A stretch of DNA of 64,000 nt from Paragordius varius (lineage: Eukaryota > Animalia > Nematomorpha). Location: positions 2,666,001 to 2,730,000 of the forward strand of contig OZ176058.1 in NCBI GenBank assembly GCA_964247055.1, written 5' to 3'. Positions 1 through 64,000 of this stretch are shown here, in pieces. How positions within the stretch are numbered: the stretch's first letter is position 1; each line of letters opens with the position of its first letter. The translations under genes were made by a program, and so were the position numbers. The notes below the pieces were generated by a model. That model had not been told where the DNA came from and did no database searches. It worked only from the letters and a program-made list of their open reading frames with translations.

Positions 1-275
1 CGCTTTATCTGTTAATACCAATGTTATATGTGTTCAAATTGAAAATTAGCTTTAATTTTAGCATTAGAATCAAATAAACACGATATCAAAAATTTTGTAA
101 AATAAAAATGGCATCAAAGTCATGGAATCATTTTTTTCAAAACTATATTCAGATATTTTTGTTTATGTAATTTTTATTTTGATAAAAAATTATAATTGAA
201 ACCGTTTTTTTTCATTAGTTTTTAAAAAATATCAACTTAAATATAGTCTGGAGCAATTAGATACCCCAAATCGAA
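1..275. mobile_element. Partial family A MITE copy
   Basis: Shares AAAATTTTGTAAAATAAAAATGGC..CAAAGT and downstream blocks with 1795-1970, in the same orientation. Confidence 0.6.
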
Positions 276-2545
276 TCATATTTACAATATATTTTCTAAA
301 AAAATTCATCAGGATTATCATGGTGCGTTTGCTTTTGGTTTACTTAAAAAAATATTTCCATAGTAATTGCTCCATGTCAAAAATCCAATTTAGTCACATA
401 TAATGTTTTAGGATAAAGCTAAATGCTTATTTAAAAATATCAATAACCTACATGTAACATAATATTTTTAAAATTAATATAGTAATAGAATAGATAATAA
501 AACTTTTTAAAGGGGTTATTATATAACTAAAAATTATATATTCTAAATATATTTTCTGATGGGATAACGTATATAAAAATGTTTAAAGTTTTAAAAATCT
601 CTGTTAGCATGGATATATTTACTAATTAAAAGTATTTTAAGAAATATAATCAAAACTCTATAGTTTTTATGAAATTTTACGTATTTTGTTTATGTAAAAA
701 TTAGTCAAGAACATAACATCTACAATTGGAAACGGTTGTGAAAAAACAGTGCTTTTAGAAAATGCAACATGGATGGATTGTTATATACAGCCTGAATTTG
801 TGATTAAATTTGGATGTTATAAATAAATAATTTTTTAAATTTATCTATGGAATTCAGTGGAATTTTTCGACCGGACAAGTCTAATTTAAAAATACTCCAG
901 AAAATGAAATTATACATACAAAATGCAAAATCTAAAAAAATATTTACAAAAGGCAACCATATGTTTTAAAACCTTTCAAAAAGATATAAATTATGTTAAC
1001 GCCAATAATAACAGTTTACTCTAGGTAAATGTGTCTTTTAGTTTTCGCGTTTTAATATTTTCATTTTTAATCTTTACAGGTTACTTTTAAATGATAAAAC
1101 ACTGGTGAGGCTAAATAATACGGTGTTATAAATTCTTTACATTAATATATCCATTTTAATTTAGCATTTATTCAAATAGCTATTAAAATACATTATTACA
1201 TTAATAATAGCCCTTTTACATTTTAAATTTAGCTTGACGCCATTTTTTGTAAAATAATTTAAATAATATTGAAATATCTCTCTATGTTAATTCACCCATT
1301 TTTAATATATGTGATAGGTTGACTAGTTCAGGGACTTATTTGAATATTAATTAATGTCATTTAAAGTAACTTAAATTTAATAATAAAGCTGGATTTTTAA
1401 TATCTCAACAAAAGTTAAATTTTAAGTTTTAACACTTGGATACAACACATTCATTCTAGACCTTCAATTCAAATTGGGGTAGTTAAATACCCCAGACCTG
1501 TTTAAAATTATATTCTTAAAAAAATATGGAATGAATCGAAACCATGACAAAATTTTGCACTTATATAACATTAATAAACCGAAATATGTAAAAAAAAATT
1601 ATTTAAAAATACTTGATATTATTTATTTTAAGCTAAAACCGAAAGGTAAAAATTTGGTCAACGTGACATGTGTGCAATGGTAAATTTAAAAATAATACAA
1701 AATAAACCGCTTTTTCTATTTCTATCAATGTTAGATATAATTTAACTAAAAAATTAGCTTTAATTATGCCCTCAAAAGTAATTAAGACAGTATTTTGCAA
1801 AAATTTTGTAAAATAAAAATGGCGTCGAAGTAGTTTGACATAGAAAATTTTTTCAAAACAAAGTTTTATTTAGATATTTTGGAAAATTTATATAATTTTT
1901 ATAAGAATAGAAGAAATTTAAATTTGGACTGTTTCATTCAGTAATTTTTCGAAAATCCTAACCTAAATTTAGACTGATGTGAATTTAAGTCAGTAAGATA
2001 GTAAGACGGTAAGGCAGAAAGATAGTAAGACGGTAAGACAGTAAGATAGTAAGACGGTAAGCATAAGACAGTAAGATATTTGTATAAAAAACATACATTC
2101 GTGATAAGTCTGCTAATAGGAGACTTATCAAAATTTCAAAGTATTATAACTTGAAAAATATTGCATCTTTTTGAATTCTGTAAACTGGAGGATTGAAAGT
2201 CAGGTATCCTTTACAAATAATATATAGGGTTGAGTGAAAATGCGTAATTCTTTCGACACGAAACTGAGTTTACTAAACACCTCCAAAAATTGTATAAATC
2301 TTAAAAAATATATAAAAAATCTTGGGTATTATAGAAGAAAATGGCATCTATACCATTGTTTCTTATTTGGTAAATATTTTTTTTATATTTTTACAGTTTT
2401 AACAATTTTTTTTAAAAAAATTGTACTTCATGGTTCTGACAATAAAAAAAATAAATATAGCTAAATATTATTATAATAAATTTGAATTTTGTATTTTAAA
2501 ATCAGCTTTTAACCCGATAATAACCGTTTTCCCCTAAAATTTTAC

Positions 2546-2832
2546 ATGCAGAACGATATCAGATCCAGGGAAGTTTTGGTGGAATTACTTGAAAAGTAAA
2601 TTATTAATAAATATATAGATTTCCAATATTATATTCTAGAAAATCCAACAGTTTAGTTATGCACAAAGATCAATGGGATTTATTGTTTAGTGAATATATA
2701 ACAAAAGTTAATGATGGCCAGAACTTTAAACAGTTACAGAAGATGTTTACTAATATTAAATATACGATTAAAAAGAAGTTGCCAATCAATCGCACCAACG
2801 ATACATGGAATTTTATATTTTTCCGCCCATAA
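2546..2832 (+). pseudogene. Harbinger Myb/SANT-like DNA-binding protein, C-terminally truncated; exons 2546-2595 and 2619-~2783
   Basis: Removing GT..AG intron 2596-2618 gives MQNDIRSREVLVELLEKFPILYSRKSNSLVMHKDQWDLLFSEYITKVNDGQNFKQLQKMFTNIKYTIKKKL. This fits the Myb/SANT-like pattern (L.EL.EK..IL..K...K..W.........KQL.K...N.K...KK) of the Harbinger second ORF. After ~2783 it runs into antisense transposase sequence and stops at TAA 2830-2832. Confidence 0.8.
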
Positions 2833-3387
2833 TGCCTGAGATAATTCCATTTCCGATTGATTTTTGGGAAATCTTATCCACTTAGAACGTAGCCTACTAC
2901 AATAATAACTAACATAAGAAATAATTTTAGTTGCATAGCTACGTTCTATCCCAAAATCATTGGAAACCCCATATTGGAATCCTGGGTCGGCTAAATACCT
3001 CAAGAAAATTTCCACATATCCTTGGTAAGTTAAAGTACCTGTTTTTTTCTTAGGCCTCAAATTGACCGGAAATATTTCATCTGTAATGAACTTCACAGTC
3101 TCTGGGCTGAATCGAAGTAAAGTTTTATAATCTTCGGGGGCTATTGAACGTCTACTTTTTGATTTTTTAGTCTGTAATCTAAACATCACAATATGTATTA
3201 CTGTATATTATTATAAGTAGCGACTGAGGACGATTCGTTTGTTAACTGACTAAATAATTATTATAAAAATATACTTATTGTCTGGAAAATATGGAAGGGA
3301 TGATCTAAAAATTTTTAATTATTTATTAATAATTTACTTTTCAAGTAATTCCACCAAAACTTCCCTGGATCTGATATCGTTCTGCAT
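2734..3387 (-). pseudogene. Harbinger (HARBI1-like) DDE transposase, truncated just after the first catalytic Asp; predicted exons 3387-3338, 3304-3275, 3249-3202, 3178-~2783
   Basis: The ORF contains YKTLLRFSPETVKFI, FLRYLADPGFQYGVSNDFGI..S...KII, WIRFP and IPCIVGAID, which are hallmark PIF/Harbinger/IS5 transposase motifs. Homology ends at GAID (2785-2796). Three upstream GT..AG introns join it in frame to the TIR exon. Confidence 0.88.
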
Positions 3388-5899
3388 GTAAAATTTTAGG
3401 GGAAAACGGTTATTATCGGGTTAAAAGCTGATTTTAGAATACAAAATTCAAATTTATTATAATAATATTTAGCTATATTTATTTTTGTTATTGTCAGAAC
3501 CATGAAGTACAATTTTTTTAAAAAAAATTGTTAAAACTGTAAAAATATAAAAAAAATATTTACCAAATAAGAAACAATGGTATAGATGCCATTTTCTTCT
3601 ATAATACCCAAGATTTTTTATATATTTTTTAAGATTTATACAATTTTTGGAGGTGTTTAGTAAACTCAGTTTCGTGTCGAAAGAATTACGCATTTTCACT
3701 CAACCCTATATATTATTTGTAAAGGATACCTGACTTTCAATCCTCCAGTTTACAGAATTCAAAAAGATGCAATATTTTTCAAGTTATAATACTTTGAAAT
3801 TTTGATAAGTCTCCTATTAGCAGACTTATCACGAATGTATGTTTTTTATACAAATATCTTACTGTCTTATGCTTACTGTCTTACCGTCTTACTATCTTTC
3901 TGTCTTACCGTCTTACTATCTTACTGACTTAAATTCACATCAGTCTTAGTCTGGGGTATTCCCCAATTTTAATCGAAGTGTTAAATATATGATTTTGAAT
4001 ATATATAACTCTAATTTTTATTTTATTAGTTGTTATACATTTTTTAAAAATTTGGTAGCTTATACGTTTATTCCAGAACGAATTAAATAATTTATTGGCT
4101 TAAGTGGAAAGATGTTTAAATAGAATTTATAATAATTTTTTTTTGAAATACTTTGGTGCCATAAAAAGGTTACTAAATTATTTACTGCATGATTTTTTTA
4201 AAAAAATAAGGATATTTAGTAATTAAAGATTACAATAAAACGCCATCTCAATATTAAACATAATAAATATTTTTGGATACAATTTATATATATTAAAAAA
4301 AATTTAGGTAAGCCTTATAATATAATTTATAAAATTTATTGTAAATTGGATTAAATAAAATTTGGATAGCATTCCGGACAAAAAGAATACATATTTCTCG
4401 GGCGACAATCTATCCGACAATTTATTCCTTGTAGGGAATGTACTGGAAAGCCACAGTTATTATCGACTATTTTTTTATTAAATATAAAACATTAAAAATA
4501 GAAATACAGACGAAATGTTATAAAATTTAAAAAGCGGCCATATTTTTTACCTTGATTTTTATAAATATACCATAATTTACTGCAAAGTACGTGGGAGTAT
4601 CGATTATAGATTATGTGTGTAATCAATAATAGGAAAAATGTGTTTAAAAATGTATGGATTGTTGTGTTTAAAAAAAATTATGAAACGTTTTGTCTCTATA
4701 GTTTCAGTTTTAACATAAAAAAATCAAAAAATACTACATTGCTTTTAGAAAAAAAATTAACAAATTGAATAAAATGTCTAAATTTGTTGAATTACCGCAA
4801 AACCCAAGAATTATCATTGCTAACGGCCAAACCAATCTCCAAAAGCACTGTTCGAATTTGAAATTAAACATTTATATGTTATGATGAAAAACGAGATGTA
4901 TGTATAAAAAAAATTATAAAATGGTATTTTGTAGCAATTTTTATGCGTTCGTTCGACAAAGATTTATTTAAAATGACAAATGATGCGCGTATTTAACATT
5001 TTGTTACACATAAAATTTGACATCTATGTTTTTTTTTATTTAGATTTTAGTTTAAACTTTTTTGATAAATGGATTGGGGGAAATTTATTGGGTGAATAGA
5101 ATAGAAATCATTTCAAAATATTAAATTTAAAATTTTATATTATAATCTTGATAACAAATATTTTTTACGATAAAAAAAATGCCTGTTCTAAGAACTTTGA
5201 AAAAATTATTAGAAAATAATTAAGATTAACAGTTTTAGTAATATAAATGAATAAAGGGAAATAGGGCGTATTTGGCTCACAATTTATCTTAAACCATATT
5301 TCTAAATAATCAGAATTAAATTTAAAATTATACAAACAAAACGTAAAGGCTAAAGGCCATATATTTTTTATTTATATGAATACTTTTACCCTAATTTCTT
5401 CTCTATGAAATATTTTATTTAGAATTATAAATAGCACTAGCCAACAATTTCAAATTTAAAATTTATATCATTAAAGTTCATAAATAGTATATCTAAAAAA
5501 ATTATCTAACACCTCAGAATTATTTTTATCAGGGTTGATCGAAAATATTTGGCCCCGATATAACAATAAATTCGAAATTATTTTCAAAATGAAATGTTTT
5601 TATTTTATATTATTCAAAAGTGAAAAGATTAAATCTCATGAATGGTAGTAGGTCAATCTGATGTAATAGTAATTTGGCTTAATAGGGTCAAAATTTTCAA
5701 CCTATAAGTAATTGAAAATTTGTTGTTTGTAATAAATATATCCAATTCTCTATTAGTACTTTGCAGTTTAGACTGAGTTAATTATACCAAAATATTAATT
5801 TTAGTGGTCATGTTTTTTAATCTCTATATGTTTTTTGCTTTAAAATAAATGATGTAATCATAAGAAAAAACTTTTTAGTGTGTCATCTTCGTACATCTT

Positions 5900-6460
5900 G
5901 TAATCTGCTTTGAAATTGTGAATTCCTCAAAAAACTGGAAAAAATGGGATTTATATTTTTTTGTGGAAAAAATTATAAATTTTATCATTTTTGTTTATAT
6001 CTAAAAAACCAAAAAAGATCGTATAAAAGTTTTTTTGTATGTCATTGAAAATAGAAGATAAATGTAATTACACATATTTAGGTTGAAATCCAAAAAATCC
6101 ATAGATTCCAGATCAAAAATCTAAATAGAGTTAAATCTTTGTCCAAGTATTATTTTCAGCATGAGAAGAAAAATTAACTTTACGCTTAAAAAATCGTTTT
6201 TACACATCTTTTATGGCATTACAAAAGGGATTTGTGGAATTAGGCTCATATTTTCATTAGACTTGTAGTATGACTCTATTGATCTTAAGTGTTTACATGT
6301 TAAAATTTTGATTAAAACATTTTAATCCTAAACAGGAGTTTATTTTACTGGTGTGTTTTCAAATATTTTTTAATCATAAATTTGATTAAAATGCTAAAAG
6401 ACAAAAATAACCAATATTATTCAGACTTAGTGGAATCTTGACATCTGTAAGGTATATATT
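5900..6460 (+). repeat. Dispersed ~550-bp repeat, copy 1 (unclassified)
   Basis: Colinear similarity with 8950-9525 (e.g. TCCAGATCAAAAATCT, TTTTACACATCTTTTATGG, AACCAATATTATTCAGA..GTGGAATC.TGACATCTG.AAGGTATA). Boundaries approximate. Confidence 0.65.
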
Positions 6461-6507
6461 AGAATTAAAATACAACTTTAAATATAAAATTGTCTGGGTA
6501 TTTGTTA

Positions 6508-6548
<41 letters not shown>

Positions 6549-6553
<5 letters not shown>

Positions 6554-6843
6554 CAAATTAACTCTTAAACAATTCAAATTCACTCTTGAACAATTCAAAC
6601 TCACCCTAAAAATATATTATGTGTTATTAATTTAACATAACTCATCATTAATATGAAATTTACGTAGTTTATTATTTTTTCAGCATTAGATTATTAAATA
6701 AAACTTTAAAAATATTAAAAATAATTGTTATTTTTTAATCTTAAAAAAAAACAAAATTTATTTTAAAGCAATTTGAATTGTTCGAGGGTAAATTTTGTTC
6801 GGTGAATTTGATTATTTAAGGAATTTTACCTGTAAATGATATA
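6549..6843. mobile_element. Family D MITE (TA-flanked, TIRs with 20-bp TTGAACAATTCAAATTCACC subrepeats)
   Basis: Inverted subterminal arrays; abuts a (TA)n tract at 6511-6550. Confidence 0.7.
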
Positions 6844-6879
6844 TATATATGTGATAAAAAGTATATAAACCGTTTAAAT

Positions 6880-7150
6880 CAGGGGTATTCAACATGCGGC
6901 TGTAATATACTACAGCCTAAAAATTTCTACTAAAAATTTTAAGAAATCTAAGGATAATTTGTTATCTTAAAAAATTATTCTAAATAATAAGTCTGTCCGA
7001 ATTTTGACAATAAACCAGCAAAAAATGTCAAAAATAATAATAGTTTTCACAGTCTTATGTTAAAATTATTTGTCATCGTATATGAATTCGGCCCGTTAAT
7101 TTTTCGATTAAAACTGCGGCTCTAGAAGCCATTTGTGTTGGACACCCCGG
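6880..7150. mobile_element. hAT-type MITE, degenerate
   Basis: CAGGGGTATTCAAC...GTTGGACACCCCGG termini with GCGGC subterminal motifs. No clean TSD. Related fragments at ~27240, ~56375, ~57265, ~62650. Confidence 0.5.
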
Positions 7151-7390
7151 AGTATTGGTTTCTTTTAGTTTCACACAAAATATATTAGGCTTTTAATTTT
7201 TGCAAATTTGAATTTACAATAAAATTTGCAATAATATAGACAAATCATAAAAATCAAAAAAAAACAAAAAATTCTATACAACCATATTTTTATATCTGAT
7301 ATATCCTACATACATATTTAAATTATATAATTGATTGTTTAATTACAACATCAATCCGTTTAGCCCAAAAGATGACATTTGAAAAATTAA

Positions 7391-7883
7391 AACTTTGATT
7401 CAAATTGAAGTATCCCCAGACAAAATTTAAATTAATATTTTTGAAAATCTACTGAAGGAAATGGTCCCAATAATTTATTCTTCTATCCTGATATTAGATA
7501 AATAAGCCAAAATATTTAAATAAAATTTAATGGTGAAAAAATGTCCATGCAGATTACTTTGACGCCATTTTTATTTTACAAAATCTTTGCATAATATCGT
7601 ATTCATTTAATTTTAAAGGTAAAATTAAAGCTATTTTTTAAATTACATCTAACATTTCTAGAAACAGAAAAAGTGGTATATTTATTATTTTTAAATATAG
7701 CCTATGCACACATACTTTGACCTTTTTACCTTTGGATTACACATCAAAATCAGAACATCAGGTATTTTTGAATAGGTTTTAATTCCTTCATATTTTTTAT
7801 ATATTTAATATTAAACAGGCCTGGGATATCCAACTACCCCAAGTAGAATCAAAGGACTGAAACGAATGTGTTGTATCCAAGTG
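7391..7883. mobile_element. Family A piggyBac-type MITE (opposite orientation)
   Basis: TTAA at 7387-7390 and 7884-7887; internal identity to the reverse complement of 1433-1971. Confidence 0.7.
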
Positions 7884-8949
7884 TTAAGATTTATAAAATA
7901 TAGTTGTCTTTTAAAAAAAATTGCCTTTTTGTTTTTACGTTTGTCTGTGTAAATAATTTCAATGTTTTGTGTGATAAATATTTTTTAATTAGATTTTACT
8001 TTTTTTCAGCATAATTTTTTAAAGAAAAATTTCGTATAGTTAAAGCGACATGGTCTGTAAAAACATTATTTTTCTGGGACATATTAAACACTTTATTAGT
8101 TTGATTGTGGAAGCATCACATTGAAATTATCGTTAAAAAAGTTTTAATAGTTACAGTGTAAATGCCGAATGCCTATAATTTAGATTAAACCCAAACCTAA
8201 TTGTAAAACAATAATTTTTATCCTGAAAGTATATTAGAGATTCGAATTATAATCATAGTATTTATTCTTTTATCCATTTTATTAGGGATGAAAAATTATA
8301 AATAATGGCGAATAAAAGGCAAAATGCATGATTTGGCCCAATATAAAAACTTTTGAATGTTATACTTAAAAATCTTTTTATAAAAATTAACTCAAAAGGT
8401 ATAGAAATATTTAATAATACAATAATATTTTGAATCATCATATAACCAAGATCTATCTTTACATAAACCATGTAAAAGCAATTACAACAATTGCCTTTGA
8501 GTTAAAGTAATTTCCCCATTTTTGTTTAAAAGCTCAAGATTTGATTGCAGTATTTAAATTTTATTATAATTAGCAAAAAATTATTTTTATGTCAATATGT
8601 TTTTCAAATATCTATATTTATAAATTTTTCTGATATTCTAGACTGAATTTTTAAAAAAAATTAACCAAGCCCTCCTCAAAATTTTGTCATCAATAAGTTT
8701 ACCATAATTAATAATAAAATATACTTAATATAATTGTGACTTATTTACTTTTTAAATATAAAAATTTTATCCAATATATTATTTGACAGCTGTTTTTAGG
8801 CTTTTGTTCCAAATGCAACATGTTCCCCTCATTTTTTTGAGTAGGTTTCTAACATTGGGACTATATTCCTACCCTAAAATGCAAAACATTAAAAAAATAA
8901 AAAAAAATTAGGATTAAAACCATTTTGATTCTATAAAATTTGACAAAAT

Positions 8950-9525
8950 TTTGGTTGATGTCATCTATTTTTTCTTAATTCCACAGGATCATCAACATTA
9001 TCAGTTTATCAGTTCTAAGATCCATGAAATGTTTAAAAAATTATATTGAGAGTTTTTTAATCTTTGTTTATAATAAAAGAAAATGGTATAAAAAATATGT
9101 CACTATAAATATAAGAAATTTAATGCTATACTTTGATCAAAATCAGAAAACTAGACGACTCCAGATCAAAAATCTTGAAAATGTTACAATCTCTTGTCGT
9201 AATGCTACTGCATGAGAAAGAATATAAAATATTTAGCTTTGCACTTTACAAATCTTTTTTACACATCTTTTATGGAATTATAAAAGGGATTTTTGATGGA
9301 ATTAAGCTCATATTTTCATTACACTTGTATGCCTCTATTGATCTTTTTTAAATACTTGCATGTTATATTTTCATTGAAACTCTAAAATCTTATAAAGGAA
9401 ATCTAATTTTTACTGCTGTTTTTTCAAATATTTCTCAGTCATGATAAATCTGATTAATGCTCTAGTCAATAATATTATAAACCAATATTATTCAGATTTT
9501 GTGGAATCCTGACATCTGGAAGGTA
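8950..9525 (+). repeat. Dispersed ~550-bp repeat, copy 2
   Basis: Direct repeat of 5900-6460. The short ORFs called here are noise. Confidence 0.65.
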
Positions 9526-9699
9526 TAATATATATAAGTAATAAATTTTATATATAATTGAGTAAAATCAAAATTCCAATAAAAATTCCAAAATATATCC
9601 TAGCGGTCAAAAAGCTAAGTTAAAACAATCTGAGATTTATTGATCATATATATTGTAGGGCTATTTAAAAACAAATTTTTTTGAATATGTTTAATATTG

Positions 9700-10920
9700 C
9701 ACTGTGTTCAAAAAAGAGGGTCATTTTGATTTAACGAAAAAATTTTTTTTTCATGAGATAGCTTATGACCAGCGTATTCATTTGCAAAAATTTTTATTTG
9801 TTGACAACCTAGTTTTTGAAATATTGAGAGAAAATCGAAATCGGGCAAAAAGTGAAAATTAAGGATAATTAAGGATAATAAAAAATAATGATAAAATCTG
9901 AAACATAATGGTTGATTATCATTTTAGGAGATATTTTCAATAAATAAATAGCCTTAAATCATATGAGTAAAATTTCAGGTCAAAAGATGGCGTTTTTTTA
10001 TTACACTTAAAATACAAAAAAAATTAAATGAAACTATATTAAAATAATTTTTTAATTATTTATTACCTTAACTCACTATTATTCAGTAAAATAAACTTCT
10101 AAATTAAAATAAAACCAAAAATATTGTTTTTTATTTTTTCATTTTTTGTCATCTGGTTTATTAGTATATAAAAAATTTATACTGTTTTTTTGGATTCTTA
10201 CATGATTAGGAATTATTAAGCATATAATTATGCAAAATAGGATTTAAAAGTAGTGGAATATCAACCAACAATCCTTACAATTTCCTGTAACAAGTCTGTT
10301 TTATTACAAATTAATATTTGTATTGGGATTTGTAATGATTGTTGGTTGAAATTTCACTAATCTCAAATCCAATTTTGCATAAATTATATACTTAATAATT
10401 CCTAATTATGTGTGAAACCAAAATAAAACAGTATAATTTTTTCACTCATAAACCAGATGACAAAAAATGCAAAAATAAAAAACAATGGTTTTATTTTGAT
10501 ATAGTAGTTTATTTTCCTGAATAAAATATGAATGTTAAGATTTTAATAGTGAGTTTAGGTGGTAAATAATTAAAAAAATTATTTTAATATGGTTTCATTA
10601 ATTTTTTTTTGTCTAGTGTGATAAAATAAAAACGATCTTTTGACCTGAAATTTTATAGAAACCCTAACTATATGATTTTAGATTTATATATTGAAAATAT
10701 TTCCTAAAATGATAATAAACCATAATATTTCAAATTTTATCATTATTTTTTGAATAATCATCAATTATCCTTAATTTTCACTTTTTGCCAGATTTCGATT
10801 TTCTCTCAATATTTCAAAAATTAGGTTGTTAACAAAAAAATTTTGCGGCAAATGAATACGTGGTCATAAGCTATCTCATGAAAAAAAAAATTTTTGTTAC
10901 AAAATTTTTTGCACACAGTG
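9700..10920. mobile_element. 1.2-kb fully palindromic foldback element with CACTGTG termini (CMC: CACTA/Chapaev-like)
   Basis: Arms 9700-~10290 and ~10325-10920 are reverse complements, with the apex near 10310. Termini CACTGTG...CACAGTG. 3-bp TSD TTG (9697-9699, 10921-10923). No coding content. Confidence 0.85.
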
Positions 10921-11525
10921 TTGTTAGAGAATTCGTTGATAACTATTTATGTACAAAATAACAAAGTTTTTATACTAAATGAAACCGTTTAAATAATACC
11001 TGCCTATTACAAATTATTTTGTGTTAAAATTCCGCTTTACATTATCATTAATAATTCTTTCTAAAAAATGTTTTTAAAAGGGATTGGAATCGAACTCTTT
11101 TAAAATCTTTTTTGAACAGTTCCACAAATTATTCAAAAAAGAGGCTTACAATGTAAAAACTTTCTTATGTTTCCACTCTCTCTATAAAATACAGAAAAAA
11201 TACTTTAAGGTTAAAATAAAAAAAATAGGGTTAAAACTAACAATGGCTCATAAAAAAAATTAAAAAATTGACCACAAAGCGGTTTTCAAAGGATATTTAT
11301 GCTTGTTTCCTAACTTCAACTTCCAATTTGAGCATTTTTTCGGAAAAATATATTTATTTTTTACGAATGTTGCTAATTACTTCAGTTTTTATTGTATGTT
11401 ATCTCTTTTTTAATTTTATTAAAATTTAATAAGGCATATCTGACTGTGCTGTAACTTTTGAAAAAAAAGAGTCCAACATTGTTAAACATATGTTCATAAA
11501 TATGTTTATTATATTAATTATATAA

Positions 11526-13490
11526 TCTATATATTTATAAAAATGGAAAATGCTGGCTTTATGATGTGTTTCCGGAAAACCGGTAGACCCATTTAAATCC
11601 AAATGTTGAAAAAATATAATCATTAATTTAATTAATTCCCCGACAATAGGTTCACCCTTTTTAGGACCCCAGTTCGGGCCCACCCGGAAAAACTATTTTT
11701 TTAAAACAATTTCACAAAAATCATGTCTTTGAGACAATTTTCCGAAAAACGTGGTTTACCATTCAATTTCAAATATGATTTTTTTACTTATTTTCAATTG
11801 CGCCGAAAATAGTCGGCTCGCTTTTTCAATTTAGGCGCTCTTTTTACCCGCTCCCCCCGTAAAATGCCATTTTCAAAAAAATTAAGTCCACAAAAATAAT
11901 TTTTTGAACTATTTGTCGCCCAAAGTATAAGACCGTAAAAATTCAATAAGGATTCCAGGTAATCCCTGTTAAAAGGCAAAAATTTTAGTAGTGGGTTTTT
12001 TTTAATTGGCTAAGGATATACCCGCTAAAAACCGACCCGTCATATCGAACGTGTCTTGGAGCTAAATTTCAGAAAACTTATCAGGGCATATGAGTTTAAC
12101 AGCTGCTTAAGATATTACCCGTAATAAGGCAAAAATTTAGATCGTGCGGTTTAAAACTAGCCTTTAATTAAGCCCTTCACGCCTTGAAAAATGCCCTACC
12201 ATATAATGATTTTTAGTTTTGAAGGAATTTATTAAAACTAATGAGAGAATATGGAATCAATCATGATTACAGGTATTCTTCATAAAAAGGCAAAAAACTT
12301 AATCAAGCGAGTTGTATCAGCCTCTGGGTAGGAACTACCCGCCTTAAACTACGCCACCATATCGAAATTGCATTGTTTAGGAATTTTCAAAACTTATCAG
12401 GTGATATAGAAATATTACCCGTAAAAGGCAAAAATTTAAGTCGAGATTTATCAAGCCGTTAATTAGGCCCTTTACGCCCTAAAAATGCACTATCATTGAA
12501 CCATTATTTAGTTTTAAAGCCATTCTTCCAAAAAATATTAAGAACATAAGGAATCAGGCATTCCTTTATAAAGGCAAATATTTTTATCGACATTTTTATA
12601 TTGGTCTCGGCAGGGAGCTACCCACTAAAAACTGCACCACCATATCGATACAGCCTGACTTTGGAGGCAAATTTTAGAAAACTTAGGCCATATGAGTTTA
12701 ATAAGGGCTTAAAGTATAATCCGTAAGAAGGCAAAAATTTAAGTAGAGCGGTTTTATTAAATTACCCCTTAATTGATAAAGCGCTTGCCCTTAAAAATGC
12801 GCGACCATAGAAGGATTTTTTGATTTTGAGGCTATTTTTTGAAAATTCCACGAGAGCATATAAAATCAATCATGATTCCAGGTATTATCCGAATTAAGGC
12901 AAAAATTTTTATCGATCGTTTTTTGTTTCGCCCCTGGTTAGGGGGCTACCCGGGTAAACCTGCGTCACCATTCGATACAGCATCCCTTTGGAGCCAAATT
13001 GTAGAAAACCTATGAGTCTAATAATATGGAATCCATGATAATTCCAGATTTTCTCCATATAAAGGCAAAATTTTGCCCAGCATTTCTTAACAGCTGTCCC
13101 TCCACCAAAAACAGCCCCACTATTTAGAAATTGCGTTGTTTTGGAGCTAATTTACAGAAAATTTATGAAGCCATATGAGCTCATTAAAAGCTCGAAATAT
13201 TATCCGTAACTAGGTAAAAAAGGTGAGACGTTTTTTATTAGCTATTTTGGGGCCTTTATGCCCTAAAAATATGTCATTATTATAAGTGCTGAGGTATTTT
13301 TTCGAATAACCCATGAGACGATGGTGAAGATGATTTCAAATTTGTCCTACAAAGGCATAGAATTTAACTCACCGCTTTTTCTATATAAGTCTATGGGTAG
13401 AAGTCTACCCGTTTAAAACTATGACGCTATATAAAAATGGCGTGGCTTTGGAGCTATTTTCAAAAAATTCATACGTCAGAATTTGTAAAT
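11526..13490 (+). repeat. Degenerate higher-order tandem array (~150-bp monomers, ~310-bp dimers) in a possible non-autonomous Helitron-like element
   Basis: The AAGGCAAAAA anchor recurs at ~11973, 12126, 12287, 12425, 12571, 12728, 12896, 13062, 13211 and 13352, with alternating A/B context. The 5' end A|TCTATATATTTATAAAAATG at 11526 resembles Helitron 5' ends. No convincing 3' hairpin-CTAG. Confidence 0.6.
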
Positions 13491-15178
13491 ATCATCTTTT
13501 CCTTTAAAAAGGGCCCACAAATGATTTGTTCCTTTTTATGTGCCTTGATCTCAGCTGTCTGAACACTATTTCAAAATAATACTTTTAACCATGATTTCGT
13601 AAAACCAAAATGTTAAAATAAATCATATCTGGATATTAATTTTAATAAGGGAGTGGATTTCGTTGGCCCTTTATCATCTCTTTGTTAATTGTATTAGACT
13701 TAATATGCGATAAAGTTTGATTTTGGCCTATAGCAGAAAAAATAAATTAACTTGATTTCTAGTATATTAACCGTATATATCATTTCAATATTCATGATCC
13801 TAAAGTTTTTAGCTATCGAATGATATATGATTCATCAACATCTATTTTTGGTTGCGCATTATGTAATATATTGTATAAATATATAAATTGATATTGGACA
13901 GTTCTCAATATATAAAAATTATAATGTCTAAAGAATTTATTTTTGAATTATATATATATATATATATATAGATCTTTTATAAAAAGCATTCATTTTTTAC
14001 AAACATATTAATTGCAAAGCGGTTAATATACCGATGTCCAAAATAGTATTTTTCCCTAAATTGATATGTATTTTAAAGTAATTGAAAAAAATAGTCCTAG
14101 TAATAACTGAATGATTAAACAAAATTGTTTTGGAAATAATAGATAATTTTCACATCATAGCAAGAAGCATTATTGACTACACTTTATTTTGATCATAAAC
14201 TTTAATTGTGTAATCTTTAGAGCTACTGTTTTATAATAATTAAAAAAAATCCAAGTTTTTCTTGTAAATTACTTTTCCTTTAAGCAATTTGAATTTCATT
14301 TTTTTTGCTTCTATAGGTTTAAACAATCAGAAATCTAAAAATCACTCTTTTCAATTACCACATTGAGACTGATTATTTCCTCATTTATAATTTACCAATC
14401 AAGGATTTCAGTTAGGAAATCAATGTTAATATTTTTTTAAAAATAAGACTTTTATTTAGCAAGAAGTGTCTTTTCTCTCCTTTGATCTTTTAATATAAAT
14501 GTTTATCCTAATTTCCAATTTTCTTGTTTTTTATTATTAATAATAATTATCTAAAATTTATTTTAATCTTGGACCTAATTTATTTTAAAGGGATGTATGA
14601 GGAAAAAAACTGTTTAAAAATGTTGTAAAAAAAAGTACTTAATTTAACACTTTATATATTAATTATTTTTGTAGTCAAAATCTTTTTTTTTTCGTTTTTG
14701 TGGGAAATTGATTAATAAAGAGTTTTATTAGGGGTCTTATATTTACAGGCATATTGGCTCCCTGTAATAAGATAACAAACGGCTAATTAAAATGATATAT
14801 TAAAAAGAATGTTTAATAAAATAAATCTAAATTTATTAGCTATTACATAACCGTTTTAAAAAATTATTTTAATCAAAACTCTCAGTGAAAAGGTGGGGGG
14901 GAAGCTATGAAAAGAAAAACACAAGACAATATAAAAGGTAATTTTGCGCGCAATCTATTATTCACCTGTGCTGTAATACCATATTTGCTATTTAAAAGAA
15001 AAAATAAGAAAATAACCCCCTAAAAAGATTAACATTTTCTTTTCGTGAATGAATATTTCTTTTTCTTTAAAACAAATTTTATTACCTTTATGTTAGCTTT
15101 ATGCTCATTTAAAAAAATATCCCTCCTTATGTAAAAATCTTTAATTAATAAAATTACCTTTTAATTTTGATAACACTA

Positions 15179-15326
15179 CAGTATGGCATAAAACAATATT
15201 AGTTCATAAAAGAATAAAAAAATGTTTTAAAAAAACAAGGGGATATTTTGGATATGTGTTTATACAACTAAGCTTGTTTTTTTTATTCGTTTATGGACTA
15301 ATAATGTTTTATGCCATACTCTACTG
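15179..15326. mobile_element. Family C Tc1/mariner-type palindromic MITE
   Basis: TA|CAGT(AGCG)TATGGCATAAAACA...TGTTTTATGCCATAC.CTACTG|TA. Confidence 0.75.
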
Positions 15327-15659
15327 TAATTCAAGATCAAACACATAAAAAATCATATTGAAAAAGATATTTAATAGTGATAATTTTTTCAGGTAATCTT
15401 TTTATCAGGTATCCCCTAACTTTCAAAACTAATTTTGTAATAAAACTTTTTAATATATATGTGTATATATATATATTCGATTGGATAATTACATAAATAT
15501 ATACATTTTACTAATTCAATATAATATTTCAATCATTTTGTATTAGCATGATTTCCCAACGCAAATTTTGGAAAGGTGACTTTAAAATTTATCTTTTAAA
15601 ATATTCCAATGCTTTAAAAAGTTCTTTCCACTAAAAGAACTCAATTTATTTGGATATTT

Positions 15660-15699
<40 letters not shown>

Positions 15700-16022
15700 C
15701 CAAAAAAATATTTGCTAAAATAATGCAAGAATCGTAAAAAAAGGAATTTTGCACATAATGTGTCTTGGGGCAAATTATAATTTGCGACAAAATAAAAAAT
15801 TTTTTGCGTCGCAAAAAAACTAGCTGCCTAGCATTCTTATGCGAATTCTTTGAAAAAGATCTTTTTATTTTTGGATAAAAATAAGGGGGTATATAAATGT
15901 AATTATTATTACTTTTTATATTAGTCATTACGGATTTAAAAAATAAATGATTCCATAAAAATTAAAAAATATATTCTCGGAAAATGTGTACGCTCAATTT
16001 AAAAGATATATATATATATATA

Positions 16023-16325
16023 TATACCATTTACACTTCAAATTCACCTTGAAAAATTCACTCTTAAAAAATTCAAATTCACCCTTGAACAATTTAAATT
16101 CCCTTTAAAATAAATTATGTGTTTTTTAAGAATGAAATTCTGTTTGTAATTGAAATAATACTTAAAAAATAATAAACTAAGCCATAAAGAAATATTTCAT
16201 ATTAATAGAGTTATATTAGTCCGAAAACACATAATTTATTTTTAGGGTGAATTTGAATTGTTTAAGGGTTATGAATTGAATTGTTCGAGGGGTGAGTAGG
16301 GTTAATTTGAATTGGATATGGTATA
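16023..16325. mobile_element. Family D MITE
   Basis: TATACCATTTACAC...ATGGTATA termini with 20-bp subrepeats; preceded by (TA)n. Confidence 0.75.
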
Positions 16326-16487
16326 AATTATTTTAAAAGCTATTAAAACAGGGGTAATTCTCTTACGTTTGAAATATTGTTTTTTTAGTTTTACAAAATT
16401 GATTTTGTTTCAATCACAACTGAATCATACATCTTGTCCTTCATTTATAACATTTTTTTTGGTTCGATTTTGATAGTTAAACACATA

Positions 16488-16941
16488 CAGTAAAAATAAA
16501 ATTACAGACAAAACGTAAAAATATAAGGATAATTTTTTTGCAAAAAACAACCATACATTAAACATATGCAACATAAACTGAAAAAATTCGGCGGGTCGCT
16601 TGAAAAAAATAAACACTCAATCATTTTTTTAATCAAAAGTCTGTAAAAAACATACGACACCGATATACAGTAAAAATTGAAATTATACGTACAAATTGTA
16701 AAAATATAAAGACAAATATTTTTTTCTAAAATTAAAATCATATTTTTGAATCGTGATTGTTTTAATTATAACAGATTGTTTTAAACTGCAAAATTTAAAA
16801 TGGAAACAATCAATTATGTAGTTTACGATTGTAATTATTTATATAGCAAAAATAAAGCATTTAAAAAGTATGGTTGTCTTTTGAAAAAATATTTGTCTTT
16901 ATATTTTTTACGTTTTGTCCGTATAATTTCAATTTTTACTG
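16488..16941. mobile_element. Family B Tc1/mariner-type MITE(s), two left TIRs (16488, 16668) and one right TIR
   Basis: TA|CAGTAAAAATTGAAATTATACGGACAAAACGTAAAAATATAAAGACAAATATTTTTT TIR and its reverse complement ending ACTG|TA at 16941. Confidence 0.7.
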
Positions 16942-17348
16942 TATCTATTTATCTGGATTTTTAAATCTATGGGTAAAATTTGGAAATCTGATCAAGATAC
17001 GCCTCTGCACTATAAATCTAAATTTTTTAGTTTTGTCCAATTTTATTAATTAAAAATTGAACTATTTAAATAAATGTGTTTTCCTTAAACTCTAAATAGA
17101 ACCGTATCATTTAAAAATGTACTAATTATTATCTTTTGTGGATTCTACATGGAATATTCTTAACAACTTTATATATATGACATTAGCTAAAATAACTGTT
17201 TTTAGAAATTAATTCTCATATATAAAGGTATAGTTTTGATATTTTAATATATTCATTTATTATCATTATTTAATTTCTAAATTTAAGGCAAAAATATATG
17301 CAATTATGTTTCGTTTTACCGCTTTTTCCATGTATAATGATGTTTATA

Positions 17349-17642
17349 CAGTAAAATTTGAAATTATACGGACAAAACGTTAAAATATAAAGACAAATAT
17401 TTTTTTTCAAAAGACAGCCATACTTTTTTATAGTCACTTTTTTAAATATAACTCATTTTTTTAAATTGGAAAAGTATAAAGTTTAGATATATATCACTAA
17501 TACACTCAATTTCAAATTTACAATTGTAACTTATAGCATAAATGGAAAAATTTTAGGTTTTAAAAAAGTATGGTTGTCTTTTAGAAAAAAATATTTGTCT
17601 TTATATTTTTACCTTTTGTCCGTAAAATTTTAATTTTTATTG
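17349..17642. mobile_element. Family B MITE
   Basis: ~85-bp TIRs, TA flanks. Further partial copies at ~17770-17965, ~41715, ~48940, ~63240. Confidence 0.75.
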
Positions 17643-18071
17643 TAATACTACACCATAAATTTTTGATGTCAAATTTTAAAATTTTATCAATAGTACTCAC
17701 TGGTTAGAATGCCTTACAGATTCATAGCGGTTTGGCCGGTTATAAATTTATAGTCCGTATAAATATAAAATTGAGTAAAAAATTAAACTATAAAGACAAA
17801 ACGTAAAAAAAAAGTTTTGATATAATTCAGTATTGTTGTCGCAAATTAGTGGATATCTAATTAATTAATTAATTACACTCGATTCTACTATCATTTAGAA
17901 TTGAAATTACATAGTTTAATTTTATACTTTGGCTGTTTTCAATTCTATAATTTCAATTTTACTGTATATTTCTTAATTAAAAGAATTATTTAAAGATATA
18001 TTTATTAACATAAATAATAAAGGATATGATTTGACTTGACTTGGGGTTTTCACATATCGATTTCGTATAAA

Positions 18072-18243
18072 CAGTAGCGTATGGTATAAAACAATATAAG
18101 TCCATTAAAGAGTAAAAAATGTTTTTTTAAAATAAACAAGGGGATATTATAGATATGTGTATATAAAACTATGCTTGTTTTTTTAAAAAAAACATTCTTC
18201 TATTCTTTTATGGACTAATATTGCTTTACTCCATACGCTACTT
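18072..18243. mobile_element. Family C MITE
   Basis: CAGTAGCGTATGG...CCATACGCTAC palindrome. Confidence 0.75.
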
Positions 18244-18885
18244 TATATCCAACTTTGCAATCGTTGGTATAAATGCAGTCGGTTATACAAAATTAAATTA
18301 AATTTTATTGACATTCATGAAAAACTGAAAATTTGAAAATAAAATGAAAATTTAGACTAGGTTTTATCCATTTTCAGGTAATAAATATTATTTTCAATTA
18401 ATTTTTTATTTAATTTTCATTTATCATTCATTATCTTACGGATTTAACAACTGTTATTACAAAACATAATCAATCCGTCATTCCATTAAAAATATTATTA
18501 ATTATATAAAATTAAATCGTGATTAAAATCAAATAATAAATATCCATTTTTTACATTTTATGACGGGCCCATATTTTTTGCTTATGACGTAAAATTAATT
18601 TTTAATTTAAAATACTTTTGATAATATCCAGTGTAATTATTTTTATTTATAAAACTGTTATTTATAGATATATAGATCATTTTTATTGTTATTGCGAAAT
18701 CCTATCTTTCTTCTTTTTTTCTGTTTTGCATTTTTGCAATTTGAAAATATAAATCGTGTGCTATTAAATTATTACCTTTATTTTGCTTATATACCTGCGT
18801 ATATAACAATTCCACCTTTCTCCATATAAAACTATCATTAAAAAACAAAAACAAATGTAATATGATTTTATGATTAATAAAAATA

Positions 18886-19026
18886 CAGTAGCGTATGGCA
18901 TAAAACAATTTTAGTCCATAAAAGAGTTAATAAAGATAGGTGCATATACAACTAGGCTTGTTTTTTTTAAAAAAACATTTTTTTATTCTTTTATGGACAA
19001 ATAATGTTTTATGTTATACCATACTG
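18886..19026. mobile_element. Family C MITE
   Basis: TA|CAGTAGCGTATGGCATAAAACA...ATACTG|TA. Confidence 0.75.
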
Positions 19027-22000
19027 TATATAATTTGTATATATGAATATGATTGCAATTACTTTTAAGGCAAAAAATAATTATTTGCGATGTTTTTTAT
19101 AACTTTTTTGTTTTTACATTGTAATATATATTTGTAAATATCCAATTTTAAAATTAATTCCCAATGACAATCTTAAAATGCTTCTTAGCTTATTTTCACT
19201 TTTAAAAAAATGTTTAAATATAAGTTGCCTAATTATGCTTAAAGAATAATACCTTTCCAACAATACAATAAAAGGGATATTTTTTCAAATTCAAATGCGC
19301 ATTCTGTTAGATATGTTATATATAATACATCATAATTTTATTGCTATACTCTCTCTCTGGGCATAATAATTTTTTTACCTTTAATTTTTTCCACTCTACA
19401 GTGTTGATTTCACAAGTTTTTTATAAATAATCTATTTTATTTTTTTTGCTGAATTTGCAAAATTCCTTTTTCTGCATTGCCTTAAATTATTTATCTACGA
19501 TGAATGATTATTTCAATTACTTTGCCTTTATTTAAAATATTTGGCCTAACGCATTTGAGATTTTATTCAAAAACAATTACTTATTATTTGATTTAAGTAT
19601 AAACACCATTATTCCCCCCAAAAATCACCTTTATTCATTGTACAAAATTTGTCTGAAACGGAAAGGTATGGATATATGTATATAATATGATTTTAAAAAA
19701 TATTTATATTACTCTAAGTGATTAGTTTCTGGCTATTTTTTAATTTTCTTTTGATAATAATTTTTTTTGGTTTTAATAATAAGTAAGCTCATATCTAAAT
19801 TTTTTTATTGTGTGTAACTCCTATTTCCAAAATTGATAATTGCGCCACAGTGAATTCTTATTTCTAATATTTGGGGAGGCCCGTAGTTAATTCAAATTTT
19901 TAAAAAATGATCTTTTTTAAAAAAATTTTAATACTCATTAATCTAGGTTCTATGTTTTAAATATATTTGCATATATGTACCGTCAATATTAATTTTGGCA
20001 GTTAATTAAACCTACATATATTTTATTCAAGTTATAAAATTATAAAACATTGTTTTAAATTTACTCATATCTTTACTCAATCTACTTTTTATGATTCAAT
20101 ATACTTATTTATATGTAAATAAATTAGTTAAAATTAATGATTTTACTATTCATTTATATTTACTTAGCTACGCACCTCACCTTTCTAAAAATGAAAGGAT
20201 AACTAACATCAATTTAGTTATGTGCGTGAACGTTTCGATTTATTTTGATAGGATTGATTTTTTTATTTGGTTCGTATTAGAGTATATTAGTTATATTCAA
20301 GGGAGGGAGGGAGAAAAAAAGAAGCGCAGTTTTAGTGTTTTCGTGATGATAATTGATTGTAAATATGTAGTATCCTATATTTTCCTTAATCAAACAAAAC
20401 AAAAAAAACGATTTATTAGGGTGCTGATAGGTAGATTTCTCCCAACTATTTTCCTCAAACATTTATGTAGGCGAAAGGGATAGATGATGAGGGACCATTT
20501 GTTGTATTTAATTTAGCCTATCAAAGTCAATGCCAAACGTCGTCGATTTCATTTATATAATATAATTTGACATTCATTGTGACACACCCCAAATTTGATG
20601 TGTTTTTTTGGAAATTGACCTCGCTTCTTTTCTATCCCCTCGCCCGTTTGATTCGCAAACAAAGCCATCATCCATGACAAATAATAAGACCATTTCAGAT
20701 AAATAACATTATGATTCATAATTGTATTTTATATATTAGGGTATTATCGTTCGGATATCAAATTTTAGTTAGTCCGTCTCGGTTGTCATGCACTCAATGT
20801 AGTATCTAATACTCACAATTCCATTTTTCCATTGTGCTTTTAAGCGCCTTATAAGATAAAATAAATTACATTAATTTCATATTTTTCTTTCTGACACAAA
20901 CATGTGCAGGTTGGAAACAAATTTATCCATTTAGCAATTTAGTGTAGTATAAAATATAAATTCGCATTAGTTGTTTTCCCCCTTTATTACCTAGGTTTTT
21001 TTTATATCTTCTCCCTTTTTCGATCGAAATGAAATATTGTAATGCCTGTGTTGCATTAGTCCATAGCAAAGAAAGAAAAAATATAAATCTATTAAAAAAT
21101 GTTAGATAGATAGGATGAGATAGATAGATAGATAGGTAATAAGGTAAGAAAGACAGGATAAAAGGGAAAAGTATTACATTATTATCATTATCTTCATCGT
21201 CACATAATTTTTCTTATGAAAAGTGAAAGTACCTTTCTCTACATATCTCTCTTCTGTGTAGGGAGGAAAATAAATTTCATTTCATAAAAGTTGTAGTATT
21301 GTTAACAGGATAAAATGAAAGAATAAAGTGCCAGTAGAGAGAGAGGATCCCCTTGAGCATAATTGCTCCCTTTAAATCTTTTCATCTCCCATTTTTCTTC
21401 GTGATGCATCTATCTATGTTGTATCCATCTGTATGTACTGATGCATACCTTTTACATCTATCTATCTACATTTAATAATTTACAATATATATTTTTTTCT
21501 TGTTTTGGCATATTTATTCTCGTAGGCGTAGAGGAAACTTTGGCAAACTTAATTCCACTATTAATTTTCCTATTCTTGATCAGACGTTGTTTTTGGTATG
21601 TGTCTTAATCTAATGTTTTAATTTGGGGACATATTTTATTTTTCCCATCTCTTTTTAAAATTTTTGTAACTTTCGTGTTTATGCGTTTTTACTGCAAGAA
21701 AAATCTATTTAAGTATCGAAACATTTTTTCAGGAATTTAATTTTTTTAGTAAATTATCACTTCTATTTCACTTTGCAGTTAATGCTAGTTTTTTATAGTA
21801 AGCAGCATTCAAACGCGTGTTTAGGTTGTGCCACAACGAATGAACGCTTGCTTAAATAAATATTTTTTTCTTGATTGTTTATTTACTTTTCTTCCATGTA
21901 TAAAATTGGTAGGTAGCTATAGGTAGGATAAATTCATTCATATATGTGTTGTTTTCTTCTTTTTATTTGCCGCGCGCTTTCCACTATATCCATCAATCTA

Positions 22001-23212
22001 TCTACCTCTCTTGGCATAAAAAAGGTTGGTAGATTTTTTTAGTGTTATATTACAACTATATTTGAACTTTATTTTGGTAGCTTATTTGCATGCACGTTTC
22101 TTTCTTCTTTTTTGCCCTTTTTCCTAATCCCAAAACCGTAATGTGTCGATATATTCCATATTTTGCTCGAAAAATTTGGATATGCACAACATTTTTTTCG
22201 CCTAATGTGGCTGGGTAAAAATTTGCAAAAATAGCTTAGAGAAGCACAATTTACTATATGTTATTACATGCAGTTTTGTTGCGATTCAAATATCTTTGGA
22301 TATTCAACATTCATATATTGAAAAACGGAATGAACTCTTTTCCATATTTTGTAAAGTGCTTTTCGAATTTGGGTGTGTATGCATAATATTTTTTTGGAAA
22401 AAATAAACCACAAAGCTATTCCATTTTTTTACATTTCCTGTTCCTAACTCAGTACATTCCCCAATACATAATTTTGACATCTTTAAACCTTTTGTGATTT
22501 TTCATTTACATTTTCTCCTATTTAAATAATATCCGTTTTAATTTATTTAGCTTTTCCATAATTTGAAATTTAAAGTCTATGAAATTTCATACATATAATA
22601 TACTTTATCCCAATCTGTGTTCTTAGAATACACATTTCTTTAATCCTTTTGCCGTTTATTCAAATACATAAATTAATCGTTTGGTCATTTATGTTTGTCG
22701 GTCAGACGATATATATGTAAATTTAAATATTTAAATTTTAGAATTTTACATCTTTTATTGAATCTAGATATTAAATATAATTCAGGTATTGGATATATTC
22801 AGCAAATTCCAGTCATTTATCCCTTAAATACGAACGAACTATTCCGAAAAATCTTATAAACATAAAAAGAAACAAATATAAACAAGAAGAGAGCAAATTA
22901 TGTATCATCGTTTTGATTGATGTATTTACTGATATTATAGCCAAATTCCTTCCTACCTAACCTATTACTAAGTCATTATATTACCTTTATTTGCTCAATC
23001 AAAAAAGAAAAACAATATGGAGACATTTATAACTTATTCCAATTACATCCTGATTTATTTTTTCACAAATAACCAACAAGCATTTAATCATTACGTCAAA
23101 TAATCTTAATTATTCATATTATTATCATCCTGAAATAGCGACAAAACTCTAATCATTCCAAAATTATCGTATTTGATCATTTATTGATTGATATTAAGAC
23201 AGAAATTCCAAC

Positions 23213-23252
23213 ATGTCAAAACGGAAACAAACATTCCAAAGGCCGACTAAAA
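23213..23252 (+). CDS. ZnF gene exon 1 (MSKRKQTFQRPTK)
   Basis: ATG at 23213, donor AAAA|GTATTT, phase 1 matches the next exon. Confidence 0.55.
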
Positions 23253-24906
23253 GTATTTTTTATAACCAAATCGAATTTAAAATTTGCATGAATAATAAAT
23301 TTGTCAACATAAAGTGTAAATGGTGGTCGCCATATTTATATAAGAATGCTTATTCTCGGAAAATGGCGCAAGGGCTTTAATAAGATATTTTATAAAACAT
23401 ACATGTCTTTTCTTGTGTAATATTAATTATTTTTAAAATTGAGTATTGCATAAAATTCTTAAATTTTTTTTATAATATATTTTTTTAGTTTTTAACAATA
23501 ATTTAATTATATCTTTTAGTCGATGAAGATGATAAAATCAACAATGAATCCGCCATTTTTAGTTCTAACCAAAATTTTGAGGACCAAATTAAACCCAAAA
23601 CTATAATTAGCAATAATACCAAGGTTGGATTGACTAACGGTTACCATGACAACAAAACGGAATCCTTTGCAGCCATTAATGTAAGTTTTGATTTTTATGG
23701 TTTACTTCAAAAATTTTGAGATTCTAAATTAAGAAAATTTTCAAATTGAAATTCTAACATATTTTTATTTATTTTTAATCTATACGTATAAAATCTTCAA
23801 GCGTTGCAAAAGTAACGATCCCGTAAAAATTCTTTATTATTATACATTTTACCAATTATTTCTAAAATTTTAAAATGCATACCCTAAGAAATGTTTTATT
23901 TTTGGTTTTCCGCATAAATCTCAATTTTTATGGTTTTTATTCATCAAGTAACGCTTATAGACTTTGTATTCCAATTTAATTTATTTCTGTAGGAGGCGAA
24001 TTTTTATTTTAAATTTTTCTATAATTTTTATTTATGATTTAAATATTTTTTTTACCATAATTTTTTTTGAAAATAAAGCTTAGCTTAACTTAATGGTAAG
24101 CAGGATATATATTATACCTATCGAATGTGTGCGCGTGTGATTTAATCATATTATATAAACTATAACCATTGCCATGAACGTATATATAATTTTTTTAAAA
24201 ACTGAGAAATAGCTCAGGTGAGTGAAATATATTAGAAAGAAAGAACGAAAAGAGAAGACGACAATTGTCTCATCATTATATAATTTTAATGATTGGCTAC
24301 TTATAAGGAAAGAAAAAGAGCAAAAGAGTAAGGTTGACCATTGAGCCTGGAGCAAATTTTGTTGTTGAAAAAAGGCCGAGCGTGAATATAATCGCGAAAA
24401 AGCATAAAAGAATGATAAAACACTTTGCAGTTATAACTGCGGATAAAAAATTACATAAGAGACACGTAAAAGAAAACAGAAAGTCGCACTTTTAACAAAC
24501 GGCATCAGTTTATAAAGCTTAAAGTTGGGAATTGAACTTTGTTTCGAATAACGAGCCTAAAGCAAATTTTGTTGTTGAAAAAAGCGAACGTGAATATAAT
24601 CGCGAATAGCATAAATAAGAATGATAAAACGCTTTGCAGTTATAACTGCGGTGAAAATGGCTTAAGTTACAAAAGAGAGATAGAAAACATCAAGTTACAA
24701 TCTTTTAAATTATGATAAAATTTAACGGTATTAATTTTTAAAGCTTAAAGTTGAGAATTGAACTTTGTGTCGAATAACGAGCCTGAAGCAAATTTTGTTG
24801 ATGAAAAAAGCGATGGCGAGTGTAATCGCGAAAAGCATAAATAAGGATGATAAAACACTTTGCAGTTATAACTGCGGACAAAGAATTACATGAGAGACAT
24901 AAGAAA

Positions 24907-24943
<37 letters not shown>

Positions 24944-27900
24944 ACGGCATTAGTTTTTAAAGCTTAAAGTTGAGATTCGAACTTCGTTTTTCGAATAACG
25001 AGCCAAAACCAAATTTTGTGGTTGAAAAAAGGCGAACGTGAATTTGAAAAGAATGATAAAAGACTTTCCAGTTATTACGGCTGAAAATGGCTTAAGTTAC
25101 AAAAGAGAGATAGTTATAAGAAAAAAACAAGTTTAAATTATGACAAAATTTAAACGGCATTAGTTTTTCAAGCTTACAGTTGAGAATTGAACTTCGTTTC
25201 GAATAACGAGCTTGAAGCAAATTTTGTTGAAAAAAGCAAGCGAGCGCGAGAGTAATCGCGAAAAGCATAAATAAGAATGATAAAACACTTTACAGTTATA
25301 ACTGCGGACAAAGAATTACATAAGAGACATAAGAAAAAAACAACATCTTTTAAATTATGATAAAATTCAACGGCGATAGTTTTAAAAGCTTAAAGTTGGG
25401 AATTGAACTTTGTTTCGAATAACGAGCCTAAAGCAAATTTAAAATTGATATTTCAATTACCGAATATCGTTTTTGAACATTTAATAAATTATCAGTTTGC
25501 GGATGAAACAAAGTTTGAGGAGTGGCAATGAAATACAACCCAAGCAGTCTAAAAAATGTAATTGTGAAATAATGTATGCACATTTAGACCAATTCACATT
25601 GTTTTTGGCCATTTGGCAGAGCCTGACAGTGGCGTATGGGTAAAAACAACAAATGGGTAAAATAAACATTTGCATATCTCACAACAACAAAACTTTTAAA
25701 TTTATACGCTCTCCTGTATTACCGATTGGCGGACGTAAATATGTCTACTCTGTGATAGCTAATGATTATTATATGACTAGATAAAGAGTATAAACTATAA
25801 AACATAGAATGAGTCGAGTTTACTAAGTTGCAATCCAAATGAGAAAATATTTAGATTAGTTTTAACTGAGGAGAAATAGCTCAATCTCAACTAAAACGCC
25901 ATATAAATTGGTGGATGTAAAAAATTTAATTTAATATAAGATATAATACATAAGTTTGGTTTAGCTTAGTTAGGAATATTTTAAAGAGAAAATTTTGAGG
26001 AAGTATTTAATTTATTGAAATATTTAGCTTGGTTTTAACTATAGCCTCAGTTAAGGTCAGCTAAAATGGCAATTTTATATGTCGAATGAGACATAGTACC
26101 TAATGATTTACATTATCACTATTTAAAAATATAAAAAAAATCAATTTTAGTTAGCTTAGTTTGCTCAGTGAATCAATTTTACATAAAATATTGCAATTCA
26201 AATGAAATATTTAGATTAGTTTTAACTGGGGAGAAATAGCACACCTCAGCTAAAGTATGAAAAAAAGAAAACCAAGTAGCATAATAATTGAATGTATAAT
26301 GAGAGATTATAACTAATTATGATTATCATATGATAGCAAGAGTTATAAAACATATAAAATGAATGAATATTCGTTAGCTTAGATTAGTTTAAAATGGTAG
26401 TATTAGCCCGAGGCAAATTTTGCGCGCTCGAAAAATAAACTGCCATTGTTGCAGTATTGAAAAAAGTGGCGATTATTAAGACCACATATTTTGTTTTTAA
26501 ACCTTTTTTTTCTCGCCTTGCATATAAGAAAAAGTGAATGGATAGGTAAAATAATGTAGGTGTGTATATTTACTAACCAGAGTTGACCGTATGTCTTGCG
26601 CGTGCTTGTTAATGAGGTTGTTTGTTTGTGTGATTATATTTTATGTTTAAAGTTTTTTCTCGGTAATTACAGTAGCGTATGTCATAAAACATTATTAGTC
26701 CATAAAAGAACACAGAAATGTTTTTTATAAAAAACAAGCCTAGTTGTATATATATATATATATATATGTATAAATAATATTTTTTGAAAAAAACATTTTT
26801 TTATTCTTTTATGAATTAATAATGTTTTATGCCATACGCTGTATATATATTTTCGAAAGTATAGAGTTGAAACTGATTAAAAAATGTATTTTTAGGTGTG
26901 GAAATTATTTAAGTTGAAAATATAAGTGGGCTTATAGAAAATTTATTATAATTGGCCTTAATAATGACTCAAGACTCTAAAAGTTAAAAACTAGAGTAGA
27001 TTTACAAAGGCATACCGTACGTGTTGACGAATGTAATATTTTTGTATTTGAATTCCATCATTACTTGAGCCAACCATTGAAAAACGTAATGTTTGGTTTT
27101 TTGCCTCTATAAATTATTTGTCATATTAATTTTCTGGCATTGTTAATAATAATTTTTTATTTTGCAAAAGTGTGATTTTGAAATTTTAAGTTGGCTTTAT
27201 CCTGGTTTTTAAAAACCCTAACGTATATATATTTCTAAATCAGGAATGTCAAATATGCGGCCCTCCTTTGCGCAATCCTTAAAAATCTTGGAAAAATTAA
27301 TTTTTCTCGAAACAATTTTTTGAATAAGGGGTCTATCTAATAATTGGCAACGAACTAGAAAAAAATTGATATTTTGTGTTTATATATATTAATATACCAT
27401 TTACAATTCGAATTCACCCTTATACAATTTAAATTCACCCTTAAACAATTCATATTCACCCTAAAAATAAATTATGTGTTTTCGGGCAAACATAACTCAT
27501 TATTAATATAAATTATATCTTAGCATAGTTTATTATTTTTTGTGCTTAAATTTAAAACAAATATTTGTTTTAAAATGTAAAAAAATTAGGGTGAATTTGA
27601 ATTGTTCAAGGGTAAATTTGAATTGGTAATGGTAAATTTAAGTTGTTCAAGGGTGAATTTGAAGTGTAAATGGTTTATATTTATATATATATATATATTT
27701 CGCAATCAAATGTTTGAAGAAAACCTAATAAAATATTTATTATTAATGTTCCCACCCCCTGTATATTTCGATTGCAACCCGGCTAGAATTTTTGATTGTT
27801 GGACGTCCCTGTTATAAATAAATACCAAATTCAATTGCAAATTCATTTATAATTTATGTAACTGGCTTAGATTGAAACAGTTTTTTCCTTAATCCGTTTT

Positions 27901-30213
27901 TTTTATTACTTCTCATCATAATATTTTAAGTTTAATGCTAAATACATTTATTTTCTTTATTAAGAAATAAAAAGGACGGACCCATCTAATATGATTGAAT
28001 TTCAGTTGTCCTAATAATAAGAGTCTGTTCTTTTTTGATTAGGGAACAAAACTTTTTTTTGAAGGGTTAATTTTTTGATCCTATTAAAAGAGGGGTTAAA
28101 TATTAAATTTAAAATTATAAGAAAAATAGATTTTTTCAAATTTTCAAACTTCATTTTAGATATACTAATTTGGAATCATTTATATATATCTTCGAGATGA
28201 GAACCAATTTTCTTTTCAATTATAAGCCTATCATTACATATCCACTTTCCAGTAACGAATATCTTTTTTTTAAAACAAAAAAAAGATTAAAATTTAATTT
28301 TTTTATCTTTTACCAACATGATAATATATCATAATTGGTCAATCTCCTTTCACTCATACAAATCTTACAGTTAGTTTCCTACATATTTTTATACAGTAGC
28401 GTATGGTATTACAAAATTTTTGTCCCAAATGATATAAACAAAATTAATGATAAAGTGTGGGGAAAAATGGTTTAATTTTTTATTCTGTAGTTTTTTACAA
28501 TACTGCACTGTGAAATTTCTTTATTATATAATTATGTAATTTAAAACAAGAGTTATTTCTTCTTTGATATCGAGATAGTGAAAATTGTCGCAAAATTTGT
28601 ACAAGAATTGTATTTTTTAGAAAAAAACTTTTATAAAGATTTTTATTCAGTCAAAGATGAAACTATTATTACTTAGGGAAAACGTTCTTTTTATGATTTT
28701 TATGCCACCTGCCTGCCTTTGAAAAATAAAGAAAATTATTTTATTTGTTACAAGAAAAGACATTTAAGCGATATTTATAGTTGATATTAACCATACCATG
28801 CAATGCAATTTGTTTAGGAATTATTTATCTGCAGAGATTTGGAGAATAGCCAAAATTTTCCGAAATTATTTTATGTCACAATTTTAATAGAGAAAGTGTT
28901 TGAAAACAAAATTTAATAATTTTTTTTTGATGATTTTTATGTGAGAGCTTTTACCCTAAATGATTTTTATACATAGGAAACTCTAGAAATGTTTTGATTA
29001 AACTAAGATTTTTAGAGATAGATAGGTTGATATGAAATTTTTAAAACTTTTTTTGTAAATTTTTTCCACAAAACAATTTCGATCATTTTGTTATATATTG
29101 GATAAATACCCTAAATGATTTTTTATAAATAGAAAACTCTACAACTATATTAAACTAAGATTTAAGAATAGGCTCATATATGAATTTTTAAAACTTTTTT
29201 TGTAAATTTTTTCCACAAAACAATTTCGATCAATTTGTAATTTATTGAATATTGGATATATTGGACCTTGAAAAATGGTGAGAAGAACAAAATTATATGT
29301 AATTGCAGCAATGTGCAAGATATGAGATGGCAATTTACTTTTCAAACTTTATTATGTAATTCATGAATTTTTTTTGATTTTTTTCATGATTTTTTGAAAA
29401 GTTATTATAATAGTATGGTGACAATTGTGAAATTTGGATTTTTTTACCTTAAAAATATATGAATTTACTTTCTATCTCTCTATGTAATTTATGGTTTTTT
29501 GTTCATTCAAATTCCATGTAATTGTGGACACCTTTGAATGATTGATTAGGTCAATTATTTGTATTTTTAACTTTTATTTTTTTTGAAGAAAATTACTAAA
29601 AATTTGATAATTTGGTTTATTCTTTCCACGAATTTCGCTCTTTATATATCTTTATATATACCATTTATAGTTAAAATTTACCCTTGAACAATTCAAATTC
29701 ACCCTTGAACAATTTAAATTCACCCTATAAATAAATTAGGTGTTTTCGCTAATATATAATTAATAAGAGATTCTTATAACAGTTTATTTTCCGTATTATA
29801 TTAATTTATAAACGAAATTTCATTTTTTAAAAATACAAAAAATATAGGGAATTTACACATAATTTATTTTAGGGTGAATTTGAATTGTTCGAGGGTAAGT
29901 TCGCATTGTTTAAGGGTAAATTTGAACTATAAATAATATCTATATGTATTTTTCTCTAACTGTGCTGGGTTAATATATGAGATAGGACCTACTTTAATTT
30001 CTTTAAATGTTTTAGTTATTATAAAAAAATTATAGGAGTCCGAAAATAATTAATCATATCCCATATTTAAATCAACATGGGAAAAATATTTTCAATAAAA
30101 TAAAAATTGGTTAATTATAATTTACGTTGGAAAAAATAATTTCTTTAATTTTTAATTTATATACATAAATGCAATTGATATCTCTATAGTATGTGCGCGA
30201 TTGAATAATTGGG

Positions 30214-30250
<37 letters not shown>

Positions 30251-31996
30251 AAGATTTCTCCTCGTTAAAAAATGTATCGAATTTCGAATTTTTAATTTTC
30301 TTCTATCTATAGAAAAAAGCAAGCCCTTGCTTTATAATTAATATCGTTTTTTTTGTTAAAAGACATATATGAAAATGTAATTGATATGTTTAAATTTAAA
30401 GGATATAAAGTGAGTTTTTTCACCAAATTTTTTATAGCAAGAAATATATTATTTTCAACTTTTTAAATTTAGCCTTTTTTTAGTTATCCAAAATTTAAAA
30501 ACTATAAATATAATATCTTTGATAACTTGTAATAAAATTAAAACAAATTTTTGGCGAAGAAACTCTTACTAAAATATGATTTAGAATGAAAACCATATTT
30601 TTCTCATATGTTTAATTATAATTAATCAACACCCCAAAAAATTTCTCCAATTTTTATAAAGGCATATTAAAACAGCTGTTTACCCATAATTTATATAGGG
30701 CGGTCATTTATCACCTGATTCTGCTGAATCAACTGACTCAAAACAATCAATCAGCAGCTGTCTTACCGCATCACATGACGAGTCACGTGACACGGAGAGA
30801 AACGAATCACATTACAACCACGTGTCTATACCAAACACCAATTATAATGCCCTGTTTGGGAGTAGTAATGATTCCTCTTTTTCTGGTTCTACCAGCAACA
30901 GTGACAATGAACAGAGCTATGTGCCACAAACAGCTGATACTGTGAACGAACTGTCTACAGCTGTTACGGACGAAAGTAATTTTTATGGTCTTCTTAGAAA
31001 GTTTAGGCTAGTATTGGTGTTTAATTGCGATATTTTTAGTTTTATTTTATATAAATGTATGAAATATAAAAATTTTGAATAATTACTTTCTTAAAATTAA
31101 TAATTGTATGATATAAATTACCGTACTGATATTATTGGGGGAACTTAAGAGAATAAACGATAATTCAAAGTTATTTTCTAAATTAAACAGTAAAATTTGA
31201 AAATATAAAGGCAAAACAAACTACTTTATACCCTTTATCTTTGATTATCGAGTTGTAGAAAGAAAAGTTCTTTCGCTCAATACATATTTTAATCATTTAG
31301 GTTCGAAAAATTCTCAATTTAATATTGCTTTTTAATAAACAGTTTGGTTTCAAAGTTTTTAATGATAAAATTTTTTTCTTTTATGCATGTTTACACTTTA
31401 TTTTCCAGAAGACAGAGTGGGGCATTCCGAATCAGATGAACATGACGTAAATATGACTCATTTTTTAACAGCCCATGAATTACATAATGGAAATGTAATG
31501 AACAAAACTGAATCCAAAACAGGTGATCTAAACCTTGGGCCAAGCCAAACTAATTTTGTCAACAATGGCATTGATCAGATTAAAACTGAAATGGAAGACG
31601 TAGTTTCCCAACATCTGAATTTAACCACTTGTTCTTCAACAACGACATCTAATTCGCCCTGCAATAATAACAATATTAATAATGGTGGGATGAATGGTAA
31701 ATCTACCTTTCATTGTGCCGAATGTGGTTTTGGTTTCACCACAAAATCGAATTGTGATAGACATATGAGGTAAAATCTCATATTTATTAATTAATCACCA
31801 TCAATAATTTCATAACTTACATTTTTTCCTCACAATTGAACAAAGTTTTGCTATGCGTGACTATAATAAGGGTTTCAGGGCAATTGGTCCCATTTTTGAC
31901 ATAATCAATCACATAAGATCAGTAAAAATTAAATAATGCTTCATTAGTGAGTTTATCAGGCTAAATAATACAAGTGGATTTCATTATTAATTTTTT

Positions 31997-32034
<38 letters not shown>

Positions 32035-35000
32035 AATTGTATGCGATCGTATTAATCTTTTGTCTAACTATATATTTGGGTAAAAATGACCATATATTGT
32101 GATCATATTCCATAATATTGATATTATACAAAACATACTTTTATAGAACAAAACACGGTTACCTACGGAGGAAAGATATGATTCAAAGTACGCAATATAT
32201 GGCATCTAATTTAACATTGCTTCCTACGTCCTCCATTACTACACCATCATCTAATAAGGAATGTCTCATTCCAAACCACGCGACAACAAAAGGGACAAAC
32301 ATTCTTTTACTCCCCCCTGTTTCAACCAACAATTTTACAGTGGCTTCTACAGCCACGAAAAAAATGGGTATCCAAACCCCAAAAACTACTGTGGCATTGC
32401 TGGCAAATAGTATGTTGCCATTACATTCAACAACGCCATTGTCCAATAAAGAAAAGGTGGTCATTAATGGCGAAAAACCAGTGACCCTTCCAATTAATTG
32501 CATCGTAAACTCTAATGGACTTTCTCCCCACCCACAATCTAACCTAGCCCCAAAATCGACAAATAAAAGAAAGGCGTGTAATGATTTAATCAAGTGCGTT
32601 AATTATTATTTTGATTAAATATTGTTTTATGTTAAGCAAAAATGTTATAAAAAATATGTTTAAACTTTTTAGTGAACTAAACCCTTTTATTGGTTAATGA
32701 AGGTCTTTTTAGTGGCAAATGTGTAAGTAAATGCATTAGCATATTTTTTGTTTAATTGAATTATGTGTTTATTTGCGAAAGAAAAGACTTATCTTAATTG
32801 CAATACCTATATACCATTAATATGACATGACTGTTTGTTTTTTACTAAATAAAATTTTTGAAAATATTTGCCGTATTAAATTATTAAACTAAATTATATA
32901 TAATATTTATGTTAGAGTACCAATTGGATGTTATACATCAGCCGTTTTAGCCCACATAACATCAATAACAACATCTTGTAGCGACAAATCTCTCGTTGTG
33001 AATAAAACAACTACCATTAACAATAATCAAAAAACATCAGGTGGTGCTTTAACTGTATTAAATGGGGGAACACACTCACTTGCGAACCACCTGACATTAC
33101 TAAACGATGGTGGAAAGGAAAATTATTTATCAAACCTAACGGAATTTAGTTGTAAACTTTGTCCAACAGGGATAGAAAATGGCCAGGCCAACATTGAGAG
33201 TTCGTGCGATTTAGATTCCATAATCCGACATATTGTGTTGGAGCACGAAAATGTAAGGATGCATTATTAATATACACTCCTCACTATTTTTATATTGGGG
33301 ATAATACCAAAGATAATCATTGCGCATGTTTTATTATTAAATGCAATCATGCCAAGAATGTAGAGCTTGAGCATATACATTTTTCGCATGCTTACTATGT
33401 AATAAAGCATACGTGATGCAACTTGAATATTTGAGTGCGCCGGGCGATATGAAATGGGATTTTTTTTGATCCCTATTTAGTTTTAATAAATCTAAAGCTA
33501 TACAGATTTTAAATAAAATATTTTACTACATTTAAATGTGTTAAAGTTTGAATGTTTTCTAACTATCTAATTAACATAATGCTTATGTAGTACATTTAAT
33601 TTATCCAATGATAGAGCATCACTCAATAGGCGACATTTTAATAAGTTAAATATATAAGAGTTAGGTAGTTTCTTTTTTATACGAAATTAAAAACATTTGA
33701 CCAGCTATTAATATTCATTTCGATGATAGGTGGAGAATATTCTTTCCCACATTGCTTTATCAAACAAAGGCTCACCACCACCCATTCAATCACCTAATGA
33801 CCCTATTATGGAACTAAAAAACCGATTGACCGATAAAATTATTCTACCACCACCATTTACAAATATGGAAAACGAAAATGTTTTTACCAAAGTTACACCA
33901 CAAAACAATGAGGATGACTACACTATAAAGAATGTAAGTTGGCGATTTTAAGATTTTTACATGGTAATTAGCATTATGCGCCGTTTTAATTAAGTGAGAT
34001 CTAAAAGGTTTGGAAGCTGGTATAATTTTTTTCGGTTTTTACGATAAAATTGTGCATAATACTTATCAATCTGCCCTGATACATTTACATATAGTACTTC
34101 TCTGTTAGTCCATATTGACCCATAATAAGATCAATAATGTAATCTAAAATTGGGTACTTATCGATGTTTTTTGTTAAAGTTGTTATATTAAATTAGCGAT
34201 TATTTATATTATATTTTTTCTTTAGGGTACCGATCTCACAAATAACATACGTCCATACCCTTTACCCCATAAGATAATGAGAAAAAAATTGTATCACAAT
34301 GTTTCTCAGCCCTCAAATACGGATCGTGATTATCAACATAGTAATAATAATAATATTGATTCATATAATGCAAAACATGATAACGGATTTACCAACGGTA
34401 CTGAATTGTTGACTCACAAAAGCCGCCCTATTACGCCTAAATCTAACGCGAACAATAGCAATGTCAACAAAAATAATATCAACGGACTAGGTGTTGATCC
34501 ATCTTTGGCAAGCTACTTTTTAACCTTTCTTCAACAACCTACTCTGGTAAATGGTCATCAGGAAGTTGTTGCTGCTAATAAAAATGATAAATCGTTTGCA
34601 ACGCAAATGGTGCCTACCTTTACAGCGTTTCAAACTTACATGGAATCATTACAAAAAGCTTGGAATATTGTACCTTCTTCCACGTCCCATGAGAATGAGA
34701 ATAACAGGGATAGTAATAAACACATCTCTGCTAATGAAATATCAGGAAACACGACCCCCATAACAGATATCAGTAATTTGACAACAACGGCCACAAATAA
34801 TAGCGTGCCTGAACCATTGTTGTTGTTAGAGAACACGGAGGATGAGGAGATGATGCCCCTTGTTATTAAAAGCGAATCCCAAGAAAATGATGAGGTTGAT
34901 GATCAAAATGATCAGGAGGAGGATTATAACGCAGACGTTAATACTCCACCACCCAGTAAAGCGACCGTGAATTACAAACGAATGTCCCAACAACAAGCCA

Positions 35001-37193
35001 TGGCAGGGAAGAACAGGTATAACTCGGTTATGTTGACAAATTACACACCACCGAGTCCCAATGCATCATCACAAATCACTGGAGGAGGAGATGGGATGGA
35101 AGAAATTACTTCTTATCACTCGGAACATGGTAACGAAGGCGGCAATGATGAAGAGCAGCAGCAATTACCACATGATGCGAATAATGCGATGAACAGTTTC
35201 GACAATAAAAATTACCATGCTAGGCTTCCTGGTGGATACTACAATAATACTGATGATGGTAATGGTATTCATGTTAACACTAAACTATCACAAGTGCCGC
35301 CGCCGTCGTCAACACCCTTTTTCGATCCAAGGGCCGTACCGTACCGAACACCCGGACCGAAAAAGTTTGTTTGCGTTTACTGCCAAAACACTTATTCGAG
35401 CCGGGGTAACGTTAATCGACACATACGGAACACGCATTTTAAAATGAAACGGAATGGTGTCGTTGGTATAGCCGCCACTGGTGGTAACAACATTACCAAT
35501 TACAATGATGATCAAGTTACCAATCTCTTGCAGTATTCTATTTTAAAACATAATAACAATAATAATTTTGATGGCGGGATGAATGAGGATGAAGGGGATG
35601 GTGGAGATGGAGAAGAAAACGTAAATGAAAGTATTCTTCAAGAAGCAGGGAACGATGAAAGCTGTGATGTGACGGCGTACATAACACCCCAAACCAATAC
35701 GCTGCTGAATGGCCAGTATTGTGCTGCCAACATAAAAAATGGAGGCGTTGATTTAGTAGCACAAAATGGTCATAATGGTATTACTGGGAACGGAGTTTAT
35801 GTCACCAGTAATAAACGGGCATCATCCAGCCTTAATCCGACACTGCAAAATTATACGAGATATATGAACGCTGCCAATCATCAACAACGAAACAGTTCTT
35901 CGGCACTCTCAAACACAGATGCTAGGAACGAAAGTTTTGCAAATAGCAATAATAATAATTCTGGTAATACCTCATCCCCGGCTTATCATAAACTAACGCC
36001 AGGTGGCCTATATAAAAATATGCCTGGGCCCGTGCCTATCCCGGCTTACATGCTGAGTTCCCTTAAGAATGCAACTACCCTCCCTCCCCACATAATAATG
36101 GAGGACGGTGGTGTTAATGGTTGTTGTAAGAGAGAAGAGTCATCTTTGCCATCCTCACATGATATGGATACAACACCCTTGCTTGATCCAAACTTAGTTT
36201 CAGCTTTTTATAAGAATAATAATAATAATACCGGGCATAGAGTAACAACAAAGTCCTCGTTGGCAGCCGCCAACCATGAAAATATGAATGGCAATGGCCA
36301 TCATAATTCATCAGCTAAGAATCATTCAAAAACCAAAAAAGTCGGAGTAGCACCAGGCAATAATCGTGAAAAATACCCAAAGGCTGTCACAGAGACTTCC
36401 TTGCCTTTACTTCAACCAAAGTTACAGCACAACAACGCAACACAACAACCAAATTATGCTAGCGTTATGGAAGACTACTATAAAAAATATATGGAAATGG
36501 TTATGGGTAAGAATTTTATTCTTTAACAAAATAAAATAAAATTTGGCTTCGTTTTACAGTAAAAATGAAATTGAAGCAAAATTTATAAGTTAAAAAATGA
36601 CTATTTTTATACTGAACCGACACGCTTACCTTATTTAGAAGGGAGAAATAGCGTATAAAGAAGCAAGCATTATTGAGTAAAGAAGGAATAGAGTTGTAAA
36701 TTGGCAAGCCAATTATAAAATTGGTAAGTATAATTTTAAAACTCTCTATATTAAATTTTATGATTTTCCCTCCATAACAAAATTAGTCTTTCTCCTGATG
36801 TCGTGAAATAATTTTATTTTTACCGTAAATGATTATATTTTGCCCATAGGTTGCTCATCCGAAGACAATAAAAACCAAAAACAAAATGGTCTGGATAATA
36901 ATCATAATAAAAATGGCATTAACAATAATACAAAAAACAACAACATAATTTCCAATCTCCCCTACGCTATGTTACAAGATTTTTATGCCCAATTTTTTAA
37001 TAAATCGACAACTGCTTCCAATCATATGAATAATATGGACCAGCAAAAAGACAATAATAGTCTAGAGTCTTCTGAAATGGAAAATAATAAAGAAAATATC
37101 TCGTCGAAAATTTCGCCACAAGAAACCCATATCTCCAACAGTCCTAAACATCATCACCACAATATTTCCTCCCAGCATATCGTGGAAGTATAA
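23213..37193 (+). CDS. C2H2 zinc-finger transcription factor (RREB1/hindsight-like fingers), 9 coding exons, ~1483 aa
   Basis: Exons 23213-23252, 23520-23680, 30699-30975, 31409-31769, 32147-32593, 32916-33252, 33730-33933, 34226-36506, 36850-37193. All introns are GT..AG, all phases match, and the total is 4452 nt (divisible by 3). Fingers: FHCAECGFGFTTKSNCDRHMR|TKH (split by intron 31770-32146) and FVCVYCQNTYSSRGNVNRHIRNTH. Linking exons 1-2 across the 7-kb intron is inferred from phase only. Confidence 0.8.
23520..23680 (+). CDS. ZnF gene exon 2 (DEDDKINNESAIF...ESFAAIN)
   Basis: TTTTAG acceptor, AAT|GTAAGT donor, open frame, N-rich composition like the other exons. Confidence 0.65.
24343..25440 (+). 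repeat. Tandem satellite, ~215-bp unit, 5 copies plus a partial sixth
   Basis: Unit starts (GAGCC..AGCAAATTTT) at 24343, 24553, 24779, 25000, 25208, 25424; two unit variants alternate. Confidence 0.9.
25829..26245 (+). repeat. Degenerate ~180-bp tandem repeat (about 2.3 units)
   Basis: AAATATTTAG.TT.GTTTTAACT recurs at ~25845, ~26018, ~26205. Confidence 0.6.
26670..26841. mobile_element. Family C MITE with (TA)n in its loop
   Basis: TA|CAGTAGCGTATG...CATACGCTG|TA. Confidence 0.75.
27393..27676. mobile_element. Family D MITE
   Basis: TATACCATTTACA...TGTAAATGG termini with subrepeats. Confidence 0.78.
28953..29260 (+). repeat. Local tandem duplication, ~155-bp unit x2
   Basis: TACCCTAAATGATTTTT...CCACAAAACAATTTCGATCA repeated at ~28953 and ~29107. 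Confidence 0.8.
29657..29940. mobile_element. Family D MITE
   Basis: Same TIR and subrepeat structure. Confidence 0.72.
30699..30975 (+). CDS. ZnF gene exon 3
   Basis: TATAG|GGC acceptor, GAAA|GTAATT donor; includes ORF 30822+. Confidence 0.8.
31409..31769 (+). CDS. ZnF gene exon 4 (first half of C2H2 finger 1)
   Basis: TTCCAG acceptor; CAECGFGFTTKSNCDRHMR; AG|GTAAAA donor. Confidence 0.9.
32147..32593 (+). CDS. ZnF gene exon 5
   Basis: TTATAG|A ACA AAA CAC completes the finger (RTKH). Donor AA|GTGCGT; alternative donor at 32578. Confidence 0.85.
32916..33252 (+). CDS. ZnF gene exon 6 (atypical CxxC...HxxxxH finger)
   Basis: Open frame including ORF 32998+; AAT|GTAAGG donor. Confidence 0.8.
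33730..33933 (+). CDS. ZnF gene exon 7
   Basis: GATAG|GTG acceptor, AAT|GTAAGT donor, phase 0/0. Confidence 0.85.
34226..36506 (+). CDS. ZnF gene exon 8 (N/Q/acidic low complexity plus C2H2 finger 2)
   Basis: CTTTAG|GGT acceptor, 2281-nt open frame, ATG G|GTAAGA donor; finger at ~35366-35437. Confidence 0.92.
36850..37193 (+). CDS. ZnF gene exon 9 (probable terminal exon)
   Basis: CCATAG|GT phase 1; stop TAA at 37191-37193. Confidence 0.8.
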
Positions 37194-38913
37194 AAAGAGC
37201 AAATTTTTAAGACTTGGTTTTATCATTCGCTTATGCTATATATACTCGTATACATCATCTTAATTAATCTAATCATAATATTTTTGCTCAAGTAATTAGT
37301 CATGTTCACAACATTAATACAAAATAAAGTTTTTGCTATTTGTTACAAAAACCAATTCACATCCAGTCCATTTCCCCGACATAGGATTTGCTCAATTATT
37401 ATTGTATATATTTCCCTTATATAATTATAAATTGTAATTCAGTCATATATTCATTAAAAGATAAAAATTTTTTTGGTCAATTTTTATGAAATCCTAAGGT
37501 CAAATATTGCATTTTGAACGATATTATTTATCTATATAATTACTATATTATAATGCATAATATCCCTTTATAGATTGATTTTTACACGCATACATTAAAA
37601 AAATTTCGATTGTTCAATTTGATAATAGCTTGAGAATTTTATTTGTTATATATATATAATATATATTATATGTTATTCCAATAATATAAATCTTTATCTG
37701 CGATCACATTCATTTTTGATTTATATTTCCACTTATATAATTTACATGGATATTTACTCGACAAACTATTATAAATATAACATTGTTTAACTAGAAAAAA
37801 ATAATGCGAAAAACTAAATTTTTGGGTCACATATTTAAAAAGTATGATAGAAATACATTCCAACACACGCCAATAACCTATACATTCCTATTAGCACCCG
37901 ATATATCTTAGGTACTATTAAAGCCCATTTATAAATTAATTTAATTGTATGTCATTTTTTTCTGATCTGAAACTTGTGATTAATATTGTTATAATATAAC
38001 ATGTTCCTTAATCTTTAATATATATATATATATTATAATAAATTTTAAATTATATTTTAACATGTGTACAGTAAAAATTTAGATTATGGGTAGACAAAAT
38101 ATAATGTATAAAGATAGAGTTTTTTGAATCACTCCTAAGTGCTAAAACCAAAAGCACCATGATAATCTTGATATATTTTTCTATTGTATTTCATCAGGAT
38201 ATTTTATATGCCTTCTAATAATCGACGCCGTAATATGTTTCTAAAGATTAAATTTTTGTATCAAGTTAATATTTAAATATATTAAAAAACTATAAAATTA
38301 ATGTATTTTTCATCTGTACCAGGGGTGCCATCATAAGTGGCTGTTCGCTTTCAAAAAATATATGGAATATTTTATAAGATGATCATAAATTGTGATATAA
38401 CTAAAACAATACAAAAAAACTTTTACAAATGTATTTCGTAGTGAAAATTGGAATTAATCATTAAAAATTTATTTATTATTACTAAATTACTTATGTTGGT
38501 CAATTTGTCATCAGTAGCATAAGGGTAATAATAATAACAATACAAGCTGTAATTAAATAATTTTCGTATTTTACAAAATATATTTGTGTATTTAATTATG
38601 GATAAACTTTGTTTTGAATCCCAATTCATTTTTATATCAGGTTATATATAATTTATCAGGATTTATACCCTCCGATTTTGAGCACAATGTTATGGTTAAA
38701 AAAGGGCTATATATAATGAATTTTAAAATTTTGGTTTTATATTGGAATCAATATAAAATAATTTGAAAGCTGGAAAAATTAAAATTTAATAAAATTAACT
38801 TCTGTCAAAAGAGTATTTACATCAACGATAAGTAGTATCGTTTCTTAACAAAGGATTCAATAAAAATCTGGAAAATAGTTTAATTTTTAGAAATTCTTTA
38901 TTTAATGGATTAA

Positions 38914-39479
38914 CACTTCAATTCAAATAGGGGTATCTAAATACCCCGGACTTAAAGTTAGTATTTTTAAAAAAACTGATGGAAACGGTCCCAATTTAAA
39001 ATGCTTCTATCTTAATAAAAATTATATAAATAAGCCAAAATACTACATAAAATTTTGTTTCGAAAAAAAGTTCCATGGCAAACTATTTTGACGCCATTTT
39101 TATTTTACAAAATTTTTGCAAAATATCGTCTTCATGTAATTTCAAAGGTAAAAAAGCTAATTTTTTATTTAAATTACATCTAACATTGATAGAAATAGAG
39201 AAAGTGCTTTAATTTGTATTATTCCTCAATTTTACCATTGCAGACACGTCACGTTGACTAAATTTTTACCTTTGGGTTTTCGCTAAAAATAAGTTAAATA
39301 AAGTACATTTTGAATAAAATTTTTTATATATTTCGGTTTATTAATGTTATATAAGTGCGAAATTTCGTCATGGTTTCAATTCCTTCCATATTTTTTTAAG
39401 AATTTAATTTTAATAAGGCCTGGAATATCCAACTACCCCAACTTGAATTGAAGGATTAAAATGAATGTGTTGTCAAGTG
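38914..39479. mobile_element. Family A piggyBac-type MITE, intact copy
   Basis: TTAA|CACTT...AAGTG|TTAA (TTAA at 38910-38913 and 39480-39483). Confidence 0.8.
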
Positions 39480-39697
39480 TTAATTGAGTATATTTAGAAA
39501 TGGAAACTGTAAGGTAATTTCGTTGGAAATAATAAAATTTAAATTATACTATTAATAAGTAATATGCAAATATTTTAGACCTCTATACTTTTTAGACTTG
39601 ATTTTCCATAAATATAACTTATTGTTCTTACTACAAAGTATGAAATAGGGATGTTATTGGTAATATTGTAACAAAAAAAATTAAGCTTTAATAAAGG

Positions 39698-40383
39698 CAG
39701 GGCTTGGAAACGGTATAAATAAAGTGGAAACGTAAACGCACTGGTTTTTTGAAAATTTAGCGGTTCCGGAACCGGTTCCTTACATTTAGAATCGGTTTCA
39801 TTTTCGGTTCCTGACTCTTGATTAAATGATTTTCTTAAAAGATTATTATAATAATAATACAACCAAAATATTAACAATTATAAATCAAACATTTTGTTAT
39901 AAATACGCAAATGTATAGTGAAAAAAATATATATTAGAATAAATGAAACAAATTATAAAATTATCACAGGAAGTATAAGTACAAAGGCATATACTTAGTG
40001 TTAATTAGGTATGGCATCTAAAAATTTATTTTAGTTAACTTTTATTATTCCACAAAGCAATTTGCTGGTCAAACTGCTTCTCAGGTCTAAAAATAAAATT
40101 AAGGGTGAATCTCCTTTCAACGGAGACCTATATATACGAACATATGTATTATAAATAAACTTTAGTAGACTAAAAGTTTTTTTAAAACAACCGAATCGCT
40201 CAAAATTCAGAGAATATCGCTAACATAATATTAGGGGCTTAGTTTTCGGTTCGAAGTTTGAAGTATGTAATATGTAGTGGTCCAATCAAATTTAAATAAT
40301 AAAATAAAATTTTTATGATAAAAATCATATGGGAACCGGTTCTTGTTATATTCCAAGAAGCCGGTTTCCGGTTCCTAGCCCTG
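39698..40383. mobile_element. hAT-type non-autonomous element
   Basis: CAGGGCT...AGCCCTG termini with clustered GGAACCGGTTCC subterminal motifs at both ends; TSD not clean. Confidence 0.55.
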
Positions 40384-43309
40384 AAAGTAAGGTTTGTGTC
40401 TATAAAAATATTTAATTTCAATTTTTCCTGTATGTCTTTTTTAGCTCTTAAACCCATAAACACACTTTTTAAATGAATACGTTAATAAAATAATGTTACA
40501 TCCCATTTAAAAATAGTATAGCACGTTGTCACTAAAACAATTTCTGGGGCTAGCTGAAAAAACTGAGCAGTTATGATATGAAATTCATAAATTCTCTTTC
40601 TGCCATTCTCTTATCGTTTTTTCAACCCATATATACTTAAATGAGTTTTAAAATTGTTGTCAGATTTCAATATTCGGACCTAAATTTTAACCGATTCTTA
40701 ATTATGTGTATAAATAGTATTGTATATAGTTCGAAAGAGCTCAAAAATCTTCATCTCATTAATATAATTTAAATTTTTGATTTAATTGGTATCAAAGTTT
40801 TGCCTACATAAAAAGGACCTCGAAAAAATAATAAGCAATATACATTAATGAAGTATAAATATATGTACAATATTGTGAAAAATTATAATAATTTGAAACA
40901 CATATGATGAATAAACGGACAAAAAACTTAACAAACAAAAAATGATTAAATCTATTTAAAATGTGACAATTTTATTTATTCAACTTCTAGTTATTATATT
41001 TTGTTGATAAAAAGACACAAAATGTATATTACACATGAAATTACTAAATTTAATATACCATACTACATATATCATATATCATTTATTTCATATAACCACA
41101 TGTAAAGATATCAAAAATTGGTTGGTTATCAAAAACTTCAAGTTTAGATTCAAGGCTTTATCGTTTTCCGCTGCCTCGATTGTACTAAACATCAAATAAA
41201 TTTTAAAAATTTACATTTGATTAAAAATACTCTTGCTAATGAAAATAATAATTTTATAAATGTTTTAAGAAACATTTGAGCAGCATATTACGAATATTTA
41301 TTTTTTTTAAATTAGTTGTTTGTTATCAAACTGCAAAATATAACCCTAAATCAATGAGAACAATGTTTGATAGTTTATTTTAAGCAAAACACCTTTAAGA
41401 CTAAAATTTTGAGTTATGGGGTAAAAAACTACCCCTAGATGTAACTAATAATTAAATATTTAATAAACTATCTAAATTGGAATTTTTAAATATGCATATA
41501 GCAATCTACTATAATCTATTAGTGCACAAAAATTATTTAAAAGATAGTCTTCATGTTAAATTAAAAAATTATGGGCTTACATACATCCATATAATTTTCT
41601 TATTTTCCCAATTTTTTTTCAACAAAACTATGTTTAAAAATTAAAAAAGACTGATATTTAAACGACATATAATCATTATTTTTCAATAATTATTAATTAT
41701 CAAAATGTTCCCTTATAAAAAAACAATTTTTTCTTTTTACGTTTTGTCTTTATAAAAATAAAATAGATTTAACTGAAAAATTTATACCCTTGTTGGCCAT
41801 CTACTCCTTTGTTGATGAGCATGTACATTGCTAAAATACACTATAAGGAAAATGCGGCCACAAACGTAGTCCTTATCATAGAAATATTAAGTATTCGCAT
41901 TAGGAGTAAAATTTGATTCGATTTGATTTAAATAAATGTAGCAAAGAACCCAAACAAAAAATTGCAAATTAATAAATTTTATTTCTACAGTGCTTGTATT
42001 TATACATTTTTACTGTAATATCTACCTACGTCTTAATTTTTATTATTATTCATATATGTTAATACGTAACATTTTAATTCGGAGAATAAGTTTGCTATTT
42101 TTTCGTAGATCAGTTATTTTTACTTTTGCGTATAACTTAAGCCTGTACCTATTTCACGTAATTCATTATGAAAAACTCTACTTTATAATTACTTATATTA
42201 AATATTTTTATAATTTTTAAACTAATTATCATAATATTCTTAGAATGTTGTATCAAATAAACAGAATTTTTAATAGATATTTATTTGCGTAATTATATTA
42301 TAGCTGATAAAAAATTTGAGCCCAGTCATGATATCTTATTTTTTTTGTTAATTTAATATGTGCGTCATACAGTCTTCTCTTATAACTAAAATTTTTTTGC
42401 AATAATTTACAGAAATATTACAGTATATGTTAAATGTATATTGCTAGAAAAAGTTATTAATTATTGCTATATATAATATACAGAAAAGAGAATTATAATT
42501 GGCTAATTATAGTAAAAAGTGAAAATTAACTATAAGCCAATAATACCGCCCTTTGTTGTATAAGCTATTTAGCAATAATTGATAATTTCTAGAAATGTAT
42601 ACTATCTTATGCTGTAAGTAAAGAATTTGCTTAAAAGCCTTTTTTTAAGAGGTATTTTAAAGAGATTAAACTGCGCCTTTGTAAAAATTGTCATTATACT
42701 GACAAAATTTAAAAACTAAACACAAATATGGTTTTAAAATGACAACCACACATTCTAAAACTTTATTTTTCCTTTTAAACTATATAGTAATCAAAATTAT
42801 AAAAATATATGTCTTATAAATATATTTGTTAATCTTGCCTCTATAAATTGATTTTTCATTGTAAATCTGTATACCTTATTTCAGTGGGTTATAACCAAAG
42901 GCTTGAAAAATTAAGGTACTGTTTTGCATGTTTATTTGAAACATAGTTATAAATATTGTTCGAAGCATAAACATTTATTTGTCTGTTGTATTAGCGATCG
43001 AAAAATATATAAAGAATTTAATGGCGAAAAAAGGTTTTAATGAAGAATGATTTTTTACAATTAAATTTTTAAAAAAATTTATCCCATGTGCCTTGTCTCA
43101 AAAGTATTAATTTGGCTTTATATTATAAATTCATTTTAGAATTTTTGTATACTCGCCTAGTGATATAAAACTACCCAATAGATGAAGAGTATATTTGATT
43201 GATAAACAAAATTTTAGTAAGTTAAATTTTTATAATTAATAGGGTAAAATTTGGAAATATAAATAATATACATAAATAAATAAAAGATAATTTTTTTAGA
43301 AAAAAATCA

Positions 43310-43835
43310 TGTCTTCAAAATCAAATGGTGCCAGGTCACCAGTTAGTAGATGCGAAAGAATTTCCTATTTTGAGACGACGGATTATTGTCATTAGTAGCA
43401 AAATACTTTGTCATGTCTTCTTGACAAATTTCGGTCGTTTTTGATCAATCATCCATAAATTATTTCATTTGATGTGTCGAAACATTCTGTAAACGGTTTC
43501 AACAGGTTTCAAAAGTTTATAATAATGAACAATATCGCTCTGGTCTGTCTAGATACAGAGGATGATGAATGGTCTTATTTCCCAAGCTATTTGGCATTGA
43601 TCTTGATGCGCTTGGCAAGGTGAATTGAATTTTCATAAAATACGACAATTCCTATCATCTGTCCATCCAAATTCAAGGAAATTTATTTCTTTTTGTGACA
43701 ATGAAGCAGGATTTCACAACTTGCTATATTCGTTTAACATTCACTCAAATTGTGTGGGACCTTTCAGAATTTATTGGTCCTTTTCATTGCTCATAGACAT
43801 CTATTATTCGTTTTGTTGTTAAGTTGGAGTTGGTA
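43310..43835 (-). pseudogene. Degenerate coding remnant, probably from a DNA transposon (family unresolved)
   Basis: GC-richer island. Minus-strand frames give protein-like pieces (LSQKEINFLEFGWTDDRNCR, SRSMPNSLGNKTIHHPLYLDRPERY, YYKLLKPVETVYRMF) broken by stops and frameshifts. Confidence 0.3.
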
Positions 43836-44060
43836 GTTTCTTTGCTTTAAACATATAATTAACAACTTAATTTTCAAAAAATCTTATTGGTGCCCTCCAA
43901 TTTTTTTGTTTTAGCCTTTCCATACCATTATTTAGTTTACATAAAATACAAAAAAATGGGGTGGTGCAAAACCTTGTTAACTAGTGTAAGAGAGCAAAAA
44001 AATTTAAATCACTCGTAAGGGCAACCAAAAGCATCAGGATAATTTTGATATATTTTCTTA

Positions 44061-44286
44061 CAGTCATGTATCCTTTATTTTATCAAAAATTGTTTTTTCG
44101 TTAAATAGGTATAAATATTTGGCAAAGAATGGAAAAAACAAGAGCTCTATGGTAATTCTTATACATTTTTGTTGAATATGATATTGTTAATACCATAGAG
44201 CTCTTGTGCTTTCCATTCTTTACCAAATATTTATACCCGTTAACGAAAAAAAATAAATTTTTGATAAAATAAAGGATACATGACTG
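44061..44286. mobile_element. Palindromic Tc1/mariner-type MITE
   Basis: TA|CAGTCATGTATCCTTTATTTTATCAAAAA...TTTTTGATAAAATAAAGGATACATGACTG|TA; inserted in a repeat also seen at ~38125-38280. Confidence 0.8.
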
Positions 44287-44571
44287 TATCATATAATGTC
44301 GAAATTATTTATACCTTTCGATACTAGACGCAATGTTATTTTAGGATCTTAAATATAAAATTTTCGCATAACAGATATTTTTTTAATAAACATCGGAAAA
44401 GTTAAACAAACCTAAGGAAAAAATTCTGAGATCTCTAAAACTAATTACATTTAATGTTGCAAGGATATCAAACGGAGAATTTTTTAACACCATCTTCCCT
44501 GAATGATAAATTATTCCCGACATATCATTGAAATCGAATTCATATTATTCAATAGCTTATTTGGACAATAA

Positions 44572-47500
44572 CACTGTGCAACAAAATATGGGTTCAATTT
44601 TCTGAAGCTTATTTTCATAATATTTTCTGATTCCTTATGGTATTGTGATCAGATTTGGATAAAAAAATTATTTACTTACCCAGGTCGTTTTCGAGATATG
44701 GGACTTTTTCCATATTTGGACATATCCAAAATTTTCTCGTTTGTAAATCTTTTTCGCTAGGTAAACAAATAATATGTGGCTTATAACACAAATTTTATTA
44801 TAGACCACCAATTTATCTTTAAAATAAAAAAAAATTAACTCAAAATATTCAATACTTTTTGTTACAGGGGGCAAAAACCCTCAAAAACGGGGGAAGTTAA
44901 CATTTTTTGACACAAATATTTTTCATCATCTTATTAAATGAAAACACATTTTATTTTATGTTCTTGGATGTTAATAATTTTTTTTAATTATAAATATCAT
45001 TGTGTAATAGCTTTGTGGACTTTAATTTTTTTAAAAAAATTTAATTTTTACAGCTTTTTTGCTGTTTTTTATGTAAAAAATGATTTAATACAGCTGCATA
45101 TAATATATTCTTTATTTCATATGATATTTTTAATATTTCCCGCACCTAAATATACTCCATATTAGCTTTTTCATCAAAAATATGTTATTATATACCCAAA
45201 ATGTACAAAAAATATAATACCCAAGTATATAAATATTTATAAATTTAGGATAGATAAAAATATTGTTGGCCATATATGTGGACAATACACAAAAAAACTA
45301 AAACTACAAACATTACCACTTACATAAAAAACTATTTTTTTATATTATGGGGAACCTAGATTTGGGCCCCGCACACCAATGCAACACAAAGAAAAAGCGG
45401 CATAGGTGCATTGCGAACATTTTCTCAAAATTTTTAGGAAATTTAAAAATAAAAATTACCTGGAATTAGTTAATCGACTCTTTCTATAGGATGGTATGTA
45501 TGTTATAATATACATGCTATTTAAACATTTATATTCTTTTTTATCCAAAAATATAGGATGCCGCATGACTCCAAAGCTTCATATGGTGAATTCCCATTGT
45601 GTTTTTCTCAAAGGCGCCAACAGTAAGAGCCAGGGATCAATTTATAATCTTTCGACAAAACTATCGAAATAATATAAATTTAATTTGCGATTATATATAA
45701 TAAATAAATTATTTTATTTTACTTTCATTTAAAATCAAGATAGATTAGTGTCTTTTTGACCAAAATATACACTTTATTTAATATTCACTCAAATTAATTG
45801 AAGCATTAAATGAGGATTTGCGTATAATTCAATATATAATTCTCATTGTTGAAAGAGTTACACAGGGTTTTAATTGAGATGGAAGAGGCTTTTGACAGGA
45901 TTCCTGGATAATCTATTTGGTAAGTCTCCGTCGTAAAAAGGTCCCAGAAAGTAGTATCAAGTTGTTACATATAATGTACGAATCTCACACCCAGGATTAA
46001 AACTCCACAAGGTTTATCAGAGCCCTTTTCAATAAAGCACGGAGTCTACGAAGGTCGTCACTCAGCCCCTTATTGTTTATAATTTGTATGGACGAGATAG
46101 CCAAGGTCGTTAATGTATGCAAATGACATAATCATCTTGTCTGATTCATTGGCTGAGTTAAAGCGAACGGTAAACAGATGGGTCATTTTACTGAATCAAT
46201 ACGGTGTGAAAGTAAACAAAGCAAAAACCGAACTTATTACTTTTGGGGGTCAACTTGAAATGGAAGTAGTTGGCTGAAGGGTAAAGAAAGTTGCAAATAT
46301 TTGGGGGGTAAGTTAAGTTCGGTTGGATCGTTGACCGATGATATTAATTTAAAAATAAAGAGCAGTTGGATAAATTGGAAGAAAATTTCAAGCGTGTTAT
46401 GTGATCGAAATATTGATGTTAGAGTGAAAGGTAAGATATACAGTTCAGTTGTTCAACCCACAATGATGTATAATTCACAGACCGGTGTCAAAAAATCAGA
46501 AGAAAGACATTTCAACGTGACTTAAATGCTTAGAATGATGTGGGGGCAACAACAAAGTATAGAATTGAGAATAGATTTATTCGTAGGAGCACAGATGTTG
46601 AACCAATAGTGAAAAGAATGTCAAAAAATAGGGTACGTTGGTTTGGACACATTGAAAGGGGAGATTCTAATTATATTACAAAAATAATTGATTGTCATAT
46701 AGTTGAAGGAAAACGAGGACGTGGGCGGCCTAAATCGAAATGGGTGTACAGTAAAAAGAGTTAGCAGAATACGAGCTTAATGCAGAAGACGCCATAGCTA
46801 GACTACTATGGCGAGACAGGTTGTATAAAATGAGCGCTCTCACGAGTGAAAACATGTAATTTAATGCTTCAAATAATTAAAGTGAATATTAAATAAAGTG
46901 TATATTTTGGTCAAAAAGACACTAATCTATCTTGATTTTAAATGAAAGTAAAATCAAATAATAATTTATTTATTATATATATAATCGCAAATTAAATTTA
47001 TATTATTTCGATAGTTTTGTCGAAAGATTCAAAATTGATCCTTGGCTCTTACTGTTGGCGCCTTTGAGAAAAACACAATGGGAATTCACCATATGTAGCT
47101 TTGGAGTCATGCGGCATCCTATATTTTTGGATAAAAAAGAATATAAATGTTTAAATAGCATGTATATTATAACATACATACCATCCTATAGAAAGAGTCG
47201 ATTAACTAATTCCAGGTAACTTTTATTTTTAAATTTCCTAAAAATTTTGAGAAAATGTTCGCAATGCACCTATGCCGCTTTTCCTTTGGGTTGTATTGGT
47301 GTGCGGGGCCCAAATCTAGGTTCCCCATAATATAAAAAATAGTTTTTTATGTAAGTGGTAACGTTTGTAGTATTAGTTTTTTTGTGTATTGTCCACATAT
47401 ATGGCAAACAATATTTTTATCTATCCTAAATTTATAAATATATATATACTTGGGTATTATATTTTTTTTACATTTTGGGTATATAATAACATATTCTTGA

Positions 47501-48095
47501 TGAAAAAGCTAATATGGAGTATATTTAGGTGCGGGAAACATTTAAAAATATCATATGAAATAAAGAATATATTATATGCAGCTGAGTAAATTAAATCATT
47601 TTTTACATAAAAAACAGCAAAAAAGCTGTAAAAATTAAATTTTTTTTAAAAAATTAAAGTCCACAAAGCTATTACACAATGATATTTATAATTAAACAAA
47701 AATTATTAACATCCAAGAACATAAAATAAAATGTGTTTTCATTTAATAAGATGATTAAAAATATTTGTGTCAAAAAATGTTAACTTCCCCCGTTTTTGAG
47801 GGTTTTTGCCCCCTGTAACAAAAAGTATTGAATATTTTGTAATTTTTTGTTTATTTTAAAGACAAATTGGTGGTCTATAATAAAATTTGTATTATAAGCC
47901 ACATATTATTTGTTTACCTAGCGAAAAAGATTTACAAACGAGAAAATTTTGGATATGTCCAAATATGGAGAAGGTCCCATATCTCGAAAACGACCTGGGT
48001 AAGTAAAAATATTTTTCTCACAAATCTGATCACAATTCCATAAGGAATCAGAAAATATTTAAAAATTTATGTTCAGAAAAAGTTGTGTCACAGTG
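44572..48095. mobile_element. 3.5-kb foldback element with ~1.24-kb TIRs and CACTGTG termini (CMC: CACTA/Chapaev-like), RTE LINE in the centre
   Basis: Arms 44572-45811 and 46859-48095 are reverse complements. Termini CACTGTG...CACAGTG. 3-bp TSD TAA (44569-44571, 48096-48098). Confidence 0.9.
45812..46858 (+). pseudogene. 5'-truncated, decayed RTE-clade non-LTR retrotransposon (RT domains and C-terminus)
   Basis: Pieces IEMEEAFDRIP, KTPQGLSEPFSIKHGV, LSPLLFIICMDEI, YANDII (YADD), YGVKVNKAKTE, WKKISSVLCDR..KGKIYSSVVQPTMMY and RVRWFGHIER...VEGKRGRGRPKSKW are typical RTE RT and C-terminal motifs. Multiple stops and frameshifts. Confidence 0.9.
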
Positions 48096-49375
48096 TAATG
48101 AAGTAAGGTTCCCAAAAGCAGAGCCTATTCAACAAATGAAAAAGTTTTTTGATTGCATTCAAGCAATGACCCATAGGGGGTTTGTTCAAAAATGGCCCCC
48201 GATAAACTTAGTAATCAACGTTATTTTAAAAGCAATCAATATTTTTCGTTAATTAACAAGGGTACTTCTAGTATAATATATGAGGTATAACACGCCATAT
48301 ACACATAAAACGCGCAAGTCGTAAATAATAAAAATATTAAAAATGTAGATTTTGATTAGTATTGAACCCTCTTTTTAAGTTAGTTCCAATATATACATTT
48401 CTCTATTTTTATACACTTTTTAACATGTCCATGGCTTAGTAACAATTTAAACCACCGCCTTGTTTGAAGCAATTTCGCCCATTAAATTATGACTTATGAT
48501 GTTAATGCATATATTAATAATATCCCTATTTATCTTTGTTAAATTATTCATTATTTGAGTATATGATAAGGCAAAAAATAAATTTTTAGGTCTGCCAAAT
48601 ATAAAATATTGCTATTCCTTTTTTGCAGACTTTTAACTATAATTAAATAAGGCATCTGATGTATATTAAATTATTAACGCCTAATTAACATACAATATGT
48701 TAAAAGTAAGATTAAAATTGTTAAATTTAAACCTTTTGTTGTTTTTAACGCTGCTCTGAGTAAGGATAGCCTCTAATGTGGTATAATTTAAACTTATACT
48801 TTTTTTCAGAACAACGGGACCGTATAGTTATATAAAGGTCTTTTCTCTAACTTTAAGGGTGTTAATTATTTATTTGAATTAACATAAGTCGCCTTGGTTT
48901 GATTATATATTTATAACAAATATATTTAACTTTAAGTTTTACGCGTTTTGTCTTTTTAATATCAATTTTTGCAGTAAAAATCACTTTTAGGTAGCTAAAA
49001 AGGAGGATTATATTTTTCAACTACATAATTTAAATAAAAATTAAATTATATATTAAAGGGAATAAATTATTTTTGAGAAAATGGCGTCTTTAACATCAAA
49101 TATTTAACGTATTAAGTATAATATATTACCAAAAATTTTTTATTTAATAATTTTAAAAAGAAAGAAAGATAGCAGACTTGATGATTCACGCGATAAATAA
49201 ATAAAAAAATAGCTATCATTATTTGCGTAATATATTTTTTTCTACAACTATGTACCCTATATATATAGGCCGAAATTATTTTAAAGGTACATGCTTAACG
49301 AATTCTTTTTATTGCTTTTAACAATTTTAGAGATCTTTACATGGTACCAAAATTTTATTTTGCTTAATAAAATAA

Positions 49376-49666
49376 TATACCATTTACGATTTAAAATCAC
49401 CCTTGAAAGATCTCAATTTTACCCTAAAAATGAATTATGTGTTTTCGGGCTAACATAATAACTCATTATTAATAAGAATTATATTTTGATGGCATAGTTA
49501 ATAATATTAACCGTAATTTCATTTCTTAAAAATATATAAAATATATAGGTATCTTAAAAAATACATGATTTATTATAGGGTTAATTTGAATTGTTCAAGG
49601 GTGATTCGAATTATTAAAGGAAGAAGGTGAATTGTTTAAGGGTGAATTTAAACTGTAAACAGTATA
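49376..49666. mobile_element. Family D MITE
   Basis: TATACCATTTAC...CTGTAAACAGTATA termini. Confidence 0.72.
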
Positions 49667-50633
49667 TTAAGGGGGTTGTAACAAAATATTAATTTAAGAA
49701 ACATTTAAAATTAAACAATTTTTAATTTCGTTTTTGTTTCTTATATATACTAAACACATTTTAATCAAATTTTATTCATTAATTTTATCAAAATCAATTC
49801 ATCGTAATATGCAAAAAATACTGAATATCTTTAAAATATGGAGTGCGTTTGTAATGCTATTTGCCTTATTATTATAGTATGTCTAATTAATGTCCTGGGT
49901 CGTTCAAATACCACACACACATTTAAATGGGTGAAATTTTAATTTTTTTTTGTTTTACCAAGCCTTCCCACGCTCAAAAATATTAGGTTTTGGGGGGAAA
50001 ATGCGTTTATAACCTACAATTTACCACGATTTTCGGAATAAGGCACCCTAATTTTTTTATTAATAGTTTAAATTAGTAGTATTGCTCAAACCGCAAGACC
50101 TAAAATTTTTTATGCCAAAATATATTAAAAACAATTCATATCTCGTTTTTCTAATTCAATTACCATAAATTTTTTGATTTTGTACTATGCAGACTTTATT
50201 AAATTGATGTACTTATTTGGAATGCTAATATTTGCAATTATGTGTCAGACAACTATAAAATTTTAATCGGTATTTGGCTCTTTAGGTTTTTTAGTGATTA
50301 ATTAATTGATTTACAGCAATATTAGCAAAAAAAGGGAATAAATAAATAAATTAATTAATTATTTATTTACAAAAAATTATTTGCTATGTAAGGAGTTTCG
50401 CGCTGGTGAAAAGCAATGGAATTTCTTACAAACCTGTAGCTCAAGGCTTCATCATTTAAAATCAAAAACCTTAATATGAATTTAATTAATTAGCCATAAT
50501 TTATGGTAAATAAGTGATAAATAAATAAAAATGAGATATGCATTATTATTTAAAAATTATTTTGGCAAATAACTTTATGTATATAACTTATATTCTGGAT
50601 GCATTTCAGAGTAGATAGAGCTTATATTCATAA

Positions 50634-51285
50634 TATACCATTTACAGTGGTTCTCATCAGGGGGTAACGCCCCCCCCAAGGGTTTCACAGAATAATCTAG
50701 GGGGGTGCTAACAATTTGTAGAATTTAATTATAAAATGAAATCAGAAATAAATTGAAGGATTTTAGGCGCAAATTATCAAGAATTATCTCCGATATGTGT
50801 AAATATTTCCAAATTGCAAATACAAGGATCTCATTTATCGGGATTTTTTAATTTTATAATAGCTTTTACCAATTTTTAACTTGGATTTTTTCGTAAGGCG
50901 GGCGCAAGAATAATTTTCAATTTGGTGAAGAGTGAACAAAAAAAAGTTGGAATGACGGATTTATACCTCAATTCACCCATACAAACTTTAATTTTAGCCT
51001 TTTTAACATTTTAAATTGACCCTAAAATCCATTATGTGATGTTTTTAAAAATCAGGAATTACAAAACCTATATTTTTTGTTTTAAATAAAAAGGGAATTT
51101 CGTTTAAAATAACATAATGCAGAAAAAAATGATAAATTATGCCATAATATTATATTATCCTAATTAAATTGGTCCAAAAATACATAATTTACTTTTACGA
51201 TGAATTTTAAATGTTTAATGTGCAAAAGTTTGAGAGTATCTTACATATGTTCAAGGGCAAATTCGAGTTGATTATTGGATATATA
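50634..51285. mobile_element. Family D MITE interrupted by a hAT (CAGTGGTTCTC..., MER5/Charlie-like) insertion at ~50645-50960
   Basis: The left TIR ATATACCATTTA is followed directly by CAGTGGTTCTC; the D-family subrepeats resume at ~50965. Confidence 0.5.
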
Positions 51286-51768
51286 ATTATCAAATATTAT
51301 CTTTATATATAATGAAAAACTTTAGTCTTTAATCGGAATTTCAACAGTTTTGATACTCGAATCCATATTAACATTTATTTCAAAAAATAATTTATCACAT
51401 TTGTTCTACCTCTATTTGTTTTAGGATCAATTTCGATGATGTTTAATTTAATTAATAACGATAAAAAAATAATTTTGAATTTGAAAATCTCTGCTGTTTG
51501 ATTCAGGATTAAATCGTTACATTTCATATATCGAATTTGATTAAAATATTTTTTAATACTAATTTAATTTAAAATTTTAAAGAAGCCCAATTTACTCCGC
51601 GCCCAATATGTATATAATCTATCGATAAAGAAATAAATATGGTGATGCTTCAATTTATTATATCAATAATTGGGTGCAGAAATTATAGAGTATATATATA
51701 GTGATTACAAAATATATATCAAGCTATTATAAAGTTAGGCAAAAAAATGCAATTGCAAGCTGTTAACA

Positions 51769-51921
51769 TCATTTCGTTGTCATCAAAGGATTTGACAATT
51801 TCGGAATTGACATATTTATTTTAGGCATATCTATTGTAAGACTGATGGACATGTCTCGAGGCTTCGATGGAATTACACCAGCACTCTCTGGTGCTGTCGA
51901 GGAACCTATTTTTGTTTTCAT
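51769..51921 (-). CDS. Partial tandem paralog of the secreted ORF (50 aa, MKTKIGSSTAPESAGVIPSKPRDMSISLTIDMPKINMSIPKLSNPLMTTK)
   Basis: Shares RDMSISL..DMP and the downstream GATGTTAA...TTGCAATTGCATTTTTT...TAACTTTATAATA block with the 3' end of 51948-52301. Confidence 0.4.
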   Translation of the reverse strand: MKTKIGSSTAPESAGVIPSKPRDMSISLTIDMPKINMSIPKLSNPLMTTK

Positions 51922-51947
51922 GCAAAATATAACAAGTTATTATAAAG

Positions 51948-52301
51948 TTAAACGAAAAAATGCAATTGCAATTTATTAACATCGTTTCGAGTCATGAAAA
52001 AAATTAAAGAACCTCTCGTTTTTGGAATTCCGGTCGTTGATCTTGGCAATGGCCTTCTTCGAGGTTTGAGCGACGTTGACAAACTAGGCATATCATTTCC
52101 AAGACTGATGGACATGTCACGATCTATCGAGATTCTTTCTATTTTTATTTCATGTTTAGGTTTTAGGGTCGGTCTATTCGTTGTCGTTCGCAAATTAATA
52201 TTGTAACCAGACAAGGATTCATATTCTAATCCTATAGCAAGACAATGTATAGCCAAAAATATGATGAAAATCGCTTTTGAAAGAATCAAATTTAATGCCA
52301 T
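51948..52301 (-). CDS. Small secreted orphan protein, 117 aa, S/T/P/R-rich
   Basis: MALNLILSKAIFIIFLAIHCLAIG is signal-peptide-like. Single open exon, GC-richer than its flanks. TATA box upstream. No family recognised. Confidence 0.6.
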   Translation of the reverse strand: MALNLILSKAIFIIFLAIHCLAIGLEYESLSGYNINLRTTTNRPTLKPKHEIKIERISIDRDMSISLGNDMPSLSTSLKPRRRPLPRSTTGIPKTRGSLIFFMTRNDVNKLQLHFFV

Positions 52302-52417
52302 GATGTAGATTAATTTAGGAATAGGATAAGAAAAGAAAGATAATAATGTGGTAAAAGGTTTTTTAGATATTTTTGGATAAAATTTTAAATTATGAAATAT
52401 TTTAATCAAACTTGGCG

Positions 52418-52425
52418 TTTATATA
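52418..52425 (-). promoter_or_regulatory. TATA box (TATATAAA) of the secreted orphan gene
   Basis: Canonical TATA about 120 nt upstream of the ATG at 52301. Confidence 0.45.
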
Positions 52426-55264
52426 GACTAAAAAGTCTACCTACATGCGTAAATGATTGATGTAAAGAATTTTTTGCAAGTTTCCCCGAAACGTAAAGTT
52501 TATGTCAAATATTTAAGTCGCGCCAGTATATTTCTTCGAATTATAATGAGATTATTACGCATTATTACCTGCAATTTCATAGAAAAAAAAACTAAGAAAA
52601 AACAAATATTTGCTGGTAGCAAAATACATAGACAGACATCTCAAGAGAGAAAAATTAGAGATATAAGTATATGTATCAGAGATATTTGCGTAAAGAGACA
52701 CCTATATTCTTGTTTAAAGTTTTTTGGAGAAATGGAAATAATTATATATTTTTTGGTTTTTGTTTAACACTTCCAAGAAATTTTAAATATAATCCCAAAA
52801 AGTTACCCACGATGTTAAGCGATATTAACTTTATGTGATCTATGCTATTATAGGCTCACCTTAATATTTATGTTAATTTTTGAAAAATAATGTAAAAAAG
52901 GATCTAAATATTTTTGATATGTTCGAATCGCCAAAAAACGCTTACAGGCATATATATAAAAATTAAAAATAAATTTAATAATTGCATTAAATTATAATTT
53001 GGAAGGATTTATAAACTTTTGTTATTAACAATTGTACTTAGAAATTTTCTATATTTTAAACTTAAAAAATTAATATTTTCATGCATAGGCCTTAAACGTA
53101 GTTCCGAGCACAAAAATATCCTGATGAATTATGATCTAAAATATAGAATTGTTTCAATCAAAGGTCACAAAATTGGCTGATATTATGTCAAATATATTTT
53201 TTGGTAAAAATTAAAAAAACTAAAATATTTTTATAGAGCAGGGCCTATATTATGAAAAATATATTTTTAGCTGTAGGCACTATTTTTTTAGCAATCCAAT
53301 TTAAGCAATTTTTTAAATTCAAATTTCGGAATTTCGCGATAACAATACCAAATACTACAGAAAGTTATGGAAAATATATGCTTTGCTTATATAGCAAATT
53401 TAATTAGGAGCTTATAGTGTTTATGGTAGTTTGGAGCAGGTAAAAACGTTTTAATATTATATATATATATATATATATATCGCATTGTTGTTAAAACTTT
53501 TAAAATTTAAATTCTTACGGATCGTTTAACTTTGAAATTCGAGTTAATTTCGTTAAATAACCACAACTTATAAAATTATTAGATCTTTCAGCCAATTTAA
53601 AAATTGTGATTTTGTTATTTTTGCAGTAGTTTATACCGTTTTCGCTATACTACAAAATCCTATCAAATACGCTTATCAAAATTTTTAAGCGTATTTCGTT
53701 GACAAAATAGTCTTTTTTAGATTTAATCTTCTAATTACCTCCATAACGCAGTGAACGATATCAAGGGTCAAAAGAACAACTGACAAAATAATATATTTTA
53801 ACACCTTTTGGTTTTGTTTACGAAATATTTAAGAAAATTATATGTGCACACATGACTCCATAAATGTCAAAATCTGCACTCTTTATCAAATATATATTTT
53901 TTGTAAAAACTAAAGACTATAAACCAAAATCTTCCTGAAAAATCAAAACAATTATTTTAACAGTTTTTAACGAAAGTCTTGAATTTTTGGATCCCTTTAA
54001 AAATGCTGTTTTAAAAAAATAAATGCAAAAATATGCATACACCGTAAAAATTTTTATATGTGCTAATTATGTCATCTAAATAAAAGAAATTGTAGTACTA
54101 CAAAAATATTAAGATGAAATATGTATACAGATAGATAAATGGACTCTTATCGTACATTTGGTTTCGGGCCTTATGAATAGGATTTAAGAAATATATTGAC
54201 ACTTTAGTGGTAATTATCTGGTATTGAAAAATCGCATTTGCGCACATAATTCTAAATAAAAAAATTGTTGCTATTTATCTTAGACCAAATCAATATTAAT
54301 CAATGGGCTATCTCTCTTAGAATTAACGAAAAAAGCCGTTATTTAATAAAAAATTTAAATATTTGCTGGATTATCGCTTCAAAAAAATAACATAAATTTG
54401 AGGATGAACAATTTTAATTAGTTTGAGGTCATCGATTTAGTATAATGGAATCATAAAAAAAATATGATTTTAATATCTCAAAGCGTTATACCGTTTCCAC
54501 ATAAAAATACCATATAATTTGCTTCACTAAAATTTGTTGTACAAAGGATTGATTTTTCAAATATAATTTGGAGAGCTACATAAGGGGCAAAAATTTGAGA
54601 GTTTCGGAGCTCTATGAGAATATTGTTTGGAATAAAACATTTAGCTTTTACCAAAACTCATTTGATATATGAGTGTTCATTTTGCAATTCATGGATTTAA
54701 CTTAAAAGAAGTCATATTCCGAACAAAATATATTAGTATGTCAGGATATTTTATATTAAGCCCCAATTTTGTACAGTACGTAATTATGGAGGTCATTTTT
54801 AAACATACTGTAACGAAGACATTTTTTAGCAATTAAATAGCTAGCACTTTAAATATTTAAATATCATGTATTGATTTGAAATAATAGCGTTGTATGTTCG
54901 ATCTTGCATACTAACCCTAACCACCGCATATTTTGTTAAAGTACGATTAATTAATTCTTATGCTGTACAGAGAAAATATTTAAAAGTTTAGAATAAAAAG
55001 ATAATTTAAACCATAAGTATTGCAAACACTATAAGATGATGAATAGTGTAAATTTGGACTATTCAGACATTGTATTAGAAATCAATGAAAATATAAATTA
55101 ATATTTTTTCTAATTTCAAAAAAATCAACGTGGAAATTAAATAATGGCTCACAAATTTAAACATTTTAAATATACAATAACTTTTAGCTATAAAACCATT
55201 CACCATAATTTTCATTTTATAAATTAGACCAAGAAAGTTTAACATAAATGATTCGCGGCGGGTC

Positions 55265-55502
55265 CAGAGGCGTAGCTAGAGCGGGGGAAAGGGGGCTAAT
55301 GCACCGAGCGGCATAGTTGAAAGGGCATCACAGATATAAAGTTTTTATCCAAAAAAATAGGTATTTAAAAGTTATTATTTTACATGATGCATAAAAAAAT
55401 CACCCATTTATGGTGGCCATGACCACGGTTTGAATTTAATTTTTTTTTTTAATGCAAGTGCATGGAGGGGAACGGGCGCCAGAAATGCAAGCTATGCCTC
55501 TG
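55265..55502. mobile_element. hAT MITE with 8-bp TSD
   Basis: CAGAGGCGTAGCT...AGCTATGCCTCTG TIRs; flanks GGCGGGTC / CGCGGGTC (7 of 8 match). Confidence 0.75.
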
Positions 55503-56786
55503 CGCGGGTCACATTTTTGACTCAATAAATCCGAAGGGCTGCATTTAAAAATATAGGATTTATTAAAATTCCAAGAGACTGTAAAAATAATTGTAATTTT
55601 TATTTATTTTATCAATTTTCGCTAGGTGGTGCCGAAATTTGGGAGAAAAAGGCTTATTAAATCCTTTAAGATATATTTTTTTATATTTTTGAAAATTATG
55701 GGAATCCTTATATTTTATTATTTTGAAATTTCTTGTGTATAAAATACTTCTTTTAGGGGCCCGTAAAGGACACCCCTGATCTATCCTAACTATATATTAT
55801 TATATATCCTTTTTATGCAAGTTTAATTTCAATTAGGTTCTAGCCAAACAATTTCATAAATCTAAAAATTTTTGATTTACAAACGAGCAACAACTTTTTT
55901 GTAATTTTTAATCAAATGATATTATCGATTTATAACCCATGTACTAAATCGATTTCCTATGTATTATATATTTTTTTCAAAAAATCCTAATTTATTACTA
56001 TTTTCATGTGCCAATATAATTGGGACCTTTTAAATTTTAGCAAATAAGATCAATATGAAAAAACATTTTTCTATAAACATTGCATGATCCCATTTTAAAA
56101 TATTCCTAAACCGCGATATCATGCTATTATTTTTGAGTGTTGTACCTTTCAAAATACTCACCAAGTGTTTTTTGCAGCCATGATAATTAGCCAAAAATAA
56201 TGTAAAAAAAGGTTAAATTTTATTATTCTTATATTATTATATATATATATATTTTTTGAATAAAATATAATATTCTGTAATAATTAAAAAAAATAATAAT
56301 TAAAATTGATTAAGTTTTTAAAAATCTGCGGTGGAGTAATTCATTTATTTAATATACCAAAAAGGGTGTCTATCATGTGGCCCGCGAAAAATTTAAAAAA
56401 TAAATATCTAAATAAAGGAAATTCTGTAATTTGCAAAAATAACCTAATAGAATTTTCGTAAAATTTATATTTATTGTTAACAATTTTACAATAAATTCCT
56501 CATTGGGAATGAACTGCAAAAATTTGTAAAAAAACAATATTCCCAATATAGTCTTATAATCTAATAAAAAAGTTTTAATTTCCATATAGGCTCGTGATAA
56601 CATTTGTGTTGAACATCTCTGTTTTAAATAATATGGATAATGCAACGAGCGGTTTCGGACTTAAATCATCATTTATTTATTTTTGGGAATTGATTATCAT
56701 TTAGCTATACGTGGTTAATAAAAATGTAGCTAATAAAAACGAAAGATCTAAGTAATTGTGTATTCCCTTTAAGCTATTTAAAATAA

Positions 56787-57078
56787 TATACCATTTACAA
56801 TTCAAATGCACCTTAAAACAATTCAAATTTACCTCAGAACAACTGAAATTCTCTCTTGAACAATTCTAATTCACCCGGAAAATAAAATTAAGTGTTTTCG
56901 GGTTAATATAACTCATCATTAGTATGAAATATATCTTAATGACATAGTTTATTATTTTTTCAATATTTTAATTCTAAACAAAATTTTATTTTTTAAAAAT
57001 ATAAAAAAAATTCAAATAATTTGTAATTTTAGGTGAATTTGAATTGCTCGAGGGGGAATTTGAACTTTAAATGTTTAA
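56787..57078. mobile_element. Family D MITE
   Basis: TATACCATTTACAATTCAAAT... with subrepeats; right end degenerate. Confidence 0.7.
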
Positions 57079-59108
57079 TAGCTCTTGTTTTTTAGCAAAT
57101 ACAGATAACACTGCGGAGCATTTTTAGACTTAGGTACATTGTCAATCGTTTCTTTATAGAATCGATTAATTTATGAAATGTTCATAGCAAAATGAAGAAA
57201 AAATTAAAATGTCTTACAACCGTTAAATAAAATAAATATATGTAATTCCAAATGAGGAATATCTTATATGCGGCCCTCCGAAATATACTTGCAACCCGCA
57301 AGAGATTAAAAAATACCAAATACAAAAATTTATAATTAAAAAAATTTTATTTACAAATCTAGGAAGAATACTCAAACAAATTTTCCAAATTCCGATCTTC
57401 AGCAATGAACTAGCGAAACTTTAATTGTATTTTGATTGTAAATTTTTTACAAATTTCTTATCTATGCCCATATTATTAAAGGCGGTTCGCGTAAAGCCAT
57501 TTGATTTGGGACTAGGTTTTAAAACTTACTTGACCTTACCCATTTAATATCTATACTCACCAATAATGTATGTTAATGTTAAAATTTTTTGGTTAACATT
57601 TAAAACATTTGTGGTTGTTTGGGCCCAATTTTTGTTGCAATTCTTTGGAAAAAATCATCATTATTTTTCATATTTAAAACATAAATGCGAAACGAAATCG
57701 GCGCTACACACAAATAAAGCACATATGGAATCTTAAAATTTGCCAGACATGATTTTTAACGTGAAACGTTCATTTTTGTTTGAATAAAAATCTTGCATTA
57801 TAATATGCAGGAAAACAATAGAGTGGAATAGATTTTGAATAGCTTTTTTATTCTCTATTTTATATAAAAGTTAATGTAAAAACCGTATGTGAACGAAGAA
57901 CGATTTTAATTTTGAAGAATAAATTATACTAACTTTGGTCAAATATAAATTTCTCGCAAACACTATTTTTGTATTACCAAACTTTCCATTCCATTTTTCA
58001 TTTTGTAAAATATTTTTTATAGTTAAAATATTTATGTATATTTAAACGAAAATTTAAAAATCACTTAAGAGCCATTCATTTTGAATTGGTCCCGCACCCA
58101 AAACTAAATGTTTCCAACTTTACGTATAAAAATATTGATAATATTCATCATATGTGGATGGCATATAACGAATGGTGCCTTAATAAATTCTCCGCAAAAA
58201 TTTCAAGACACTCAAAATCAAAATAATTCTCACAAAGGAAAATTGGGTAAATTTAATAAACACTTTTTATACTAAAGTAATAAATGGTTATTAGTTTGAA
58301 CTATTGAGATAAATACAAGTAGGGTATGGTAATACAACATAAGAGGGCATTATTAACCCATAATCAAAACATTGATGTTGCTTATTTAAGTATGGACAAA
58401 ATTTGTTTTATACCGTCAATTTAAAACTTTTTTCAATTTAAAAAACATATTCAAAATCATCGAATTATAATAATAATTTTTTAACTAATTAAATAATAAT
58501 AAAAAACATGCCGTTTTTGAACAGTTTGATACACCACATTCATTTTAGCCCTCCGATTTCAATTGCGGCCTTTGGGGACCTCAGGCCTGTTTAAAATCAA
58601 ATATTTCTATATGGGTAGGGTTACCAGACGTCCCGCTTTTTCACAATTAAAAAAAAATTTTTTTTTAATCCATTTAAATTTTTCATAAAAAATTTATTTT
58701 TTTACCCGGTTTAAATTTTTCATCATTTTTTATCATTAGTTATCTTTAAAATCTAAATAAATTTTAAATAAAATTTTTATATTATAAAAGCAGTCACATA
58801 ATATAACAAGATTTGGACGTCACATGACAAAATAATATAAGTGGCTATATCTGTTTTGACATATTAGTGAAGATCTACTATAAATAGAAAATAGCCAAAC
58901 ACGCTTTATAATTTTCTGTTGTATCAAATCCTATATAAATATATTTATTAAATTAAAGTTATTTAGTCATAAGAGTAACCAAATATAATTTTTACTAAAT
59001 CTAATTTCTTAAAACAGGTTCTTGGTGATTTGGCATTTTCTTTTCCGGATCTATTTCAAAAAAATAGTATTCTTGAAATATATATACATTTTAATAATAT
59101 TTTCCTAG

Positions 59109-62100
59109 CCGAAAATCAAAATCCAAAAGCCAATATCTCAAACGTATACGTTACTCATTCTCAATCCCCCAATAATAGCGATAAAACCTCAGAATTTGTA
59201 CAAGATCACATCCATAAAGATAAAAACTTTACTAAAAGCTGGAAGAATGACACTGATGAACTAAATTCTTTGGTAGAATTTTCAAGTGTTACCCCTCATG
59301 CTACGTTTCCGAACTCAAACTCAACAACACTGCAGACACCTCAGGCCGTTTCAACGAATTCCATTGTAATTGCAATACCAAATATTTTACCAGTTATGGA
59401 AAGCTTTATATCACCCGATGATACGTCTCATGCCATGATGGATTACAGTTTAACACCGCCCGATATCCATTTATTACCGGTCCACCAGGAGCTGACAAGC
59501 TCCCTATCTATTGCCAACCGAAATATATCTTTCGTCGGTTATAGCGAAGGAATTAACACAATTAATAAGGTAAATATATCAAAAAACGAATCGGACGAAA
59601 AATTACTTATTGAAAAACCATTAACTTTACAGATAACTGAAGGTTCTGAGTCTACAAAAAACAAGCATATGGCTAGGAGATATGTTATGTCTGGAGAGAC
59701 AAATTCTAAACTTTCAAAATCTAAGGAGCCTCACTTTTCTCCATTAGAGTATAACACAGTTGTTTACTCAGTGCCTGATATGAGGAAAGATAAAGACGCA
59801 ATACCAAATGGAGAGCAGATATCCCACAAAGGCAATTACGATCACTTAATTATGAGTAGTCATATCAAGGATCATTTACGAAAGCATAAACGAAAACACT
59901 CCAAATTATCTAAGAAACAGAAATTTTTAACACACCACGCTTTATCCAATTTTACTGAGGATGCCAAAAGCACCAATAACAATGGTAAAAATTCAAATAC
60001 AACATTGTTATTTGAAGAGATTAAACAATTAACGCTTGCACTACGGACCCGTTTAAGAGATCATAAAAGCGAAACCCGCAAGGCTTTTGATACGATTAAA
60101 CCAGCTGGTATCACCGTAGATTTCATTGAAAAACTTTACAGACAATTGACAACGCATAGTTTTGCTCAACAAAATGGTTCTTTCCAATACAACTCTTCTA
60201 AATCAGACATTACACCCTATTATTATGGTGGATGGCATAATTTGTTTAATGTTAGCCAAGGCCAGCCAGATGCTATCGAAAAAAATGAAATTGGTGCTAT
60301 TTTTCAACGAGAATCTTTGATAGACTCCATCCATATGGGTAGACATAACGAATATGAATCTTCTAAAGTACATTATTTACAAAATCATGAAGATGAGCAT
60401 AATATGCAGCACGAAAATATAGGGTATGCTAATAAAATAATTGATGGGAAACATTCGATTTTTACACAGAGCCAAGCATTGGATGAATTATTGCTGTCAG
60501 GAGCTGAAAGCCATTTAATTCCACTTTGGGCATACCTTAAGAACTTAGATGCATTGTATGGTGGCACGGTATCTGGGATAGATATGGTCGTCCCAATCAT
60601 AAATAAAGTTGAACGGGATTATTCGAAAGATTTTGTCCGTATTTCAAAGCGACCGGTTCAAGCTCCACAGTTACCAGCCTTTCAGCAACTCTCTTCGAAT
60701 CTAAATGAAAGTATCAACTATGATATACTGAATACGTCCACAAGCAAAAACCAAACAACTACTAAACAAAATGTTTCAACTACTGTAAATGGGTCGTCAA
60801 TAACTACTCAAATAGAAGAGATAATATCGGGATCTAATGGAACAAGAAATAATTTGTTGATTAAAACTTCAGCTTTATCTAACTTAGTTGCAAATGATAC
60901 TGGCAAGTCCAAAAATTTTGAAGTAATATCATCGCCTCCTCTGTTACCCACCCCAAAATCCATTTCTATAAAAAGTTTGGAGCGTATTATTGAACAAAAA
61001 ATGATAAAGTCACTAAGTATTAAACAGCAACCTCTACCCTCATCTATGGCAAATGACAAAACTATTGATATTGTTTCTAACCATACGCGAAACAATCAAA
61101 GTAAAGATGAAACAACACAAATTAAACATGAAAAATTAGATAAGGGTAGCTTAGGCGAAAACCTACGTAAAAATGTTTCAATTTTAACACAAGCTCCAGT
61201 CGAAACCTCGAATAAAAAACTTTCAAATCCTCCGCAGGTTATAATTAATGATGATAATCCTACGCAGTCTATATTGATGCAATCGTCTAGTACAACGAAA
61301 AAACCGTTAAATGTATGCTTGAGTAAGCCATGCGTCGAAATTGGTATATAATATAATTTGTAAATTCTTATTATAATAATTCACACGTTTAACAATTATC
61401 ATACAAATTATTGAACCGTAATTTTTTCTAATTTATCGGATGATATACCATTTACAGTTCAAATTTACCCTTAAACAATTCAAATTCACCCTTGAACAAT
61501 TCAAATTGAACATTTCAATTTCATCCTTGAACAATTCAAATTCACCCTCGAACAATTCCAATTCACCCTAAAAATAAATTATGAAATTTTGGTCTAATAT
61601 AACTCATCATTAAAATTAAATATATTTTTATGGCAAAGGTTATTATTTTTTCAGTATTTAGGGTAAATTTGAATTGTTCGAAGGTGAATTTGAATTGTTC
61701 AAGGGTGAATTTGAATTGTTTAAGGGTGTGAACTGTAAATGGTATATAAATGATAATTGGCAAAATAGTTTACCAAGAAATACCACAATATTAATAATTT
61801 TCAATATTATATTCCATCTTAACCGTACTTTTAAAAATTTACCGCATGGATAAATATTTTTACATGTTAATTCAATAAAGACTAATCATGCTTTAAATAT
61901 TAATATTTAATATTTGTTTTAAATGGATAGAAAACAAAAAAAATAATTGTTGGTTGTATGTATATACCAAACGATTTTTATACATCGCCATTTTATAAAT
62001 TTTAATTGCTGAGGAGGGTCAATAATTTAGAATTGTCCGAAACGTACAATTTTAAATTTTTTTATCTGGAGTTTTAATAATCTATTCTTGTTTCCAAATT

Positions 62101-63477
62101 TTATCAAAAATATGATTAAATGCTTTTATAAATATGCTTTCTATACCTTTTAGCGGCAAACATGTTAGCAGCCATGAATGGAACGATTGACCCTTGCACA
62201 GATTTCTATCAATATGCTTGTGGTCGGTGGGACAAAGAAAATATTATACCTGAGGGTGAACTTAAAATAACACCATTTACGCAGTTGACGCATAGACTGC
62301 ATATAAAAGTTAAAGGTGATGACATCTTTTTAACTTTTATTCTTAGATCACAATTGTCCAACACGCCCTCCTAAATATATCTATGCCCGCGAGATATTAT
62401 AAATAGAAAATTTTACGAACTATACCATTTTCAACCAGACGCAACATTTTTTTTACAAACGCAACATTACAAATGAGAAAATGTTGCGTTTGCTAGGAAA
62501 AAATGCTTTTGATTGAAATATTATAAAATTGATTTTATTAAACAACTTTCCTGAATAAGTCTTTCCGAATTCAGCTATAAACTAAAAAAAATTTGAACAG
62601 TCTTATTTTTGGTTAATAAATATTAATGTCCATTTCTTTCACGATAGCGGCCCTCAAAGCGCTTTGTGTTGGACAACCCTAGTAACTGATTATTTTATGA
62701 TCGTAATGCGACACTTGTGTAGTTAATATTAATAATTAGAACATTTATATGGGTAATAAAAATTTGCACAATGAATTTGCTAAAGATATGTATTAGGTGT
62801 TTGCAAATCACATTATTTGTCACCAAATGGTTATACACTAGCGTATGTTATAAAAGACGACTTGTGCATAATGAAAAAACCAATTTAATATTGTAGGATA
62901 GGAAACTAATTGTTTAGTTTCAATTTGTTGTTTTTAACCGTACGCTACTGTATTTTGCCAAAAATAATGTGAATTAGTTAACTAATATTTTGTATGTGAA
63001 AATGTAATGTTTCGGTTTTGGTTAAAATATTTAATTAATACAACTTACTGTTTAATTGAATTCGTCATAAATAAAATCGAGTTTGATTGGTTTTATCTAA
63101 TAAATGTATAAAAATTTGATTTTTTCAAAATCTAACAAATTTGCATTTAATATCATGGATAGTTAAATTTAAAATTATTTAAATTAATTTATTTCGCTAA
63201 TTAAATAACTTAAACTATATTAGCAGAAATCAAAGTTCTAAAAAGTATGGTTGTCTTTTACAAAAATATTTGTCTTACCTTTAACGTTTTATCCGTAAAT
63301 CCATTAGAGTTTATTTGTGGAAAATAAAATGCCCACGTAATATTTACTATGTGAACACACTGAAAATTTTATTTTATTTTTAATTTTTAGGCATTTTAGA
63401 GGAACCGTTTGATGAAAAAGTGGATCGCCCTTCAATCATTAAAGCCAAAAAGTTTTATCAATCTTGCATGAATGAAA
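59109..63477 (+). CDS. M13 family zinc metallopeptidase (neprilysin/endothelin-converting-enzyme-like), partial; exons 59109-61343, 62154-62315, 63391-63477
   Basis: The spliced product CLSKPCVEI|AANMLAAMNGTIDPCTDFYQYACGRW...KVK|GILEEPFDEK...KAKKFYQSCMNE is the diagnostic M13 N-terminal domain start. Phase-1 GT..AG junctions are consistent. The N-terminal TM/signal exon was not located, and the catalytic HExxH lies beyond the window. Confidence 0.9.
61444..61746. mobile_element. Family D MITE, best-preserved copy, in the M13 gene intron
   Basis: TATACCATTTACAGTTCAAAT...GAACTGTAAATGGTATA with multiple 20-bp subrepeats per arm. Confidence 0.82.

Positions 63478-63478
<1 letters not shown>

Positions 63479-63513
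<35 letters not shown>
63479..63513. repeat. (TA)n microsatellite directly at a splice donor
   Basis: GAAA|G(TA)n. Other (TA)n tracts at ~6511, 13890, 15665, 16006, 24907, 26748, 30217, 32003, 53457; (GATA)n at ~21105-21135. Confidence 0.9.
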
Positions 63514-63517
<4 letters not shown>

Positions 63518-64000
63518 GTTAATTTTTACGATTCCATGTAAACTTAAATATAATTGATTAAAAAAATAAATTGGAAAGTTAAAAACCCTTCAATTGTATT
63601 ATTTATTCACAGAATAATTTGGTGCTACTTAGAACTCGTCAAAAAAATTATTTGATTCCAGTGTGTTGTTCATAAAAAAATTTGCATTAATATTTTTTAT
63701 TTCTTTCTCAGAAAAAATTGTGAAAAAAATCTTTAGAATTTTTAATATAGCGGATGGCGAATATTTAAAATAAATGAATTTCACCTCATGTGAAAATAGA
63801 GAATTGAAATTAAGCCTAAATGATTTGGAAAAAAGAGTATTTATTTTTTATTTTATCGCAAGATTATCCAATTTTCGTAGTTAACTATCAAATTATTGTT
63901 TTCGTTTTTTCTAGAAAATATCGAGAAAATTAAGATAAAACTATAATCGAAAATTTTATGAATAAATTTAAGAAAATAGCGAATATTAGTAAAGTTTCTT

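Follow-up and report, generated by a model that had tools for sequence, protein, structure and literature searches.

The element at positions 1972-3945 (1,974 bp) of the 64,000-nt stretch of DNA that was analysed (the window) is a dead, internally deleted derivative of a PIF/Harbinger transposon that lacks the catalytic domain. In the reading that we prefer, at a probability of roughly 0.6, it is a young non-autonomous copy from a family in which the terminus on the side of a Myb-like gene was duplicated to the transposase end; the transposase would then start at position 3186 (minus strand), and the copy of the Myb-like exon that lies in front of it would be a passenger.

The boundaries of the element are given by a TTA target duplication (1969-1971 on the left, 3946-3948 on the right), both sides of which were confirmed by an empty site within the window: around 7400-7545, a paralogue of the flanking repeat is continuous across the insertion point. 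The left terminal inverted repeat (TIR) covers 1972-2613 (plus strand, 642 nt) and contains: the terminus, an 8-bp repeat array, some 470 nt of AT-rich DNA that leads up to the Myb ATG and, in its inner part, the first exon of the Myb-like gene, the splice donor and 18 nt of intron. The right TIR (3945-3320, minus strand, 626 nt) repeats the left arm in inverted orientation, including the exon and the donor. The arms are 99.5% identical and differ by three substitutions (2014, 2446 and 2496) and by one 16-nt indel, which corresponds to two units of the subterminal 8-bp repeat (TAAGACAG; 11.6 copies at 1986-2076 on the plus strand, 9.6 copies at 3857-3931 on the minus strand). These repeats are candidate binding sites for the DNA-binding protein of the element. 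The window contains exactly two occurrences of the terminal 30-mer and likewise of the 56-nt string of exon plus donor (expected: 0 each). An earlier, sequence-only reading of this DNA had described TIRs of ~630 bp, each with an inward-pointing exon, and had placed the point of divergence 18 nt inside the intron. The exon (ATG CAG AAC ... GAA AA, followed by GTAAAT) was indeed recovered in both arms, at 2546-2595 (plus) and 3387-3338 (minus), and the arm identity was found to stop at that same endpoint, 18 nt beyond the donor GT. The substitutions between the arms are private to the left arm of this copy, since at these sites the contigs from other organisms agree with the right arm, and therefore the arms of the family should be essentially identical and the present copy young.

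The interior of the element had been taken to hold two genes, but what is left of them are two 5' stumps, fused by a deletion with its breakpoint at 2782/2783; of the two ORFs that an autonomous element would carry intact (transposase and partner), both are truncated at this point. The contigs from four organisms/runs depart from the window exactly there: past 2782 in two of them (X6 record 23 and X7 record 31) and past 2783 in the other two (X1 record 7 and X3 record 13) the sequence is unlike that of the window. The first of the latter pair adds 442 letters beyond the breakpoint and is unbroken to 3349, where X3 record 15 ends as well; this position lies 30 nt into the arm and marks the k-mer limit of the arm junction. 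The transposase side thus joins the arm at 3320 in two of the four runs (X1 and X3), and since the longer copies share this junction, the long arm is a family trait and a one-off rearrangement of the present copy is ruled out as its origin. From the contig pieces we infer that in the long-TIR copies the right arm is complete, the two genes converge and the DDE domain is intact. A full-length copy was not recovered from metagenome contigs by protein-guided or exact-DNA scans, and a scan of viral contigs gave no match to the element.

On the plus strand, the long arm probably holds the first coding exon of a Myb-like gene (2546-2595; MQNDIRSREVLVELLEK, followed by the GTAAAT donor), as judged from a profile match of the predicted product. 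The exon would be joined, across a putative intron of 23 nt (2596-2618; GTAAAT...TATAG), to a second exon at 2619-2782, which is cut at the deletion breakpoint after ...NIKYTIKKKL. Only when the two exons are joined in this way does a Myb_DNA-bind_5 match arise (residues 8-70, E = 0.049, 14 bits, below the Pfam cut-off of 21.7); in the same profile search neither the product of an alternative 44-nt intron nor exon 2 by itself matched a Myb domain. The claim that the exon splices in frame into a Myb domain thus holds for the path, while the domain itself stays at a sub-threshold match. No homologue of the Myb-like product was retrieved by a word search of proteins, a PDB sequence search or Atlas features.

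On the minus strand, the 134 N-terminal codons of a PIF/Harbinger transposase are found at 2783-3186, running from a conserved ATG (3186) to GAID, and separated from the right arm by a unique spacer of 133 nt (3187-3319). The stretch directly in front of DDE_Tnp_4 in related transposases is homologous to residues 1-134 (E-values as low as 1e-17, identities of 37-47%), and the query stops at residue 134, the point where position 1 of the domain profile falls in four of them (P0017, P0048, P0096 and P0140). With the TTA duplication, this homology upholds the earlier assignment to Harbinger; the DDE transposase to which the minus-strand exon was thought to lead is, in this copy, an ORF from which the DDE domain has been deleted. 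By itself the ORF has no Pfam match, and a word-index protein search with the stump also gave none; past the breakpoint the frame continues for 16 codons in antisense Myb sequence and then stops. In the alignment, M1 (the ATG at 3186) shares its column with the first residue of 30 of the 37 homologues, start sites that are ORF-caller predictions and as such blind to upstream exons, and it opens an N-terminal motif common to the homologous transposases (M-A-x-F...R..K.Y..RR). According to the preferred reading, the transposase would be translated from this conserved ATG. The contigs of the nearest homologues (P0005, P0002, P0017 and P0048) measure 1.2-1.8 kb and are too short for TIRs to show.

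The sequence-only reading had instead proposed that the TIR is a module that provides both genes with promoter, 5'UTR and a 17-residue N-terminus, the minus-strand exon being connected to the transposase via three introns of 23-33 nt (3338/3304, 3275/3249 and 3202/3178) that lie, with the mini-exons between them, in the 133-nt spacer. If true, both subunits of the transposition complex would be co-expressed with a common N-terminal tag. Both in-frame splice paths exist as written, all four proposed introns are of the type GTA..TAG with lengths of 23-33 nt, the weak Myb_DNA-bind_5 match lends some support to the 23-nt plus-strand intron, and the arm junction is retained in the longer copies. 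Under a strict rule (GTA..TAG, introns of 20-35 nt) a path into the transposase frame was found in 12 of 1,000 dinucleotide shuffles (1.2%), a frequency by which the spacer may have been shaped for splicing; this rule was, however, set post hoc, after the introns had been seen, and with plain GT..AG introns of 20-60 nt an in-frame path occurred in 26-64% of the shuffles. The third intron removes the initiator Met and the Phe that are conserved in at least 30 homologous transposases, as do, for the Met at 3186, all three stop-free minus-strand paths from the arm exon, which use the acceptors 3179 or 3172. The 42 residues that would be added by the splicing have no family match, and it is not evident what half a Myb helix would do on a transposase; the host introns within the window are far longer (~340-375 nt), and the sampled words of the element are absent from all listed RNA runs of organism A. 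Since the ATG at 3186 is the conserved start and a path is common in shuffles under the plain GT..AG rule, a shared first coding exon for the two genes is not supported: the in-frame path stands, but not the role of the exon as first coding exon of the transposase. We therefore regard the proposed module as improbable, and its adaptive version, in which the 640-bp TIR was selected as a bidirectional unit with promoter, 5'UTR and a 17-codon exon that is spliced onto both proteins, as quite improbable. The short GTA..TAG introns also brought a ciliate-type donor to mind, which is unsupported: the code is standard and the relatives are ordinary DDE_Tnp_4 proteins.

An alternative to which we attach more weight, although it too appears rather unlikely, sees the long arm as an accident of structure, neutral or harmful, that has no promoter role for the transposase; the latter would be transcribed from the 133-nt spacer or by read-through. 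The main effect of the 640-bp inverted repeat would be a hairpin, of RNA or DNA, that draws small-RNA silencing and favours internal deletions like that of the present copy. The present copy has itself lost internal sequence between the arms, and read depth is several-fold greater over the arms than over the transposase part, as fits many deleted or MITE-like derivatives; moreover, the TIR recruitment in Galileo has been framed as structural dynamics rather than adaptation (PMC4168063). Against it, the 133 nt between arm and ATG leave little space for an independent promoter, and the X1 contig passes through the 5' region of the transposase without an alternative upstream branch. The near-identical copies and the intact target duplication moreover suggest recent activity, so that some copy with long arms probably expresses its transposase.

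The explanation that we favour, a duplicated Myb-side terminus, would run as follows. In full-length members of the family two genes would converge, the Myb-like one being read from the left end and that of the DDE transposase from the right. In an ancestor, the terminal ~640 bp on the Myb side would have been duplicated in inverted orientation, with the duplicate replacing or extending the end on the transposase side. It would have comprised the terminus, the 8-bp array, the region upstream of the Myb-like gene, the first exon of that gene with its donor, and 18 intron nucleotides; this would be a TIR extension via the recruitment of internal sequence. A later deletion at 2782/2783 would have stripped the 3' parts of both genes from the present copy. 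In the right arm, the copied exon would be a passenger, contributing no more than part of a 5'-UTR or a short uORF; read unspliced on the minus strand, it gives 17 codons and then a TAA. As the unique DNA that precedes the transposase ATG amounts to just 133 nt, the sequence upstream of the exon in the arm is a likely candidate promoter for both genes, an arrangement with a precedent in MuDR.

The main value of these observations lies in transposon annotation, where Harbingers with long TIRs are easily misclassified as foldback elements. By analogy, the separate parts of the architecture would each have a precedent: the promoters of MuDR, the recruitment of coding sequence in Galileo and the extended TIRs of Turmoil. 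PIF/Harbinger transposons carry two genes, one for a transposase of the DDE_Tnp_4 (IS5-like) type and one for a Myb/SANT or MADF partner. Their mobilisation requires two proteins (PMC2836001). The element resembles them in its 3-bp target duplication at TWA (TTA/TAA; TTA on both sides here), its terminal inverted repeats (642 and 626 nt), the N-terminus of a DDE_Tnp_4-related transposase and a second gene, the product of which matches Myb_DNA-bind_5 weakly and below the cut-off. It differs from the classical plant members, the TIRs of which measure 14-25 bp (PMC2213677), in having TIRs of ~640 bp that enclose the 5' end of the partner gene, and also in that this copy is without the catalytic domain. 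The earlier statement that Harbinger TIRs are short was nevertheless too strong, as TIR length in the superfamily is highly variable and the TIRs of Turmoil1 and Turmoil2 of C. elegans are extended and composite (PMC13668399). The latter two share the superfamily and the strong TIR extension with the present element; compared by description only, they differ in that a coding exon of the MADF gene is not mentioned for their TIRs (PMC13668399).

The recruitment itself is most readily compared to that in Galileo (P superfamily, Drosophila), in which part of the ORF of the element lies in one TIR and, inverted, at the other end, with lengths of 69 bp to >500 bp (PMC4168063). In both systems a segment of the element's own gene has been recruited into both TIRs, here Myb exon 1 plus the donor and 18 intron nucleotides, with the junction also present in the longer copies. 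Apart from the superfamily, the difference is that in Galileo the 3' end of the transposase ORF is involved, whereas here it is the 5' end of the partner gene with its upstream region, and that the copy faces the second gene in a promoter-like orientation. TIR growth by swallowing own coding sequence, so far described for Galileo, would thereby be extended to PIF/Harbinger. For a shared promoter, the closest functional analogue is MuDR of maize, a member of a different superfamily (Mutator) with a target duplication of 9 bp. It contains two convergent genes, with a promoter and start site within each ~215 bp TIR, and a shared coding exon is not mentioned in its description (PMC3440606). Promoter activity of the TIRs is experimental in MuDR and putative here; if the arm does drive both genes, the element would be an animal Harbinger counterpart of MuDR, in which co-expression was solved by copying the promoter of one gene to the opposite end.

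The arms of the PIF/Harbinger element at 1972-3945, i.e. its two long TIRs (1972-2613 and 3945-3320), form a clean inverted repeat and are separated by 706 nt. Global alignment of the arms (642 vs 626 nt) revealed three substitutions (2014, 2446 and 2496) and a single 16-nt indel corresponding to two units of an 8-bp subterminal repeat; this repeat forms arrays close to either terminus, to which the Myb-like protein may bind. Exactly two copies of the terminal 30-mer and exactly two of the 56-nt ATG...GTAAAT string were counted in the window (0 expected for each). The sequence-only reading had described long arms that each carry an inward-pointing, exon-like string followed by a donor (2546-2595 on the plus strand, 3387-3338 on the minus strand), an arm identity that ends 18 nt past the donor GT, within the intron, and two in-frame splice paths; alignment and string counts confirmed the arms and their limits, and both paths are present.

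The element has TTA at either end, and an inverted paralogue of the flanking repeat near 7400-7545 is uninterrupted across the insertion point (...TAAATTT-TGTCTGGGG...), which fixes the element boundaries and the TSD. The host site is a copy of a dispersed repeat with at least 4 copies in the window. This AT-rich repeat (target member 1420-1971 and 3949-4010; paralogues at 36-123, 7417-7896 (-) and about 39085 (-)) reached a summed contig depth of about 1e6 in sequencing run X1 and of thousands in three runs labelled other organisms, hundreds of times as deep as the Harbinger arms in public runs; it is probably MITE-like or satellite-like and very abundant. Elsewhere in the window, ORF translations at 46113-46764 (+) resemble fragments of a non-LTR retrotransposon, flanked by near-identical inverted 58-aa ORFs (45496-45672 (+) and 47003-47179 (-); one residue differs).

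The plus-strand product (MQNDIRSREVLVELLEK/FPILYSRKSN...NIKYTIKKK) matched Myb_DNA-bind_5 below threshold (E = 0.049; residues 8-70, profile positions 10-75 of 78). It depended on exon 1 being joined over the 23-nt intron; the profile search recovered no match in exon 2 alone or via an alternative 44-nt intron. The Myb identity is therefore probable but weak, and the proposal that the arm exon completes the domain holds in so far as the match needs exon 1, but the match itself is sub-threshold. On the minus strand, an exhaustive HMMER search with the ORF from ATG 3186 retrieved 174 proteins at E ≤ 0.001; the best have 37-47% identity, and the long homologues carry DDE_Tnp_4, the PIF/Harbinger transposase domain. 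This domain starts at residues 134-176 in the homologues, and the alignment of the element stops at residue 134 (GAID), beyond which the ORF reads antisense to the plus-strand gene for 16 codons before a stop. The proposed DDE transposase is thus recognizable from its homologous N-terminal part, but DDE_Tnp_4 is absent; the window copy retains solely the portion before the catalytic domain. Two short contigs with intronless homologous transposases (L003, 338 aa; L004, 339 aa) contain a small opposite-strand gene right after the stop codon (L003:1675-1776 (-); L004:1393-1530 (-)), in line with related families having a convergent partner gene.

The claim that the arm exon is also the first coding exon of the transposase was not upheld. 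In a MAFFT alignment 30 of the 37 homologues start in the column of Met 3186 and a further 4 have a Met there; those that start in this column share the N-terminal motif M-A-x-F...R..K.Y..RR, with which the N-terminus of the element (MF-RLQTKKSKSRRS) agrees. Exhaustive enumeration of GT..AG paths from the arm exon to the transposase frame gave only 3 without stops, all with acceptor 3179 or 3172, downstream of Met 3186, so that every one of them removes the conserved start. Chance alone readily yields such a path: with GT..AG introns of 20-60 nt allowed, one arose in 26% of mononucleotide and 64% of dinucleotide shuffles when the spacer was randomized. A strict rule (GTA..TAG, introns of 20-35 nt) lowered the share of shuffles to 1.2%, which points the other way; this rule was taken from the candidate introns themselves, and the value is therefore a caution and not support. 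The four candidates (2596-2618, 3305-3337, 3250-3274 and 3179-3201; 23-33 nt, all starting with GTA and ending with TAG) are far shorter than the host introns of about 340-375 nt in the window (31771-32146, 36508-36849), and the usual arthropod minimum lies far above their length. A host gene at 31387-37193 (+) encodes a large Asn-rich C2H2 zinc-finger protein; Atlas features relate it to zinc-finger clusters of arthropods and chordates, e.g. ras-responsive element-binding protein, which suggests that the AT-rich host is an animal, probably an arthropod. The 42 extra residues of the spliced transposase had no family match in the profile search, and none of the sampled words of the element were found in the listed RNA runs. 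Unspliced, the right-arm ATG opens a 17-codon uORF with its TAA within the donor, and the base at -3 is a pyrimidine vs G for ATG 3186. One coding exon shared by both proteins thus seems improbable, at roughly one chance in ten.

We compared Logan contigs from four runs, labelled four different organisms, with window 1500-4400; the listing gave 32 of the more than 15,000 placed pieces and a minor share of the joints and loose ends. Among the contigs listed, two follow the window as far as 2782 and then carry on with different sequence (X6 record 23, 145 nt; X7 record 31, 152 nt) and two match from 2783, preceded by unlike sequence (X1 record 7, 442 nt; X3 record 13, 197 nt). This exact divergence marks 2782/2783 as an internal deletion in the window copy, and longer copies exist elsewhere. 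X1 record 7 is unbroken from 442 nt past the breakpoint to 3349, 30 nt inside the arm, where X3 record 15 terminates as well; an assembly graph of 31-mers is forced to branch at this point if both ends have the arm in common. Arm and spacer thus meet at 3320 in the longer copies too, which makes the long arm and its exon copy a feature of the family. At 2014, 2446 and 2496 the listed contigs from other organisms show the base of the right arm, so these three mutations are private to the left arm of the window copy, which is young. Protein, metagenome-contig and viral-contig searches recovered no full-length copy; the contig pieces would imply that full-length copies have a convergent layout and that the long-armed ones have an intact DDE domain and complete right arms. 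The element is near-identical in runs X1-X10 under five coded organism labels (matched pieces 99.3-100% identical; 0.47-0.69 of sampled words present), a pattern that either very close kinship of these organisms or recent horizontal spread would explain. A freshwater metagenome has it in part (0.14 of sampled words), and good coverage of the unique right flank (4022-4400) is confined to X1.

Since the exon completes the domain match on the Myb side, that side is taken as its original context and the right arm as derived. Most likely, the 640 bp of the Myb side were duplicated in inverted orientation in a family ancestor and replaced or extended the transposase-side end; the upstream region of the arm could now promote both genes. 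Such a shared promoter is reasonable, given that only 133 nt of unique DNA (3187-3319) precede the transposase ATG and that the family looks recently active. An inverted repeat of 640 bp could also readily give rise to hairpin RNA and to internal deletions such as that at 2782/2783.

Harbinger TIRs had been regarded as normally short, which is true of classical plant elements (14-25 bp; PMC2213677), but their length is described as highly variable across the superfamily, and the TIRs of C. elegans Turmoil1/2 are composite and unusually extended (PMC13668399). Length by itself is therefore not new, and the suggested novelty of the architecture narrows to a Harbinger TIR that covers the upstream region and first coding exon of the partner gene, for which we found no description in literature. 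In other superfamilies, Galileo contains 69 bp to >500 bp of the transposase ORF in both TIRs, a similar case of TIRs that grew by taking in internal sequence, even coding sequence (PMC4168063). MuDR has the promoters and the start sites of mudrA and mudrB, two convergent genes, within its TIRs (PMC3440606); the element would resemble it in having a putative TIR promoter for two convergent genes.
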